The notes: generated by a model from the sequence alone, not told the origin. A DNA stretch of 64,000 bases from an uncultured Nitrospiraceae bacterium (GCA_963811165.1 CAWEQH010000010.1:1088001-1152000); one strand, 5' to 3'. Positions 1 through 64,000 are shown, counted from the first letter of the stretch. Translations and numbers: made by a program.

Positions 1-872
1 GGCTTTGCGCCCTGTCCGTACTTGATCTCTATGGCACAGGGGTCTTCCACCATATCGGGAAGCGCATGGATGATCTCGTCCCATCCGAAATACCCGGAGG
101 CGATCTGGAGTATGAAGTATTTGAGGAACTTCGACTTAAGGAGCCTTGGCGGCAACCCGCCCTCCCCCGAGCACATTACCACAGGCATGCCCTCGACTTC
201 GTTAAGGTACGTGACACCCATCGCCAGGCCCTCCCACATCGGAGGGGAAAGCGCACCCACGGACATGCTGCCGATCATGATCGGGTATATCTCCCGAACC
301 GGGGGAATGAAAATCCCGTCCCTGTCGATAACGAGTTTTCCGCCTATGTTTTTAAGGGGAAGCTGTTCAGGCGGGAGGTTCCTTCCCAAAAAAGTCCTGA
401 TCCGAAATTCGTGCCTTCCCGCGTCGAGCGCAGGGTCCGTAAGCATCGATATCCTCGTGAATTTAAGCCTGTCCAAAGTAGAGACGGTCGGATCGTTTCT
501 CCTGCCGCCCCTTTTATAGGCATCGCCGCCTTTATTTTTGAAATGGAGCAACTTGTTCTGGGGGTTTAGTTCCGGCTCAATCGCCTCGTTGGGGCATACG
601 AGCGTACAACTCCCGCAACCTGTGCAATACCGGTTGATGTCCTTCACCTGCTCGACCATGTAGGTCACCTTTTTCGAGGCGGACGGCTCAGGCACCGGGC
701 CTTCGGATGTGACGGACCTGAGGATCTTCACGGTAGGCTCAATCGCCTTGACCGGGCATACCGCCGTGCATCTGCCGCAGCGTTTACACCTGTCGTCGCG
801 CCATCTGATGATATAGGGAAACTCTCTAAGGGAGAGCTGGTGGTTATGGTCTAATTGTGAAGCTGGTTCCAT
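1..872 (-). CDS. Glutamate synthase-related FMN-binding subunit with N-terminal 2x[4Fe-4S] domain (runs off window start)
   Basis: Not in the ORF track. Manual translation from ATG 872 (GGAGG upstream): MEPASQLDHNHQLSLREFPYIIRWRDDRCKRCGRCTAVCP...CTGCGSCTLVCP, later MSIG and GEGG motifs. Overlaps the stop of the amidotransferase gene. Confidence 0.85.
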   Translation of the reverse strand, partial: MEPASQLDHNHQLSLREFPYIIRWRDDRCKRCGRCTAVCPVKAIEPTVKILRSVTSEGPVPEPSASKKVTYMVEQVKDINRYCTGCGSCTLVCPNEAIEPELNPQNKLLHFKNKGGDAYKRGGRRNDPTVSTLDRLKFTRISMLTDPALDAGRHEFRIRTFLGRNLPPEQLPLKNIGGKLVIDRDGIFIPPVREIYPIMIGSMSVGALSPPMWEGLAMGVTYLNEVEGMPVVMCSGEGGLPPRLLKSKFLKYFILQIASGYFGWDEIIHALPDMVEDPCAIEIKYGQGAK

Positions 873-1960
873 ACCTTTACCTCCTGCGCACCCGGGGAAA
901 TGATTACCATATCGTACTTCATCGGGAAGATGTCCTTCGACCGGTCTCTTTGGGGAACGGCCCTGTCCACCCCGCATTCTTCGGACATAAGGGCATACTT
1001 TCCTTTTACTCCGCCCACCATGCCGGGCCGCAATTTCTTCGAATCCTGGACCATCAGGCAGGTGCCGTCGGGAGTAAAGCCGATGACACAGTTGGGGCCG
1101 TCTATGCAGAGCATCCTGAGGGACTTCCTGAGAAGGTCGAGCACCTCACGGTCGGGCCGCTTTGCAATCTCAGACGCATTAAGCGGGGTGATCACATGTT
1201 TATAATACTCTAGCGGATAGCCGAGCTCTCTGGTGAGAAAATGAAGAATATGGGTAAATACCTCGCTGTCGCTGTTATACCCCACATACCCCGGGAAGCC
1301 CCTGGACATGAGGTATTCCCGGATGGGCACGAAAGCGGTATTCTCCCCGTTCGTCATCGTAGAAAAGCCCTGGATAAAGAAGGGGTGACAGGCGTAGAGA
1401 TTAATCGCATAGTTGGTGTTTTGGCGGCCCTGGGCAAGGATTATCTTCGCCTTGATCGACGAACGGTCGAGGCCGAAAAATTCGGACACCTCAAGGGGGT
1501 CGCCGACCTCTTTTAAGACCATGATGTCGGGATAAAACGCAAAGACGATGATCGATTCATCCGCCTGCCCCATCTTACGGAGAGTCAGGCGCGTCCTAAG
1601 GAGGAGGTCTTCTTTCTCACGGAGGGTCTTGTCCCGATAGGAAGCAGGGTATTCGTAAGCACGGGCGAAGTAGTGGTCCCTTCTTTGGACTCCCTTTACC
1701 TCTCTTATATCCGGTGTCCAGGAATGCTTCACCTCGAACCCCTGTTTTTCCATATATTCATCGAGTATGACGAGCCCCGGGCCGGAGCATATCGCCGAAA
1801 GGACCGGATACCCCTTGAGTCTCTCGAACTCACCGCCAAGGTCCTTCATCATGATACCCAGGCCTGAGCCGTCATGCCCCTCTTTCATCGTCTCAAGGGC
1901 GAGCACGGACTCCATCGGAGAAATATATTCAGCAGACGTTATTGCAGCTAACCGGCACAT
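851..1960 (-). CDS. Class II glutamine amidotransferase (split glutamate synthase subunit)
   Basis: N-terminal M-C nucleophile, GHDGSG, HPF and NGE motifs; coupled to the FMN subunit. Confidence 0.85.
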   Translation of the reverse strand: MCRLAAITSAEYISPMESVLALETMKEGHDGSGLGIMMKDLGGEFERLKGYPVLSAICSGPGLVILDEYMEKQGFEVKHSWTPDIREVKGVQRRDHYFARAYEYPASYRDKTLREKEDLLLRTRLTLRKMGQADESIIVFAFYPDIMVLKEVGDPLEVSEFFGLDRSSIKAKIILAQGRQNTNYAINLYACHPFFIQGFSTMTNGENTAFVPIREYLMSRGFPGYVGYNSDSEVFTHILHFLTRELGYPLEYYKHVITPLNASEIAKRPDREVLDLLRKSLRMLCIDGPNCVIGFTPDGTCLMVQDSKKLRPGMVGGVKGKYALMSEECGVDRAVPQRDRSKDIFPMKYDMVIISPGAQEVKVWNQLHN

Positions 1961-2004
1961 CCTGACCTCATCATTAAATATTTTCCGTTGCGTATTTCAG
2001 CGCT

Positions 2005-2110
2005 AAAAAAACGCCTAGCAGCCAGGACAGCTGTTTTAGGCGTCTTAGGCGTTCCTAAATATACGTCAATCGGCTGGTTTATAATAAAATTTATTTCCCG
2101 CCGATGTCAA
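2005..2110 (-). promoter_or_regulatory. Sigma70-like promoter and leader terminator (attenuator candidate) upstream of the glutamate synthase genes
   Basis: Minus strand TTGACA (2110-2105), 18 nt spacer, TATTAT (2086-2081); then ACGCCTA...TAGGCGT hairpin and T run before the ATG at 1960. Confidence 0.5.
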
Positions 2111-2244
2111 TTCGACAACTGCTCCGAAAAAGAAAGTCGGGCACCCACTCTCTGATGACATCGATGAACTCGCCCTGCTCTCTGCTTGCTTTTTGGCCGG
2201 TTTTTCACTTATTCTAAATCATCAACTTAAAATGGAGGTATATC

Positions 2245-2577
2245 GTGTTAAAAGTATCCGATACAGCCGCTGAGAAAGCGAAAGAGATTTTGAAGGCTGA
2301 GGGCAAGGAAGGCTGGGGTCTGAGGATTTTTGTCCACGGCTCCGGCTGCTGCGGTCCGAGCTACGGCATGGACATAGATGAAAAGGCTTCTGACGGAGAT
2401 GAGACCGTCGAGAAAAACGGACTTAAGGTATTTATCGACAAAGAAGCGTCTGCCAGCCTGGGAGAAAAAGAGATCGACTATGTCAAGACGGAACAGGGCG
2501 AGGGGTTCGTCATAAACGGCGGAGAAGCGCCTTCCTGCAGCTCCGGCTGCAGTTCCGGCTGCAGTTCCTGCGGATAA
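2245..2577 (+). CDS. HesB/IscA-family iron-sulfur cluster assembly accessory protein
   Basis: LRIFVHGSGCCGPSYGM, IDY...GF motifs and Cys-rich C-terminus; GGAGG before a GTG start. Confidence 0.85.
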   Translation: MLKVSDTAAEKAKEILKAEGKEGWGLRIFVHGSGCCGPSYGMDIDEKASDGDETVEKNGLKVFIDKEASASLGEKEIDYVKTEQGEGFVINGGEAPSCSSGCSSGCSSCG

Positions 2578-2589
2578 TCCCACCCTGAA

Positions 2590-3561
2590 ATGTTTCCCTA
2601 TCTGAGACCCAGGAGACTGAGGAAGAACGAGGCCATCAGGAGGATGGTGAGGGAGACCTCGCTGTCCCCTGATGATCTTATCTACCCCCTGTTTGTGACC
2701 TTCGGGAAAAACGTCCGCAAAGAAATAAAATCAATGCCCGGATGTTTCCAGGAGTCGGTCGACATGATCGTCAGGCATGCAAAAGAGGTCTATTCATTAG
2801 GCATACCGGCGGTACTGCTCTTTGGTATCCCGGAGCACAAGGACGAGATCGGCTCAGGGGCGTATGACCCAAAGGGGGTCGTACAGAAGGCCATTACCGC
2901 GATCAAGAATAAGGTCCCGGGACTCTATGTGGTCACGGATGTCTGCATGTGCGAATACACAAGCCACGGCCACTGCGGCATTATTGAAGGCGGCGAGGTG
3001 AGAAATGATCCCACGCTGGAGCTTCTTGCGAAAGAGGCCGTGTCTCATGCAAAGGCGGGTGCGGACATGGTTGCTCCTTCCGACATGATGGACGGAAGGG
3101 TCGGGGCGATACGGGCGGCCCTCGATGAAGAGGGGTTTTCGGAGACTCCGATCATGAGCTATGCAGCGAAATACGCATCGTCCTTTTACGGGCCGTTCCG
3201 AGAGGCGGGCGAATGTGCGCCACAGTTCGGCGACAGAAGTTCCTACCAGATGGACCCGTCTAACAGACGCGAGGCGCTCAAGGAGGTTGCTCTCGATGTC
3301 GAAGAGGGCGCCGATATCGTGATGGTAAAGCCGGCGATGACCTACCTCGATATCATCTCCGACGTAAGGGCGAGCTTCGACCTTCCGGTAGCGGCATACA
3401 ATGTAAGCGGCGAATATGCCGTCATCAAGGCGGCGGCGAAGCTTGGCTGGATCGATGAAAAGCGGGCCATGATGGAAGTACTGACATCGATTAAACGGGC
3501 CGGCGCCGACCTGATACTCACCTACTTCGCAAAAGAAGCGGCGAAGGTCCTCCACAAGTAA
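2590..3561 (+). CDS. hemB: Porphobilinogen synthase
   Basis: [41 protein letters not shown]. Confidence 0.98.
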
Positions 3562-3619
3562 TCCCCCTTCCCTTTTTCCCTATACTAGCCAATCGCGTAA
3601 TTTCCGCTATACTGGAAAA

Positions 3620-4195
3620 ATGGACGATATCCAGAAGATGCGCGCATGCGTGATGGTCTTTTTTTTGATCTTCCTCTTTCCCCTTTCGTCGCGGGGGGCA
3701 GAGAAGAATAACTACATCGTCCTTAGGGGCGGGACTTACACCTTTATGGACTCCCTCAAAGACGCAAATCTGGCGACCGGGTTCGACGGGGAGTTGGCTT
3801 ACGGTCGATACATCCTGCCCAATCTTATCCTGGAGGGCGCAGCAGGCTATTTCCACGACGGCGTCAACAAAGGATATGGGAATGATGTGAAGGGGATACC
3901 GGTGACGCTGACGGCAAAAGGGATATACCCCGTCAGAAGGTTCGATCTCTTTGCGGGGGCCGGTGTCGGCGTCTATTTCGCTAAATTACACGCAAAGCTC
4001 GGCGAGACCGTCGCTAACGCAAACAAAACAATCCCGGGGGGCCATGCGGTGATCGGTTCTTATTATAATTTCACTTCTTCTTTGTTTGCGGGAGTGGAAG
4101 GGAAATACATCTTCACGGAAAAGGCGGATTTCGGCACATTGCGCAGCAGCCTCAACGGTTTTACCGCGGCAGCCAGTTTAGGCTACAGGTTTTAA
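3620..4195 (+). CDS. Outer-membrane beta-barrel protein (OmpW/OmpA-TM-like)
   Basis: Signal peptide, amphipathic beta strands, C-terminal GYRF. Confidence 0.75.
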   Translation: MDDIQKMRACVMVFFLIFLFPLSSRGAEKNNYIVLRGGTYTFMDSLKDANLATGFDGELAYGRYILPNLILEGAAGYFHDGVNKGYGNDVKGIPVTLTAKGIYPVRRFDLFAGAGVGVYFAKLHAKLGETVANANKTIPGGHAVIGSYYNFTSSLFAGVEGKYIFTEKADFGTLRSSLNGFTAAASLGYRF

Positions 4196-4456
4196 TTAAA
4201 GATCGTAGTCACACAGGGGGATCTGCTTGCGCTGCTTTAGACGGGGGAGTAATCTTCCTGTACTCCTCAAGGACGTGCCTCAGAAACCAGTCCCTGAGAA
4301 ACCCCACGGCATTTTCCAAAGACTCTCTTTTGCCCTGAAGGTGCTCTGACTCTAAATCCGAAACGAGATGCGGCCGCGTAGGTCATAAAGTTCCGTGGGG
4401 ATCAATGGCCGGATCGGATAAGCCGCGTGTCCACATTGGATGAGTTATAATAAAAA

Positions 4457-4714
4457 ATGGGAGAGGAACTCCTCAAAGAGGAGGAAAAGAAGATGAGGCG
4501 GCTTAGGTTCATCGTCGACTTGGCCGAGGCGGTCTTGATGCAGTCCGACCTCACGCTTCAGGAGTCTCTGGAGCTAATCGAAAATACAAAGAAGGCTGCG
4601 CTCAGCCTATTCCCGGACAAGGAATTCGTCTATGACCTGGTGTATACCCCGAGATTCCTCAGGATCCTAAACGCCAGATTCACCATCCCCGGCAGCCTAT
4701 CGGGGAGAAACTAA
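4457..4714 (+). CDS. Hypothetical small helical protein
   Basis: 85-aa ORF filling the intergenic gap, with plausible protein composition. Confidence 0.65.
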   Translation: MGEELLKEEEKKMRRLRFIVDLAEAVLMQSDLTLQESLELIENTKKAALSLFPDKEFVYDLVYTPRFLRILNARFTIPGSLSGRN

Positions 4715-4834
4715 GCATCACGATCTCTTTTAGCCGCGGTCTTGTCTGATCGGGAAAGGTTGTGCCCCCGGGTCAACGGTGGTAGATTTAAATCAAGACT
4801 TGCCCGACTACTTTTTTGGTATTGGAGTGCGCAA

Positions 4835-5884
4835 ATGTCCAAGATTCAGTTTGAGAGCACCGACTCACCATTAACGATTCTGGAACCTTCGAAAGGGTTC
4901 GCCGAAGGTCTGCATACCGTAGTGGTCCGGAGGGACCCTCTCCTTGGCGATACGAGTGTTTACAACCCTTTTCTTAAGGACAAGGCCAAACTTTTTTTCG
5001 GTGAAAACGATCCCGATCTCCTCCGGCAGTTGATCGAGAGCAGCAGGAAAGCCTGCTTTTTCTGCGGGGAAAGCGTAGCAAATAGTACGCCCAAATACCC
5101 TTCGGCCCTTGTCCCGGAAGGACGGATACGGTCAGGCGAGGCGATCCTCTTCCCGAATCTCTTCTCCATAGCCAAATATCATGCTATTACCGCTTTGAGC
5201 AGGGCACATTTCCTCGCACTTTCGGAGTTCACGCCGGCCGTCGTTGCGGACGGTCTGTCTGTCAATCAGGAATTTCTTAACGCGGTATACCGGTACGATA
5301 CCTCTGTGCCGTTTACCATTGTCTGCGCCAATTACCTCTTTCCTGCCGGAGCCAGCCTGGTCCATCCCCACATGCAGACGCTCGTCTCTCCCCTCCCATA
5401 TTCTTATCATAACCGGCTGGTAACTGCGTGCAGGGTCTACTATCGGGAAGAGGGCTCCGCATACCATACGGACCTGATCGCAGCTGAAAAAGAGATCGGT
5501 CTCAGATATATAGCGCAGATGGGACGATGGCACTGGATTACCTCATTCTCTCCCATGGGGAGCAATGAAGTGCTGGCCGTTCATGAGCAGGAAAGCGATT
5601 TCGCACGACTCACAAAAGAAGATATCAAAGATCTCAGCTGCGGCATTTCGAATATCCTGGCCTTTTACGAGAGTCTCGGCCATCTGAGCTTCAACTATGC
5701 GCTCTATTCGGTGAAAGAGTCGGCCGGGAAAGAAGGCCTTCGATGTCTTATAAAGATGATAACCAGGCAGAACCTTTATACGAATTACCGTAACGACGAT
5801 TACTTCCTGCAAAAACTTCTTCATTCGGAACTTATCATCACCCTGCCGGAAGAATTAACGCTCAAAATAAAGGAATTTTTTTAA
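4835..5884 (+). CDS. Galactose-1-phosphate uridylyltransferase-like (GalT/HIT) protein
   Basis: RRDPL, CFFC, FPNLF and GASLVHPHMQ motifs; ATG 4835 follows GGAG. Confidence 0.8.
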   Translation: MSKIQFESTDSPLTILEPSKGFAEGLHTVVVRRDPLLGDTSVYNPFLKDKAKLFFGENDPDLLRQLIESSRKACFFCGESVANSTPKYPSALVPEGRIRSGEAILFPNLFSIAKYHAITALSRAHFLALSEFTPAVVADGLSVNQEFLNAVYRYDTSVPFTIVCANYLFPAGASLVHPHMQTLVSPLPYSYHNRLVTACRVYYREEGSAYHTDLIAAEKEIGLRYIAQMGRWHWITSFSPMGSNEVLAVHEQESDFARLTKEDIKDLSCGISNILAFYESLGHLSFNYALYSVKESAGKEGLRCLIKMITRQNLYTNYRNDDYFLQKLLHSELIITLPEELTLKIKEFF

Positions 5885-6005
5885 GACTCCCTGTCCGGAA
5901 TTCCCTTATCTTACCCCTTCCAAGCCACAGAAAACGGTTGCCAGCTTCCATGAGGGGGTGTAAGATGATATATATTTATCTCTGAGCGTATCTTCCGGAG
6001 GAATT

Positions 6006-7346
6006 ATGATCGCACTTAATTTCGCAAACATGATGAGAAAGGTGATAGGCGCCAACGGCCTGGACGAAAAAGTCGTCGACGATCTCAGAGACAGAGTGCG
6101 CGAGGAACATAGGGAGATCGCAGGCAGGAAATGGAAGGAACTTGAATTTATGGACCTTCCCGACCGGGATACCTCAGAGATTAAAAGGATCGCCGCCGAA
6201 GTCAGGCAGGATTCCGATACGTTCCTCATCCTTGGAATCGGGGGTTCGGCGCTCGGGCCGAGGGCGGTGATTGAAGGGCTGCGTCCGTTTCATATCCTAA
6301 GGGAAAAGCCGAGGGTATTCATCTACGACAACGTGGACCCGCGCACGCTCACACACATACTCTCTCTGGTGGATCTCAAAAAAACAACGATCAATGTCAT
6401 CTCGAAATCAGGCAGTACCGCCGAGACCGCGGCCTCCTTCATGATCCTATGGGACGAGATGAAAAAGGCAGCCGGCAACGATGCGGCAAAGAGGTTTATC
6501 GCAACGACCGACCCTGCCTCGGGGAACCTCAGGAAGATAGCATCCGATCACGGGATGAGGACTCTGCCGATAGAAAAAGGCATCGGCGGAAGGTATTCGG
6601 TACTGAGCCCGGTCGGGTTGCTTCCCGCCGAGGTCGTGGGAATTGATTCCCGGGAATTGCTCAAGGGAGCGGCTGATCTGCGCCAGAGGTGCTCCTCCGA
6701 TGAGATACGGCAAAACCCGGCATATATGTTCGGTGCGCTCCTCTATCTCATGAATACAAACGCCAGAAGAAACATAAATGCGCTGATCCCTTATGCAGAC
6801 AGTCTCAAGTTCCTCTCCGAATGGTTCTGCCAGCTCTGGGCCGAAAGCCTCGGCAAGGAGGAAAGAGGGATGACGCCATATCCCTCGGTCGGTACTACTG
6901 ACCAGCACTCCCAGCTCCAGCTCTGGATGGAAGGGCCTGAAGACAAGGTCGTCACCTTCATACGGGTCGATGATTACGGTGTCGATTTTACGGTCCCCCG
7001 GGTATTCGAAGAGATCGAGGGAACAAGCTATCTTTCCGGCCACACCCTCTCTGAACTGATCAAGGCGGAGGAGGAATCCTCTGAACTCGCCCTCGCAAAA
7101 AGGGGACACCCGAATATGACCATCACCATCCCGGCCATAGACGCGTACCATCTCGGACAGCTCTTCATGTTCTTCGAGATCGCTACCGCCATCACGGGAC
7201 TTCTGCTGGGGATAAATCCCTTTAACCAGCCGGGCGTCGAAGAAGGCAAGAGTTACACCTACGGCATGATGGGCAAAAAGGGGTTCGAGCCGAAGAAGGC
7301 CGAAGTGGAAAAGGCAAGGGAAGACAAGTCCCGCTGGCAGATGTGA
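6006..7346 (+). CDS. pgi: Glucose-6-phosphate isomerase
   Basis: GIGGSALG, SKSGSTAET, GGRYSV, QLWAESLGK, DQHSQLQ, NPFNQPGVEEGK. Confidence 0.97.
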   Translation: MIALNFANMMRKVIGANGLDEKVVDDLRDRVREEHREIAGRKWKELEFMDLPDRDTSEIKRIAAEVRQDSDTFLILGIGGSALGPRAVIEGLRPFHILREKPRVFIYDNVDPRTLTHILSLVDLKKTTINVISKSGSTAETAASFMILWDEMKKAAGNDAAKRFIATTDPASGNLRKIASDHGMRTLPIEKGIGGRYSVLSPVGLLPAEVVGIDSRELLKGAADLRQRCSSDEIRQNPAYMFGALLYLMNTNARRNINALIPYADSLKFLSEWFCQLWAESLGKEERGMTPYPSVGTTDQHSQLQLWMEGPEDKVVTFIRVDDYGVDFTVPRVFEEIEGTSYLSGHTLSELIKAEEESSELALAKRGHPNMTITIPAIDAYHLGQLFMFFEIATAITGLLLGINPFNQPGVEEGKSYTYGMMGKKGFEPKKAEVEKAREDKSRWQM

Positions 7347-8644
7347 AGCTCCGCATCTTACTGGTAAACCCCTGGATATACGACTTTGCAGCGGCAAACC
7401 TCTGGTCGAGGCCGCTCGGACTCCTAACGGTTGCCGAGTGCCTGAGCTGCTACGATGTCGAACTCCCGCTCATCGACTGCACTGATGTCTTACTCAAAAC
7501 AGACCCGGGCAGAGGAAAATATCCCAAGGAGAGGGTCGAAAAACCTGAGTGTCTGAAGCGGATGCCAAGGACATTCGGGAGATACGGTATTTCTCCCGAT
7601 GAATTCAGCCTGAGACTGTCGAAGGCCGCACCCTTCGATCTTGTTTTCGTCACCTCGATCATGTCCTGGTGGTATCCAGGGGTCCGGAAGGTCATAGAGA
7701 TTATCAGGGAAGGATATAAGGGCGTGCCTATCGTCCTTGGGGGCATATACGCTACGCTCTGGCATAGTCACGCTTCCGGCACATCAGGGGCCGATTTCAT
7801 TCATAAGGGTCCCATCGGAGAAGAGATAAGGGCAGTCTTCAATACCTTCGGATTCAGACTGAAAAAAAAAGCGGATATCGCATCTCCCTATTACAAACTG
7901 GGTCTTTATTCAGGGTATCCGTTCGCCCCTGTCCTAAGCAGCGCGGGGTGCCCTTTTTCATGCGCTTACTGCGCCTCCGGAATCCTCCGAAAGGGCTTTT
8001 CCCGGCGAGCGCCGCATGAAGTCGTAAATGAAATAAAGGAGCTTTCTCAAGAAGGGGTACGGGACTTTGCCTTTTACGACGACGCCCTTTTGGCCGACGC
8101 CGACAGACATATCGGGCCCATCCTCGAAAAGATCAAGGCGTTAGAGATACATGCACGGTTCCACTGCCCAAACGGGCTGCACGCAAGGTTTATCGATGAC
8201 GGACTCGCCGGTCTCATGAGGGATTCCGGGTTCAAAACAATCAGACTGGGGTTCGAGACAGTTTACGGAGAAAGACAGAAAGAGACCGGAGGCAAGGTCA
8301 CATGCGAAGACCTCGTTTCTGCGGTAGAGCGCCTGAAAAGACACGGCTTCACGAAAAAAGAGATCGGCGTTTATCTTATGTACGGTCTGCCCGGACAGCC
8401 ACTCGAGGAGGTAAAAGAAGGAGTGGCTTTCCTGATATCACTCGGCGTAAATGTACACCTCGCCGAGTTCTCGCCGATACCTGGCACCAGGAGCTGGAAG
8501 GAACTTGAGTATACGGGCGTCGTGAAAGAAGGTATGGATCCGCTTCTTACAAACAATACCGTCTTTTCGTATCTCTTCTCCGGCTATGATCCGCATAAAG
8601 TCGACGAGCTCAAACTCAAAGTGAAAAACCACAATATGTCCTGA
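7343..8644 (+). CDS. B12-binding-domain radical SAM protein
   Basis: CPFSCAYC motif; N-terminal cobalamin-binding-like domain (PIVLGGIYATL); GTG start overlaps the pgi stop. Confidence 0.85.
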   Translation: MKLRILLVNPWIYDFAAANLWSRPLGLLTVAECLSCYDVELPLIDCTDVLLKTDPGRGKYPKERVEKPECLKRMPRTFGRYGISPDEFSLRLSKAAPFDLVFVTSIMSWWYPGVRKVIEIIREGYKGVPIVLGGIYATLWHSHASGTSGADFIHKGPIGEEIRAVFNTFGFRLKKKADIASPYYKLGLYSGYPFAPVLSSAGCPFSCAYCASGILRKGFSRRAPHEVVNEIKELSQEGVRDFAFYDDALLADADRHIGPILEKIKALEIHARFHCPNGLHARFIDDGLAGLMRDSGFKTIRLGFETVYGERQKETGGKVTCEDLVSAVERLKRHGFTKKEIGVYLMYGLPGQPLEEVKEGVAFLISLGVNVHLAEFSPIPGTRSWKELEYTGVVKEGMDPLLTNNTVFSYLFSGYDPHKVDELKLKVKNHNMS

Positions 8645-8819
8645 CAGCGGCGGCCCCCCCTTCGGAATTATAACTGTCCTTAACCCGCTCTTATCTTAGG
8701 GGTCGATTACCGCTCAATCCCGAAAGCCCCTCACCCTATCCCCCCCTTGACACGGGCGGGTTCTATGGCCGACACTATCTAAGGATGGAGTTTTTGAAGA
8801 CAGGGAAAGGACGCGGGGA

Positions 8820-10106
8820 TTGAACGCACCGGATCTGATAAATCGTTTCAGCATGCCTTTTGCCGGAGAGCCTGGTATGAATATCCCTTCCTCCGGGGGC
8901 GATGCAAAAACAGGGTTGACGTGGTTATTTTTCATCATCGCCGTCCCCATAATCATTCTGCTTCTTGCGCTGCTCAGGTTCATTTATAAAAACACCATCG
9001 GAAAAAAAATGCAGACCACGCTCCTCGAAGACTATAAGAAAGAGGCTGAGGATTACGAAAAGAAAGGAAAATTCATATCGGCCGCGGACGTATACGAAAA
9101 CAGGCTGAAGAACCCTGGGAAGGCGGCCGCCCTTTTAGAAAAGGGCGGCGCGCACCGTAAGGCTGCACTCCTTTACGAATCCCTTGGAATGTCCCAAAAA
9201 GCAAAAGAGATGTATGAAAAACAGGGTGACATGGAAAGTTCAGCCGAGGTCTCTGTCGGAGATGGGGAATATGAAGAGGCCGCGAAGCTCTATGATAAGG
9301 CCGGAAAAAAGATCGACGCCGCGATGATGTTTGAACGGGCCGGGAGGAACCTTGCCGCAATGAGGGCTTACAGGGAGGCCGGAGAGTACAGAAGGGCATC
9401 GGTCCTCCTTGAGAAGGAAGGCATGGGAAAAGAGGCCGTCGAGATGTTCGGGCTTTCCCTTGCCGGCAGGGCGGCGGAGGCCTCGAACATTGCAGATTAT
9501 TATCTCTATGCCCACAAGCTCGAGGGGATCGGCGAAACAGAAAAGGCGCTCGGAGTGCTGAAGGAAATAGACAAGGTTGATCCGTCTTACAAAGACGTAA
9601 GAGAAAAAATCCATCTTCTTTCCCCTTCCGCCCAGAAGGAAGAGGCCCCTGAGGGAACGACCAGGCTCAGAAGTCTCATCAGAAGCGGCAGGATAGAACC
9701 TAAATACAGTCTGAAGCTCTGGGTCCAGATACTCAGAAAATTGCAGGAGGCATATAAAGGCGGACGCGGCTTCGGCCTGATGAGTCCGGATACTATTGCA
9801 ATAGACCCGCAAAACAATGTCTCCTTCCTCAGCGGCTTTGTCTCTTCGGGCTATCGTGCCCCGGAGGTCTCAAAGGGAGAGCAGCCGGATGTAAGGGCGG
9901 ACATATACTCCTCGGGCGTCATGCTTTACGAAATGCTCACAGGGGGCCTCGACGGCCTCGGCACCAGGCGGGTCAGCGATATCACCGACGTGCCCGATTG
10001 GCTCGATGAGATCGTGATCAAATGCATCCGGAAAGTAAAGGAAGACAGGTACCAGAGCCTGGAAGAAATATTCATCGACCTCAAGAACCTCTCGAAGAGC
10101 AAATAG
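8820..10106 (+). CDS. Membrane-anchored TPR/SNAP-like repeat protein with a degenerate Ser/Thr kinase C-lobe
   Basis: One TM segment, AA.LYE repeats, GYRAPE, ADIYSSGVMLYEMLTG and DRYQS; no HRD or DFG. Start uncertain (ATG 8877 possible). Confidence 0.75.
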   Translation: MNAPDLINRFSMPFAGEPGMNIPSSGGDAKTGLTWLFFIIAVPIIILLLALLRFIYKNTIGKKMQTTLLEDYKKEAEDYEKKGKFISAADVYENRLKNPGKAAALLEKGGAHRKAALLYESLGMSQKAKEMYEKQGDMESSAEVSVGDGEYEEAAKLYDKAGKKIDAAMMFERAGRNLAAMRAYREAGEYRRASVLLEKEGMGKEAVEMFGLSLAGRAAEASNIADYYLYAHKLEGIGETEKALGVLKEIDKVDPSYKDVREKIHLLSPSAQKEEAPEGTTRLRSLIRSGRIEPKYSLKLWVQILRKLQEAYKGGRGFGLMSPDTIAIDPQNNVSFLSGFVSSGYRAPEVSKGEQPDVRADIYSSGVMLYEMLTGGLDGLGTRRVSDITDVPDWLDEIVIKCIRKVKEDRYQSLEEIFIDLKNLSKSK

Positions 10107-10136
10107 GGTTGTATACTACATGTTCTCCCAAGAGAG

Positions 10137-10469
10137 ATGATAATGAAAAAATGCCCCTTCTGCGCTGAAGATATTCAAGACGCCGCGATAAAGTGTAAAC
10201 ACTGCGGGGAGTTTCTGGATGGCGCCACTCCCCCACGCTCTCACGAAGAAAAGCTTCCATGGTATTTCCGAAAAGCCTTCATCATAATCGCAGTATGCAC
10301 TGTGGGGCCTCTGGCGTTACCCCTTATTTGGTGGCGTCCTAAAACGACTCGGGCATGGAAGATCGGACTCACCATAGGGATCCTCGTTCTCAGTTGGTTC
10401 TTGATCAAAACCACGATAGAATCCATTCGTACACTCAGGGAGTATTACAAGCTGATTGAAGGGCTGTGA
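10137..10469 (+). CDS. Zinc-ribbon membrane protein
   Basis: KKCPFCAEDIQDAAIKCKHCGEFL plus two TM helices. Confidence 0.8.
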   Translation: MIMKKCPFCAEDIQDAAIKCKHCGEFLDGATPPRSHEEKLPWYFRKAFIIIAVCTVGPLALPLIWWRPKTTRAWKIGLTIGILVLSWFLIKTTIESIRTLREYYKLIEGL

Positions 10470-10583
10470 AATGATCTGCGGGGAGAACAAGTTTGCAAAA
10501 AAGTTCTTATGCTTTTGAAGCCCAAGGTCTGGTAAAATTAGTTGCCGTAGAAGAATGGAATCTTTTATAAAAGGACGCCTATT

Positions 10584-11399
10584 GTGAACGTATTGGACAA
10601 GCTGGAAAGAAGGTTCCGACGATATGCGATAAGGGAATTGATAGTATATATCATCGGGCTCAATGCCCTTATCTATTTCCTCCGTTATGCCTACCCGCAA
10701 AGCGGGGCGATAGGCAAGCTCGTTCTCGACCCCTATCTCGTTATGCAGGGCGAAGTCTGGAGACTGGTCACCTTCGTATTTATACCTCCTGCGACCTCGA
10801 TCCTCTGGATTTTTTTCATCCTGTACTTCTACTACATCGTAGGCATCGGCCTCGAACGCGAATGGGGGAGTTTCAGATTCAACGTCTACTATTTCACCGG
10901 GATGCTCGCCACCGGCCTTGCGGCATTCATCACGGGACAGGGCGCAACAGCGCTCTACCTGAACCTTTCGTTGTTTCTGGCGTTTGCATACGTATACCCC
11001 GACTATCAGATACTGCTGTTTTTCATACTCCCCGTGAAGGTAAAGTATCTGGCCTGGCTCAACTGGGCCTTTATCGGGTTCACCGTCCTGACCGCGCCGC
11101 TTTCGAGCAAGGTAGCGGCACTTGTTTCCGTAGGAAATTATTTCCTTTTTTTCGGCGGCGACATCCTCTCAACTATTCGGAACAGGAGTTCGTCCTATCA
11201 GAGAAGAAAACCTTTCAGGGCGCTTGCACAGCAAAGGCCCTCCACCATTCACCGATGCACAGTCTGCAATAAGACCGAAAAGGACGACCCGCAGATGGAT
11301 TTCAGGTATTGTTCCACCTGCGAAGGCGATTATGAATATTGCATGGAGCATTTAAAGACTCACGAGCACGTAAAGTCTGAAAAAACAGGCAACGGATAA
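10584..11399 (+). CDS. Rhomboid-like membrane protein with C-terminal Cys/His zinc finger
   Basis: GEVWRLVTF, multiple TMs, HRCTVC...FRYCSTC...YCMEH. Confidence 0.75.
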   Translation: MNVLDKLERRFRRYAIRELIVYIIGLNALIYFLRYAYPQSGAIGKLVLDPYLVMQGEVWRLVTFVFIPPATSILWIFFILYFYYIVGIGLEREWGSFRFNVYYFTGMLATGLAAFITGQGATALYLNLSLFLAFAYVYPDYQILLFFILPVKVKYLAWLNWAFIGFTVLTAPLSSKVAALVSVGNYFLFFGGDILSTIRNRSSSYQRRKPFRALAQQRPSTIHRCTVCNKTEKDDPQMDFRYCSTCEGDYEYCMEHLKTHEHVKSEKTGNG

Positions 11400-11441
11400 G
11401 AAAGAAACCTGGAAAAATGCTCAATCGTGCGTCCTTTGCGA

Positions 11442-11681
11442 TTATTTCTTTTCCGACAAAGGCTTTTTCTTTCGGGTGATTTTTTTTTGAGCTACCTTTT
11501 TTATTGTTTTCTTTGTTATTTGTTTTTTGGGTTTCGTTTGTTTTCTCCCACCAGAAGTCATCTCTGTCACCTCGACGCCGCAACAGTAAATGGGACTTAA
11601 CTGGACTTCCCCGGTGGCTGTTACAACGACTTCTGAACCACACTCTGTACACACAAAGTTAACTATTCTTGTTGTTGCCAT
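11442..11681 (-). CDS. Small desulforedoxin-like metal-binding protein with Lys-rich tail
   Basis: ATG 11681 after AAGGGGGA; CTECG...YCCG followed by a K-rich tail. Confidence 0.6.
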   Translation of the reverse strand: MATTRIVNFVCTECGSEVVVTATGEVQLSPIYCCGVEVTEMTSGGRKQTKPKKQITKKTIKKVAQKKITRKKKPLSEKK

Positions 11682-11870
11682 GATTCTTCCCCCTTTTATT
11701 GCAGCTTTTATGGTAATTATATGATCTTTTATGCGCCCTTGCAAATGGTAAGAGAATATCCGGACAACATACCGTGGAATCCGACCGCTTGACAAATGTT
11801 GTTTCTCTGATACATTTATATTAAGTTCCTTGGAACGGACTATATAACCCTGATGAACGGAGGTAGACAC

Positions 11871-12167
11871 ATGAAAGTGAAAGGGGCAATTACGCTTCTT
11901 CTTATCGCCTTTGCAGTGTTAGCTTTTGTTGGAACGGCCCTTGCAAAACAGATGTCCGGAGAAGTGATTGCTGTCGATGCCGCGAAGGGCACTCTTACAC
12001 TAAAGAGCGGAACGGTTGAGACGGGCTACGACTGTGAGGAAGGTTCCCTGATCAAGGATGTTAAGGTTGGGGACAAAGTAACTGTGCAATACAAGGAGAA
12101 AGACGGCAAGAAGATAGCCACAAAGGTTACGCAGAAGAAGAAAAAGAAAGCAGCCGACGGGATGTAA
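11871..12167 (+). CDS. Small exported OB-fold-like protein
   Basis: GGAGG SD, signal peptide ending ALA, GEVIAVD...VKVGDKVTV pattern. Confidence 0.75.
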   Translation: MKVKGAITLLLIAFAVLAFVGTALAKQMSGEVIAVDAAKGTLTLKSGTVETGYDCEEGSLIKDVKVGDKVTVQYKEKDGKKIATKVTQKKKKKAADGM

Positions 12168-12179
12168 GGTTCTTCGCGG

Positions 12180-12217
12180 AAAAGTCGGGCGGGTATCTGC
12201 CCGACTTTTCTGTTTTA
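12180..12217 (+). terminator. Intrinsic terminator
   Basis: AAAAGTCGGGC-GGGTATCT-GCCCGACTTTT followed by T-rich sequence. Confidence 0.75.
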
Positions 12218-12319
12218 TGGTTTTCTGTTGAACGGTACACAATAATTACATTCTGAAACGCCAAACAAGGCGAGGCAAAGATAATCCCTTGATTGCATGG
12301 TAAAAAAAAGAGGAAAGAA

Positions 12320-12658
12320 ATGAAGAAAGTTATTTTTATGGCAGTGTTAATAGTTTTAGGATTAGGCCTGTTTTGGGGCTGCGCCACAATGCGAACAGGG
12401 TCAGATCCCCGGTCTACAAGAATTGAAGGACCAATTATTGAGGACAGGATTGCCGCACTTCAAAGAAGAATTGATGATGGAAAAATCAACGGGCGATATC
12501 CCGGGACGGAAGGGAAAGCGTTGCAATTCAGACTGGACGCCATTCGGGGCGATTATTTACGGATGACAGAAGGAGGCAGATACATCACGCACGAGGAGAG
12601 AAGAGACATTTCGAGCCGGCTTGATTTGTTGGAAAAAGATCTACATCGGTCCCGGTAG
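12320..12658 (+). CDS. Hypothetical lipoprotein
   Basis: MKK, hydrophobic stretch, FWGC lipobox-like motif. Confidence 0.7.
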   Translation: MKKVIFMAVLIVLGLGLFWGCATMRTGSDPRSTRIEGPIIEDRIAALQRRIDDGKINGRYPGTEGKALQFRLDAIRGDYLRMTEGGRYITHEERRDISSRLDLLEKDLHRSR

Positions 12659-12800
12659 ACTTAATGGCAATCTTGTGGTGCTGATCAGAGTCATTCGGGG
12701 CCGCAAACCGTTCCGACGGATTAGACTGTTTTATAAATAAAAAATCAAAAGTCAAAAATCAGGGATGATCCAAGCGCAGGATAATTAAATCGCGCAGATG

Positions 12801-13850
12801 TTAAGACGCTGATCTTGCCTCTGCGGGGGTGACTTCCACTTCAATCTTTTCCCGGACCCTGATGAGCGTGAGCTTCACCGGCCGGCCTATGGGCCACTCG
12901 GCAAGAAATCGGTGTATATGATCGACGCTGGTTACCGGCTGCCCGTTGACGGCAACAATGATGTCTCCCCCCCGTACGTTGCCCTGCCACGCCGGACCAT
13001 TGGGCTCTACCGAGAAGACCTCCACAGCCGAGTCGGCCTGAAGATTATAGAAACGCACCAAGCGGCGGTCCAGGGGGCGCTGTTGCGCGGCTATCCCCAA
13101 ATAGCCCCGAAGTACGCGGCCGTGTGTAAGAAGCTGCGAGACCACCCACTTGGCCGTATCTGACGGAATGGAAAATCCGATGCCCTGCGCCATTATGATA
13201 ATGGCCGTATTGATAGCAACTATATGTCCGCGCGAATCAAGAAGCGGCCCGCCTGAGTTGCCAGGATTGAGCGGGGCCGTGTGCTGGATGACGTTTTCTA
13301 TCAGCCGGCCTTCACGGCTTCTAAGTGCCCTGCCTGTTGCGCTTGCTACGCCTGTCGATACGGTTGACTGGAACCCAAAGGGGTTACCGATAGCTATTAC
13401 CAGCTGGCCTACGCGCAGGGCCGACGAATTTCCCAATGTGGCATAGGGAAGGCTGGAACCGCCGGCGCGGATAACGGCAAGGTCGGTGGCCGGGTCTGTG
13501 CCCACAACCCCGGCTTCCAGGGTTGCTCCGCTGGTCATCGTGACGGCAAGCTCCTGCGCGCCGTGCACAACGTGGTCGTTGGTGAGGATATATCCATCGG
13601 GGGCGATGATAACGCCCGAGCCCGCACCTACCTGTTCGGGCTCTCCTCGATGCAACTGCTTGCCGATTGCGATGCCCACCACCGCCGGTCCCACCGCATC
13701 CACAACGGCTATAACGGCCCTGGAGTATGCATCCAGGAGCTCGGTATCGTATTTTTCCGCTTCTTTAACCTCGCAAGGGGCTTCGGAGGCCTTTATGGCC
13801 TCTTCGCCGTTGACGAACCTCAACGCGCGCTGCCGGATGTCTTCGTTCAT
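12801..13850 (-). CDS. HtrA/DegP-like serine protease with PDZ domain
   Basis: GSGVII, TNDHVV, TDLAV, NPGNSGGPL and C-terminal PDZ; no obvious signal peptide. Confidence 0.93.
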   Translation of the reverse strand: MNEDIRQRALRFVNGEEAIKASEAPCEVKEAEKYDTELLDAYSRAVIAVVDAVGPAVVGIAIGKQLHRGEPEQVGAGSGVIIAPDGYILTNDHVVHGAQELAVTMTSGATLEAGVVGTDPATDLAVIRAGGSSLPYATLGNSSALRVGQLVIAIGNPFGFQSTVSTGVASATGRALRSREGRLIENVIQHTAPLNPGNSGGPLLDSRGHIVAINTAIIIMAQGIGFSIPSDTAKWVVSQLLTHGRVLRGYLGIAAQQRPLDRRLVRFYNLQADSAVEVFSVEPNGPAWQGNVRGGDIIVAVNGQPVTSVDHIHRFLAEWPIGRPVKLTLIRVREKIEVEVTPAEARSAS

Positions 13851-13908
13851 TTTTTTCTCTGATACAAGATGTTTTATTTATAGCTTATCATATTCCACTG
13901 CCGGCCTC

Positions 13909-16110
13909 TCACTGATCCAATACCTCTCGTATCCTTCTCAAGATTGCATCCGGCGAGGCGGCCTTTGATATGAAATTGATTCCTCCCTCACTTACTCCGA
14001 GAGAGTCAATAATATCCGCAGTGTAACCACTGACAAAAAGAAATTTAGTCTGCGGGTGTATCTTCCTGATCTCTTCATACACTACTCTGCCGTTTTTTTT
14101 CGGCATCCTTACATCAAGAAATACAAGCTGAATTCTGTCTTTGTTCTCCATAAACACCTTGATCGCTTCCTCCCCATCCCGCGCCTCCAAAACAGTATAC
14201 CCGATCATCCTCACCATCTCGCTCATTGTCGCCCTTGCATCTTCGTCGTCCTCTGCCAAAAGGATCGTCTCCGTCCCTCCTGCGGCCAGGCGTCTGTCCC
14301 GTCCTATCGGTTGGATGACTTCCGCTTCCACTGTCGGAAAGTAGATCCTGAAGGTTGTCCCTTCTCCGGTAACAGACTCCACGTCAATGAATCCATTATG
14401 CTTTTTTACTATCCCGTAGGTAACCGCAAGTCCCAGCCCCGACCCCTTCCCCACTGCCTTCGTCGTAAAGAACGGCTCGAATATCTTCCCCCTTATGGCA
14501 TCTTCTATCCCGGCACCGTTGTCGGAAATGGTCAAAACGACATATTCCCCCGGGACACCGTACCCATGCTGCTTTTTAAATTCCTCATCCATCTTCATTA
14601 CGTCAGTGCCTATAGTCAGCCTTCCTCCGTCGGGCATCGCATCCCTTGCATTGGTAGCAAGATTGACCAAAACCTGCTCTATCTGGTTAATGTCCGCCAT
14701 CACCGTCGGGTTCTTGTCACTGAGCATCATTGCCAACTCTATGTCTTCACCAATAAGCTGGACCAGCATTTTTCCCACATTGCCGATAATTTCATTGAAA
14801 TGCACAGGTCTCAGGGAAATCTTCTGTTTTCTGCTGAAGGTAAGAAGATCCTGACTCAGAATGTTCGCCTTGTTAATCGAAGCGAGGACCTGCCGGACAT
14901 ATTTCATGACCGGGATGTCTTCCGGCAGTTTTTTTTGTATCAGGTACACAGATCCCTTCATGGTCGCTAAAATATTGCTGAACTCATGGGCGATCCCCCC
15001 GGCCAGGATCCCGACCGCCTCAAGTTTTTGGGACTGCCGCAACTGATCATTCAGAAGTGACAACTCCTTGGTACGCTGCTCAACCAATTTCTCAAGCTGG
15101 GTACGGTACTTTTCCAGTTCCATCTCTGCATGCTTGCGCTCGGAGATGTCAGTGATCACGCCGATCACGCCGAGTTCGTTGCCCTGAGCGTCATGGAAGC
15201 GTCTGCAGGCAAGATGGCCCCAGAACTCGGTGCCGTCCTTCCTTACGTAGTGGCGCTCGAGGTTCACCGAAGGTATCGTACTTGCCAGCAAGGCACGCAT
15301 ATTGAGCCTGCTGGTCTCCCGCTCGGAGGGATGAACATGATCTGCATATTCACTCTCGATAAGTTCCTCCATCGCGCAGCCGAACATCTCGGCCATGCAT
15401 CTGTTGGCATGGGTGATTCGACCACGTTTGTCCACGAGGCCGATCCCCACACTCGCCGTATCCATGATCTGCTGCACCATGACCCCGTGCTCCGCGATCT
15501 CCCTCGCTGCCCGCTTCCGCTCGCTGATGTCACGAACGATCGCCTGCACGTTCATCTTGCCGCCCAGTTCGAGCCTGCTTAGCGTAATCTCCACGTCAAA
15601 GGGGCTCCCGTCCGCACGCACCGGCTGCCACTCAAAGACCTGGGGGACGCCGTTCAACGCGGCCCGGATCTTCTCGCCGGCCACTTCCGACGAAAGCCGT
15701 CCATCGGGCTGCAGCTTTGGAGCGAACTCGCCGGGCGAACGGCCGATGATCTCCGCCTTCGTGAGCCCGTACATCTCGGCGCCTTTTTGGTTGCAGTCGA
15801 TAAAGCCGGTCTCATCATGGATGAAGATCCCGTCATTCGCAGATTCAAAGAGCAATCGGTATTTTCCCTCGTTTTCACGAAGTGAAATTTCAGACTGGGT
15901 CCTCTGCCTTGAATACAAACTGATAAGCCCATACAAAAAAGCCGCTGTCACCGATATGAACAGCCACCCTTTCACGATGCTGATTTTGGTAAGTATTTCA
16001 GGGTCTTTAGTTATTTGGGATACGAGGACATCAGAAGAGATTATCCACAAAAAACCGAAGACGATATAATATATGACAATTTTAAGAGGGGAAAGGTTCC
16101 GATCCATCAT
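13909..16110 (-). CDS. Hybrid sensor histidine kinase (2 TM, 2 PAS, HisKA, HATPase, REC)
   Basis: AGGIAHEFSN H-box, NARDAM, FEPFFTTK, GSGLGL, receiver LLAEDD/LDVRMP. Confidence 0.93.
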   Translation of the reverse strand: MMDRNLSPLKIVIYYIVFGFLWIISSDVLVSQITKDPEILTKISIVKGWLFISVTAAFLYGLISLYSRQRTQSEISLRENEGKYRLLFESANDGIFIHDETGFIDCNQKGAEMYGLTKAEIIGRSPGEFAPKLQPDGRLSSEVAGEKIRAALNGVPQVFEWQPVRADGSPFDVEITLSRLELGGKMNVQAIVRDISERKRAAREIAEHGVMVQQIMDTASVGIGLVDKRGRITHANRCMAEMFGCAMEELIESEYADHVHPSERETSRLNMRALLASTIPSVNLERHYVRKDGTEFWGHLACRRFHDAQGNELGVIGVITDISERKHAEMELEKYRTQLEKLVEQRTKELSLLNDQLRQSQKLEAVGILAGGIAHEFSNILATMKGSVYLIQKKLPEDIPVMKYVRQVLASINKANILSQDLLTFSRKQKISLRPVHFNEIIGNVGKMLVQLIGEDIELAMMLSDKNPTVMADINQIEQVLVNLATNARDAMPDGGRLTIGTDVMKMDEEFKKQHGYGVPGEYVVLTISDNGAGIEDAIRGKIFEPFFTTKAVGKGSGLGLAVTYGIVKKHNGFIDVESVTGEGTTFRIYFPTVEAEVIQPIGRDRRLAAGGTETILLAEDDEDARATMSEMVRMIGYTVLEARDGEEAIKVFMENKDRIQLVFLDVRMPKKNGRVVYEEIRKIHPQTKFLFVSGYTADIIDSLGVSEGGINFISKAASPDAILRRIREVLDQ

Positions 16111-16297
16111 TAAAAAATCCTATCACATATGGATGGGTCATGACAAATACCCGGTCTCCCTTTAATGCTTCAAGCCGGCATATAGTGAATACATAGCAAT
16201 GCGTTTCTGCAATTATCAGCTCGACCGACCGAGCCAGATGAGACTGACAAAAGGGAGGAATTTCGAGGCGGACTTTATACCCGGAAAATAAACGGGG

Positions 16298-17545
16298 TTA
16301 ACCGACTATACCGTCGAGGACGTTCTTCTGGAGCGGCCCCAGGGCGGTCACCGCAAACGCGTCCCCGCTAATCAGCCGCCCGGAGAGCTCCCTGATCTGC
16401 TTCATATTGACCATGTCCACTGACTTCAGGATTTCCTCGGGAGAAATGTACCTGCCGAAATAGATCTCCTGTCTCGCGAGGTTGTTCATCCTGCTGTTTG
16501 TCGACTCAAGACCGAGTATCAGGTTCCCTTTCAGGTGGTTCTTCGCCCTCTGCAGTTCGACCTCGGTGAGAGTATGGCTGAAGTCCCGCATCTCGGCGAT
16601 GATGACCTCGGCCACTTCCCTTATCCTTTTTTTGGACACGCCGGCGTATACGCCCCACAACCCTGAATCCAGATATGAGGACGTGAACGAATACACTGAA
16701 TACGCAAGTCCCCTTTTCTCTCTTATCTCCTGGAAAAGACGCGAACTCACGCCTGCGCCGAGTATCGTGTTTAAGACGAAAAACGCGTACCGTTCCTCGC
16801 TCACCTGGGAGACACCGGGCACCCCTATGCAGACATGCGCCTCGGACATCTCCTTTGAGTAGACCTTGATGCTCCGATGAAATTCCGGTCCTACACCTTT
16901 CTTCGGGGTCGAACCCTGTCTGAGCCCCCCGAAGCGCCGGTTCAGGGTCGTGATCATCTCTTCCGGCTGAAAATTCCCGGCACAGGAGATAACGATGTCC
17001 TTTGTCCCGTAATATTTCTTGATATGAGACATCACATGGTCCCTCGTAAAAGACGCGACCGTCTCGCGCCGACCCAGGATCGGCTGGCCTATCCCCTCCT
17101 GTCCCCACACGGCCAGGCTGAAAAGGTCATGGATATAATCGTCCGGAGTGTCTTCGACCATCTTTATCTCTTCTTTGATGATCTTCTTTTCTTTCTCGAG
17201 CTCGTCTTCAGGGAATACCGAGTTAACGAAAATATCTGAGAGCAGGTCGATGCCTTTATCTATGTGTTCGTCAAGGACCTTGATGTAAAAGGCGGTATTT
17301 TCCCTCGACGTAAAGGCATTAAGGTCGCCGCCCAAAGAATCTATGTCAACGGAGATGTCCTTCGTCGTCCTTTTCTTGGTGCCCTTAAAAAACATGTGTT
17401 CCAGGAAGTGGGATATGCCGTTTTCCTCGCGTGACTCGTATCTCGAGCCGACCTTTACCCACACACCCACCGCCACGGAGCGCACGCTTCTGATCGGCTC
17501 CATGACCACCGGTATCCCGTTTTCGAGGTGTTCTTTTTTAAACAT
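16298..17545 (-). CDS. M16 family zinc peptidase
   Basis: HFLEH inverted zincin motif, NAFTS; typical position downstream of pnp. Confidence 0.93.
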   Translation of the reverse strand: MFKKEHLENGIPVVMEPIRSVRSVAVGVWVKVGSRYESREENGISHFLEHMFFKGTKKRTTKDISVDIDSLGGDLNAFTSRENTAFYIKVLDEHIDKGIDLLSDIFVNSVFPEDELEKEKKIIKEEIKMVEDTPDDYIHDLFSLAVWGQEGIGQPILGRRETVASFTRDHVMSHIKKYYGTKDIVISCAGNFQPEEMITTLNRRFGGLRQGSTPKKGVGPEFHRSIKVYSKEMSEAHVCIGVPGVSQVSEERYAFFVLNTILGAGVSSRLFQEIREKRGLAYSVYSFTSSYLDSGLWGVYAGVSKKRIREVAEVIIAEMRDFSHTLTEVELQRAKNHLKGNLILGLESTNSRMNNLARQEIYFGRYISPEEILKSVDMVNMKQIRELSGRLISGDAFAVTALGPLQKNVLDGIVG

Positions 17546-17600
17546 TTCGTTTCCCTTCTATCCCCAGCTTCGCAAAAGCATTAGTCGAAGTCAAGACACT

Positions 17601-17631
17601 AAAAATAAAAAGGGGATATACCTATCCCCTT
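17601..17631 (-). terminator. Intrinsic terminator after pnp
   Basis: AGGGGATA/TATCCCCT stem followed by T runs on the minus strand. Confidence 0.6.
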
Positions 17632-17658
17632 CGACCTATCGATAAAGCGGAAATTAAA

Positions 17659-19755
17659 CTATTCCGCCGCTGAACCTTTCTCCTTCATCGCCTCTTTCCT
17701 GCTCAGGCGGATCCTGCCCATCTTGTCTATCTCTATTACCTTCACGAGGACCTCGTCTCCTTCTTTGACCACGTCGGTGACCTGCGCCACCCTCTTGTCA
17801 TCGAGCTGAGAAATATGGACGAGCCCCTCAGTCCCGGGAATGATCTCTACGAAGGCCCCGAAATCCATGATCCTCTTGACCTTGCCATGGTAGATCTTCC
17901 CGATCTCCGCCTCGGCGGTAATATTGTTGATGATGTCTATCGCCTTCTGGGCGGCTTCGCCGTCCGCGGCGGCGATATTGATAAGGCCGCTGTCGTCTAT
18001 GTCTATCTTTACGCCCGTCTGCTCGATGATGCCGCGGATGACCTTTCCACCGGTGCCGATGACGTCGCGTATCTTCTCTGTTTTGATATGCATGGTGTAG
18101 ATCCTCGGTGCGTGCATCGAGAGGTCGGACCTGGGCCCTTCGAGTGTCTCCTTCATCTTGCCGAGTATGAATACCCTACCCTGCCTCGCCTGCTCAAGCG
18201 CCTTTTCCATGACTCCCCTGGGAATACCACCGATCTTAGTGTCCATCTGGAAGGCACAGATGCCGTTTTCCGTACCTGTGACTTTAAAGTCCATATCGCC
18301 CAGGTGGTCTTCAAGTCCGAGGATATCGGTCAGTACCACAAACCTGTCCCCTTCCTTGATAAGTCCCATGGCGATGCCCGCTACAGGAGATTTGATAGGT
18401 ACGCCGGCATCCATCAGGGCCAGTGTGCCGCCGCAGACCGTCGCCATCGAAGAAGAGCCGTTTGACTCCAGGATGTCCGAGACGATACGCACCGTATAGG
18501 GAAACTCGGTCTTTTGCGGCATGACGGCCTTAAGCGACCTCTCCGCAAGTATCCCGTGACCGATCTCCCTTCTGCCCGGTGACCTAAGGGGCTTCACTTC
18601 CCCCACGCTGAAGGGTGGGAAATTATAATGGAGCATGAAGGTCTTCGACGTCTCCCCTTCAAGCGAATCGATCCTCTGTTCATCATCCGAGGTGCCGAGT
18701 GTAACTACTGCAAGGCACTGCGTCTCACCTCTTATGAACAAAGCGGAACCGTGCGTCCTGGGCAGGATCCCGACTTCGGCAGTGATCTGCCTGATCTGTT
18801 CCGGCGACCTCCCATCGGCCCTGATGTTGTCGTTTAGGATCATGTTCCTTACAAGCTGCTTTTCGATATCGTGAAACACGGCGGAGACCTCCGCCGAGAT
18901 GTTTTTCTCTTCGGTATTGAGCTGCTCGATTATTCCCTTTCTGATCTCGTCGAGGGCCGACTGCCTCAGCATCTTGTCGGGAATAACGATTGCCTCTTTT
19001 ATCTTTCCAAGGGCCATATCCCTGACGGTCTTTTCGAGCGCCACGTCGGTGACCGGCGCAACCACGGTCCTCTTCGGTTTTCCGGCCTTCGCCCTAAACT
19101 CATTTTGGGCCTGGCAGAGACGCTTGATCTCCCTATGGGCGATATCTATCGCCTCGAGGAGGTCCGTCTCGCTCATCTCCTGGGCGCTGCCCTCGACCAT
19201 CGCCACGGCCTCTTCGGTCCCGGCAACAACGAGATTAATATCGCACTCTTCAGCTTCCCTCAAGTCCGGGTTGATCACAAAAGAACCTGATATCCTTCCG
19301 ATCCTTACCGCGCCCACCGGACCGTCAAAGGGTATGTCTGATATATGAAGGGCAGCGGACATCGCGGTGATCCCGAGAAGGTCGGCTATGTTTTCGTCCC
19401 CGTAGGAAAGGACGCTTACGATGCCCTGGGTCTCGCAGGCAAACCCTTTTGGGAAAAGCGGCCGCACCGGCCTGTCGATAAGCCGTGAGGTAAGGACCTC
19501 TTTTTCAGTGGGCCTTCCCTCTCTCTTAAAAAAACCACCGGGGATCTTCCCGGCTGAATAAGTCTTTTCCTGATAATCTATCGTCAGAGGGAAAAAATCG
19601 ATCCCTTCCCTCGGAGTTTTACTGCTGACCGCCGTTGCAAGTATGACCGTATCGCCGTACTGGGCGACCACGGACCCGTCCGCCTGCCTCGCCATCTTGC
19701 CGGTCTCAAAACTCAGCCCTTTTTCGCGGACTTCAATCTCAATTCTATTTACCAT
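17659..19755 (-). CDS. pnp: Polyribonucleotide nucleotidyltransferase
   Basis: FFPLT, GKIPGGFFKREG, RREIGHG, SNGSSSMA, GDMDFKV, KH and S1 domains. Confidence 0.98.
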   Translation of the reverse strand: MVNRIEIEVREKGLSFETGKMARQADGSVVAQYGDTVILATAVSSKTPREGIDFFPLTIDYQEKTYSAGKIPGGFFKREGRPTEKEVLTSRLIDRPVRPLFPKGFACETQGIVSVLSYGDENIADLLGITAMSAALHISDIPFDGPVGAVRIGRISGSFVINPDLREAEECDINLVVAGTEEAVAMVEGSAQEMSETDLLEAIDIAHREIKRLCQAQNEFRAKAGKPKRTVVAPVTDVALEKTVRDMALGKIKEAIVIPDKMLRQSALDEIRKGIIEQLNTEEKNISAEVSAVFHDIEKQLVRNMILNDNIRADGRSPEQIRQITAEVGILPRTHGSALFIRGETQCLAVVTLGTSDDEQRIDSLEGETSKTFMLHYNFPPFSVGEVKPLRSPGRREIGHGILAERSLKAVMPQKTEFPYTVRIVSDILESNGSSSMATVCGGTLALMDAGVPIKSPVAGIAMGLIKEGDRFVVLTDILGLEDHLGDMDFKVTGTENGICAFQMDTKIGGIPRGVMEKALEQARQGRVFILGKMKETLEGPRSDLSMHAPRIYTMHIKTEKIRDVIGTGGKVIRGIIEQTGVKIDIDDSGLINIAAADGEAAQKAIDIINNITAEAEIGKIYHGKVKRIMDFGAFVEIIPGTEGLVHISQLDDKRVAQVTDVVKEGDEVLVKVIEIDKMGRIRLSRKEAMKEKGSAAE

Positions 19756-19761
19756 TTTTTC

Positions 19762-20028
19762 CTATTTCCTGATTCCAAGCCGACTGATAATAGTATCGTA
19801 TCGCTCTTTGTTTGATGTTTTCAGATAGTCTAGCAACTTTCTCCTCTGGCCGACAAGCTTAAGCAGCCCCCTCCTGGAATGGTGATCCTTTGTATGAATC
19901 CTGAAGTGCTCGGTGAGATATCCTATCCTTTCACTCAGTATCGCGATCTGTACCTCCGGTGAACCGGTATCCTTTTCGTGGATCTTGAAATCACTAATGA
20001 TCTTCTGCTTGTTTTTTTCGATTCCCAT
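19762..20028 (-). CDS. rpsO: 30S ribosomal protein S15
   Basis: [30 protein letters not shown]; precedes pnp. Confidence 0.97.
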
Positions 20029-20117
20029 CGAATCACCACCTTTCAATTATAAATTTTCGTGTCGTTAAGATTACCACAGGCCGCGCAGTTCTGTAAAGGT
20101 TACGGGCCGGGGCCGGC

Positions 20118-21770
20118 CTATTTCATTATCGCTCCCTCATTGGCCGAGCTGACGTACCTCGCATATCTTGCGAGATACCCCTTAGTGATCTTCGGCGCCG
20201 GCTTTTTCCATGTTTTCAGTCTCCTGCCGATTTCATCTTCCGTCAAGAGGACATCGAGGCCCCTGCGGGGAATATCGATGCGTATCAGGTCACCGTCTTT
20301 GACCACGGCAAGCGGCCCGCCTTCCATCGCCTCAGGTGAAATGTGCCCTATACAGGGCCCCCTCGTACCGCCTGAGAACCTCCCGTCGGTGATAAGCGCT
20401 ACCGATTCGCTAAGCCCCATGCCGGCTATCGCCGAGGTGGGCGACAGCATCTCCCGCATGCCCGGGCCGCCCTTGGGGCCTTCATACCGTATCACCACCA
20501 CATGGCCGGATTTTACCTTCCCCGCAAGTATCGACTTCATCGCCTCCTCTTCGGAATTGAATACTATGGCGGTGCCCTTGAACTTCATCATGTTTTTGCT
20601 GACCGCAGACTGTTTCACGACCGCCCCTCCCGGAGCAAGGTTGCCCTTAAGGACGACGATCCCGCCCTCTGCATGATGGGCGCGTTCCAGAGGCCTGATC
20701 ACGTCCTCATCGAATATCTCCGCTGCATCTGCTATCTCATATATGCTTCTGCCGCCGACCGTTATATTGTCGTGGAGCTTCTTTCTCAGCCTTTTGAGCA
20801 CCGCCGGGATGCCCCCGGCATAATCCAGGTCCTCCAGATAGTTCTTCCCGCCCGGCAGCATATCGGCGATGTGGGGTGTCTGAAGCGCAAGTCTGTCAAA
20901 TGCCTCAAGCGGAAGATCGATCCCTGCATCGTGGGCGATCGCGGGAATATGCAGGGTCGTGTTAGTGGAGCCGCCTAGGGCGAGATCGACCATGATGGCG
21001 TTTTCGAAAGCCCTCATGTTCATGATCTTCCTTGGCGTCACGTTCTTTTTCACAAGTTGCGTAATGAGACGCCCGCTTTCGAAGGCTATCCTCCTTTTCT
21101 TCGAAGATACCGCCAGTGCAGTAGCGCAGCCCTCTATACTCATGCCCAGCGCCTCGGTGACGCAGGCCATCGTGTTGGCGGTATACATACCCTGGCAGGA
21201 ACCTGCGCCGGGACAGGCGCACATCTCCAGTGCCTCCAGTTCCTCACTCCTGATGAGCCCCTTTTTGAACTTGCCGACCGCCTCGAAGGTGTCGCTCGTC
21301 AGGTTCAGCCTCCTGCCCTTATAATGCCCCGAAATCATCGGCCCCGCGGTCACCACAATCGAAGGGATATTCACCCTTCCCGCAGCCATGAGCATGCCGG
21401 GTGTGATCTTGTCGCAATTGGTAAGAAGTACGAGCCCGTCGAGCTTGTGTGCCTCGGCGACCGTCTCTACCATGTCGGCGATAAGTTCCCTTGAGGCAAG
21501 AGAATAATGCATCCCGCCGTGGCCCATGGCGATCCCGTCGCAAATGCCCGGGATACCGAAAAAAAACGGATACCCTCCCCCGGTATGCACTCCCTTTTCA
21601 ATGAACCTCTCGAGGTCCCTCATCCCGGAATGACCCGGTATCAGGTCGGTAAAACTCGTGGCAACACCGATAAAGGGTTTCCCGATTTCGCTCTTGGGAA
21701 GCCCCGTTGCGTAAAGCAATGCCCGGTGGGGCATGCGTTCAATGCCTTCTTTTATTATCTTGCTTCTCAT
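20118..21770 (-). CDS. ilvD: Dihydroxy-acid dehydratase
   Basis: [47 protein letters not shown]. Confidence 0.97.
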
Positions 21771-21864
21771 ACCATAATCCTCCTAGATAGGCCATGTGAT
21801 GTTGACAACGTTACCTGAACCAGGTGTAAATAGTGTCTGTTTATATACTAAGATTTCATAATTC

Positions 21865-21936
21865 GTCATTCCACGACTTGATCGGGGAATCCAGTCTTCA
21901 GGGCCTCTGGATTGTCCGGTCAAGCCGGACAATGAC
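21865..21936. repeat. REP-like composite palindrome (GTCAT...GGAATCCAG / CTGGATT...AATGAC)
   Basis: Two inverted hairpin units; related copy at 38447-38527. Confidence 0.7.
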
Positions 21937-22037
21937 AAAATTGGACTTTATGCGTAGTCTCTAAATAATCAGGGACGATGCCATGATCGTCCCTGATTCA
22001 CTGTGTTATGTATGTCGCTACGGCGGCCCTTTTTCCC

Positions 22038-22268
22038 TCAGCCTACCGGGTGGGCCTTTCTGAAGTCCCTGATGAACTCAGCCATCTTGTCTTTCTTCGC
22101 AAGCTTTTGCTTTTGGAGTTTCTTCCTCTCAACCTCTTCCTCAGGGGTAAGATAGACCTTCCTGTCCATCTCGGCAAGCGTCACGTCGAGGCCATGATGT
22201 TCCTCCAAAACCTTCTTGAACTCGCCGTTCTCTTTTTTCAGGTGTTCGATGATCTCCTGCTCTTTCAA
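22038..22268 (-). CDS. DUF465/YdcH-family protein
   Basis: EHHGLD and LQKQKLAKKDKM pattern; GGAGG SD before a TTG start. Confidence 0.8.
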   Translation of the reverse strand: MKEQEIIEHLKKENGEFKKVLEEHHGLDVTLAEMDRKVYLTPEEEVERKKLQKQKLAKKDKMAEFIRDFRKAHPVG

Positions 22269-22495
22269 ATTGTTCTCCTCCCTAAAAAAAATTTATTAGA
22301 ACCCTGGGCGTCGGCCGCCCCAAAGACTGTCTTCGGTTGAGAGGTTTTAAAAAAGAAAGGACTCGTGTCTTTCGGTAAGGGTGAAAGTATTTCTGAGAAC
22401 GTTGTTGTCTTTCTCTGCATGCCGTTATTTTAAGAATATACCTTTTCGGCAAAATTATCAATTCTCAAATCAGTCTGTAATCCGCGGTCGATTGC

Positions 22496-22619
22496 ATGAG
22501 AACGGCATCTGAGCGGCCACAGCCGCGCGTGTCGCATCACCGGGAAGGTGATGCGCGCCGGTGCCCCCGGAGGTCCGGCGCTTCGACGTACCGAGAATGA
22601 GCGATGATGCCGCTCCCAT
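22496..22619 (+). repeat. Structured non-coding motif, copy C (TGAGCGG...CCCGGAG...CGAGAATGAGCG)
   Basis: Same conserved blocks as the copies at 35052 and 35255, with different but complementary stems. Confidence 0.65.
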
Positions 22620-22645
22620 ACATATATTTTGGATGGTAAAATCGC

Positions 22646-23239
22646 TTACTTTTTCTCTACGATCTTGACCTTCATCTCAATCCGCTCGTTTGGGTTGTCC
22701 CTTGGGTCCCGGGGCTGGCTGACAATCTTGTCGACCACGTCCATTCCTGAAACAACCTCTCCGAAGACCGTATATTGCTTATCCAAAAAGGGCGCCTCCT
22801 TAACGCATATAAAAAACTGCGAGCCCGCGCTGTTGGGGTCAGCGGCCCGCGCCATCGAAAGTGTGCCGCGTTTATGGGGCTTATCGCTAAACTCGGCTTT
22901 TACCGTATAGCCTGGTCCGCCGGTGCCGTGGGTGGCCTTATTGGCGTTCCTGGAATTCGGGTCGCCGCCCTGGATCATGAACCCCGGTATTACCCGATGG
23001 AATATGGTGCCGTCGTAAAAACCTTTTTTTGCCAGCTCAATAAAATTATTGACATGGTTCGGCGCGACCTCGGGGAAAAACTTCAGTTCGATGTTCCCGA
23101 ATTTTGTCTCTATTACCGCTTTCGTATCCGCCATCTTCTTGATCTCCTCCTGCGTGAATTTTTTCGATTTCATCTCTGCCGAAGCCATAGAGGTCAAAAA
23201 TACAACCGCCATGACCGTACAAAAGACCCTCACACTCAT
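22646..23239 (-). CDS. Exported cyclophilin-type peptidyl-prolyl isomerase
   Basis: FHRVIPGFMIQGGDP, LSMAR, SAGSQFFI, YTVFG; signal peptide. Confidence 0.95.
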   Translation of the reverse strand: MSVRVFCTVMAVVFLTSMASAEMKSKKFTQEEIKKMADTKAVIETKFGNIELKFFPEVAPNHVNNFIELAKKGFYDGTIFHRVIPGFMIQGGDPNSRNANKATHGTGGPGYTVKAEFSDKPHKRGTLSMARAADPNSAGSQFFICVKEAPFLDKQYTVFGEVVSGMDVVDKIVSQPRDPRDNPNERIEMKVKIVEKK

Positions 23240-23250
23240 GATTATGCCTC

Positions 23251-24441
23251 CTATCTGGATTTTTCCATCAATCTGCCGAACTCCGTCAAAGATCTCGCGA
23301 CACAGTCTTCTATTGCAAGTCCCGAGAAAAAATTACCCGTAATGAAAACCTTTTTGCCCCCGATAAGCCTGTCGATATCACCGACGATTTTTTCGTGTCC
23401 AAGAAGCGGGGAAGGAAGGACAGCTGAATTATCGGAGGATGCCTCGAACTTATCCGTGCCTAAGACTTCGGCAATCCTCATCATTTTCCTCGCACGGTCC
23501 AGACCCGGCCCGAAATGGAACGTGAATCCCCTGTATGCCGGGTCCGAAACAATATCGCGCGACACCGCCGAGAAAAATACGTCGTTCACCGGTATAAGCC
23601 CGGCAAAAGGAGGCAGACCTACGGCCTCTTTTCTGACAACCACCCCAAGCGACTCCACCAGCGCGATTTTTATCTCCGCAAGCCGCGCCGCCGCCTCCGG
23701 AAGGACGTTCTTAAGGAGAGCCGAGGCCACCGAAGGCGGCACGGCAAGCCCCAGGTTATCGGCCAGGAATTCGCCGCAGCCGGCGACAGAGACCTTAAAA
23801 ACCGAATTATCGGTCTCGACCGAAGCCACCTCCGCACGGGTAAGCACCTCGATGTTCCTGGCCGATATCACGGCGTCGGCTATCGTTTGAAGGCCGCCTT
23901 GCACGGTAAACTTCTTTATGATGTCTTTTCGGCGTTTCCTTTTCTTAAAGAGCATCTCCGCCGGGAAATCATCTGCCGGCTGCGACGGCACCGCGCTTAG
24001 GGCAGGACCTATGACCCTCTCGAAATTCCTATGCCCGACTATCTTTGAGTAATAGGTCTTGACGGTCCGTCCGGATTTTGAGAGGGTAAAAATGTGCGGG
24101 GCAGAGCATGCAAATTCAAGAAAGTCGAGTTCCGAAGGGATAGATTTCACCTTGCCTTCTACGTACATCATGAAGGGCACCCTTTCCCGGGCCTGAAGCT
24201 TCTCCCTGAGTCCGCAGTCCTCGATAACTCCGATGAGGTTTCCGTATGAGTTATAACAGGTGTGGGCGCCCAATTCGAGCCAGAAGTCATCGACCTGCCT
24301 CATTGTCCTTAAGCATCCGCCCGCCTCAGGCGCCTTCTCAAGTAAAAGCGTCTTAAGGCCGGCCTTTGAGGCATAATGGGCGAGGCTTAACCCGCTTATC
24401 CCTCCGCCGACCACAATGATGTCATATCGTTTCAGATCCAT
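23251..24441 (-). CDS. Proto/coproporphyrinogen oxidase (HemY-like FAD oxidase)
   Basis: GGGISGL Rossmann motif, ELGAH, GLAIEDCV; overlaps hemH. Confidence 0.8.
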   Translation of the reverse strand: MDLKRYDIIVVGGGISGLSLAHYASKAGLKTLLLEKAPEAGGCLRTMRQVDDFWLELGAHTCYNSYGNLIGVIEDCGLREKLQARERVPFMMYVEGKVKSIPSELDFLEFACSAPHIFTLSKSGRTVKTYYSKIVGHRNFERVIGPALSAVPSQPADDFPAEMLFKKRKRRKDIIKKFTVQGGLQTIADAVISARNIEVLTRAEVASVETDNSVFKVSVAGCGEFLADNLGLAVPPSVASALLKNVLPEAAARLAEIKIALVESLGVVVRKEAVGLPPFAGLIPVNDVFFSAVSRDIVSDPAYRGFTFHFGPGLDRARKMMRIAEVLGTDKFEASSDNSAVLPSPLLGHEKIVGDIDRLIGGKKVFITGNFFSGLAIEDCVARSLTEFGRLMEKSR

Positions 24442-25433
24442 CCCGCCTCCTTCACGCCCTTCTTCACTATATCACCGAGTGCAGAAATAAAAAGCGGCGA
24501 GGTATTGAGAGATTCCGTCCGTTCGAGCCTTATGCCAAGTGACTGCGCCATTTTCTTATATAGTATATCGATTTCATAGAGGGTTTCGATATGGTCCGAG
24601 ACAAAACTTATCGGCACGACGAGGAGATTTTTCACGCCGCGCCCTGCAAGCTCCTTTATCATCTCGTCGGTCGACGGTTCAAGCCAGGCTACCGGTCCGC
24701 TCTTTGACTGATAGGAAAGGTCCCACGGTATCTTTACCCTCTTGGTGATCTCATCGATAGTGCCCCTGATATGTGTCACATAGGGATCGCCCTCCTCGAT
24801 GAACTTTTTGGGCAGGCTATGGGCGCTGAAAAGGAGATGGACATCGTCGCCTCCGCCGTCGGGCTGATCAAAGAGGGCGGTACCTTTTCTTATCTTCTCA
24901 ACGAGCGCCTCGATATAGAGAGGATGATCATGCCATGAGGGAATCGTAAACACCTCAAGCGGAAACCGGGAAACGACGTCCTTCATCTTGGAAAAAGACG
25001 AGCCCGTGGTCGCAATCGAATAATGGGGGTATAGACCCAGTGCGATGACCTTTCTGATCCCCTGATGAAAAATTTCGGGGACGGTCGCCTCGATAAGCGG
25101 GTGCCAGTACCTCATGCCTATGAAGACTTTAAAAAACCGTGAATCGTGAACTGTGAATCGTGAATCGTTTATTACTTCTTCAAGCGCCTTTGCCTGAGCC
25201 GTCGTTATATCGAAGATCGGAGATTTCCCGCCGATCAATCGATAGAATCCTTCGGTCTTTCTGTGCCGCAGAGTAGAGATGAGATATGCCAACGGTTTTT
25301 GCATGAAAGAAGGTCCGAGCCTGATGATCTCCCTGTCCGAAAAAAGGTTAAAAAGGAAAGACCTCACCGCCTCGAGGGAGTCAGGCCCCCCGAGGTTCAG
25401 AAGCAAAACCGCAATTGGATCATCGGCTTTCAT
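24432..25433 (-). CDS. hemH: Ferrochelatase
   Basis: LLNLGGP, MRYWHP, LYPHYS, FSAHSLP, WLEP, FVSDHIETLYEID. Confidence 0.97.
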   Translation of the reverse strand: MKADDPIAVLLLNLGGPDSLEAVRSFLFNLFSDREIIRLGPSFMQKPLAYLISTLRHRKTEGFYRLIGGKSPIFDITTAQAKALEEVINDSRFTVHDSRFFKVFIGMRYWHPLIEATVPEIFHQGIRKVIALGLYPHYSIATTGSSFSKMKDVVSRFPLEVFTIPSWHDHPLYIEALVEKIRKGTALFDQPDGGGDDVHLLFSAHSLPKKFIEEGDPYVTHIRGTIDEITKRVKIPWDLSYQSKSGPVAWLEPSTDEMIKELAGRGVKNLLVVPISFVSDHIETLYEIDILYKKMAQSLGIRLERTESLNTSPLFISALGDIVKKGVKEAGWI

Positions 25434-25500
25434 TTTTAAGGTAGTTCCCCTGCCTCATGTAGTCTATAAAAATTGATGGACCAGATAAGATCATGCACTA

Positions 25501-25692
25501 TTAGCCTGTTTTACTTGTCTTGCTTGTTTTTTGCTTTCCTGGAAATTTCTTAAGCACACGTCCTCCTTCGTATACAACCAATGGAGTATGCGTCTCCTCG
25601 GCAATCTTTTTCGCCCTCGTAGCCGCGCGCCTCAGCGCGATCTCCGCCTTTGCAAGATCGATATCCCGAATTTGCATTTTGACTTTGCTCAT
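25501..25692 (-). CDS. Small basic protein, likely partner of the adjacent ATPase
   Basis: 63 aa; ATGA overlap with the ATPase stop. Confidence 0.65.
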   Translation of the reverse strand: MSKVKMQIRDIDLAKAEIALRRAATRAKKIAEETHTPLVVYEGGRVLKKFPGKQKTSKTSKTG

Positions 25693-26213
25693 TCCTTTTC
25701 TCCTTCGTCAAGAAGTTTCGGTTTCTCTCCTGAATTGTCGAAAAGAACCCAGGCATCTACCATTTTTTTGTAAAGGTGCTGAAAATTGAGCCAGCCTTTT
25801 TCATATCTGCGTCTGATAGTCTGCTCCGGGACGTTGTGGCCGCCCTGCCTAACACGATTCTTTACCCGTTCAATTGCGGTCAGAACATCCGGGAGATAAA
25901 GGAAAATCAATTTTATTTTATAACCCATCCGCTGCCATTCGGGGATCATATGGGCGTAGGTCCTGCCGCTCAAAGTGGTTTCAAAAGCAAAACTTTCGCC
26001 GCTCGAAGCATGCCTTTTGATCTCCTCGATCATAAGTCTGCCTGCATGAAAGGACGCTATCTCGGGGATAAATGGAGAAATGCCTGCTGCGATAAGATCC
26101 GCATTCACAAAGACCGGGCAGCTTGCCTCTTTTGGTAAATACTCAAGAGCAAAAGTGGTCTTGCCCGCACCGTTTGGTCCCGCGATAACTATTATTTTCT
26201 TGTTCTTATTCAT
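25689..26213 (-). CDS. Zeta-toxin-like/AAA_33 P-loop ATPase
   Basis: IAGPNGAGKTT, VNAD, FAFETTLS, RVRQGGHNVP, DNS. Confidence 0.88.
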   Translation of the reverse strand: MNKNKKIIVIAGPNGAGKTTFALEYLPKEASCPVFVNADLIAAGISPFIPEIASFHAGRLMIEEIKRHASSGESFAFETTLSGRTYAHMIPEWQRMGYKIKLIFLYLPDVLTAIERVKNRVRQGGHNVPEQTIRRRYEKGWLNFQHLYKKMVDAWVLFDNSGEKPKLLDEGEKE

Positions 26214-26249
26214 CCTTCCTCTAACCATATCTTGCCTCATTAAGGTTCA

Positions 26250-26312
26250 TTAGCGCGCTTGAGCCCGACCTAAGTTCAGGAGCAAAACCGCAACCGTCTC
26301 ATTGTCTTTCAT
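26250..26312 (-). pseudogene. Orphaned hemH 5' fragment (MKDNETVAVLLLNLG)
   Basis: About 85-bp direct repeat of the hemH start and upstream region (about 25389-25474 vs 26269-26353). Confidence 0.8.
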
Positions 26313-26427
26313 ATTCAAGGTGGTTCGCCCGCCGTCTGTAGTCTATAAAAATTAACGGCCCATCGTCAAAAATTCAGGCACCTGTTTTCTCGGCAAATTG
26401 CCCATCCGGAAGTATAATAAGACAGTT

Positions 26428-26595
26428 ATGAAAAAAATTGTCATGACGGGTATGGTGATAGGGTCCTTCATAGGAAGCTTTATTCCCTTGCTTTGGGGCG
26501 ACAGCGCCTTATCCATGTCTTCTTTATTCTTTGGCGCCGTTGGGGGGTTTATCGGCATTTGGGCCGGTTATAAGATAGGGCAAAATTGGGGTTAG
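26428..26595 (+). CDS. Small Gly-rich membrane protein
   Basis: Two hydrophobic GxxxG helices; first gene of a + strand cluster. Confidence 0.55.
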   Translation: MKKIVMTGMVIGSFIGSFIPLLWGDSALSMSSLFFGAVGGFIGIWAGYKIGQNWG

Positions 26596-26606
26596 GAGGA
26601 ATATAT

Positions 26607-27071
26607 ATGCAAAAAATCACACCACATTTATGGTTTGACAAAGAAGCTAAGGATGCAGCCAAATTCTATACCTCCGTCTTCCCAAAATCGAAGATCAAAG
26701 ACACTACGACACTCCATAACACCCCTTCCGGTACTGTGGATATCGTTACCATCGAGCTTTTAGGGCAGGAATTCATGCTGATCTCCGCTGGCCCTCTTTT
26801 TAAGTTTAATGAATCAATCTCGTTCATCATCAACTGCGATACCCAGGAAGAAATAGACTATTACTGGGAGAAACTCTCCGCAGTTCCAGAAGCGGAACAA
26901 TGCGGCTGGCTCAAGGACAAGTACGGCCTTTCATGGCAGATTGTCCCAACATTAATGAGCAAGATGATGAGGGACAAAGACAAGAAGAAACTCGCACGGG
27001 TGACCGAAGCGTTTCTCGAGATGAAGAAGTTTGATATTGCAACCCTCAAGCGGGCATACAAGGGGGTATAG
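26607..27071 (+). CDS. VOC/PhnB-like protein
   Basis: QKITPHLWF, CGWLKDKYGLSWQIVP; GGAGG SD. Confidence 0.9.
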   Translation: MQKITPHLWFDKEAKDAAKFYTSVFPKSKIKDTTTLHNTPSGTVDIVTIELLGQEFMLISAGPLFKFNESISFIINCDTQEEIDYYWEKLSAVPEAEQCGWLKDKYGLSWQIVPTLMSKMMRDKDKKKLARVTEAFLEMKKFDIATLKRAYKGV

Positions 27072-27072
27072 T

Positions 27073-27741
27073 ATGAGAAAACTTGTTGTTCTGTCTTTCA
27101 TAACCCTTGATGGCGTAATGCAGGCTCCCGGCGGGCCTGAAGAAGACCCCACTAGCGGGTTCACGCAGGGCGGGTGGGTTGCCGGGTACTTTGATGACTT
27201 CCTTGGCAAAGTGATGGTCAAGCAAATGAGCAAACCCTTTGACTTATTGCTTGGCAGGAAGACGTATGAGATATTCGCCGCGCACTGGCCGTACGTGAAG
27301 ACCAATGAGGATCCCATCGCAGCCGGAATTAATAATGCGAAAAAATATGTAGCTTCAAAAACCCTTACAAAGCTTGACTGGTCCAATTCCGAACTCATTA
27401 AGGGAGATGTCGCGAAGGAAGTTAAAATACTGAAAGAGCAAGACGGGCCTGAAATACAAGTTCATGGCAGCGGCAATCTCATTCAAACACTACTGAAACA
27501 TGATCTGGTTGATGAGCTTTGGCTGAAAATATTTCCCATCACTCTCGGCAGGGGCAAGCGCTTATTTGCGGAAGGCACAATCCCGGTTGGATTTAAATTG
27601 TTTGAAAGCGAGAGTTCACCAAGTGGGGTCATCATTGCCTCGTATGTACGCGCGGGAGAGGTCAAGACAGGATCGTTCGCCTTTGAGCCCCCCACTGAGG
27701 CCGAACTTGCCCGTCGCAAACGACTTAAAGAAGGGAAATAA
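27073..27741 (+). CDS. Dihydrofolate reductase family (RibD C-terminal) protein
   Basis: TLDGVMQAPGG, LLGRKTY, GSGNL, LGRGKRLF. Confidence 0.9.
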   Translation: MRKLVVLSFITLDGVMQAPGGPEEDPTSGFTQGGWVAGYFDDFLGKVMVKQMSKPFDLLLGRKTYEIFAAHWPYVKTNEDPIAAGINNAKKYVASKTLTKLDWSNSELIKGDVAKEVKILKEQDGPEIQVHGSGNLIQTLLKHDLVDELWLKIFPITLGRGKRLFAEGTIPVGFKLFESESSPSGVIIASYVRAGEVKTGSFAFEPPTEAELARRKRLKEGK

Positions 27742-27793
27742 GATAGGGAAAAATTGGGTTCAGGCGGACTTTAAAAATTCCATCGGAGGTCCA

Positions 27794-28006
27794 ATGGCTC
27801 AGGAACTCATTATTTACGGCAAGGCCGGCTGACCTTACACCGAAAAGGCCAGGTCGGCCCACACCACTGCCAAGTATTTTGATGTGATGAAAGACCCTGT
27901 AAAACTTCAGGAGATGCTAAGGCATTCAAAGGGCGTCAGGAAGGTCCCTGTTGTCGTTGAAGGTGAAAAGGTTTCAATAGGATACGGGGGTTCCTGAGGG
28001 GTCTGA
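27794..28006 (+). CDS. Glutaredoxin-like selenoprotein with two in-frame UGA codons (UXX-star type)
   Basis: GGAGG SD; MAQELIIYGKAG-U-PYT...RKVPVVVEGEKVSIGYGGS-U-GV*; UGA at 27830 and 27995, each followed by an AGGT-loop hairpin. Confidence 0.85.
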
Positions 28007-28304
28007 TCCCGATAGGTTATCGGGAATCCATCTAGTCGTGGATGAAGACTCGGGTTGGTTTCTCACAGAAAGCCTCGAAAGTTTCCATTTCCCGAAACAG
28101 CGCAGTATTTCGCGTAACATTACCGACTCAGCTGCATAGGTGGTGTTCGGCTTAACAGTCGGAGAAGCACCTTTTCTGCTTATAAGGAAGGCTGCCCCCT
28201 TCTTTCAACCCTTGCGTTGCTTGACATCTCTTGTGACGCTGATAAACTGACGATAGAGAAGCTAAATGTGTCGGTGAGAAAGAAAAAGGCTGAGGGGGCA
28301 TGAG

Positions 28305-28526
28305 ATGGACTGGTTTTGGTTTCTGATTATCGGTGCTGTGGCGGGCTGGCCTGCGGGAAAGCTTACCCGCGGGCGCGGGTTCGGCCTTGTGTGGGACTTC
28401 GTGGTGGGAATCCTTGGGGCGCTCGTCGGCGGTTTTATTTTTCGACTTATCGGCGTCGTTTCTTTCGGCGAGAGGTTTTGCCTGAGCCGAGCGTGCCCGA
28501 TAGGCGTTTTCGCCCGCGATCTATAA
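28305..28526 (+). pseudogene. Truncated GlsB/YeaQ/YmgE (transglycosylase-associated) membrane protein
   Basis: IIGAVAGW..GK..RGRGFG....VVGILGALVGG matches the family; the third TM is replaced by unrelated sequence after about 28470. Confidence 0.65.
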
Positions 28527-28572
28527 TAGTCTTTATGCTACCTGCGAGCCGTAAGCCAAGAGGCAACGCATC

Positions 28573-30399
28573 ATGCACCTGAACGTCGCTCAATACATTG
28601 TCTTCGCCACGCTCGCCGCCGCCTTGGTCCTGTTCGTCACCGGATGGCTGCGCTATGACTTGGTCGCCTTGTGCGCTCTGCTGACGCTCGCGCTGACAGG
28701 AGTAGTCAAGCCCGAGGCGATATTCGCAGGCTTTGCGGATGGTGCCGTGATCAGCGTTGCCGCCGTGCTCGTGATGAGCCGCGGCTTGCGCAATTCAGGC
28801 GTGGTCGAAGTACTGGCGGAGCGATTGGCGCTGATCGGCGGCCGACTGGGCGAATCGCCGCGGATCGCGCTCCTAGGGACGGTCGTGAGCTTCCTTTCCG
28901 CCTTTATCAACGATGTGGGCACGCTCGCGCTGTTCATGCCGGTATCAATCAAGCTTTCGCGCAGGCAGAATGCTTCGGCGGGCCCAATCCTGATGCCGCT
29001 CGCGTACGCGACGCTGCTGGGCGGCATGACGACGCTGATCGGCTCCTCCGCCAACCTCGTGGTTTCAGCCTATCGCGCCCGCGTTGCGCATGGCGGTTTT
29101 GGGATGTTCTCATACACGCCGGTCGGCGTCGGCATTGCGATTGTCGGTCTGGTCTACGTTTCGGCGGTCGGATGGCGCCTGCTGCCGAAGCGGAGCCGCA
29201 ATAGCGAACATGGCGAACTATTCAAAATCGACGAATACATGACCGAAGTGCGGGTGCCCGACAAATCCAAAGCCGTTGGCCAGACGATCGGCGACCTCGA
29301 AGAAGCCTCCGACGGCGCCGTAAGCGTGCTTTCGCTGCTGCGCGACGGATGGCGACAGGTCGCGCCCTCGGGTTTCCAGATGGTCAGGCCCAACGATCTG
29401 CTCATCGTGCGGGGCGACCCCGAAAGCCTGCAAGACGCTATATCGAAAGTGGGCCTCGAGCTCGAAGCCCAGAAACAACAGGAAAAAAAAGAGCAGCAAG
29501 AAAATCCACAAAACGGCGAAAAAAAGGGGCCAGACGATGCGGCGCAAATGGTTGAAGCAGTCGTCGTCCCCGGTGCCCGAATCGTCGGCCGCAGCGCGTC
29601 TAGATTGCGCCTGCGCGACCGCTATGCGGTCAATATCCTTGCCGTCGCGCGTCGGGGCGGCGCAATCCGCGTGCGGCTACGCGATGTCCGCTTCGAGGCA
29701 GGCGACGTGCTGCTCGCACAGGGTCAGCCGGAAGCACTGCAGCAGGCCTTTTCAGATCTCGGGCTGCTGCCGCTAGCTGAGCGCGAGATTCGCCTGGGCC
29801 ATCCCCGCCGCGTCCTGCTGGCGATAGCCGTGTTCACCGCTTCGCTGGCGGCCGCCACGCTCAATCTGTTCAGCGTGGCGGTCTGCCTGACGAGTGGGGC
29901 CGTCGCAATGGTACTGCTTGGGCTGGTGTCGCCCGAGGAGATTTACACCAGTCTTGAGTGGCCGGTGCTGGTGCTTATCGCGGCGATGATCTCCGTGGCC
30001 GGTGCCCTGCAAACCAGCGGCGTCAGCGAACTGATCGCACTGCCCTTGCTGGCGCTCGCGCATCATCTGCCAGCAGTGGGAGCGGTCTCGATGATTTACG
30101 TGGTGACGATGCTGCTGGCAAACCTCATCCATCACGTAGCGGCCGCGGTCCTGATGGCGCCGGTCGCGCAAGGCATTGCCGCGGGTCTCGGCATGTCGCT
30201 CGACCCGTTCCTGATGGCGGTCGCATACGGTAGTGTCTCAGCCTTCGTGACTCCGATCGGGCATCCTTCTAACACGCTGGTGATGGGGCCCGGTGGCTAC
30301 AAGTTCAGTGACTACATGCGGATGGGCCTGCCTCTTTCCCTCCTCACCACGCTCACCGCTTCGCTTCTGATTTCGCTTTTTTGGCCATTATACCGCTGA
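28573..30399 (+). CDS. SLC13/CitMHS-family permease with two TrkA-C domains
   Basis: LLGGMTTLIGSSAN, TPIGHPSNTLVMGPGGYKFSDY, two RCK-C repeats. Confidence 0.9.
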   Translation: MHLNVAQYIVFATLAAALVLFVTGWLRYDLVALCALLTLALTGVVKPEAIFAGFADGAVISVAAVLVMSRGLRNSGVVEVLAERLALIGGRLGESPRIALLGTVVSFLSAFINDVGTLALFMPVSIKLSRRQNASAGPILMPLAYATLLGGMTTLIGSSANLVVSAYRARVAHGGFGMFSYTPVGVGIAIVGLVYVSAVGWRLLPKRSRNSEHGELFKIDEYMTEVRVPDKSKAVGQTIGDLEEASDGAVSVLSLLRDGWRQVAPSGFQMVRPNDLLIVRGDPESLQDAISKVGLELEAQKQQEKKEQQENPQNGEKKGPDDAAQMVEAVVVPGARIVGRSASRLRLRDRYAVNILAVARRGGAIRVRLRDVRFEAGDVLLAQGQPEALQQAFSDLGLLPLAEREIRLGHPRRVLLAIAVFTASLAAATLNLFSVAVCLTSGAVAMVLLGLVSPEEIYTSLEWPVLVLIAAMISVAGALQTSGVSELIALPLLALAHHLPAVGAVSMIYVVTMLLANLIHHVAAAVLMAPVAQGIAAGLGMSLDPFLMAVAYGSVSAFVTPIGHPSNTLVMGPGGYKFSDYMRMGLPLSLLTTLTASLLISLFWPLYR

Positions 30400-30524
30400 A
30401 CAACCGAGGGGCATCCTTGACGGTCCGTGCGCAGGGAAGTCAGGGACCTCGAAGTAGCCGGCCATCGTGGCGCAGATCCTCGCGCGTCTCGGCCGTGTCC
30501 CCGCGCCCGCTGCCCGGCACCCGG

Positions 30525-30706
30525 TACCGAAGATTCCTCAAGCGAAGAAACTGCTCGGCCCACACCGTAAAAAACTATCTGAATATCCCGGTCATTTAAA
30601 TGCGTGGCTGCAGATCCCCTTAGAGCAGGCGACCTCCGGGGAAACTAATGCATATATGGAGCACTTGTCGATGGGTAGAAAAAAGCCGAAGACGAATGCT
30701 TGTTGA
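30525..30706 (+). pseudogene. Tyrosine recombinase N-terminal remnant
   Basis: YRRFLKRRNCSAHTVKNYLN, then a frameshift, then WLQIPLEQAT...AYMEHL...KPKT; resembles an integrase core-binding domain. Confidence 0.55.
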
Positions 30707-30899
30707 AGAAAACGTGACCGCGCTGTCGCGTCCCCGCGAACTCAATAAGCTAAGCCTGTAATGGCCCGTCGCATACTTGCATGTTTGGGGGCAAACTCTC
30801 GAAGAGTTTCGACCCGGCATACCTATCAAGTATCAGTCAATCTGCAGGTGACTGAATTTCTGAATCTGAGGGTTGTCAGAAAATAGGGAACTCCGACTT

Positions 30900-31411
30900 C
30901 TATTTCTCCCTCCCGAACCCCTTTATCACCTTCATCTTCTCGGCCGGCGACACCATCAGTTGCCGAATGGCATCAAAGACGACCTTGAACTGAGAGTCAT
31001 ATTTCTTTTCCATGTCGTCGAGCTTCTTTGCAAGGTCTTTGTGCGCCGCCAGCATTTCGCGCAGCTTCACAAAGGCCCTCATTATCGCAATGTTCACCTG
31101 AACGGGCGTTTGCCGCGCAGCACACTCGAAAGCATTGCACCACCTTGTTCAGTAAAGGCATATGGATTGGCCCGGCGAATACCGCCCCAACTTGAAGTCA
31201 CAATTTGTGACTTCAAGTTCATAAGCTCCTGATTTGACAGCATAAACATAAAGTCTTCCGGAAATCGTTCCATGTTCCTTTTTACAGCCTGGATCAGGAC
31301 CTTGGGCTCAACATCGTAAAGTTCCGCGAGGTCCGTACTCAACATGACTTTATGTCGCCGGATCAGATAAATTTTCTTCTCGATTATTTCAACAGGAATG
31401 AACTCTTTCAT
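30900..31411 (-). pseudogene. ORF6N-domain DNA-binding protein, split by a 1-nt deletion near 31105
   Basis: [33 protein letters not shown] | [13 protein letters not shown]; adding one base rejoins the two ORFs. Confidence 0.8.
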
Positions 31412-31566
31412 TAACCCTCCTTCCCCTGCGATCAAGTCCCCATGCGACATGTATCTCTTCCGAAATGATAATATTCCGGGCTTACCAAAGACAAGAACTA
31501 TTTGTTTTGATTTGAGGTATGCGATAAGGTGATGGTTAGCTCCGCTTACCGGTCGCGGCTAAGAGG

Positions 31567-33057
31567 TTACCCTTTCAGTATCTCAGGCTCGGTGTGGGGT
31601 ATGAACATCGCGCCCTGAAGCATATTCATCAGGTCCTGGTCCTCGTTCATCTCGCGATAGGTGATCCTGGAGGCGATGTCCTGGACCTCGGCCAAAAGGT
31701 CCCTGTTTAGTAATACCATTTCCGCTCCGCCTAAAGAAGAATTCCCCACAGGGATGAACCTCTCTCTCGGAATGTCCGGAAGCATGCCGATGGTGATCGC
31801 CTTTTCAGGGTCGATCCCGCATCCGAGGGCGCCGGCAATATATACCTTTTTTATGTCTTTAAACGTCAGCCCGACAGACCTCACAAAAACGTAAAGGAAA
31901 GAAAACATGGCGGCCTTCGAAAGAAGGAAATTTTTTATCTCGTTTTCGGTCAGATAAAGTCCGCCTCTTTCGGACCGGTGGAGAAGGTATGCCTTCACCC
32001 CGTCCTTTTCGGCTGTCTCCTGTCCCGTAAACTTTCCGGTCTGGTCGATAATCCCGGCCGAATACATCTCAGAGACAAGGGCTATCAGACCCGAACCGCA
32101 GATGCCCCTGGGCTCCGTGTCTCCGATGACCCTCATCCCGATCTTTCCGCTTATGCGGTCGATCGTCACGTCGGAGATCGTCCCTGTCCCTGCCTTTTTC
32201 CCGATACTGGCCACCCCGCCTTCAAGCGCAGGCCCGGCAGCGCCCGCGCCCACCATGATCCAGTCCCTAAAGCCGAGCGTTATCTCGACATTTGTACCGA
32301 CATCGATGAAAAGCACCGGTTCGTCCTCGCGGTAGACCCCGGCAAAGAGGATGCCGCTTACAATGTCCCCGCCCACATAACTCCCTGCATTGGGGAAGAC
32401 ATACACCGCCGCATTCCTGTTCACCGGAAGCCCCGCCTCTTCCGCCGATACGAAGACGGCCCTGTTTACTGCAGGGACATATGGACTGAGAGGAATATTC
32501 CTTACGTCCAGGCCGAGAAAGAAGTGTGACATGATCGTATTGCCCGCTACCGTCACCGCGAGAACATCCTCAGTCCTGACGCCGTGTCGTTTACACACAC
32601 CTTCAATGGCCAGGGTTACCCCTTTCTCAAGGGCCTTTTTAAGGACCGGAAATTCCCCCATCATCGACCGCTGCACCCTGGTGAGCACATCGTTTCCGAA
32701 ACTCATCTGCGGGTTTTCCGTTTCCCCTGCACCAATCCGCTCCCCCAAAGAAAGATCGAACAAGGAGCATTCTATATTGGTCGAGCCGATATCAAGCGCA
32801 ATGCCGTATATACGGTCTTTCCCTATGTCGAGCAGTCTATGTCCCTCTCCCGTACGACCGACGGCGACCTTCGTCTGAAAACCACTATTACGGAGCTCCT
32901 CAGGCAGCCTCCTCATTATATGAAGCGGGATATCTACATTGTCCAGCCCATGCCTTTTCAGCCCTTCCGAAAGCCTGTCCGCATCAGCCGTCTTATCCGA
33001 AGACGAAGGCCCTTCAACGGCGAGATCAAGAAGAAAAACAAGCGGCTTATGATTCAT
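31567..33057 (-). CDS. ASKHA-domain protein (DUF4445/RACo-like)
   Basis: DIGST, ENPQ..FG.DV..R, DVGTN, AAGPALEG, GICGSG, GNSSL; no N-terminal 2Fe-2S domain. Confidence 0.85.
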   Translation of the reverse strand: MNHKPLVFLLDLAVEGPSSSDKTADADRLSEGLKRHGLDNVDIPLHIMRRLPEELRNSGFQTKVAVGRTGEGHRLLDIGKDRIYGIALDIGSTNIECSLFDLSLGERIGAGETENPQMSFGNDVLTRVQRSMMGEFPVLKKALEKGVTLAIEGVCKRHGVRTEDVLAVTVAGNTIMSHFFLGLDVRNIPLSPYVPAVNRAVFVSAEEAGLPVNRNAAVYVFPNAGSYVGGDIVSGILFAGVYREDEPVLFIDVGTNVEITLGFRDWIMVGAGAAGPALEGGVASIGKKAGTGTISDVTIDRISGKIGMRVIGDTEPRGICGSGLIALVSEMYSAGIIDQTGKFTGQETAEKDGVKAYLLHRSERGGLYLTENEIKNFLLSKAAMFSFLYVFVRSVGLTFKDIKKVYIAGALGCGIDPEKAITIGMLPDIPRERFIPVGNSSLGGAEMVLLNRDLLAEVQDIASRITYREMNEDQDLMNMLQGAMFIPHTEPEILKG

Positions 33058-34966
33058 ACATGATCTTCCCCATATCGGATACGTCATACCCCCCGAGCGC
33101 CTCGACCGAGGTCCTGAACTCACTGTTCTCTCTGATTATTTGCAAGAGGGCAGACAGGGAAGGCATCCCGATAAAATCAGCAGGGATCGCCAGGTCATAT
33201 CGCTCCTTGGCAAGCGGGATGAAATCGAGGCCGAGCGCCTCTGCAGAAGCGAGTATCCCCATGCCCGTGTCGGCGATACCGGTAAGGACTGCAGAAGCGA
33301 CACCCATATGGGTGTACTCCTCGCGTTCGTATCCTTTGACGTCCTTAGAAGCGATACCCAACTCCTTAAGGTATTTATCGGTGAGGAGTCTCGTTCCTGC
33401 GCCGGACTGCCTGTTGATGAAAACAACATCCTCCCTGGTCAGGTCCGCGAACCCTCGTATGTCCCTGGGGTTCCCCTTGGGCACCATAAGCCCCTGCTGG
33501 CGGTAAACCAGGTTCACAAGGATTATCTTCTTCTTCGTAAGAATTCTCCGGATATAGGGCACGTTATATTGGCCTGTTTCTTCATCCAGGAGGTGGGTGC
33601 CTGCCATATGGGCCTCTCCCTTTTTAAGCGCGATCAGCCCTCCCATAGATCCGACATGGGCCGAGGAGAGCGAATACGCGGGATGGGTTTTCTTAAGGAT
33701 GTTGGCAAGAATATCGAGCGCGTTGTCATGGCTTCCTATACAGACAACGGTATTTTCTATCTCCTTTTTATCCCTGAGCATCTCGACGTCCACTTCGGTC
33801 CCCGTGCCGAACCCTTCAGACATGGCGGGTATCCTCACGACACCGTCGGCACGGACCAGCGACATGAGCACGCCTGCGCCCCTGCTTACCGGAGTGGCGA
33901 TAAGGTTTTCGCCCACCCTTCCGAGTTTCACCCGAAGAAATTCCTCCTGCCCCAAAGACGAGGCCACCTGCCGTGAAAGCCGCGCTTTCATGAACTCCGG
34001 GTCGGGCGCTTCGAGCCCTTGCCATTTGTACAGAAGGCCCTTCGCAAAGAGTGTGAAGGTTATATATGCAGAGACCGGGTAACCCGGGATGCCGAGCACA
34101 GGCCTTCCCTTGGCCCATCCGAGGATAACCGGTTTACCGGGTTTGATGTTTATGCCGTGAAGCAGCACCTCGCCAAGCCCGGCGATGACCTGTGCAGTAT
34201 AGTCTTCTGAGCCGGCAGAGGAGCCCGCATTAATCACGACCAAGTCCCCCATCCGGCACCCCTCCATGACGGCGCTCTTTATCTTGTCGATGTCGTCGGG
34301 CACGGGGTCAAACCTCACGGGTGTCCCTCCCCATTCAGTGACCATCGAGGACAATATCCGCGAATTATATTCGATGATGTCCCCCTTTTTGAGGTCCGTC
34401 CCAGGCTCCACAATCTCCGATCCCGTGGGGATAATCACCACCTTCGGTCTTCTTCGAACGTTTATCTCCAGATGTCCGCCTGAAATGACCGCACCGATAT
34501 CGACCGGCCTCATCCTGTGGTTTTCAGGCACGATCAGTTCGGTAGAAACGATGTCTTCCCCTATGACCCTCACGTGCTGCCAAGGGGCAGCGGGCGCGAG
34601 TATTTCGATATGACCTTCCGAAACATTCACCTCCTCTATCATGATCACCGCGTTAAAGCCCTCGGGAAGGGGATCGCCAGTGTCTGCATATACGGCCTCC
34701 TGCCCGAGTTTCAGCCTCTTGGGGACGGACTCCGAGGCGCCGAAGGTCTCTGAGAATCTCACCGCATATCCGTCCATGGCCGACGAATGGTAGAAAGGCG
34801 AGGAGAGCCTCGCAAAAACAGCCCCGGAGGTTATTCTCCCCAGCGAATCTCCGACCGATACCGGCTCACCCTCAAGCGGCCTGACCCCCTCGGAAGCTAT
34901 CTTCTCCGCCCAGAGTTTCAGGGCATCGGCCAAAGGGGTGTTTTCGAGGTATATTCCTTTCTTCAT
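33047..34966 (-). CDS. moeA: Molybdopterin biosynthesis protein MoeA fused to a C-terminal PBP (LysR substrate-binding-like) domain
   Basis: SAMDGYAV, IKPGKP, PGYPVS, then IGSHD, GSMGGL, NRQSGAGTR. Confidence 0.9.
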   Translation of the reverse strand: MKKGIYLENTPLADALKLWAEKIASEGVRPLEGEPVSVGDSLGRITSGAVFARLSSPFYHSSAMDGYAVRFSETFGASESVPKRLKLGQEAVYADTGDPLPEGFNAVIMIEEVNVSEGHIEILAPAAPWQHVRVIGEDIVSTELIVPENHRMRPVDIGAVISGGHLEINVRRRPKVVIIPTGSEIVEPGTDLKKGDIIEYNSRILSSMVTEWGGTPVRFDPVPDDIDKIKSAVMEGCRMGDLVVINAGSSAGSEDYTAQVIAGLGEVLLHGINIKPGKPVILGWAKGRPVLGIPGYPVSAYITFTLFAKGLLYKWQGLEAPDPEFMKARLSRQVASSLGQEEFLRVKLGRVGENLIATPVSRGAGVLMSLVRADGVVRIPAMSEGFGTGTEVDVEMLRDKKEIENTVVCIGSHDNALDILANILKKTHPAYSLSSAHVGSMGGLIALKKGEAHMAGTHLLDEETGQYNVPYIRRILTKKKIILVNLVYRQQGLMVPKGNPRDIRGFADLTREDVVFINRQSGAGTRLLTDKYLKELGIASKDVKGYEREEYTHMGVASAVLTGIADTGMGILASAEALGLDFIPLAKERYDLAIPADFIGMPSLSALLQIIRENSEFRTSVEALGGYDVSDMGKIMYES

Positions 34967-35051
34967 CAATTTCTCCTTCTCACAAGTAAAAACATCTTTT
35001 ATTATCAATGATTATCCCCTTTAAATCAACGGCTCAGCCAGGAATTTCGCA

Positions 35052-35186
35052 ATAAGAGAGGACTATCTTTTCGCTCATTCTCGTCCCGAAAGCATTCGGG
35101 ACTCCGAGGCTTTTGCCTCTTTATTTAAGAAGAGCATACTTAAGAATATCGGCAAAAGAAACCGCTCAAAGAAAGTCCTCTCTTAT
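35052..35186 (-). repeat. Structured non-coding motif, copy A
   Basis: 13-bp perfect closing stem ATAAGAGAGGACT/AGTCCTCTCTTAT enclosing the conserved blocks. Confidence 0.7.
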
Positions 35187-35254
35187 GCATTTATCGGTTG
35201 CAAAATAAATGAACTAAGCTTCCCGAGTCACAAAGGCCCCTCTAAGTATGAAGA

Positions 35255-35368
35255 AACGAATGGGACCGCATTTGAGCGGCTTCAATTTCTCGTATGTGCC
35301 TGCCGCAGGCAGGCGAGAAATTGCCTCGGAGCGTAGCGAGAATGAGCGAAAAAGCGGTCCCATTCGTT
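35255..35368 (+). repeat. Structured non-coding motif, copy B
   Basis: 15-bp perfect closing stem AACGAATGGGACCGC/GCGGTCCCATTCGTT enclosing the conserved blocks. Confidence 0.7.
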
Positions 35369-35447
35369 ATCCACGATTATCTGTCCTGACTGCATGACGT
35401 GTAGTGTTTAGGATTTTTTTAGCCCGGACCGGGCCGCATCAGCACCT

Positions 35448-35924
35448 TCAGAGATTGCTGGCGACGATTCTCCCTGCGTCATCCATGCTGAGATGACAGT
35501 AGACAAGGAGTTTCTTTCTTTCAAGTTTCGAATCTATCCTCGTCTTTGCGGTATTACAGACCCTCCTGAGGACATCGAACCTCTTACTGTAATAAAGCCA
35601 GGGTAAGAGGTCGGCCACTTCGGACTTTTTAAACGGTCCGATTTCATCATCACCGACGCCGGCCCTCTTAAGGAGCGCCAGAACGTCATGGACCAGGGGG
35701 CGGCCGGACGTCCATAAGGCCACCTCGAGCATCGCTTCCCAGCCCGCTGAAATGTGAAGTTTGGAGCAGTTCTCCAGATCGGCCGAAAGGATGGCGGCGA
35801 CCATACTCTCCCCGGCCGGGCAATAGCAAGCGTCATCGAGCGAAAAAAGGTTTTGATGAGACCTTTTCGAAGCCTCTCCCTGATACAGCACTACCTCTTT
35901 CAATCTGCCGGAAAAAGTTTCCAA
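35448..35924 (-). CDS. Hypothetical protein
   Basis: 158-aa ORF co-oriented with its neighbours; TTG start uncertain. Confidence 0.55.
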   Translation of the reverse strand: METFSGRLKEVVLYQGEASKRSHQNLFSLDDACYCPAGESMVAAILSADLENCSKLHISAGWEAMLEVALWTSGRPLVHDVLALLKRAGVGDDEIGPFKKSEVADLLPWLYYSKRFDVLRRVCNTAKTRIDSKLERKKLLVYCHLSMDDAGRIVASNL

Positions 35925-36020
35925 TGAATTAAAATACCATAAAATCCTTCTTTTTCAAAAAACAAAAAAACTCCTCCCCATATCTTCTCACGCCTTCGCA
36001 AGCATAGGCATAGTGGTCGT

Positions 36021-36320
36021 TTAGCCGTACCACCAATCAAGGGCGTCGGTGAGTTTCTCTCTTCTGCTTTCGATCTCCTCTTGTGTGCTCCTGAAATCTA
36101 CAGGACAGGCCTTTGTGAGCGACTCGAGCTTTTTCTCGATATAGTCCACTAGGTCGAACAGTTCAAAATATTCCTGCCGGCGCGCTTCTTCTGCGGCAGT
36201 TGTCGTCTCAACACTACAGACAAGGCCAAAGGCCTTTTTCTTCATCTCGCTCAGTTCCCTGTATACGCTTTCGCAGTAATTACGGACGTCTATATCTTCT
36301 TTTATCGCTGCCGTTGCCAT
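36021..36320 (-). CDS. Hypothetical helical protein downstream of a c-di-GMP riboswitch
   Basis: GAGGAGG SD before ATG 36320; 99 aa with NYC...CP motifs. Confidence 0.75.
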   Translation of the reverse strand: MATAAIKEDIDVRNYCESVYRELSEMKKKAFGLVCSVETTTAAEEARRQEYFELFDLVDYIEKKLESLTKACPVDFRSTQEEIESRREKLTDALDWWYG

Positions 36321-36360
36321 GGGTCGCCTCCTCTCCTTCGGCCGCTCCGGCACAGTAACC

Positions 36361-36476
36361 AAAAAGGCCGAGCAGACCGAAGATACTTCATATTCCTTCG
36401 GCAGCTCGGCCGTCTCCCTATGAGAAGATCCGCCGCTTTCCGTCCCCCCTTTCGAAGGGTTTAGCTTTTCGGGAAA
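36361..36476 (-). promoter_or_regulatory. c-di-GMP-I (GEMM-I) riboswitch with overlapping terminator
   Basis: GAAAAGCTAAACCCTTCGAAAGGGGGGACGGAAAGCGGCGGATCT...AGACGGCCGAGCTGCCG, then CTTCGG..GCTCGGCC-TTTTT. Confidence 0.88.
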
Positions 36477-36538
36477 TCTTTTTCTCTACTTTATTTTAAC
36501 TCCAATCGCCGGACAGGTCAAAAATGAAGAAGATTGGG

Positions 36539-37531
36539 TCAGACTTGCCTGTTGCACCGTTCCACCGCGTCACGTAACCTCTTTTCAGCTTCCCGGTATT
36601 GCGTGGCGACTTCCCCGTCGCAGAGCGAACGCGCAAATTTTTCAACGCCGGATTCCAGCGGCCCCTCACGTACAGGTATCCTGCGGATGTTGTACCGGGT
36701 TTGTCCCTTTTCATTGCTCCCGCCGTAGGCCGAAAAGATCACCTCAATCGAAAGATCGAGGGCCGCGAGGACCGTCCTTTCGTCGTAATCTCTGAACAGT
36801 CTTCCGAAAGGCACACTGAACATCGGGGGACCTCCCCCGATCCTGTTTCGGTAAAAAGCAGCACTCCCGGATATCTCGTCCTGCAGCTCTTCATCAGCCA
36901 GTCCCTTCATGACAGGATGGGTCCGGGTATGGATACCGAAGGTGACGAGGGGATTGGCCTTCAGCCTCTCTATATCGTCACAGGAAAGAAAGAGTTCGGC
37001 TTCCTTGTCGCGGTACTCTTCCTCGCCGATAATATGTCTTGAGATCCCCTCCATTACCCGCCTGGTTTTCTCCCTATGGTAATTGCTTCGGGTGAAACTG
37101 ACGATATCTTCTTCCCGTATCGAGACGCCGTATTCGGCGTTCACGAGAGCCGCCAGGGCCTTGCCGAAACCGGCGTTGATGCAGTAATTATAGAGATATC
37201 TCCAGTATATGGCCTTGTCTCCTACACAGTCCGTAATGAGAAAGCACGTCGAAGGCATGCCCAGCGACTCCAGGATGGGAACTGCGCCCAGGGCGTACGA
37301 CTTCGGGCCGTCGTCGAACGTGACCGAAAGAAAGCGTCCCTGTTTTCCCTCTCCCGTAGAAATAAGGTCCACGAGCTTCCGTAGATCTACCACATCGAAT
37401 TCCCTCTTGATGGCCATACACACATCACGGAAAATCTCCGGGCGGATATTGCCGAGGTCCTTCAGGGACAATCTGTTGCGGGCATCTACGGAATGAAAGA
37501 GAAGGACAACGTACGATGGGTTGTCTTTCAT
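36539..37531 (-). CDS. Polysaccharide deacetylase (NodB/CE4)
   Basis: LLFH, TFDDG, HTRTH, FSVPFG. Confidence 0.85.
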   Translation of the reverse strand: MKDNPSYVVLLFHSVDARNRLSLKDLGNIRPEIFRDVCMAIKREFDVVDLRKLVDLISTGEGKQGRFLSVTFDDGPKSYALGAVPILESLGMPSTCFLITDCVGDKAIYWRYLYNYCINAGFGKALAALVNAEYGVSIREEDIVSFTRSNYHREKTRRVMEGISRHIIGEEEYRDKEAELFLSCDDIERLKANPLVTFGIHTRTHPVMKGLADEELQDEISGSAAFYRNRIGGGPPMFSVPFGRLFRDYDERTVLAALDLSIEVIFSAYGGSNEKGQTRYNIRRIPVREGPLESGVEKFARSLCDGEVATQYREAEKRLRDAVERCNRQV

Positions 37532-38412
37532 CTGAAGAGCCTGGGAGGGACATACCCCAGGAGAGGGACCCTCGCGTCGGCCGATTGTTTGTCGGCATTA
37601 TATCTGCCGATAATGCCCCCTTCGATACGGGCGAGGCAGCGACGCGCGACATCGGCAGTAAAATCTTTTGTGCGGTAAAGCTTCCCGCTTTCCCTGGGCT
37701 GTGTATGGGAAACTGCAACTCCCTTTCTCATCATCACGTCTATAGCGTCTTCAACCAGCTCCATCCCCTCGGCAATGACCTTCAGAAAGATAGTATTCAG
37801 GTCGTCGCGTTCGTCGAGGACCGGTCTCGTCTGAAAAATGATATCGCCTGTGTCGATTCCCGGATCGACATGGTGCACGGTCGCGCCGATATACTCCGGC
37901 TCATTATTTACAATCGGCCATCCGTAACTCCATGTGCCTCTGTAATAGGGCGAAAGCCCGGAATGGAGGTTGATCGCCCCGACCGGGGGAACAGAGATCA
38001 CCTTTGGAGAAATGACGCTGCTGCCAAGTACCGCGATGAGGTCGGGTCTGAGCCCTGCAAGGAAAGAGACAAACCCGTCGCTGTTTATCTCCCCGCATTT
38101 CACGTTGAGATACTTCGTGCCCGTCCTCTCGACGACAACGTCAAAGGGGGACCTGAGAAAGTCTTTCAATATCCTGTGGTATCTGAACCCGGCAGAGAAA
38201 TTTTCATGGAACTCATCGAGATAGAGGCTGTCTTTTATTTCACGCATTCCGTTTCGCCTCAGGGCATTGTTCATGAAGAGACGGACCCTGCTTTCCCGGC
38301 GGGACTCCGGATACGCCTCTCTTACCACGCATGCAACATCGAACTTCTCCTGGAGCCTGTTTATGAAGCTTGTATGATGAAACCCTGTCCTTGTGAGTAT
38401 GACGATTTTCAT
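37528..38412 (-). CDS. Formyltransferase-domain protein
   Basis: INLHSGLSPYYRG, GATVH, GIDTGDI; ATGA overlap with the deacetylase. Confidence 0.85.
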   Translation of the reverse strand: MKIVILTRTGFHHTSFINRLQEKFDVACVVREAYPESRRESRVRLFMNNALRRNGMREIKDSLYLDEFHENFSAGFRYHRILKDFLRSPFDVVVERTGTKYLNVKCGEINSDGFVSFLAGLRPDLIAVLGSSVISPKVISVPPVGAINLHSGLSPYYRGTWSYGWPIVNNEPEYIGATVHHVDPGIDTGDIIFQTRPVLDERDDLNTIFLKVIAEGMELVEDAIDVMMRKGVAVSHTQPRESGKLYRTKDFTADVARRCLARIEGGIIGRYNADKQSADARVPLLGYVPPRLFR

Positions 38413-38446
38413 TATTAACGGTCTCAAAATAGTATTTATATAATTT

Positions 38447-38527
38447 GTCATGCCGGACTTGATCCGGTATCCAGCGACTTTAAAAGGCCAATACATGGAT
38501 TCCGGCTCAACACACCGCCGGAATGAC
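38447..38527. repeat. REP-like composite palindrome
   Basis: GTCATGCCGGACTTGATCCGGTATCCAG...TGGATTCCGG...CCGGAATGAC; homologous to 21865-21936. Confidence 0.7.
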
Positions 38528-38541
38528 GGCCCTTAATAAGG

Positions 38542-39795
38542 CTAAAAAAGTCTCACGTCCACGACCTCGCCCGCTTCCACGCCGTTTATATGAAGGGGTA
38601 TTACGATGGTCCCATCGGCCTTCACCAGCGTGGCAATCAATCCTGATTTACCAAGTACCGGCACCGCCCAAAGTCCGTCTTCTCTTTCTTCGATCATCAC
38701 CCGTATATGTTCCTCCCTCCCCTGTGAGGAAGAAACGTTCTTTGAGAGTCTCGCCTTGAGCATGTTCCTGCCGTGTCCCGGAAACTTCTCTCTAAGCCCC
38801 GACAGGCGGGCCAGGACAGGCCGGATAAATACATCGAAGCAGACGCTGACGGCAGCCGGGTGTCCGGGAAGACCGAACACAGGCACAGCCCCGATAAGCC
38901 CGCCTATCATCGGCTTGCCGGGCTTCAGAGAGACGCCGTGAAAGACGATCCCGGGGTCCCCGATTTCCTCGACTATCCTGGCTATCATGTCCTTTGTGCC
39001 GACCGAAGTCCCTCCGGAAAGGATAATAAGGTCGGAATCATTCAGAGAACTTTCGACCGCCGCCCGCAGCACCCCGTAATCATCCCTGAAAATTCCCTTA
39101 CGAAGCGGAACTGCGCCCTCAATGGAAAGCATCGCCGACAGGACATATGAGTTGATGTCCCTGACCTGCCCCGGGGCGGGCGAGATTTCTGCGGGGACAA
39201 TCTCATCCCCGGAAGAAATGATAGATGCCCTCAGCCTCTTATATACGTTAAGCTCCGTCAGACCGATACCGGCACAGGCGCCGATATCCTGGGGCCTTAT
39301 CCTCCTGCCCTTCCTAAGTACCGTTTCGCCCTTTTTTACGTCCTCTCCGGGCTGTATCACGTTTTCCCCCGGCACCACGGGCCTGAGTACTTCAATCATG
39401 GTTTCGTCCACTGTCTGGACATGTTCGAACATTACCACGGCATCTGCACCTTGAGGCAGCATGCCTCCCGTCGGTATCTTGCAGGCGATCCCTCTGGATA
39501 CGACGACCCCGGGACTCTCGCCCATGAAGATCTCTTCAGAGAGTGTCACATAAGCAGGCATCGCCTCTGAGGCGCCGAAGGTGTCTTCCGCCGTCACTGC
39601 ATATCCATCGACAGTAGACCGAGCGAAGTGAGGCAGGTCTTCAGCCGACTTTACTTCTTCGGCACATATCATGCCCAGTGTGTCCTCTATAGGCAACCGC
39701 ATCACATGCGGCACCCTTGCGGGCAGTCCCTCAAGCAAAAGCCTGAGTGCCGCCTCGGCAGAGACCGCGTTTGCCCGTCCAAGCATGTCTTTCAT
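38542..39795 (-). CDS. moeA: Molybdopterin molybdotransferase
   Basis: RSTVDGYAV, TGGMLP.GADAVV, SSGDE, SGGTS, KPGKP, GLPGHP. Confidence 0.93.
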   Translation of the reverse strand: MKDMLGRANAVSAEAALRLLLEGLPARVPHVMRLPIEDTLGMICAEEVKSAEDLPHFARSTVDGYAVTAEDTFGASEAMPAYVTLSEEIFMGESPGVVVSRGIACKIPTGGMLPQGADAVVMFEHVQTVDETMIEVLRPVVPGENVIQPGEDVKKGETVLRKGRRIRPQDIGACAGIGLTELNVYKRLRASIISSGDEIVPAEISPAPGQVRDINSYVLSAMLSIEGAVPLRKGIFRDDYGVLRAAVESSLNDSDLIILSGGTSVGTKDMIARIVEEIGDPGIVFHGVSLKPGKPMIGGLIGAVPVFGLPGHPAAVSVCFDVFIRPVLARLSGLREKFPGHGRNMLKARLSKNVSSSQGREEHIRVMIEEREDGLWAVPVLGKSGLIATLVKADGTIVIPLHINGVEAGEVVDVRLF

Positions 39796-39834
39796 AACAT
39801 CTATTATAGAATGACTATCCCAAAATTAGTGTCC

Positions 39835-39866
39835 AAAAAAAAAGCCCCGGATCACTCCGGGGCCCG
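39835..39866 (-). terminator. Intrinsic terminator of cytochrome copy 2
   Basis: GCCCCGGA/TCCGGGGC stem plus T run on the minus strand; paralogous one at 42295-42324. Confidence 0.8.
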
Positions 39867-39892
39867 AATGCAAAATTATTCTCCCATGCTAG

Positions 39893-42115
39893 CTACTGAC
39901 CCGGCCCGTAGACAGTCGCAGGCCGTATCCCTAGAGGCCTGACGGCACTCGAAGGAAGTGGCGACCCCAGGTCTGCAAGGCCATCCTGCAGGAGCTGGAT
40001 AATGTATTTATAGTCATGAACGGCAGCTGAATTATTCGGCACGTTTGCCTGTGAGGTCGCAGCAGAGGGGAGTCCCTTCACTGCAAAAGAGAGGTTGAAT
40101 GCTGCCTTGTACGTAGCAGGTGTCCAGGCAGTAAAGGATGTCGTTGATGCCGCATCGCTAAAGAAGTAGGGATACGTCAGGTCATTATAGAAGATCCCCT
40201 TGGTCTGGAGCACGGCGATGACCTTTTGCTGAAGCACCCGAATCGAATCCGCTATCGACAAAGTCGCCCCGTTTGCATCGCCGGTATAGTTGTTCGTGTC
40301 GAAGCTTGCCCTGTAACTTGCTACATCCGGGCTCTCAGAACCCGCCTTAGCACCCACCTTTCCGAAACTTCCTCCGTGACAGGACGAGACATTGCAGGTC
40401 GCTACATTCGGTTTCCACGTATGGCCGCCGTTTTGGTTGTCCGTTGTCGGATTGCTCATATGACAGGTCGGGCAGTTTGCGCCCTGATGGGCCGAATTTG
40501 CGCTGTAAAACTGACCCGCATACTCATAGGCATTGACTCCCCAGAGCATTGCTGCAGTGCCGAGATAATGAGGGTTGAAGAAACTGCCGGTAATCGTCTT
40601 GCCGGCGGCAAGTTTCGTAGCATAAAGGGTCAGACCGCTCTCCCTCCCCTGATGACAGAAGATGCAGATCGTGCCGTTTCCGGTCTGGGCGAGCGGCACG
40701 GGAGTTTTGTCGAGGAAGACACTTCCCTGAAACGTAATGGAACTTGTCGAATAATTGGTCATCATCACCGGCTGCCGGACATTCATGGACTGTCCGGGGT
40801 AGTCCTGGTGAGGGTCATGGCAGGTAATACACACCACGGGCTCATCACCGAAAATCACCGGTGCAGTCGGTGTACCCTGAATATTCATCTGGAATGCGAT
40901 AGACCCAATTCCATTATGGCATCTGTAGCAAGGATAATTGTCATTAGTTCCGTTAAACACCGCATTCTGAGATGTGCTCGCGGTTGCGGCAACCTTGCCC
41001 GGCCCGTTAAAAGAGGGGCCGCTGCTAAGAGCCATATCATAAGGCCAGAGACTCTGATGACCTCCCGCAGCATACGGAGCCCCGGTACTGGGATTGACAT
41101 AGGCAGGCGGATTTGCCGAAAACTCGGCAAATGCCGGATCGCTCCGCGTGCCGTGGGCTGAGTTTGTCCACTGCGTATAGGTGTTGTTTTGATGAGTCGG
41201 CTGCTGGCTGTACTTATACTTCCCTTTCGTATGGCATGCGGCGCAGAGAAGCTCCACGTTCAGCTCGTTGTTGTTTCCGGCAACCTTCGAGGGATCCACC
41301 GATCCGTCGGGCTGAACAGCTCCGTTTGGCTGGTAGATCGAAGCGGCAAGCTGCGTCCCCGGGACATTATCGTTTTGCTCGCCGGTGGGGTTTACGAAAA
41401 ATTTCCGGAAGATAGGATATGCCGCAGGATCTTTCCTTTGAGCGACCTTGACCTTGGTTTCAGGCTGATGGGCGTCATGACAGCCGGCACAGGTGATATT
41501 TGGCGGGTCCGGCATGTTATTCGGGTCAGGCATAATCAAAGGCCCGCTCCCATCGGCATAGCTGTATTCGAACCGCTGGTTGGGGTTGTGGCAGCGGGAA
41601 CACTCCTCGATGTGCTGCGCATGTGTTACCGGAGTAACGCCGTCGGGAAGGAATTCGGGCTTGCTCATTATCTCCGCTGTTCCACTGTTCAAGGCATCTC
41701 CCTGGAAAAAGAACTTGTCGGGTCCTGTAAAGGAACCGAGGTTCGTCCCGTTATAAGGATTCGAGTTCGCATGGAGCGTGCTGTCAAACCCTCTTTTGTC
41801 CGTGTGACAGGCTTCGCACTGGGCCGCCTGGGGATTTGGATAGGGGATATTCCCGACACCCATGTGCATGCTTCCCGCGCCGTGACAGTCCTCACACTGG
41901 ACCTTGCCGTCGGTGGTATGAGTAGTATTGGCCCATGCGACAGCTATCTGCGTGCCGGTGATATCCTTGGTGAACGCATGACATGTATTTGTGCACGTGG
42001 CAGAACCGACCCTGGTCGCGGTAGAAGACTTACCCCCTCCTCCCCCCCCGCAGCCGGCCAGAAGAGACAGGCCGAACAACAGCCCTAATCCCAGTAAACG
42101 ATACGGTTTACGCAT
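39893..42115 (-). CDS. Large multiheme c-type cytochrome lipoprotein (OmcB-like size and layout), copy 2
   Basis: LAGC lipobox; 9 CxxCH plus CTNTCH and CNVSSCH; 740 aa. Confidence 0.9.
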   Translation of the reverse strand: MRKPYRLLGLGLLFGLSLLAGCGGGGGGKSSTATRVGSATCTNTCHAFTKDITGTQIAVAWANTTHTTDGKVQCEDCHGAGSMHMGVGNIPYPNPQAAQCEACHTDKRGFDSTLHANSNPYNGTNLGSFTGPDKFFFQGDALNSGTAEIMSKPEFLPDGVTPVTHAQHIEECSRCHNPNQRFEYSYADGSGPLIMPDPNNMPDPPNITCAGCHDAHQPETKVKVAQRKDPAAYPIFRKFFVNPTGEQNDNVPGTQLAASIYQPNGAVQPDGSVDPSKVAGNNNELNVELLCAACHTKGKYKYSQQPTHQNNTYTQWTNSAHGTRSDPAFAEFSANPPAYVNPSTGAPYAAGGHQSLWPYDMALSSGPSFNGPGKVAATASTSQNAVFNGTNDNYPCYRCHNGIGSIAFQMNIQGTPTAPVIFGDEPVVCITCHDPHQDYPGQSMNVRQPVMMTNYSTSSITFQGSVFLDKTPVPLAQTGNGTICIFCHQGRESGLTLYATKLAAGKTITGSFFNPHYLGTAAMLWGVNAYEYAGQFYSANSAHQGANCPTCHMSNPTTDNQNGGHTWKPNVATCNVSSCHGGSFGKVGAKAGSESPDVASYRASFDTNNYTGDANGATLSIADSIRVLQQKVIAVLQTKGIFYNDLTYPYFFSDAASTTSFTAWTPATYKAAFNLSFAVKGLPSAATSQANVPNNSAAVHDYKYIIQLLQDGLADLGSPLPSSAVRPLGIRPATVYGPGQ

Positions 42116-42294
42116 ATTCCCTCCTCACAAATATTGTTATCTATTCGGGTACCTCTTTCTAAACGACTTCGTAACCCATAGCTCCACAGGCATATATTAT
42201 AAATATTTTGCAAAAAAGAGGGAGAAAAAAATGAAGAGGCGTTTGTCGGACCCTGACAACGTGCATTAAGATAGGACCAGGCTAGGCGCGGGAG

Positions 42295-42324
42295 AAAAAA
42301 AGGCCCCGGATTATTCCGGGGCCC
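42295..42324 (-). terminator. Intrinsic terminator of cytochrome copy 1
   Basis: GGCCCCGGA/TCCGGGGCC stem plus T run. Confidence 0.8.
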
Positions 42325-42350
42325 GTTGCGAAATTACACTCCGAGGTCAG

Positions 42351-44649
42351 TTACTGACCCGGGCCGTACACAGTCGCAGGCCGTGTCCCGAAAGGCCTGA
42401 CGGCACCGGCAAGAGGAGCGCCTGTCAGATCAGCATATCCATCCTGCAGAAGCTGAATGATGTACTTATAGTCGTGCACCGCTGCAGAATTATTCGGCAC
42501 GTTGGCCTGCGAGGTTGCACCGGAAGGAAGCCCCTTCACGGCAAAGGAGATATTGAAGGCCGCCTTGTAAGTTGCGGGTGTCCAGGCAGTAAAGGCTGTC
42601 GTTGACGCCGCATCGCTAAAGAAGTAAGGATACAACAGATCGTTGTAAAAGACCCCCTTCGTCTGGAGCACGGCGATGACCTTCTGCTGAAGCACCCGGA
42701 TCGAATCAGCTATCGACAAGGTCGCTCCGTTTGCGTCGCCAGTATAATTGTTCGTGTCGAAGCTCGCCCTGTATTTTGCGACATCGGGGCTCGCAGGACA
42801 GCCGGCCTTTGGCGCGCACGGCCCAAAACTTCCATGACATGACTGAGACATTGCAGGTCTGCAACATTGGGGCTCCAGGTATGGCCTCCGTTTTGTGCGT
42901 CGCTCGTAGGATTTGCCATATGGCAGGTCGGGCAGTTTGCACCCTGATGGGCCACATTGGCGCTATATGACTTGACCCGCGTACTCATACGCATTGACGC
43001 CCCAGATCATTGCCGCCAGTGCCGAGATAGTGAGGATTGAAGAAATTGCCGGCGATCGTCTTGCCGGCGGCAAGTTTCGTGGCATAAAGTGTAAGTCCGC
43101 TCTCCCTTCCCTGATGGCAGAAGACGCAGATCGTGCCGTTTCCCGTCTTGTCCAGCGGGACAGGAGTATTGTCGAGGAAGACATTTCCCTGGATCGTGAT
43201 GGAAGCTTGTCGAGTAATTGGTCATCATCACCGGCTGCCGGACGTTCAAGGTCTGCCCCGTATAATTCTGATGAGGGTCATGACAGGTAATACATACCAC
43301 GGGCTCATCGCCGAAGATCACCGGGGCGGCAGGCGTCCCCTGGATATTCATCTGAAATGCGATAGAGCCGATTCCATTATGGCATCTGTAGCAAGGGAAA
43401 TTGTCATTAGTTCCGCCAAACCCTGCATTCTGTGAGGTGCTTGCAGTTGCTCCAACCTTACCCGGTCCGTTAAAGGAGGGGCCGCCGCTAAGAGCCATGT
43501 CATAGGGCCAGAGACTCTGGTGGCCGCCGCGAGGCGTAGGGGGGCCCGGTATTGGGATTGATGTATACGAGGCGGGTTGGCCGAAAACTCGGCAAAGGCG
43601 GGATCGCTCCGTGTACCGTGGGCTGAGTTTTTCCATTGCGTATAGGTGTCGTTTTGATGTGTCGCGGTCTGGCCATATAGATATTTGCCGACCGTATGGC
43701 ACGAAGCGCAGAGCAGCTCGACATTCAATTCGTTGTTCGTTCCGACGACCTTTGTCAGGTCCACACTTCCATCAAGCTGGACCGCTCCGTTAGACTGGAA
43801 TATCGATGCGGCCAGTTGCGAGGAAGTCGCTGTCGCGCTTTCATTCCCGGTTGCCGGGTCGGCAACAAAAATTTGCTCGCCGGTGGGGTTGACAAAGAAC
43901 TTACGGAAGATAGGGACCTGCACAGAGGCGCGCTGCGCTATAGCCACCCTCTGCTCCGGCTGATGCCCATCGTGGCACCCTGCGCAGGTAATATTAGGTG
44001 GGTCCTGTATCCCTTGCCAGGTCTGTATATTATTCGGATCGAATATCGTATTTGGATCGGGTTTGAGAAGGCTTCCGTCCTTGTTGTAAACGAATCGCTG
44101 GTTGGGGTTGTGGCAAACCGAGCATTCCTGTATGTGCTGAGCATGCGTTACCGGCGCTCCGGCAGGCGTGAATTCCGGAACTCCTTGGTTCTCTGCCGGG
44201 CCGCTGTTGGATGCATCTCCCTGGAAGAAGAATTTATCAGGGCCGGTAAATGTGGCGCCATTCGAGCCGTTGAACGGATTCGCGTTTGCATGGACTGTGT
44301 CATTAAATCCGGCTTTATCGGCGTGGCAGACTTCACACTGTGCAGCCTGAGGTCTGGGGAATGGAATAGGACCGACGCCCCAGTGCAGGCTGGCAGGACC
44401 ATGGCAGTCTTCGCACTGAACATTGCCGACTGTCGTATGAGTTGTAGCCGCCCATACCTTGGCGATCTTGTTGCCCGTGATATCTACCGTGTCCGCGTGA
44501 CACGTATTCGTGCAGGTTTCCGAACCCACCTTGGTGGCAGACGCAAGCGGGCTCTCCACTCCCTCATGGTGCCCGCTTCCGCAACCGCTCAACGCAAGTA
44601 ATGCCATAAGAAATAGTGAGCCGGTAATAATTCGATACGACCTAATCAT
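42351..44649 (-). CDS. Large multiheme cytochrome lipoprotein, copy 1 (about 7 frameshifts, probably artefactual)
   Basis: LSGC lipobox; colinear paralog of 39893-42115 spread over several frames. Removing 7 single-base insertions gives 764 codons. Confidence 0.8.
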
Positions 44650-44708
44650 ATTGCCCTCCTTTTTGGATGTTCGTGGCATTTTATCTCTACCTCCTTCAGT
44701 TTTCGCAA

Positions 44709-45485
44709 TCACTGCGGCACCGTAATATGGCACTTTAAACACGTCCTGTTGTCGCTGGCCCGTCCGAGACGGCCTCTGATACTGCCCCAGCTCCTAGGAT
44801 GAGGGTTCACCTTCAACCCCGTGGCGGCGCTATGGCATTTCATGCATACATCGCCTTCGGGATGGCATGTCTGGCATGTGGAGAGGTTCCTTCTGGCCTC
44901 CCTCGCGTGGTCGGCAGACCATTGATGGGTCGGGACAAGGCTGTTCGGATGGCAGGTCGGACACTGTGACGTATTAAATACTGTGTGGTTCGGCCCCACC
45001 GACTTAAGGTTAATGTCGCTGAACTGTCTCCTATGGGAAGCCATCGCAAGATCGTTGGGGTTAAACCTGCTGTGACATTCCAGGCAGAACCTCTTTGCGT
45101 CGTGGCAACGGTAGCAGGACGTCGGGTCCTCCTTGGCCTTTATGGGGTGTATTTCCCTGAAATCGGTCCGATGCGACTTCGGCATGTAATCGGGGCCCGA
45201 CTGAGAGGAATGCAGGTCGGCATTGATTCCGCCTCCTTTATGACAATCAAGGCAGAACGAAAGCTGATGGCAGTCCTGACAGTTATTCGGCTTCTTGTCC
45301 GCGTAGATCCTGTGTTCCTTGACCCAAGTCGAAGTGTGGTTCGCTGCAACATTGTTGGATACGTGGCATTCGTTGCAAAACTTTATCTCCATGTTCGTAG
45401 CATAATCGGTATGCCGGGTCAGCGCCCAGACAGCAGGGCTCAAGCAAAGAATTACAATAATTAGCAGTATGCTCTTTTTTATCAT
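44709..45485 (-). CDS. Periplasmic nonaheme c-type cytochrome
   Basis: Signal peptide; 9 CxxCH motifs in 258 aa. Confidence 0.92.
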   Translation of the reverse strand: MIKKSILLIIVILCLSPAVWALTRHTDYATNMEIKFCNECHVSNNVAANHTSTWVKEHRIYADKKPNNCQDCHQLSFCLDCHKGGGINADLHSSQSGPDYMPKSHRTDFREIHPIKAKEDPTSCYRCHDAKRFCLECHSRFNPNDLAMASHRRQFSDINLKSVGPNHTVFNTSQCPTCHPNSLVPTHQWSADHAREARRNLSTCQTCHPEGDVCMKCHSAATGLKVNPHPRSWGSIRGRLGRASDNRTCLKCHITVPQ

Positions 45486-45500
45486 GCTCTTCTCCTTCCT

Positions 45501-46763
45501 TTACAGATTCCAGTCCAGGGAAACCCGGCCCAAAATTCTATGCGAAAAATCCGGGTTGTCGTCGTCCTCGAGCCGCCCCGTGACCGAGAGCTTTTTCGTT
45601 GCTATCCAGCGGCCGCCTGCCCAGTAACGCCTTGCATAGTTGTTGCCGGAGATATCGGGCCTATTGTAAGTATCGTACTGTATGCCCGCAAAGACAATAA
45701 GCTCTTTCCTTAGCTTGTAATCACCTGAAAGTTCGAATCCGTATAGCTTTCCGTCCGTATCCGTTATTCCGGTGTCAGGGAAAAAGGCATACCCGCTATA
45801 ACCCCTTCTGTAATCGAATGAGACATTGAGGTTCAGTTTCTCATTCGGATAGGCCCTCGCGCCGATCGTGTATACATCGGCATTCGTGTCCTCCTCATAC
45901 GTCTGGCGTTTGTACGATGCGAAAACGCTTACCGGTATCGCCAAGTTGTACTCTGCGAGTATCAGATATTCCCGGAACTTGTCGACTGCAAAGACGCTGT
46001 AAATAGACGTAGAGTCGAAGGTCGGATAGGAATGATAAAACTCGGCCTTCAATCTCAGGTTGCTCACCGGGAAGACATCGACCCCGACCGTGGCCTCATC
46101 GAAAACCTTCGAAAGCAGGTCATATCTCACCTCGGCATAGGGGCTGGCGAACTTAAGAAAATATCTGAAATTCATGCCCAGTTCTTCCCTCGCAAGGTCC
46201 GACTCATCGTACTTCCTGACATAACTGAATCCCAGCTGCGCTGATTTCACGTCCTGCAGGTGGACATCGATACCAAAAAAATTATTCCCGCCCCTCGAGT
46301 ACTCTCCATCGAGTGTGAAGACGACATCCCTTCCTCCGGCGAGCGTCACACCCAGCGGTCCGATTTTGCTTACATCCAACCGCACCCCGTCCATAACGGA
46401 AGTGCCTGCGGTGAAATTCGTGAACTGCCTCCCTATCCTTGTGGAGATATCTGGCAAAAGCGCATAATCAAGATAGAGATAGTAAAGCCTTGTTTCGAAA
46501 TCGTCGCTTCTCACTCCGGGACTGCCCAGGTCTTTCCAGAGCCGACCGTAGCCGGTAACAGAGTACGGCTTTCCCTCAGGGGCAAAAGTGAACCTCAGGT
46601 ACTGTGCGATGACAACCGAGTTATCACCGAGCAGATCGTCACCCCACAAAAATTGTGTGGAAGACGAGAATTTTAACGGGTCAGCATGAACTGCGGTTGA
46701 GACGAGAAGAAAAGACAAAAACACAACAGATGCAATAAACACCTTTCGCAAGATACACCGCAT
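45501..46763 (-). CDS. Outer-membrane beta-barrel (porin of a porin-cytochrome cluster)
   Basis: Signal peptide (VHA), aromatic-rich amphipathic strands, terminal strand VSLDWNL; first gene of the cytochrome operon. Confidence 0.8.
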   Translation of the reverse strand: MRCILRKVFIASVVFLSFLLVSTAVHADPLKFSSSTQFLWGDDLLGDNSVVIAQYLRFTFAPEGKPYSVTGYGRLWKDLGSPGVRSDDFETRLYYLYLDYALLPDISTRIGRQFTNFTAGTSVMDGVRLDVSKIGPLGVTLAGGRDVVFTLDGEYSRGGNNFFGIDVHLQDVKSAQLGFSYVRKYDESDLAREELGMNFRYFLKFASPYAEVRYDLLSKVFDEATVGVDVFPVSNLRLKAEFYHSYPTFDSTSIYSVFAVDKFREYLILAEYNLAIPVSVFASYKRQTYEEDTNADVYTIGARAYPNEKLNLNVSFDYRRGYSGYAFFPDTGITDTDGKLYGFELSGDYKLRKELIVFAGIQYDTYNRPDISGNNYARRYWAGGRWIATKKLSVTGRLEDDDNPDFSHRILGRVSLDWNL

Positions 46764-47175
46764 TTAGCCCTCCTTTCGAATCCCAATAAACGTTTAGCTG
46801 CATATACGCAAGTTACCGGGTCATGTCATTTCCCTTAGAGAGACACTCATAACGCCATCTCCCTCCTTTCGGTAAAATATTTTTTTCTCATTGGCCGGCG
46901 CGGTATTACCGGCAATATATTCCTGTCCAACAAGGATAAAAAATCCACGGCTTTCACACCTCAAACACTGGATAAAGCGCCACTTCACAGAAAAGACACA
47001 AAAAAGGCCGTCTTCCAACCTCACACAAAAGACCGGCTTCGTTACCCCCCACCGAAAAAATATTTACAGACGGTGAACTTAAAAAAAAAATATCACAGTA
47101 TCCGGGGCATGTCAAGATGTCATTTTTGTTGTCATTTTTTGACAACTTCATATATTTTTGTTATGTTGTAACTCA

Positions 47176-48045
47176 ATGGAACTGTACGGCCTGGATCGCA
47201 TCACGAAGAACAGAAGTGCTGTTCAGGCAATCAACGCCTTAATCGGCATACTGCTTCTCCTGGCAGTCCTCTTGTTCGCAAGGGACCTCATTACCCTGAC
47301 GCTCTCTCCGAAAAGTACGGGGGCAAAGCGGGAAAAGAAGGACTTCACCCCGGTAAGACCTCAGTTCCGGGACTACGCCCCGCTGATGAAGAACAATCCC
47401 TTCGGTTTTTCCGCCGGCGAGCTTACACCCCTTTCGGCTTCAACAGGGCCTTCGATATCGCAGTCCGACCTCGCCTTGATAGGCACGATAGCAGGAAGGA
47501 GGGACGGGAGCTACGCCATCTTTCTGGATAAAGCCGGAAAGCAGGACCTCTTCAAAACGGGAGCTAATGTGTTTGGTCTGGGGACACTCAAAAAAGTCGA
47601 TAAAGACAGCGTCGTCATCATCGCAAACGGCAGAGAGATAAAGATCCCATTTTCGGACATTACTGATATAAAGGAGGTAAAGTCCGGCGGCCCGTCAGCC
47701 TCGTCCTTCGCTAAAAGGACGGGTGAGTCGACTTACCTTCTGGACCAGCAGAGGATCCAGCAGGCCCTCGAAAAACCCGACCAGCTCCTGACCGATGCCA
47801 GGTTCGTACCGAACATGATCGAGGGCAGGCAACAGGGGTTTGTACTTAGGGAGTTGAAGCCAGGCGGCATTTACGCCAGCCTCGGCCTCCAAAACGGGGA
47901 CGTCCTTTTAAGGATCAACGAGTATAGTATTTCCAGTCCCGATACCGCCCTCCAGGCGATCACCGCCCTTAAGGGAGTCGACAGGGCCCAACTCGATATA
48001 ATACGAAACGGGGCGAAGACGACGATGACCTACCAGATCAGATGA
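47176..48045 (+). CDS. gspC: Type II secretion protein C (with PDZ)
   Basis: N-terminal TM, LIGTIAG...YAIF HR domain, GLQNGDVLLRIN PDZ; precedes gspD. Confidence 0.85.
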   Translation: MELYGLDRITKNRSAVQAINALIGILLLLAVLLFARDLITLTLSPKSTGAKREKKDFTPVRPQFRDYAPLMKNNPFGFSAGELTPLSASTGPSISQSDLALIGTIAGRRDGSYAIFLDKAGKQDLFKTGANVFGLGTLKKVDKDSVVIIANGREIKIPFSDITDIKEVKSGGPSASSFAKRTGESTYLLDQQRIQQALEKPDQLLTDARFVPNMIEGRQQGFVLRELKPGGIYASLGLQNGDVLLRINEYSISSPDTALQAITALKGVDRAQLDIIRNGAKTTMTYQIR

Positions 48046-48140
48046 GCCTTGGGCAAATCCACTGCCCAAAAACTGATGTATGCAGGGGGATGTTGCCGTG
48101 TGTTGACCAAAGACGGCTTTTTTAATAATATACTTAGACA

Positions 48141-50362
48141 ATGAAACGACTAATAAAGCTCGCGCCCCCCTTCCGTGTATTTTTTATCGTCTTTTGCACA
48201 ATGCTCATACTGTCCGTCAGCGGCCGGTTCGTTTTTGCGGGGAATTCTCCGGAGACAAAAAAGGAGATAAAAAAGTCGAACAACGTGACGTTCAATTTCG
48301 TCGACGTCGAGCTGCCGGTCATCGCCAAATTCATCAGCGAGATCACCGGCAAGAATTTTATCTTCGACGACAAGATCAAGGGAAAGATTACGATCATTGC
48401 TCCTTCCAAGCTCTCTGTCGATGACGCCTATGGCCTTTTTACTTCGGTGCTCGAACTAAAGGGGTTCACGCTTGTGCCGTCGGGTGTCGACGTATACAAG
48501 ATAATCCCCGCTATCGAGGCAAAGCAGCAGGGCATGCAGATCTCTACGGAGGGCGCACCCATCAACGAAAGCTATGTCGCAAGACTCCTTGCTTTCAGGT
48601 ATGTCTCGGCCGACGAGGCCCTCAGATTTCTCCAGCCGCTTGTATCCAAAGACGGCCATATTTCGATATTCGGTCCAGGGAACCTGCTCCTTGTGATCGA
48701 TTCAGGACTGAATGTGGAAAAGATCTCTCTCTCGTCGAGCTGATCGACAAACCCTCCGCGACGGAGATGCCCGAGGTGGTCCTCCTGAAGTATTCGAGCG
48801 CCGATGCGGTGTCCAAGATCCTCAACGACGGGATGGGGAAGGCCAAGTCAAGGGTTGTTCCAGGACAACAGCCCGGGATAGAGATAGCATCGGCCGTCCC
48901 GGACCAAAGGCTTAACGCAGTCATCCTCTTTGGTGATAGGGGCGGAAGGGAATCCATGAAGGCCCTCATCTCACTCATCGACACCCCTGCCCCTGAGGCA
49001 CAGGGAAGGATAAACGTCTTCTTCCTCGAAAACGCCGACGCGACCGAATTACAGAAAGTCCTTGAGGGAATGCTCAGGGGTATGCAGGGATCTAAACAGC
49101 CCGCGGGAGCGGCTGCCGCGCCCGCATCGCCCTTCGAGGCCGCAGGCGGTATCAATATTACAGCCGACAAGGCATCGAACGCACTGGTCGTTGTGGCTTC
49201 GCCGGCTGATTATCAAAACCTCTCCCAGATCATCAGACAACTGGATAAGAGGAGAAAACAGGTATATGTCGAGGCGATGATCATCGAGGCTTCGATGGAC
49301 AAGTTGCGCAATCTGGGCGTCCAATGGAGGGCAACTGCGACAAAAGGCGGCGCACCTATCGCCATAGGCGGTATTGGGACGATAGACCAAACAGCACTTA
49401 CGAATATCTTGCAGGGTCTTCAGGGGGCGACCCTGGGAGGACTTGGAAACTTTCTTAAAGTGCCCTTGACTACAGTGGCAAGTGACGGCACCATCACGAC
49501 AAACACGCTCACAATTCCGGGCTTCGCCGCCTTGTTTAACCTGAGCGATTTCAGAGACTCGGTAAATGTTCTTTCAACTCCCCAGATACTGACATCGGAC
49601 AACAAGGAAGCCGAAATCCTGGTCGGCGAGAACGTCCCGTTTATATCGCAAAGCCAGACAACAGCAGGCTTAGGTGTCACGTCGAGCAGCACGTCGGTAT
49701 CTGGCATCGTCAATTCCATCGTGAGGCAGGATGTCGGCATTATATTGAAGATCACCCCCCAGATCACCGAAGGGGACAACGTCAAGCTCGATATATACCA
49801 GGAAATTTCGCAGGTAAAGAACCAGCCTGATGCGCTGACAATCAGCGTAGGTCCCACGATAACGAAACGTTCCACAAAGACATCGGTCGTGGTGAAGGAC
49901 AACCAGACCGTCGTCATCGGCGGACTGATGCAGGAAAATGACGAGGAGACCGTCACGAAGATGCCGGTCCTTGGGGACATTCCCCTTCTGGGCTGGATAT
50001 TTAAGACAAAAAACACTACCAAGAACAAGACGAACCTGATTATCTTTCTTAACCCTCATATCATCAAGGAATCCAGCAGGCTTGCTGAAATTACGAAAGA
50101 CAAAGATAAGGAGTTTGCCGTGGCCAACAACCGGTTCGTTTCTGGTGAGCTTTTGGTCAAATTCAAGGAAGGGGTCCCTGAGGAAAAGATCCGTTCAATC
50201 ATCTCCCAAAAAGGATCGACGGTACTAAAGTATACGGAAAACATCCGGGTGTATCTTTTAAAGCTCAAGAAGGGACAGTCCGTAGAAGACGCGGTGCGGG
50301 AATTCTCGGACCTGCCTGAGGTCGAGTATGCGGAGCCTAATTACATCGTTACGATAAAGTAG
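48141..50362 (+). CDS. gspD: Type II secretion secretin, frameshifted in a (TC)5 tract near 48730
   Basis: NFVDVEL...ITGKNFI N0 domain, QVYVEAMIIE, LSTPQI, PVLGDIPLLGWIFK; the two ORFs join with +1 or -2 nt. Confidence 0.9.
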
Positions 50363-50368
50363 CGGAAG

Positions 50369-51898
50369 ATGGAAACCATCGCGGTCATTCACGACGAAGA
50401 CGTAGAGCACCCTCTCATTAAGGAAGTCCCCCATTCTTTTGCAAAGGCCAATATGCTCATGCCCCTAAGAAGGGAAAACGGTCATCTCCTGGCGGCCGTT
50501 GCCGACGAAAAGGGGGTCCTGGCGCTCAGGGAACTGTCAAGGCATTTCGGCCTTTCCCCCATGCCGCTTAGTGCGGCGGCCGGCGTGGTCATAGATGCAA
50601 TAAACAGGTTTTACGGTCAGGTCGGCTCATCGGCAGAGGATGTGATGGACAATATCACGGGTGAGGACCTTTCCGCCGTCGCAACGGAGTTCGAGAAACC
50701 CAAGGACATCCTTGAACTTACCGAAGACGCGCCGATCATCCGACTTCTGAATGCCATCCTCCAGCAGGCGGTAAAGGAAAGGGCAAGCGACATCCATATC
50801 GAGCCCTATGAAAAGGAACTCGATGTGAGGATGAGGGTCGATGGGATTCTCCACCGCGTGTTGACCCCTCCCAAGATCATCCAGGACGCGCTTATAAGCC
50901 GCGTAAAGATCATGGCGAACCTCGACATTGCCGAAAAGAGACTGCCGCAGGACGGAAGGATCAGGCTCCTCATCGGCGGCCGGGACATCGATATCAGGGT
51001 ATCCGTGATCCCTACGAGCTTCGGGGAGCGCGCTGTTCTGAGGCTTCTGGACAGGAAACAAGGCCTGATAGGGCTCTGGGAAGTCGGTCTCGACGAGACC
51101 GACGGGAAGCGTCTCGAAGAACTCCTTAAAAGGACAAACGGCATCATCTTGGTTACGGGCCCGACAGGAAGCGGCAAGTCAACGACACTCTATGCGGCCC
51201 TTAACAGGGTCCATACCGAAGAGAAAAATATCATTACGGTCGAGGACCCGGTCGAATACCAACTCAAGGGGATCGGCCAAATCCATGTCAATCCGAAGAT
51301 CGGCCTGACCTTCGCCTCCGGCCTGAGATCGATACTCAGGCAGGACCCCGACGTCATCATGGTGGGAGAGATAAGGGACGTAGAAACTGCCGAGATCGCC
51401 ATCCAGGCCTCTCTCACCGGCCATCTCGTCCTGAGCACTCTCCACACAAACGATGCGCCCTCTGCGATCGTGAGGCTCATAGATATGGGGGTCGAGCCCT
51501 TCCTTGTGGCCTCGTCTCTGATGGCGGTCCTCGCGCAGAGGCTGGTGAGGGTCATCTGTCCTCACTGCAAGGAGCCATATGCCCCTTCGGAGGTTGAAAG
51601 GTCCTATTTCGAAAAGGTTCCTGCCGGCGGCGCCCTGACATTGTACAGGGGCAGGGGTTGCGATAAATGTCAGGGTAAGGGATATCTCGGAAGGACCGCT
51701 ATCTTTGAAACGCTGATAATATCCGACGCTGTACGACAGATGATCTCCGACAAGATCGATTCGCAGAGTATTAAGAGTGCAGCCGTCTCCGCCGGGATGA
51801 AAACGCTTAGAAACGACGGCTTCGAAAAGGCATTGAAGGGGATAACTACGGTCGAAGAAGTCCTTAGGGTTACACAGAAAGACCTTGTCGAGGGCTGA
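50369..51898 (+). CDS. gspE: Type II secretion ATPase
   Basis: ASDIHIEP, GPTGSGKSTT, LRQDPDVIMVGEIRD, CPHC...CDKC. Confidence 0.95.
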   Translation: METIAVIHDEDVEHPLIKEVPHSFAKANMLMPLRRENGHLLAAVADEKGVLALRELSRHFGLSPMPLSAAAGVVIDAINRFYGQVGSSAEDVMDNITGEDLSAVATEFEKPKDILELTEDAPIIRLLNAILQQAVKERASDIHIEPYEKELDVRMRVDGILHRVLTPPKIIQDALISRVKIMANLDIAEKRLPQDGRIRLLIGGRDIDIRVSVIPTSFGERAVLRLLDRKQGLIGLWEVGLDETDGKRLEELLKRTNGIILVTGPTGSGKSTTLYAALNRVHTEEKNIITVEDPVEYQLKGIGQIHVNPKIGLTFASGLRSILRQDPDVIMVGEIRDVETAEIAIQASLTGHLVLSTLHTNDAPSAIVRLIDMGVEPFLVASSLMAVLAQRLVRVICPHCKEPYAPSEVERSYFEKVPAGGALTLYRGRGCDKCQGKGYLGRTAIFETLIISDAVRQMISDKIDSQSIKSAAVSAGMKTLRNDGFEKALKGITTVEEVLRVTQKDLVEG

Positions 51899-51911
51899 CC
51901 GGTGCTTGGAA

Positions 51912-53087
51912 ATGCCGATCTTTTATTATAAGGGATATAAGACGGACGGGACCCAGGCAACGGGAACTATCGAGGCCGACGGGATCCAGGACGCTATCGC
52001 GACTATCAAGGCCCGGGGCATCTACCCTAAGGACGTAGGCACATTTGAGCATAAGGAAAACAGATGGTTTTCGAAAAAATATGATACGGCCCTTCTCCCC
52101 TACATCACACGGCAGCTTTCGACGCTCCTGTCCTCCGGCGTTCCCTTGATCGACGCGCTCAGATCGCTTTCGGATGAAAACAAGGGGTTTTGGAGGGGAG
52201 TGTTGGTTGGCATAAGGGAGAACGTTGCGGCCGGAGCAAGTCTCTCCAGGGCACTCGAGGCACATCCCCGGCTGTTCCCTGAATTTTATATCAATATGGT
52301 AGCCGCAGGTGAGCAAAGCGGCGCCCTCGACAGGGTGCTGATACGGGTAGCGGACTTCCTCGAAAAACAGGCGTCGATACAGTCAAAGCTCCGCGCCGCA
52401 ATGATCTATCCGGTTTTTATGGCCTCTGTGGGCTTTGTCGTCATGTCTTTCCTGTTCACCTTCGTCGTTCCAAAGATCGTAAAGATATTTGAAAACAGCA
52501 AGAGCGCCCTCCCCTTTATTACGGTAGTTCTTATCACAATAAGCAACTTCTTCGTAAATTACTGGTGGCTTATCATAATCCTCGCGGTCGCCGGTGTCAT
52601 GGCGATGAGGAGACTTCGTGAAAAACACGGACGCTATCTGGATACGCTGAAGCTGAAACTCCCTGGGAATGTCATGCAAAGCCTCTATTTCGGCCGGTTC
52701 GCAAGGACCCTCGGATTTCTTCTCGGCGGCGGACTTCCGATGCTCAAATCTCTCGAACTCTCCGCAAAATCGACCGGCAACATCGTCGTCGAAGAGAGGA
52801 TCAGACAGGCGGCAAAAGGAGTGGCGGAAGGGGCCCGCCTTTCCACTTCGCTCGAAGGTTTTCCGCCGGTGCTTCTTCAACTGATCGCCACCGGTGAAAA
52901 AAGCGGCTCTCTCGTAGAGGTGTTGGACAAGACCGCTGATTCATACGAAGAAGATTTCGAGCGGAGGGTGCAGAAGGCCCTTGCGCTTTTGGAACCCTCC
53001 ATGATCCTCCTTATGGGGATTGTCGTGGGGTTTATCGTGCTTGCCGTGCTCCTGCCTATGTTCCAGCTGAATCAACTGGTCAGATAA
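51912..53087 (+). CDS. gspF: Type II secretion inner-membrane platform protein
   Basis: RQLSTLLSSG, AGEQSGALD, YP, GEKSGSL, LLEP. Confidence 0.95.
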   Translation: MPIFYYKGYKTDGTQATGTIEADGIQDAIATIKARGIYPKDVGTFEHKENRWFSKKYDTALLPYITRQLSTLLSSGVPLIDALRSLSDENKGFWRGVLVGIRENVAAGASLSRALEAHPRLFPEFYINMVAAGEQSGALDRVLIRVADFLEKQASIQSKLRAAMIYPVFMASVGFVVMSFLFTFVVPKIVKIFENSKSALPFITVVLITISNFFVNYWWLIIILAVAGVMAMRRLREKHGRYLDTLKLKLPGNVMQSLYFGRFARTLGFLLGGGLPMLKSLELSAKSTGNIVVEERIRQAAKGVAEGARLSTSLEGFPPVLLQLIATGEKSGSLVEVLDKTADSYEEDFERRVQKALALLEPSMILLMGIVVGFIVLAVLLPMFQLNQLVR

Positions 53088-53247
53088 AATCTCCGGACTT
53101 CTTTCATCTGCGCTTTGAATGAAGGGATGTGTGGCGCCTTGCAAACCCATCTCCAAAATCTTTTTTCCCCTGTCGTGAATCGGTCCCGTTTCTGGTATAT
53201 TGTAGTTAGTGCCGATTCGGAAGCCCGGGTTAAAGGAGGAGATAAAG

Positions 53248-53637
53248 ATGAAAAAGTATCTGTTTCTCGTATGCGTAATCGCGCTTATAGGGGGCTGCAG
53301 TTCAGCCGGAGGCATAAACATAATCTCTCCGAGTACACCTGATACCGAGGTAAAGGAAAAGGTAAGCAAGGCGCCTGTCACGAGACTTCAGGCAGTTCCC
53401 GAAAGCGAGCTGAAAGACCATCGCCAGGCACCTCCTCCCCAGGCTGCGGCGGGGATGCCACCGAAAACCGACATGGCAGCGGTCACCGATCGCTCTGGCG
53501 CCGGTCCCGTCCCTTCGATCAGGTCCGGGCAGGCCCTGGAGGCCCTGATCATCCTCCTCGAAAAAAAGGGGACCATACAAAGGGAGGAACTCCTTCAGGA
53601 GATAAGGAACCTGGAGGAAAAGGACCGTACCAAATGA
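53248..53637 (+). CDS. Hypothetical lipoprotein
   Basis: AGGAGG SD, IGGC lipobox, C-terminal LEALIILLEKKG helix. Confidence 0.7.
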   Translation: MKKYLFLVCVIALIGGCSSAGGINIISPSTPDTEVKEKVSKAPVTRLQAVPESELKDHRQAPPPQAAAGMPPKTDMAAVTDRSGAGPVPSIRSGQALEALIILLEKKGTIQREELLQEIRNLEEKDRTK

Positions 53638-53940
53638 ATTTGTAATTTTATGATGTATAAATTCACCGCTGAACGTCACTTTGTATTTATAAATACAGGT
53701 TGACACATGCCGTGCATAGGATTAATGTCGATATAATATCGGTGTCATATGTCAATTCGTTCTTCGTTGGGAAGGGTTTATAGGATATGCGCCGGAGCCC
53801 AGACTTCGGGAAAATCTTGACAACCTCTTTAAAGAGAGGTAAAAACCGCAGTATAGTGATTTTTTAAAAAAAGGAGGTGATGGGAACCAATCATCTTATC
53901 GCATGTTCATTAGAATCCAGAAGAAGGAGGCAAATGGAGA

Positions 53941-55182
53941 ATGACTTTTATGAAGAATGACTCGAGACGATTATTCTTTCTTATCCTGTCGGTTTTCCTG
54001 ATACTGATACCCCTTTATCTTTATAGCTGCAGCGGCGGAGGCTTTGAAGACCCTAAACTGCAGGCCACCTCGACATCTGTCCTCATATCGCCGCAGACCC
54101 TAAACGGATGGATAGCCAACGGATATGGGATTGATTCGCACGGCTTCAACAAAATCGTGGTTCTGGATGCTACCACCGCGGCTGGAACAACCAGCTATAC
54201 AACCACTGGTCATGTGCCCGGTGCATTTCTTGTGGAACCGGCCACTGACCTGTTTGCCTCGCGCTCGGACGGGGTAAGCAGTGTGATATCAGAGGTCGCC
54301 ACAAGGTCCCAGATTGAGGATGTAATCCACCGTACAGGAATAGACCAGAATACTGTAGTTGTTATTACCGGCGACAGCATACTCAATGTCGGCACGACTT
54401 ACTTTACTTTCCGGTACTGGGGATTTCCCAAGGAAAGACTGAAAGTGATGAACGGCACTAATGCAACATACGCCGCAGCCGGGTTCGCCCTCGAAAACAC
54501 GGTGCCTCCCGCGCCGACCGCTTCCACTTACAGCGTATGCCAGTTAACGCAAAACACTTCTATGAGGGCGTCTTTAAGCGACATGATAAGCCTTTCTGAA
54601 GGCTCGACACCAAATGCATTCGCATGGGATGTCAGGACCCCGAATGAGTTCAACGGGGTTGCGGGCAGTACGACCGGTCCCAGCGGCAGCGCGACTGTCG
54701 GATATACTGCCTTCGAGGGCCACATAAACGGTGCGGTAAACCTTAATTATACTACCCTCCTGAGTTCCGACCAGAAGACGTTCCTCGATACGGACACAAT
54801 CAGAACGACCCTGAATTCGATCGGCGTGACACCGGACAAACGAACACATGTCTACTGAAGGACCGGTGCAAGGGCAGCAGTTAGCTACCTGATATTAGAC
54901 GGTATTTTAGGTTACCCGGCAAAGTTATATGACGCTTCCTGGATAGAATGGGGCCAGATGGCAGACGTGGCAAAATCCGGCGGACTGACGGCGGACTCTC
55001 CATGGAGGACGGACAAGGCAACCCGTTCAGCCGCGATCACTTACAATACGGACGCGGGCAAACCGGTCGAACAACTCGTTGGCGCCAACTCCTATTCCCT
55101 CCGCGCAGATGGGGTGAATCTGACTGATGCCTCTTCATGCGGCGGCGGCACAGGCGGCGGACCTATAGCTCCGGGATATTGA
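53941..55182 (+). CDS. Tandem-rhodanese lipoprotein with selenocysteine active site (ExtH-like)
   Basis: ORFs 53941-54858 and 54958-55182 are in frame across UGA 54856: HVY-U-RTGARA...LYDASWIEW; also GHVPGA, DVR..NEF.G, GHINGA. Confidence 0.88.
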
Positions 55183-55192
55183 GAAGCGGCCG

Positions 55193-55471
55193 ATGACCAG
55201 GTTCGCGTTCTTTTTCGTTGCGCTGCTGACGTTCGCGGTATGTCTCGCGACCATTGGCCCGAAGAAAGGCTTCGCAATGGGCACCAAAAGCGGTTTTGAG
55301 CAGATCCGAAAAGACGAGATACAGAAGGAACAGACCGACAAGGGCGCCGGAGGGAAAAATAACGGCGGGAAGGAACTGCGAAAAGATCAGACCGGGGAGA
55401 AAGAAGAGAAGTCCCCGCCGGAAAAAAAGCCGCGGCTCAAATACAGGGACCCATACCAATGCGGATGTTAG
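55193..55471 (+). CDS. Small exported protein ending in CGC
   Basis: Signal peptide, charged linker, C-terminal YRDPYQCGC; lies between the rhodanese and the porin. Confidence 0.65.
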   Translation: MTRFAFFFVALLTFAVCLATIGPKKGFAMGTKSGFEQIRKDEIQKEQTDKGAGGKNNGGKELRKDQTGEKEEKSPPEKKPRLKYRDPYQCGC

Positions 55472-55525
55472 AGGTCAGATTTTTTGCCGATTGCAACAAC
55501 TCTACAAAATGATAAGGAGATGTGC

Positions 55526-56728
55526 ATGAAAATATTCAAAAGAACATCAGGAGTTCTTTTACTGGTTATTACCTTTCTGATCTTCGCCGGGACGGGAACG
55601 GCCCATGCCGGTCCTGTGATCAAAATCAGCGATGAGTCCTGGCTCATGATCAACTATGAGATGCAGCTCTATGTGCAGTCCAGGGACACCGGTTCAGGCG
55701 ATAACAGGGACAGCACCACCAATGATATCTTCTTCAGGAGAAACAGACTCTCCTTCATAGGCCAGGCAACGGACACATACGGGTTCGTCTTTGCGATCCA
55801 GCATCAGGGAGAAAAGAGGATACAAGACATCGAGGTATCTGATATCCCCGGCAAAAGCTTCGACGTCCTCGACGCCTTTTTGTCAGCCGATTGGACGGAC
55901 GCCTTCAGACTCCGCGCCGGTCTCACGAAAGACCCTCTCTCCAGGGAAACAAACGAGGGATGCTTCTTCCCCCTCAGCGTCGACCGCTCCCTCTTCGGCT
56001 ATACCAACCTGCCCCGCCTCAACCGCGATTACGGGCTTGTCCTGTGGGGCAATCTTTTCGATGCGAAGGCGCAGTACAGGCTGGCGGCAATGAAAGGCAA
56101 TGACAGCGGCGACGACCCTCAGAGTAACTTCAGATACACCGGCAGGGTGCACCTCACCCTCCTGGACCCCGAATCTTCTCTCGTGTACCGTGGTACATAT
56201 CTGGGTACCAAGAAGGTCCTGACTTTCGGTGCAGGGTACCAGTTCGAGTCAAACGCCGTCTTTGCAAATCTTTCTGGCAGGCTGCTGCCGAAGGACTATC
56301 AGGCATGGACCTTCGACGGGTTCTTCGAATATCCCACTCCTTCGGGTACCTTCACCCTTTCGGGTGCGTATTTGAAAACCGATTTCGACAACGCCTTCAA
56401 GGGAGCGGACCCTGACCCCCGCAGTGTGGGAGAAAATGGTGAGAAAAAGGGATGGTATACGAAGGCTGGATATATGCTGCCGAAGAAGGTAGGCCCGGGC
56501 AATCTCCAGTTCTTTGGTCGGTATGAAGAATGGAAGTTTGCACAGCTTTCGGGGATATTTGATCAGAAGATAAAATGGTGGGCCGTCGGCGTCAATTACC
56601 TGCTCAAGGGTCAGGACTTGAGGGTGACGGTTCAATATGACAAGACGGATTATGGCACGCAGGACCCGACAAATCCGAATTCCCAGAACTTCAACACGTT
56701 AACCGCAATGCTTCAGTTCCTGTTCTAG
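55526..56728 (+). CDS. Anion-selective porin (ExtI/OprO-OprP-like)
   Basis: Signal peptide AHAG, FRRNRL, RDYGLVLWGN, C-terminal LQFLF; downstream of the ExtH-like gene. Confidence 0.8.
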   Translation: MKIFKRTSGVLLLVITFLIFAGTGTAHAGPVIKISDESWLMINYEMQLYVQSRDTGSGDNRDSTTNDIFFRRNRLSFIGQATDTYGFVFAIQHQGEKRIQDIEVSDIPGKSFDVLDAFLSADWTDAFRLRAGLTKDPLSRETNEGCFFPLSVDRSLFGYTNLPRLNRDYGLVLWGNLFDAKAQYRLAAMKGNDSGDDPQSNFRYTGRVHLTLLDPESSLVYRGTYLGTKKVLTFGAGYQFESNAVFANLSGRLLPKDYQAWTFDGFFEYPTPSGTFTLSGAYLKTDFDNAFKGADPDPRSVGENGEKKGWYTKAGYMLPKKVGPGNLQFFGRYEEWKFAQLSGIFDQKIKWWAVGVNYLLKGQDLRVTVQYDKTDYGTQDPTNPNSQNFNTLTAMLQFLF

Positions 56729-56748
56729 CTGTTGTATTTCACTCGTCT

Positions 56749-56788
56749 CCGGGGAAAGACATAGATCTCTTTCCCCGGGGATTTTCTT
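56749..56788 (+). terminator. Putative terminator after the porin
   Basis: CCGGGGAAAGA/TCTTTCCCCGG stem followed by ATTTTCTT. Confidence 0.55.
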
Positions 56789-56979
56789 ATCGCAGCGCCA
56801 CATCTCCCCATCCCCGCCCGGCACCGTAACCAACAAGCATCGATCACTTTGCCAAGAGAAACAGATGTTCTCTCCTCCCAATACGTGCACTTTTTAAAAT
56901 AGGAATGGAAATATTGTATACTAAGTATCGAAAGAGGGAGCAGTGTTTGCGGTATTTCATACAACCCTTCGGAGGTGGC

Positions 56980-57471
56980 ATGAATAAAAGGTGCAACGGT
57001 ATTCCCGAGGCGGCAAAAGCGGCCTTCCCCAGCGATGGAATGACAGGCAGCGAGGGCTTCACCCTTCTTGAAATAATAGTCGTCGTCTTTATCCTGAGCC
57101 TCCTCGTTGCGATCGTCGCGCCGAAGATCATGGGCAGGACCGACGACGCAAAGATAGCGGACGCCAAAGTCCAGATAAAAAACTTCGAGACCGCACTTAA
57201 GCTCTACAAGATCGACAGCGGCTCTTATCCGACCACTGAACAGGGGCTCGAATCGTTGATCGAAAAACCTGCGACCGGACAAATCCCGGGCAAATACAGG
57301 GAAGGCGGCTATCTCGAGCAGAAGAAGATCCCTCTTGACCCCTGGGGAAACCCTTATATTTATGTGTCCCCCGGCATCCATGGTGACTTCGATATCCTTA
57401 GCTACGGCGGAGACGGCAAAGAGGGCGGTGAAGGCAAAGACGCGGACATTAAAAGTTGGGACATGCAGTAA
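56980..57471 (+). CDS. gspG: Major pseudopilin
   Basis: GFTLLE, YPTTEQGL, DPWGNPY, SYGGDGKEGGEG. Confidence 0.95.
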   Translation: MNKRCNGIPEAAKAAFPSDGMTGSEGFTLLEIIVVVFILSLLVAIVAPKIMGRTDDAKIADAKVQIKNFETALKLYKIDSGSYPTTEQGLESLIEKPATGQIPGKYREGGYLEQKKIPLDPWGNPYIYVSPGIHGDFDILSYGGDGKEGGEGKDADIKSWDMQ

Positions 57472-57540
57472 GACCCGTCCGACTTCTTGTTTGTAATATT
57501 TTTGCAACTGGAAGGTAAGGATCAGGCGGGGTCAACGGGA

Positions 57541-58050
57541 ATGAGATCGTTTTTTTCACGGTTTACGGTTTACGCCTGCCTGTCCGGTAGGCAGGGCTCA
57601 CGGTCCACCGAAGAAGGTTTTACCCTTCTTGAATTGGCAGTGGTGGTCTTCATTATCTCCATGCTTGCGATGCTCGTCTTTCCCGCTTTTTTCGGCACGG
57701 GCAACAAGATAACGGCAGAGGCGAGAAAAACAGCCTCGCTCCTGAGGTACCTAAACGATAATGCGATTGCGACAAAGAACACATATCCCCTGAAGTTCGA
57801 TATTCCTAACGGCGTCTTGTCATGGCAGGGTCCCGACGGTGAAAAGACCGAAAGACTGAAGAGTCTCGCCTCCCTTACGCTGACCTCTAAAGGCAATATC
57901 AGAGAAGGAGAGGTCACGGTATTTTTCGGCCCTCTCGGGCTCGGGGAGAACCTGGCGGTGCACCTCAGGGATGAGGACAAGGACATGACCGTATCCTTAA
58001 GTTCCCTAAGCGGCAGGGTAAAGATTGTTGAGGGGAGGCAGGAAGAATGA
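57541..58050 (+). CDS. gspH: Minor pseudopilin H
   Basis: GFTLLE prepilin motif; gene order. Confidence 0.8.
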   Translation: MRSFFSRFTVYACLSGRQGSRSTEEGFTLLELAVVVFIISMLAMLVFPAFFGTGNKITAEARKTASLLRYLNDNAIATKNTYPLKFDIPNGVLSWQGPDGEKTERLKSLASLTLTSKGNIREGEVTVFFGPLGLGENLAVHLRDEDKDMTVSLSSLSGRVKIVEGRQEE

Positions 58051-58388
58051 AGAGGAGGTTGGGGTTTACTCTTCTTGAGGTCATGCTGGCACTTGCCATC
58101 GTGGGAGGCCTTCTCATCACCCTTCTTTATTCTCTCAATTATCACCTGGGCGTGGCTGAAAGACACTCGACCGTCACCATCGCCACCATGCTCGCCAAAA
58201 GCAAGCTTCTCGAAATAGAAAAAAATCCGGCGGCCACGAAGGGCAATTTCCCCGATCCTTACACCCAATATCATTACACTACCGAGGTAAAGGACTCTCC
58301 TTATCCCGGCATTATTGAGTTCTCCGTCAGCGTCGTAAACGGGAAAGAAACCGTAACGTTCAGCGAACTTGCCGGGAAACTGCCATGA
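58047..58388 (+). CDS. gspI: Minor pseudopilin I
   Basis: GFTLLEVMLALAI; size and order. Confidence 0.8.
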   Translation: MKRRLGFTLLEVMLALAIVGGLLITLLYSLNYHLGVAERHSTVTIATMLAKSKLLEIEKNPAATKGNFPDPYTQYHYTTEVKDSPYPGIIEFSVSVVNGKETVTFSELAGKLP

Positions 58389-58990
58389 AAGAAACGTGCC
58401 GGTCCGATAAGGGCTTCACACTCATCGAGTTATTGATAGCGACCGTCCTTCTGTCGATCATCCTCTCTGCTGTATACGGGGCCTTCTTCATTTCCCATAG
58501 GGCGATGACCGGGCTCGATGAATCGCTTGTGAGACTTCAGGAATGCAGGACGGCCCTCGACGTTATGACCAGGGAATGCGAGTCCCTCCTCTATAAGTCG
58601 GGCAACGCGAGTTCTCTTTTTAAGGTGGAAGACAGGGACTTTTACGGCAAGCAGGCGTCGCAGCTCGCCTTTACCGCCTTTTCGCCTCTTTCTTCGGGCA
58701 TTGTGCTGATCTCTTATTATGTCGAGGAAAAAGACGGGGTCTTAACACTTTTTAAAAAAATGGACAACGCCTATAAGCCAGACATTAATGCAAAGGGCGA
58801 GGAGCTGATCGAGGGGCTCGAATCTTTTTCGGTCGAGATAAATGACGGCACAAAATGGGTCAAGACATGGGACACCTCTGAGACGAAGCAGGCGCCCATT
58901 GAAATCAGGATCACTATCACGACAAAGATCAAAGACAGCCCTGTCAGCTTTTTCGATACGGTCAGGCCGAAGATAGGCAGGGCGATATGA
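58385..58990 (+). CDS. gspJ: Minor pseudopilin J
   Basis: GFTLIE, W...WD...P near the C-terminus; order. Confidence 0.82.
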   Translation: MKETCRSDKGFTLIELLIATVLLSIILSAVYGAFFISHRAMTGLDESLVRLQECRTALDVMTRECESLLYKSGNASSLFKVEDRDFYGKQASQLAFTAFSPLSSGIVLISYYVEEKDGVLTLFKKMDNAYKPDINAKGEELIEGLESFSVEINDGTKWVKTWDTSETKQAPIEIRITITTKIKDSPVSFFDTVRPKIGRAI

Positions 58991-59898
58991 GAAAAAGGTT
59001 AGATGATCTTTTCACTTTTCACTTTTCCCTTTTCACCAACAGAAGCGGCATGGCCCTTGTCCTTGTCTTACTGATCGTCGCCTTGATCACTGCTATGGTC
59101 GTGGAGTTTGCGTACGGAGTGTACGTCAACACTAATGCCCTTTATAACTGGCAGACCTCGCAGAAGCTCTCGTTCGCCGCAAAATCCGCGACAAAGCTGG
59201 CATCAAAGCTCATCACAAGCAACATGCTTGAACAGTATAAAACCAGGTCCGCCTTCGAGATGAGCCAGAAGATCCCCTTTGGAGACCTCGACGGCACCAT
59301 AACCCTGAGGATAGAGGATGAGAATGCGAAATTCAATCTGAATTCGCTTAAGACCAGAGACGATTATCCATATGAGTCTTTCAAGAGGCTGCTTAAACAA
59401 CTTAATCTAAAGCCTGAGATCGCGGACATGGTCTCTTTCTGGATTTCCGCCGACACTACGCACAGGCCCGGAGGGGCGATTGACCTTAAATCCAAGAATG
59501 CCGCCCTCGACAGCGTGGACGAACTTCTCCTTATACCGGGGATCGACAAGGAGAGCTATGGCAAGCTACAGCCCTATGTTACAATATACGGCAGTGGAGA
59601 GGGTATGTTCTCAATCAACATAAATACGGCCGATGTTCCTGTGCTGATGTCTTTATCGGATGCAATAACGAAAGACATGGCGGAACGCGTCATCACATAC
59701 AGGCAGCTTACTCCTTTCAGTCTAGGCACAGATATTTTCCGCGTCTCAGGGTTCAATATAAATATGATAAATACGTCGTATTTGACGGCTAACGGGGCCG
59801 CATTCCACGTGTTTGCCACCGCAGAGTCGAACGGTATCAAAAGGATAATCGAGAGCGTGCTGCAAAATAATACGGTCCAATACTGGAAGGAGATGTGA
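58987..59898 (+). CDS. gspK: Minor pseudopilin K
   Basis: GMALVLVL, DENAKFNLN, ELLLIPG, ININTA. Confidence 0.9.
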   Translation: MRKRLDDLFTFHFSLFTNRSGMALVLVLLIVALITAMVVEFAYGVYVNTNALYNWQTSQKLSFAAKSATKLASKLITSNMLEQYKTRSAFEMSQKIPFGDLDGTITLRIEDENAKFNLNSLKTRDDYPYESFKRLLKQLNLKPEIADMVSFWISADTTHRPGGAIDLKSKNAALDSVDELLLIPGIDKESYGKLQPYVTIYGSGEGMFSININTADVPVLMSLSDAITKDMAERVITYRQLTPFSLGTDIFRVSGFNINMINTSYLTANGAAFHVFATAESNGIKRIIESVLQNNTVQYWKEM

Positions 59899-59926
59899 GA
59901 AGGCGTTTTTATGGTGAAGATGCCCT

Positions 59927-60997
59927 ATGAGTAAGACCACTCTTTTAGACCTAAAGGGCCGGGAACTTTCGGTATATAGCTTCGATAACGGCAATGGGCA
60001 GCCAAAAAGCACGACCACGATACCGGTTGGAGACGATTACTCCTTTACCATAGAAAGGCCCGCCGGTGCCGAAGAATTCCTTTTCAGCCTCCCCCTCAGC
60101 CTCCTTGACTTCAGGGTCCTCGAATTGCCCTTCTCCGATATGAAAAAAGTAAGAGAGCTTGTCCCTTTTGAAATCGACAACCTCGTCCTGGGCGGCTCGG
60201 GCAGCGTTATATTCGATGCCTTCATCCTTGGCCGCGGTGAAGGAAAGTCTCAGGTCCTTGTGGCCTATGTCGCAAAGGAGACCCTGCGCACGATACTTAA
60301 TAAGCTCATGGCCTCAGGCATCGACCCTAAGGCGATTATCTCTGTTGAGCTGGCGCATGCCGTGAGTTCATCTACATCCGCCGGGGAAATCTCAAGGAAG
60401 CTTCTCTCACCGGAACCCCTGGAGGAGAAGGACCGCATCTCCGCCGCTTTCGGAGAGATAAAGAACCAGACAGTAAACCTTAGGAGGGGTGAGTTCGCAT
60501 ACACGGCGGACGCGGAGCGGACGAAGAAATCCCTGATGCTGACCGCTGTACTCGTATTATTGGTGCTGCTCGTCTTTCTGGCGGACAATGCCATGGTCGC
60601 CGTTTCGACAAAACGCGAAAACGATTCGATCAAAGAGTCGATGCGAAAGATCTACACGGGCCTCTTTCCTACGGAAAAGAAGATATCGAATGAGCTCTAT
60701 CAGCTCAAGGCCCACATAAAGGAACTGAAAGACAAGGAAAACTCCTTTGTCGGCCTCTCCCCTCTCAGGGTACTTCTCGACCTGAGCAGCGTCAGCAGGC
60801 CCGGCATATCGTTCATCGAGGTGGCGGTAGACAGGGACATTACTATCCTCAAGGGAGAAGCCCCCTCGATGAGCGATGTCCAAAAGACGAAGACCCAACT
60901 GGAAAAAGTATTTACGGATGTCGCCATATCGGACACGAAACCGTCCTCCCAGGGCAAGACGCTCTTTACCATCACCGTTAAAGGGAGGAAGGCATGA
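59927..60997 (+). CDS. gspL: Type II secretion protein L
   Basis: RVLELPF...VPFEI actin-like domain, NLRRGEFA, single TM; order. Confidence 0.8.
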   Translation: MSKTTLLDLKGRELSVYSFDNGNGQPKSTTTIPVGDDYSFTIERPAGAEEFLFSLPLSLLDFRVLELPFSDMKKVRELVPFEIDNLVLGGSGSVIFDAFILGRGEGKSQVLVAYVAKETLRTILNKLMASGIDPKAIISVELAHAVSSSTSAGEISRKLLSPEPLEEKDRISAAFGEIKNQTVNLRRGEFAYTADAERTKKSLMLTAVLVLLVLLVFLADNAMVAVSTKRENDSIKESMRKIYTGLFPTEKKISNELYQLKAHIKELKDKENSFVGLSPLRVLLDLSSVSRPGISFIEVAVDRDITILKGEAPSMSDVQKTKTQLEKVFTDVAISDTKPSSQGKTLFTITVKGRKA

Positions 60998-61494
60998 ACC
61001 TGAAGGTCGACAGAAACGTCCTCGCGATCTCTGGCATCTTACTACTATTCATTGTCTGTGTCATATTGTTTGAAGTCTCTCTGTCTCTACAACGTGAACG
61101 CGATACCCTCAGGTCTCAGCAAAAAGAGATGCTTCTCCTGGCGAATGAATACGCGGGGTTGAAGAACATCGTCGCTACGGTCGAAGCGAAGAAATCGCTC
61201 ACAAAGGCGGAGGGCATCGTCCAGGGGGTGGACGAGGTGTTTAAGTCGATGGGGCTCGGTCAAAAGGTCAAATCCGTAAAATCGACTGGGGCAATAGAAA
61301 AGAAATTTGCGTCCGAAGAAGAAGCGGAGGTCTCGGTCGAAAAAGTAACGATGAACGAGATGGTCAATATCCTTTACCGGATAGAGAACGCACCGATGAT
61401 CCTTTCCGTGAGAAAGACTTCCGTAAAAACCGCGTTCGATAATCCGTCCCTCCTCAATATCACGATGACGGTCGCGCTTATCAAGCCGAAGTGA
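60994..61494 (+). CDS. gspM: Type II secretion protein M
   Basis: N-terminal TM, coiled coil, ferredoxin-like C-terminus; order. Confidence 0.72.
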   Translation: MNLKVDRNVLAISGILLLFIVCVILFEVSLSLQRERDTLRSQQKEMLLLANEYAGLKNIVATVEAKKSLTKAEGIVQGVDEVFKSMGLGQKVKSVKSTGAIEKKFASEEEAEVSVEKVTMNEMVNILYRIENAPMILSVRKTSVKTAFDNPSLLNITMTVALIKPK

Positions 61495-62273
61495 AGCGTC
61501 TCCTGATCGTCTGCCTCTTCGTCGTGGCTTTCGTTTTCGGCATCTGGATCATCGCGGTCCCCGAATCCCTGCTCACAGGCCTGATCGAGGGGGCAATTCA
61601 TGACAACAATATCCGTATCGAAACGGCGGATGTCAGAAAAGGTATTTTTTTCGATTTTACCTGTAGCAGCATCCTCCTCAGGAAAAACGGCAAGACGCTT
61701 ATTGCGTTTGACAACGTCACGGGCAGGATCAACCCCCTGTCGCTTTTGACATTGCGGCTGAACGCCCATTTCCATGGGGGCAGCGGCGGCGGCAGCGTAG
61801 CCGGCACGATAGATCTTTTCAGGGGAAAAAGTCACATAGATATTGCCGTTACCGACGCGGATGTGTCAGCCATGCCTTTTTTCGCGCTCCTGGGCATTGA
61901 GGGAAAAGGGGTCCTCACCGGAGCATTGAAGATCGAGAATGCCCGCGGAGATATAACGTTTTCCATAAAGGACGCGCGATTCGGAGCAGGTTCGTTCGGA
62001 GGCGTCATGGTCCCCCTCGATGCGTTTACCGGCGCGCGCGGCGCCATGACCATTGCCGCCAATTCGGTCCGCATAACTTCCTTCGCGCTTGAGGGCAGCG
62101 GCATTTATGCAAGGTTGCGGGGGGACATCACCGGCGGAAAAATGGACCTGACCATGGAACTCATGCCTGAGAAATCATTCAAGGACAGTAATTTCATCTT
62201 TCTCGCGCTCGAAAAATATAAAGACTCTCCGGGGCATTATTCGATACCGATCACCGGCGGCCTGCCGCTTTAG
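61491..62273 (+). CDS. gspN: Type II secretion protein N
   Basis: N-terminal TM and beta-rich periplasmic domain; last gene of the operon. Confidence 0.72.
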   Translation: MKRLLIVCLFVVAFVFGIWIIAVPESLLTGLIEGAIHDNNIRIETADVRKGIFFDFTCSSILLRKNGKTLIAFDNVTGRINPLSLLTLRLNAHFHGGSGGGSVAGTIDLFRGKSHIDIAVTDADVSAMPFFALLGIEGKGVLTGALKIENARGDITFSIKDARFGAGSFGGVMVPLDAFTGARGAMTIAANSVRITSFALEGSGIYARLRGDITGGKMDLTMELMPEKSFKDSNFIFLALEKYKDSPGHYSIPITGGLPL

Positions 62274-62342
62274 CCCGGATAGCTCTTCAGAAATACAAAG
62301 AGCGGAAAGACCATCCCCCGAAACTTGATATAATTGTCAGAG

Positions 62343-62786
62343 ATGAGAAAAAAAATATATTCAATAATTTTGTTGTTTATTGTCCTTGCAATTTGTTGTT
62401 ACTCATGCGGTCCAGGTGAAATACCAAAAGAAAAAGTCACCAAAATAGAGCGCTTCCTGAGAAACGCAGTAAAGGATGCTCGCGAGGAAGATTACCGACG
62501 CCACAATATCAACATTGAGGTCCTTGTGACCGGGTTAAAGACAGAGAGGATCACCAGGAGAGAAACCGCAGAAGATAATGAGTACTTCGTTCAGGGGAAG
62601 GTCTCTTATAGGATCAAGGGGAAAAGGAGCTGGGAGGACAAAGAAGGCAACATCATTGAATTAGAACCCGAACAGGAGATTATACACTGGTTTAGCTGCG
62701 GAGTTCTCGAAGATAAATATATGGGGATCTTGTTTAAAGACAACAAAAACCGTCTTATATTTTATGCGGACAACCCGCTAAAGTAG
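62343..62786 (+). CDS. Hypothetical lipoprotein
   Basis: MRKK, hydrophobic stretch, YSC lipobox-like motif. Confidence 0.65.
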   Translation: MRKKIYSIILLFIVLAICCYSCGPGEIPKEKVTKIERFLRNAVKDAREEDYRRHNINIEVLVTGLKTERITRRETAEDNEYFVQGKVSYRIKGKRSWEDKEGNIIELEPEQEIIHWFSCGVLEDKYMGILFKDNKNRLIFYADNPLK

Positions 62787-62948
62787 ACCCTCGTCGCGAT
62801 CATTTCGGTCTGTGTTCTGACGTCCCGGACATGCCGTTTCTGAATCTCTATGCACTGAAACATTGTCTTGCTTTTCACCTCACAAGGTGATTAAATGGTT
62901 AGGAGAGAGGAGCCTTAAATAAATTATTTTCAGAATATGGGGTGAGAT

Positions 62949-64000
62949 ATGATAAGAATGATCAAGCATTTTTTCGCCGCGGCCGTCTTCATCTCTTTAT
63001 CTCTTTTATCAGGCTGTGCAACTTCTGCAAACACGGTAAAAATTGACGATGCCACCGCCGCAAAACTGAGGTCCGAGGTGACCGTTTACGACTCTAAAAA
63101 ACTGAGTGGGCTCGAATACACTACAGTCAAGGAAATTCACGCCACTGCATGCGGGAGCAGGGAGAATGGGATGGACCAACTTAGATATATCGCCCTCTCG
63201 GCCGGCGCCAACGGGATTATAAAAGTAAGCTGTGGCAGCCTGCTGGGTCCAACTCTTATGCAAAATTGCCTGACTACCGTAATGTGTGAGGCCGTTGCGA
63301 TTAGAGCCGGCACAAAGAATGCCGAAACAGAAAAAGTCCGGACGGAAAAAGTCGAAAAGTCTGTAAAGAATCAGGTCATTGCTCAGGGGGAAGGGTTTAC
63401 GCTTGGAAGACTTCCCCTTGTGGTAACGAGCTACGATGCGGTCGGCGAGGCAAAGGATGTTGAAATTATTTTTTCGGGAAATTACGTGACAAGAGGGAAA
63501 ATAGTGAAGCGGGATGAGGAAAACAATCTGGCGATCATAGCCTTTGAAGAATTTCGCAAGGTGCCGGCAGGTTTCCGTATTTACCCTTCTTATAAGGTCA
63601 AAGCGGGACAGCAAATCTACGTTATCGGGTTGCCCGGGGCAACACAATCTGGAGAAAAACCGGGCGTTACGAAAGGAGCCATTTCGGCTACAGAGGGCCT
63701 CGGGGGGGACAGCAGGTATTTCGGAATTACAGCGCAGGGGAATCTATCAAACGCAGGGAGTCCTTTGCTTGACAGTCAGGGGAGACTTATCGGCATCGTG
63801 TCGCCTGCGCCGGGCAAGGTTTCTTCAACCCGCGCGAAGGAGCATGCGCCTCGGGGGATATACTTTGCCCTCAAAAGTAATGTGCTCTTAAATCTCTACC
63901 CGGAAATAGAAAGCCTAATCACATCTGAAAATGAGCCTTCGCTCTCCTCTGAGCAAATATTCGAAGCCTACAGCAGTTCTGTAGTTTCCTTGATGGTGAA
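62949..64000 (+). CDS. Lipoprotein: RcsF-like domain plus trypsin-like domain lacking the catalytic triad (runs off window end)
   Basis: Not in the ORF track. Manual translation is open to the end: LSGC lipobox, 4-Cys domain, VVTSYDAV, NNLAII, YVIGLP, SNAGSPLLDSQGRLIGIV. Confidence 0.8.
   Translation, partial: MIRMIKHFFAAAVFISLSLLSGCATSANTVKIDDATAAKLRSEVTVYDSKKLSGLEYTTVKEIHATACGSRENGMDQLRYIALSAGANGIIKVSCGSLLGPTLMQNCLTTVMCEAVAIRAGTKNAETEKVRTEKVEKSVKNQVIAQGEGFTLGRLPLVVTSYDAVGEAKDVEIIFSGNYVTRGKIVKRDEENNLAIIAFEEFRKVPAGFRIYPSYKVKAGQQIYVIGLPGATQSGEKPGVTKGAISATEGLGGDSRYFGITAQGNLSNAGSPLLDSQGRLIGIVSPAPGKVSSTRAKEHAPRGIYFALKSNVLLNLYPEIESLITSENEPSLSSEQIFEAYSSSVVSLMV

Follow-up and report, generated by a model that had tools for sequence, protein, structure and literature searches.

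A multicopy non-coding repeat, in part carried by IS1380-type mini-transposons, that likely folds as a single-stranded DNA three-way junction

Three intergenic copies of a structured motif lie in the window (the whole 64,000-nucleotide stretch of an uncultured Nitrospiraceae genome that was analysed), and the question they raise is whether they are a ribozyme, another structured non-coding RNA or a mobile repeat of structured single-stranded DNA (ssDNA). The initial annotation had left these three options side by side. We found the copies at the positions and on the strands that it had given:

22496..22619, plus strand: copy 1, arm subtype B, decaying; antisense, 26 nt past the cyclophilin stop codon
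Parts of copy 1: P1 5' arm 22496-22510; 5' junction 22511-22519; arm P2 22520-22564; middle junction 22565-22572; arm P4 22573-22591; 3' junction 22592-22604; P1 3' arm 22605-22619
22646..23239, minus strand: flanking host gene, cyclophilin (PF00160), outside the element
33047..35008, minus strand: flanking host gene, MoeA-PBP fusion, outside the element
35030..35430, no strand: inverted doublet; orientation relative to the flanks opposite in G002 and close relatives, with breakpoints outside both closing stems
35052..35186, minus strand: copy 2, arm subtype C, with a counterpart in G002
Parts of copy 2: P1 3' arm 35052-35070; 3' junction 35071-35083; P4 35084-35101; middle junction 35102-35109; P2 35110-35158; 5' junction 35159-35167; P1 5' arm 35168-35186
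35187..35254, no strand: head-to-head doublet spacer without recognisable terminal repeat
35255..35368, plus strand: copy 3, arm subtype A
Parts of copy 3: P1 5' arm 35255-35273; 5' junction 35274-35282; P2 35283-35323 (C-GCA-G tip); middle junction 35324-35331; P4 35332-35336 (GCGTAGC mini-hairpin); 3' junction 35337-35349; P1 3' arm 35350-35368

The closing stems pair as had been described (15 bp perfect in copy 3, 13 bp perfect in copy 2 and 12 of 14 in copy 1, with two A·C oppositions), and in copies 2 and 3 they extend to 18/19 pairs adjoining the junction. The inserts and the 13-mer CGAGAATGAGCGA are likewise present, the latter with four matches at no more than one mismatch (three exact) against 0.20 expected. 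All of the proposed inner stems exist too, but that of copy 1 (GCATCACC/GGTGATGC) forms the tip of its arm and lacks homology with the basal stems described for the other two copies. The statement that the closing stems differ completely went too far, their mean identity within the genome being 48%; the broader pattern of conserved junctions with covarying helices is real and holds across 312 copies. That earlier reading had overlooked the mini-transposon (MITE) shells, the number of copies across the genome and the tandem G·A zipper.

In the predicted fold, a closing stem (P1) of 18-21 bp leads through a tandem G·A zipper to a three-way junction whose two arms are interchangeable. The zipper is modelled as (G·A)2-(G-C)(C-G)-(G·A)(G·G/A), followed by a short T-A helix, and the junction would bear arm P2 as well as a CTCG/CGAG helix with a 3-nt bulge and arm P4. 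Counted on junction-anchored parses, pairing is 91%, against 37-50% when slid; G·T occurs 242 times and A·C 62 times, and stem length is fixed. The zipper pair is G-C in 241 cells and A-T in 25, broken by A·C in 18 and by purine·A in 9, and its Y-GA-R context is kept, position -1 being a pyrimidine in 285/312 and +1 a purine in 291/312. The copies are related, hence P-values from such counts are overstated. On their assigned strands the window copies fold with z-scores of -3.0 (copy 1), -7.4 (copy 2) and -6.1 (copy 3), and the opposite strand of copy 1 folds better (z -4.7). K-turn and C/D-box readings of the zipper were both rejected by eye against their consensus.

The element is a non-coding repeat of 115-135 bases with about 40 copies in this genome (38 strong copies). 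A comparison of 41 genomes showed the pattern in 16, and across the class 67 of 201 genomes have the core, which also occurs in genomes of five other phyla, six in all. Copies are extragenic, multicopy and found near stop codons; they form doublets and are rare in gaps between divergent genes. Their neighbours are unrelated housekeeping genes, and in a scan of part of the recurring neighbour clusters no specific shared gene emerged, the scanned clusters being generic families (histidine kinases, ABC transporters). Viral contigs gave 0 matches, and plasmids and distant blastn gave none. No published description of the element was found in a literature search whose coverage was thin for subscription journals and supplements. 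Species differ by gains and losses of copies: at the level of single sites, 33 of the 45 anchorable congeneric copies lack a counterpart at the same site in this genome, and the median size difference in 25 single-copy comparisons is 189 bp.

How did the copies come to be where they are? Many lie inside MITEs of 170-215 bp with IS1380-type ends and 4-bp target duplications. Terminal-repeat-like sequence stands upstream of 30 of 135 copies, downstream of 25 and on both sides of 18, compared with 8 (upstream) and 4 (downstream) in a wrong-orientation control. The same ends bound seven elements of 1.57-1.76 kb, five of them with identical 4-bp duplications, and all nine proteins tested are IS1380 transposases. 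Identical 4-mers, mostly YTAR, are found at 23 of 49 short terminal-repeat pairs; both the terminal repeats and the 4-bp YTAR duplications of the shells match full-length IS1380 elements, of which a matching one is present in G184, in the same order. Judged as IS1380-type MITEs, the shell-bearing copies share terminal inverted repeats (TIRs) with an autonomous IS, carry target-site duplications, are small and non-coding and show element-sized filled/empty polymorphism; a cognate transposase in the same genome was not found. This genome (G000, 95% complete) has no PF13701/IS1380 match and no Y1 match, and its copies bear clear ends in only 1 of 32 cases, the downstream trace being not significant. 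Only 1 of the 15 core-positive relatives in the 41-genome comparison has a PF13701 match, and the ends there differ. Two more shells, unrelated to the first, bear the core in other phyla. One, in G219, consists of 195-bp units with 8-bp duplications; no transposase was assigned to it, the two PF01609 genes lacking those ends. Its GTAA ends and 8-bp duplications may, we presume, recall IS66. The other is seen in G215, where 10 of 39 copies have GGGGAC-type ends and none has them wrongly oriented; ends of this type also surround a RAYT-like gene. In the old copies of this genome the shells are shown to have eroded, the interior being kept and the closing stem changing compensatorily.

The three window copies themselves have no recognisable IS1380-type ends, all six flank scores being below 0, and we infer their MITE descent from congeners and from the presumed G002 ortholog of copy 3, which retains an IS1380-type right end (score 17.6). 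At the site of copy 1 the element is absent in 5/5 congeneric genomes; copy 1 is present, with changes, in run X1. The doublet matches that of G002 at 77.5% over 329 nt in opposite orientation and at 63% in the same orientation. Runs X1, X2 and X3 contain the joint of 35052 to 35427/35421 on opposite strands, and an X5 contig spans 35053-35352 with 2 differences and 1 gap. An assembly artefact is unlikely, since the outer arms travel with their copies and the X5 contig matches the interior.

The reading that we favour, at somewhat better than even confidence, is that of a mobile non-coding repeat, spread within this lineage by IS1380-type MITEs whose cargo it is, that likely folds as an ssDNA three-way junction for a putative protein. 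IS1380 transposase supplied in trans would have moved the shells. The fold would form when the motif strand is transiently single-stranded, and copies whose folding strand is the exposed one (the coding strand, the lagging-strand template) would be disfavoured. The invariant junction could be read by a putative trans-acting ssDNA-binding protein or nuclease, much as REP is read by RAYT and NTS by SsnA; such a reader is invoked because transposition needs the shell ends only and cannot explain retention of the core. A wider proposal is possible but doubtful: the junction may be a portable ssDNA module, spread over six phyla, that is the substrate of a putative structure-specific enzyme and boosts the spread or persistence of its carrier. 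That enzyme could be a nuclease, a primase or a restart factor, and the carrier, any small inverted-repeat element, might be moved by DDE or HUH chemistry. Such a module, conserved across at least six phyla, would be assembled from the DNA mini-hairpins, a stem of ~20 bp that serves as a ruler, and the tandem G·A zipper.

It can also be imagined that the motif strand functions as a structured RNA, either a small RNA or a ribozyme of a new kind, transcribed from a promoter of its own or from an antisense one, and that sense copies in operons are purged as the RNA would cut or stall the message. Compensatory stems, the one-strand G·T bias, the greater stability of the motif strand (114/119, RNA parameters) and the antisense bias in co-directional gaps (21:8, 21:4, 57:21 and 27:12; absent in G215, 4:7) speak for this reading, as does the tandem G·A, which is common in RNA. 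The G·T bias and the tandem G·A fit RNA equally well. The loops, however, belong to the GNA triloop and GNYA types and not to cUNCGg or C-GNRA-G. Counted per copy, C-GNA-G mini-hairpin loops number 115 on the motif strand and 4 on the other; cUNCGg occurs 1 vs 14 times and C-GNRA-G 11 vs 9 times (motif vs other strand), and GNRA loops with other closing pairs number 37 on the motif strand vs 18. Five-base inserts are CGNAG in 37/44, with all four N occurring. According to excerpts of PMC13037366, GCGNAGC forms a mini-hairpin in DNA whichever of the four bases stands at N, and the RNA version that was tested, r(GCGAAAGC), has far lower stability. Moreover, sense copies are tolerated, and a replication-strand bias is seen in 16 of 19 cases where transcription gives no decision. 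At co-directional sites in G129 gene direction decides, not replichore, 8 of 10 being on lagging-strand genes, with replichore calls that are ~84% accurate. No promoter-like site is directed into copies 2 or 3. At the gathering threshold Rfam matched none of the three copies, and for copies 2 and 3 nothing appeared even at E values of up to 10; four weak matches near copy 1 scored no more than 15.5 bits. The hammerhead consensus core CUGANGA...GAAA...UH was found in 0 of 624 strand scans. What favours ssDNA over an RNA or ribozyme is the DNA type of the loops, the lack of enrichment in C-G-closed RNA tetraloops and the position on whichever strand is least exposed, and we think that the element likely folds as ssDNA. 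Of the original options, the structured ssDNA mobile repeat is supported by its loops, by the presence/absence polymorphism and by MITE shells that carry target duplications; a ribozyme or other non-coding RNA is unlikely, the folding strand being mostly antisense to flanking genes.

Could the element instead be mobile in its own right? It would then be a REP-like, tag-less ssDNA unit, moved by cut and paste through an HUH or GIY-YIG enzyme of its own, which would measure the ~20-bp stem and insert into palindromes, giving entry into several shells. We regard this as improbable. It would suit the recurrence of one core in three shells of unrelated type and in copies where no shell is detectable, the fixed stem length, and the 111 copies of G215 beside none in 25 relatives. 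Two further points in its favour can be read otherwise: the uncoupling of P1 from the interior in G215 (0.50 vs 0.46) and G000 (0.53 vs 0.46) is also predicted by faster P1 drift, and the 63-bp, core-less shells of G219 can be slippage deletions between short direct repeats. Against it, gained units in this genus are shell-sized (16/25 at 166-202 bp) and most empty sites, by eye, lack a stem arm. For this genus, as distinct from G215, a target-derived closing stem was rejected on the same two grounds. Nor was a cognate gene found: no nuclease or transposase recurs among 591 ORFs adjoining copies, the core is at 0/60 Y1/DUF559 loci and 0/25 Y1/GIY-YIG loci of G215-G219, and copies flank a RAYT (Y1 HUH) gene at 0 of the 45 Y1 loci fetched and nowhere in G000. 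Four of 30 GIY-YIG loci have the core, each on one side only and never flanking the small gene on both, and 0/10 have it in G215-G219; the three close genes carry flanking repeats of their own.

Orthologous copies show what is kept. In eight pairs the interior is identical at 638/683 positions (93%), P1 at 227/288 and the sequence outside at 421/650, with neighbouring genes at 75-83%; we counted 15 double compensatory changes, and 19 two-sided changes vs 6.5 expected. Interior conservation could come from gene conversion. Constraint is not uniform, because copies are frequently partly deleted, copy 1 is decaying and shell-borne bursts amplify defective cores. That the element is a neutral passenger, an old, functionless hairpin captured by MITEs, in which template switching or hairpin repair would preserve the stems and gene conversion between copies the interiors, would agree with its absence from sister species, the partial deletions, the free amplification of defective cores, arm modules that differ among copies at the same site and the many other cargos of the same IS1380 shells (37/49 short pairs lack the 13-mer, 3 of the 37 being core variants, and cargo in 20 shell loci has no Rfam match), but is the least probable reading in view of a junction that stays the same in genomes of six phyla although the stems differ entirely, a covarying pair within a non-canonical zipper, G·T kept rather than perfected, and one locus with 94/97 interior identity, in two comparisons, vs 75-83% gene identity.

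The mobile ssDNA repeat that we favour has relatives in kind among known systems. Like bacterial MITEs, as described in excerpts of a review (PMC10969869), it is non-coding, below 500 bp, intergenic and strongly folding, with TIRs in common with autonomous IS and target duplications that fade with age. The MITE parent here is the IS1380 family (NF033539, PF13701); "IS1380" is absent from the main text of that review, in whose excerpts MITE folds are treated as transcript stem-loops. Unlike in MITEs, the conserved part is the cargo and not the ends, and this cargo sits in three unrelated shells and outlives them. With REP/REPIN-RAYT and TIR/TIRYT, on the partial text of PMC3733652, it shares multiple copies, a patchy distribution across species, positions near stop codons, scarcity in divergent gaps and head-to-head doublets, and some G215 copies lie within GGGGAC-type ends resembling those around the RAYT-like gene. 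In contrast to REP, a 20-40-bp palindrome (same text), it is 115-135 nt long and branched, its stem sequence is free, it was never seen flanking a RAYT gene, and a GTAG or CGTC tag at the stem foot occurs in only 2 to 11 of 312 copies per tag position.

A repeated ssDNA fold paired with a small trans-acting enzyme, the latter in our model only, recalls NTS/SRM and the Ssn GIY-YIG ssDNA nucleases (PMC11893778, in part). The SRM search pattern was found in 0/312 copies on the motif strand and 1 on the other, no NTS-ssn-NTS-like arrangement with this core was seen, and, unlike in that system, Ssn-like genes here are flanked by a different repeat. With integron attC sites, as portrayed in sections of PMC5371416, the element shares a one-strand DNA fold, free stem sequence and a position downstream of and antisense to a gene, and, with those of sedentary integrons, a folding strand mostly on the leading-strand template; it differs in being branched, with a conserved interior and no cassette arrays, and attC RYYYAAC/GTTRRRY consensus ends are missing from the flank logos. 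Its loops and zipper context match two kinds of building block, the mini-hairpins that GCGNAGC/GCGNNAGC form in DNA and blocks of tandem sheared G·A pairs, that, in the portions of PMC13037366 and PMC10085684 available, occur at ssDNA priming and promoter sites, although those are structural motifs and the element is a repeat family. Functional natural ssDNA folds are nearly all simple hairpins, a more complex one being called rare in excerpts of PMC5737381. A branched fold with an invariant, cross-phylum junction, if true, would broaden the theme known from REP/RAYT and NTS/Ssn and indicate a new protein that recognises ssDNA. Structured repeats can spread within unrelated MITE shells and then outlive them, and searches for RNA motifs may take warning that covariation and G·T bias can arise from DNA.

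The Y-shaped non-coding element is a real, uncatalogued structured repeat. Its three copies in the window lie where the initial annotation had placed them, and the closing stems (P1) pair as it had claimed. The window features referred to here are as follows.

22496-22619, plus strand: copy 1, P1 of 12/14 pairs
35052-35186, minus strand: copy 2, P1 of 13 perfect pairs
35255-35368, plus strand: copy 3, P1 of 15 perfect pairs
21864-21937 and about 38447-38527: two head-to-head doublets of CGTC-type hairpins, from a second repeat family
36397-36475, minus strand: c-di-GMP-I riboswitch (51.6 bits); the 113-aa ORF downstream of it (36021-36362) has no Pfam or NCBIfam match
25728-26335: 606-bp stretch, missing from the close relative in sequencing run X1, in which a Zeta-toxin/AAA-like ORF (25689-26240) lies
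31094-31450, minus strand: ORF6N-domain gene inside a stretch (31017-31565) for which run X1 has 990 other bases

The stems of copies 2 and 3 continue to 18/19 pairs, reaching the junction. The conserved 3' junction 13-mer has three exact matches in the window and four at up to one mismatch, with 0.20 expected. Copy 1 is the weakest: its opposite strand gives a better fold, and several of its bases differ from the usual ones of the family, which the close relative in X1 has at those positions. The element is absent from the copy 1 site in 5/5 congeners.

The anatomy was drawn from 312 unique full copies whose 5' junction was located from stem pairing alone. GAGCGG-N-TT re-emerges at that junction (83-96% per position), and P1 pairing stays at about 90% or more up to position 18, falling to background by 22. 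Among 139 copies selected on the core only, P1 is 91% paired versus 37-50% after sliding by 1-3. G·T outnumbers A·C in the stems (242 vs 62), which identifies the motif strand as the folding strand. In the predicted fold, based on pairing and covariation, left GAGCGG and right GAGCGA can make two G·A tandems flanking G-C and C-G pairs (the zipper). The first zipper pair covaries (241 G-C, 25 A-T and 13 G·T; the exceptions are 18 A·C and 9 purine·A), its A-T form being found in the host genome (G000), G123, G174, G193 and G215. Past the zipper the model places TT/AA, arm P2 and one or two C left unpaired; a CTCG/CGAG helix, bulged by GAG or CAG, then leads to arm P4. P2 (19-86 nt) and P4 (5-29 nt) both occur as subtypes and accept other repeats. 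In their tips, C-tract/G-tract hairpin repeats lie nested, as do short GC palindromes (host contig C10 near 211600 and 952350, C8 near 571950; L018, L020, L090, L591, L592, L603); thus, other repeats insert into the loops of the Y element.

Eight orthologous pairs are identical at 638/683 interior and 227/288 P1 positions, with flanking genes at 75-83%; the 45 nt outside give 421/650 in gapped alignments, a raw figure that includes the chance floor. In this set a ninth pair is unparsed, two copies are used twice and the A-type pair is orthologous only if an inversion is assumed. P1 changes comprise 15 double compensatory and 10 via G·T; breaks number 13 on one side and 4 on both, and two-sided changes total 19 against 6.5 expected. 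Because P1 and interior change at different rates, they are uncoupled in G000 and G215. Gene conversion among copies could lie behind the slow interior change; uniform selection on the element fits poorly with the partial deletions, which are common.

A profile search of the 3.66-Mb host genome gave 38 matches at E < 1e-8 and 46 at E < 0.05. The exact core pattern occurs in 16/41 genomes, host included (3/7 congeners), and in 67/201 genomes of the class, with up to 87 copies per genome; reversed-pattern controls gave 0. At least 127 loci came from 3/64 parts of the named collection, their titles mostly Nitrospirae or Thermodesulfovibrionia, and 81 of 137 core loci passed a stem filter. Many core matches outside Nitrospirota are chance. 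Full elements in multiple copies are present in several other MAGs: one titled Planctomycetota (G215) has 109-111, with none in 25 relatives, and others bear the titles Desulfobacterales (20; 8/151 genomes of its class positive), Gemmatimonadetes (19), Parcubacteria (5) and Latescibacterota (4). With Nitrospirota counted, the element spans six phyla. The core was not found in the viral contigs or plasmids searched. Variants with one extra base in the 3' junction (L316, L336, L338) escape exact patterns, so the family is larger than counted.

Many copies of the core lie in a shell, a mini-transposon carrying it. Among 135 copies with enough flank, terminal-repeat-like sequence was found upstream in 30, downstream in 25 and on both sides in 18 (wrong-orientation controls, 8 and 4). 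Terminal-repeat scans gave 49 short pairs, 23 with identical 4-bp flanks, mostly YTAR; 12 enclose the core, 3 a core variant and the rest other cargo. Seven elements of 1.57-1.76 kb bear the same ends as the core-carrying shells, and 9/9 proteins tested, one from the host's order, pass the IS1380 cut-off; in these seven, the 330 nt next to the matched end hold no core. G201, G176 and G168 hold near-identical, young MITE copies. For 68 copies in the congeners G001, G002 and G006, the corresponding G000 sites are empty in 33, filled in 8 and partial in 4, with 23 lacking a syntenic anchor. Filled and empty sites were compared in length at 25 of the 33, with doublets, one remnant and sites bearing other insertions set aside. 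The median difference is 189 bp, and 16 values fall between 166 and 202: the gained unit has the size of the shell, not of the core. IS1380-type MITE carriage of the core is shown. The host genome has no IS1380 or Y1 match and clear shell ends at only 1/32 copies (for traces of ends, p = 0.003 on the upstream side and 0.55 on the downstream side); its copies are old. Shells with these ends also hold a wide range of unrelated cargos, about 130-190 nt long; many of these have CGNAG loops, and those tested lack an Rfam match (L195, L204, L209, L227, L229, L241, L242, L283, L295, L296, L299, L749-L751), and at L214 such ends, spaced by 1740 bp and showing a TTAA duplication, enclose an IS110-family transposase gene.

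Other shells exist. G219 has the core within 195-bp units with ends of another type (154 matches) and 8-bp duplications; the ends there are intact, cores are frequently defective, and some forms, 63 bp long, have no core. In G215, inward GGGGAC-type ends occur at 10/39 copies (wrong orientation, 0), and ends of this type also flank a 226-aa RAYT-like gene of that genome (79.7 bits; cut-off 80), the TIR/TIRYT arrangement described in section 16 of PMC3733652. Since the core is found in different shells, it belongs to no single transposon: the same core is carried by IS1380-type, G219 and GGGGAC-type shells.

Copies 2 and 3 stand head to head. The congener G002 has the same two arm subtypes in swapped order, for which independent gains are a possible explanation; alignment there reaches 77.5% when reversed and 63% when not, a result that takes in the outer stem arms, and contigs of runs X1 and X2 (both with flanks 96-97% alike) and of X3 connect 35052 with 35427 or 35421 on opposite strands. 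We read the doublet as inverted as a whole between lineages, possibly through recombination between eroded outer ends; the X1 copy appears mosaic. Further doublets lie at G000 C9:36494-36808 and at L158, L160, L161 and L162, the left copy usually of arm subtype C; at C9, G002 and G006 lack different parts of the right-hand copy.

The initial annotation had offered a structured ssDNA mobile repeat or a ribozyme or other ncRNA. The former finds support in MITE carriage and DNA-type loops. C-GNA-G triloops number 115 on the motif strand and 4 on the other (per copy, not per lineage), and 37/44 minimal P4 inserts are CGNAG, with every N represented. As reported in PMC13037366, a GCNNNGC DNA mini-hairpin forms with GNA loops only (Tm 70-76 C), and r(GCGAAAGC) has a Tm of 39 C. 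Other per-copy counts, motif vs other strand, are 25 vs 9 for C-GNYA-G, 11 vs 9 for C-GNRA-G, 37 vs 18 for GNRA with other closing pairs and 1 vs 14 for cUNCGg. The motif is antisense in co-directional gaps at 21/29 copies in the host genome, 21/25 in G129, and elsewhere at 57/78 shell-less and 27/39 shell-bearing copies (partly overlapping sets); G215 gives only 4/11. With replichores called from skew (calibration accuracy 84%), the strand that serves as leading-strand template is the motif strand at 29/38 and 38/56 copies, and at 16/19 in convergent or divergent gaps. With both biases the folding strand ends up as the strand that is single-stranded least often, the same placement reported for sedentary-integron attC (PMC5371416). 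A motif strand acting as RNA would account for the antisense bias, but leaves the loop types and the replication bias unexplained; DNA and RNA fit the G·T bias and the tandem G·A equally well. On balance, the Y element probably folds as ssDNA.

Pfam scans of 26 and 93 neighbour genes gave unrelated host genes and no partner, as did sorting the 591 ORFs that adjoin 395 cores into clusters. The core was absent from the best-scoring 45 Y1, 30 DUF559 and, in G215-G219, 10 GIY-YIG loci. It was present at 4/30 further best-scoring GIY-YIG loci: one gene with its own SRM-like repeats, two in a clade between tRNA-end duplications and one 1.4 kb off. In that 83-aa clade (L768:1400-1830, L779:1400-1780, L766), two inspected genes sit between duplicated tRNA-end-like sequences and the core lies 100-300 nt downstream in 2/3 members. 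This is the sole partner lead, and the site is probably a shared hot spot. Separately, the CGTC-type unit at 21864 fits a published Ssn-related motif, whose pattern has a raw count of 42 matches across the genome. The doublet it belongs to lies within a stretch replaced in X1 and X3 (joint 21773-22015), and repeats of this type also flank small GIY-YIG genes on G000 C7 (L444) and in G001 (L166).

The literature searched lists no description of the Y element, and the earlier remark that it could not be matched to a known family is upheld: no Rfam family fits, and membership tests for hammerhead and attC failed, as did those for REP (no tags, no flanking RAYT) and Ssn/SRM (SRM pattern in 0/312 copies). 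We infer recognition by a trans-acting protein. The Y element is like a MITE in how it moves (PMC10969869) and would be like a REP or NTS in how it is recognized (PMC3733652, PMC11893778).
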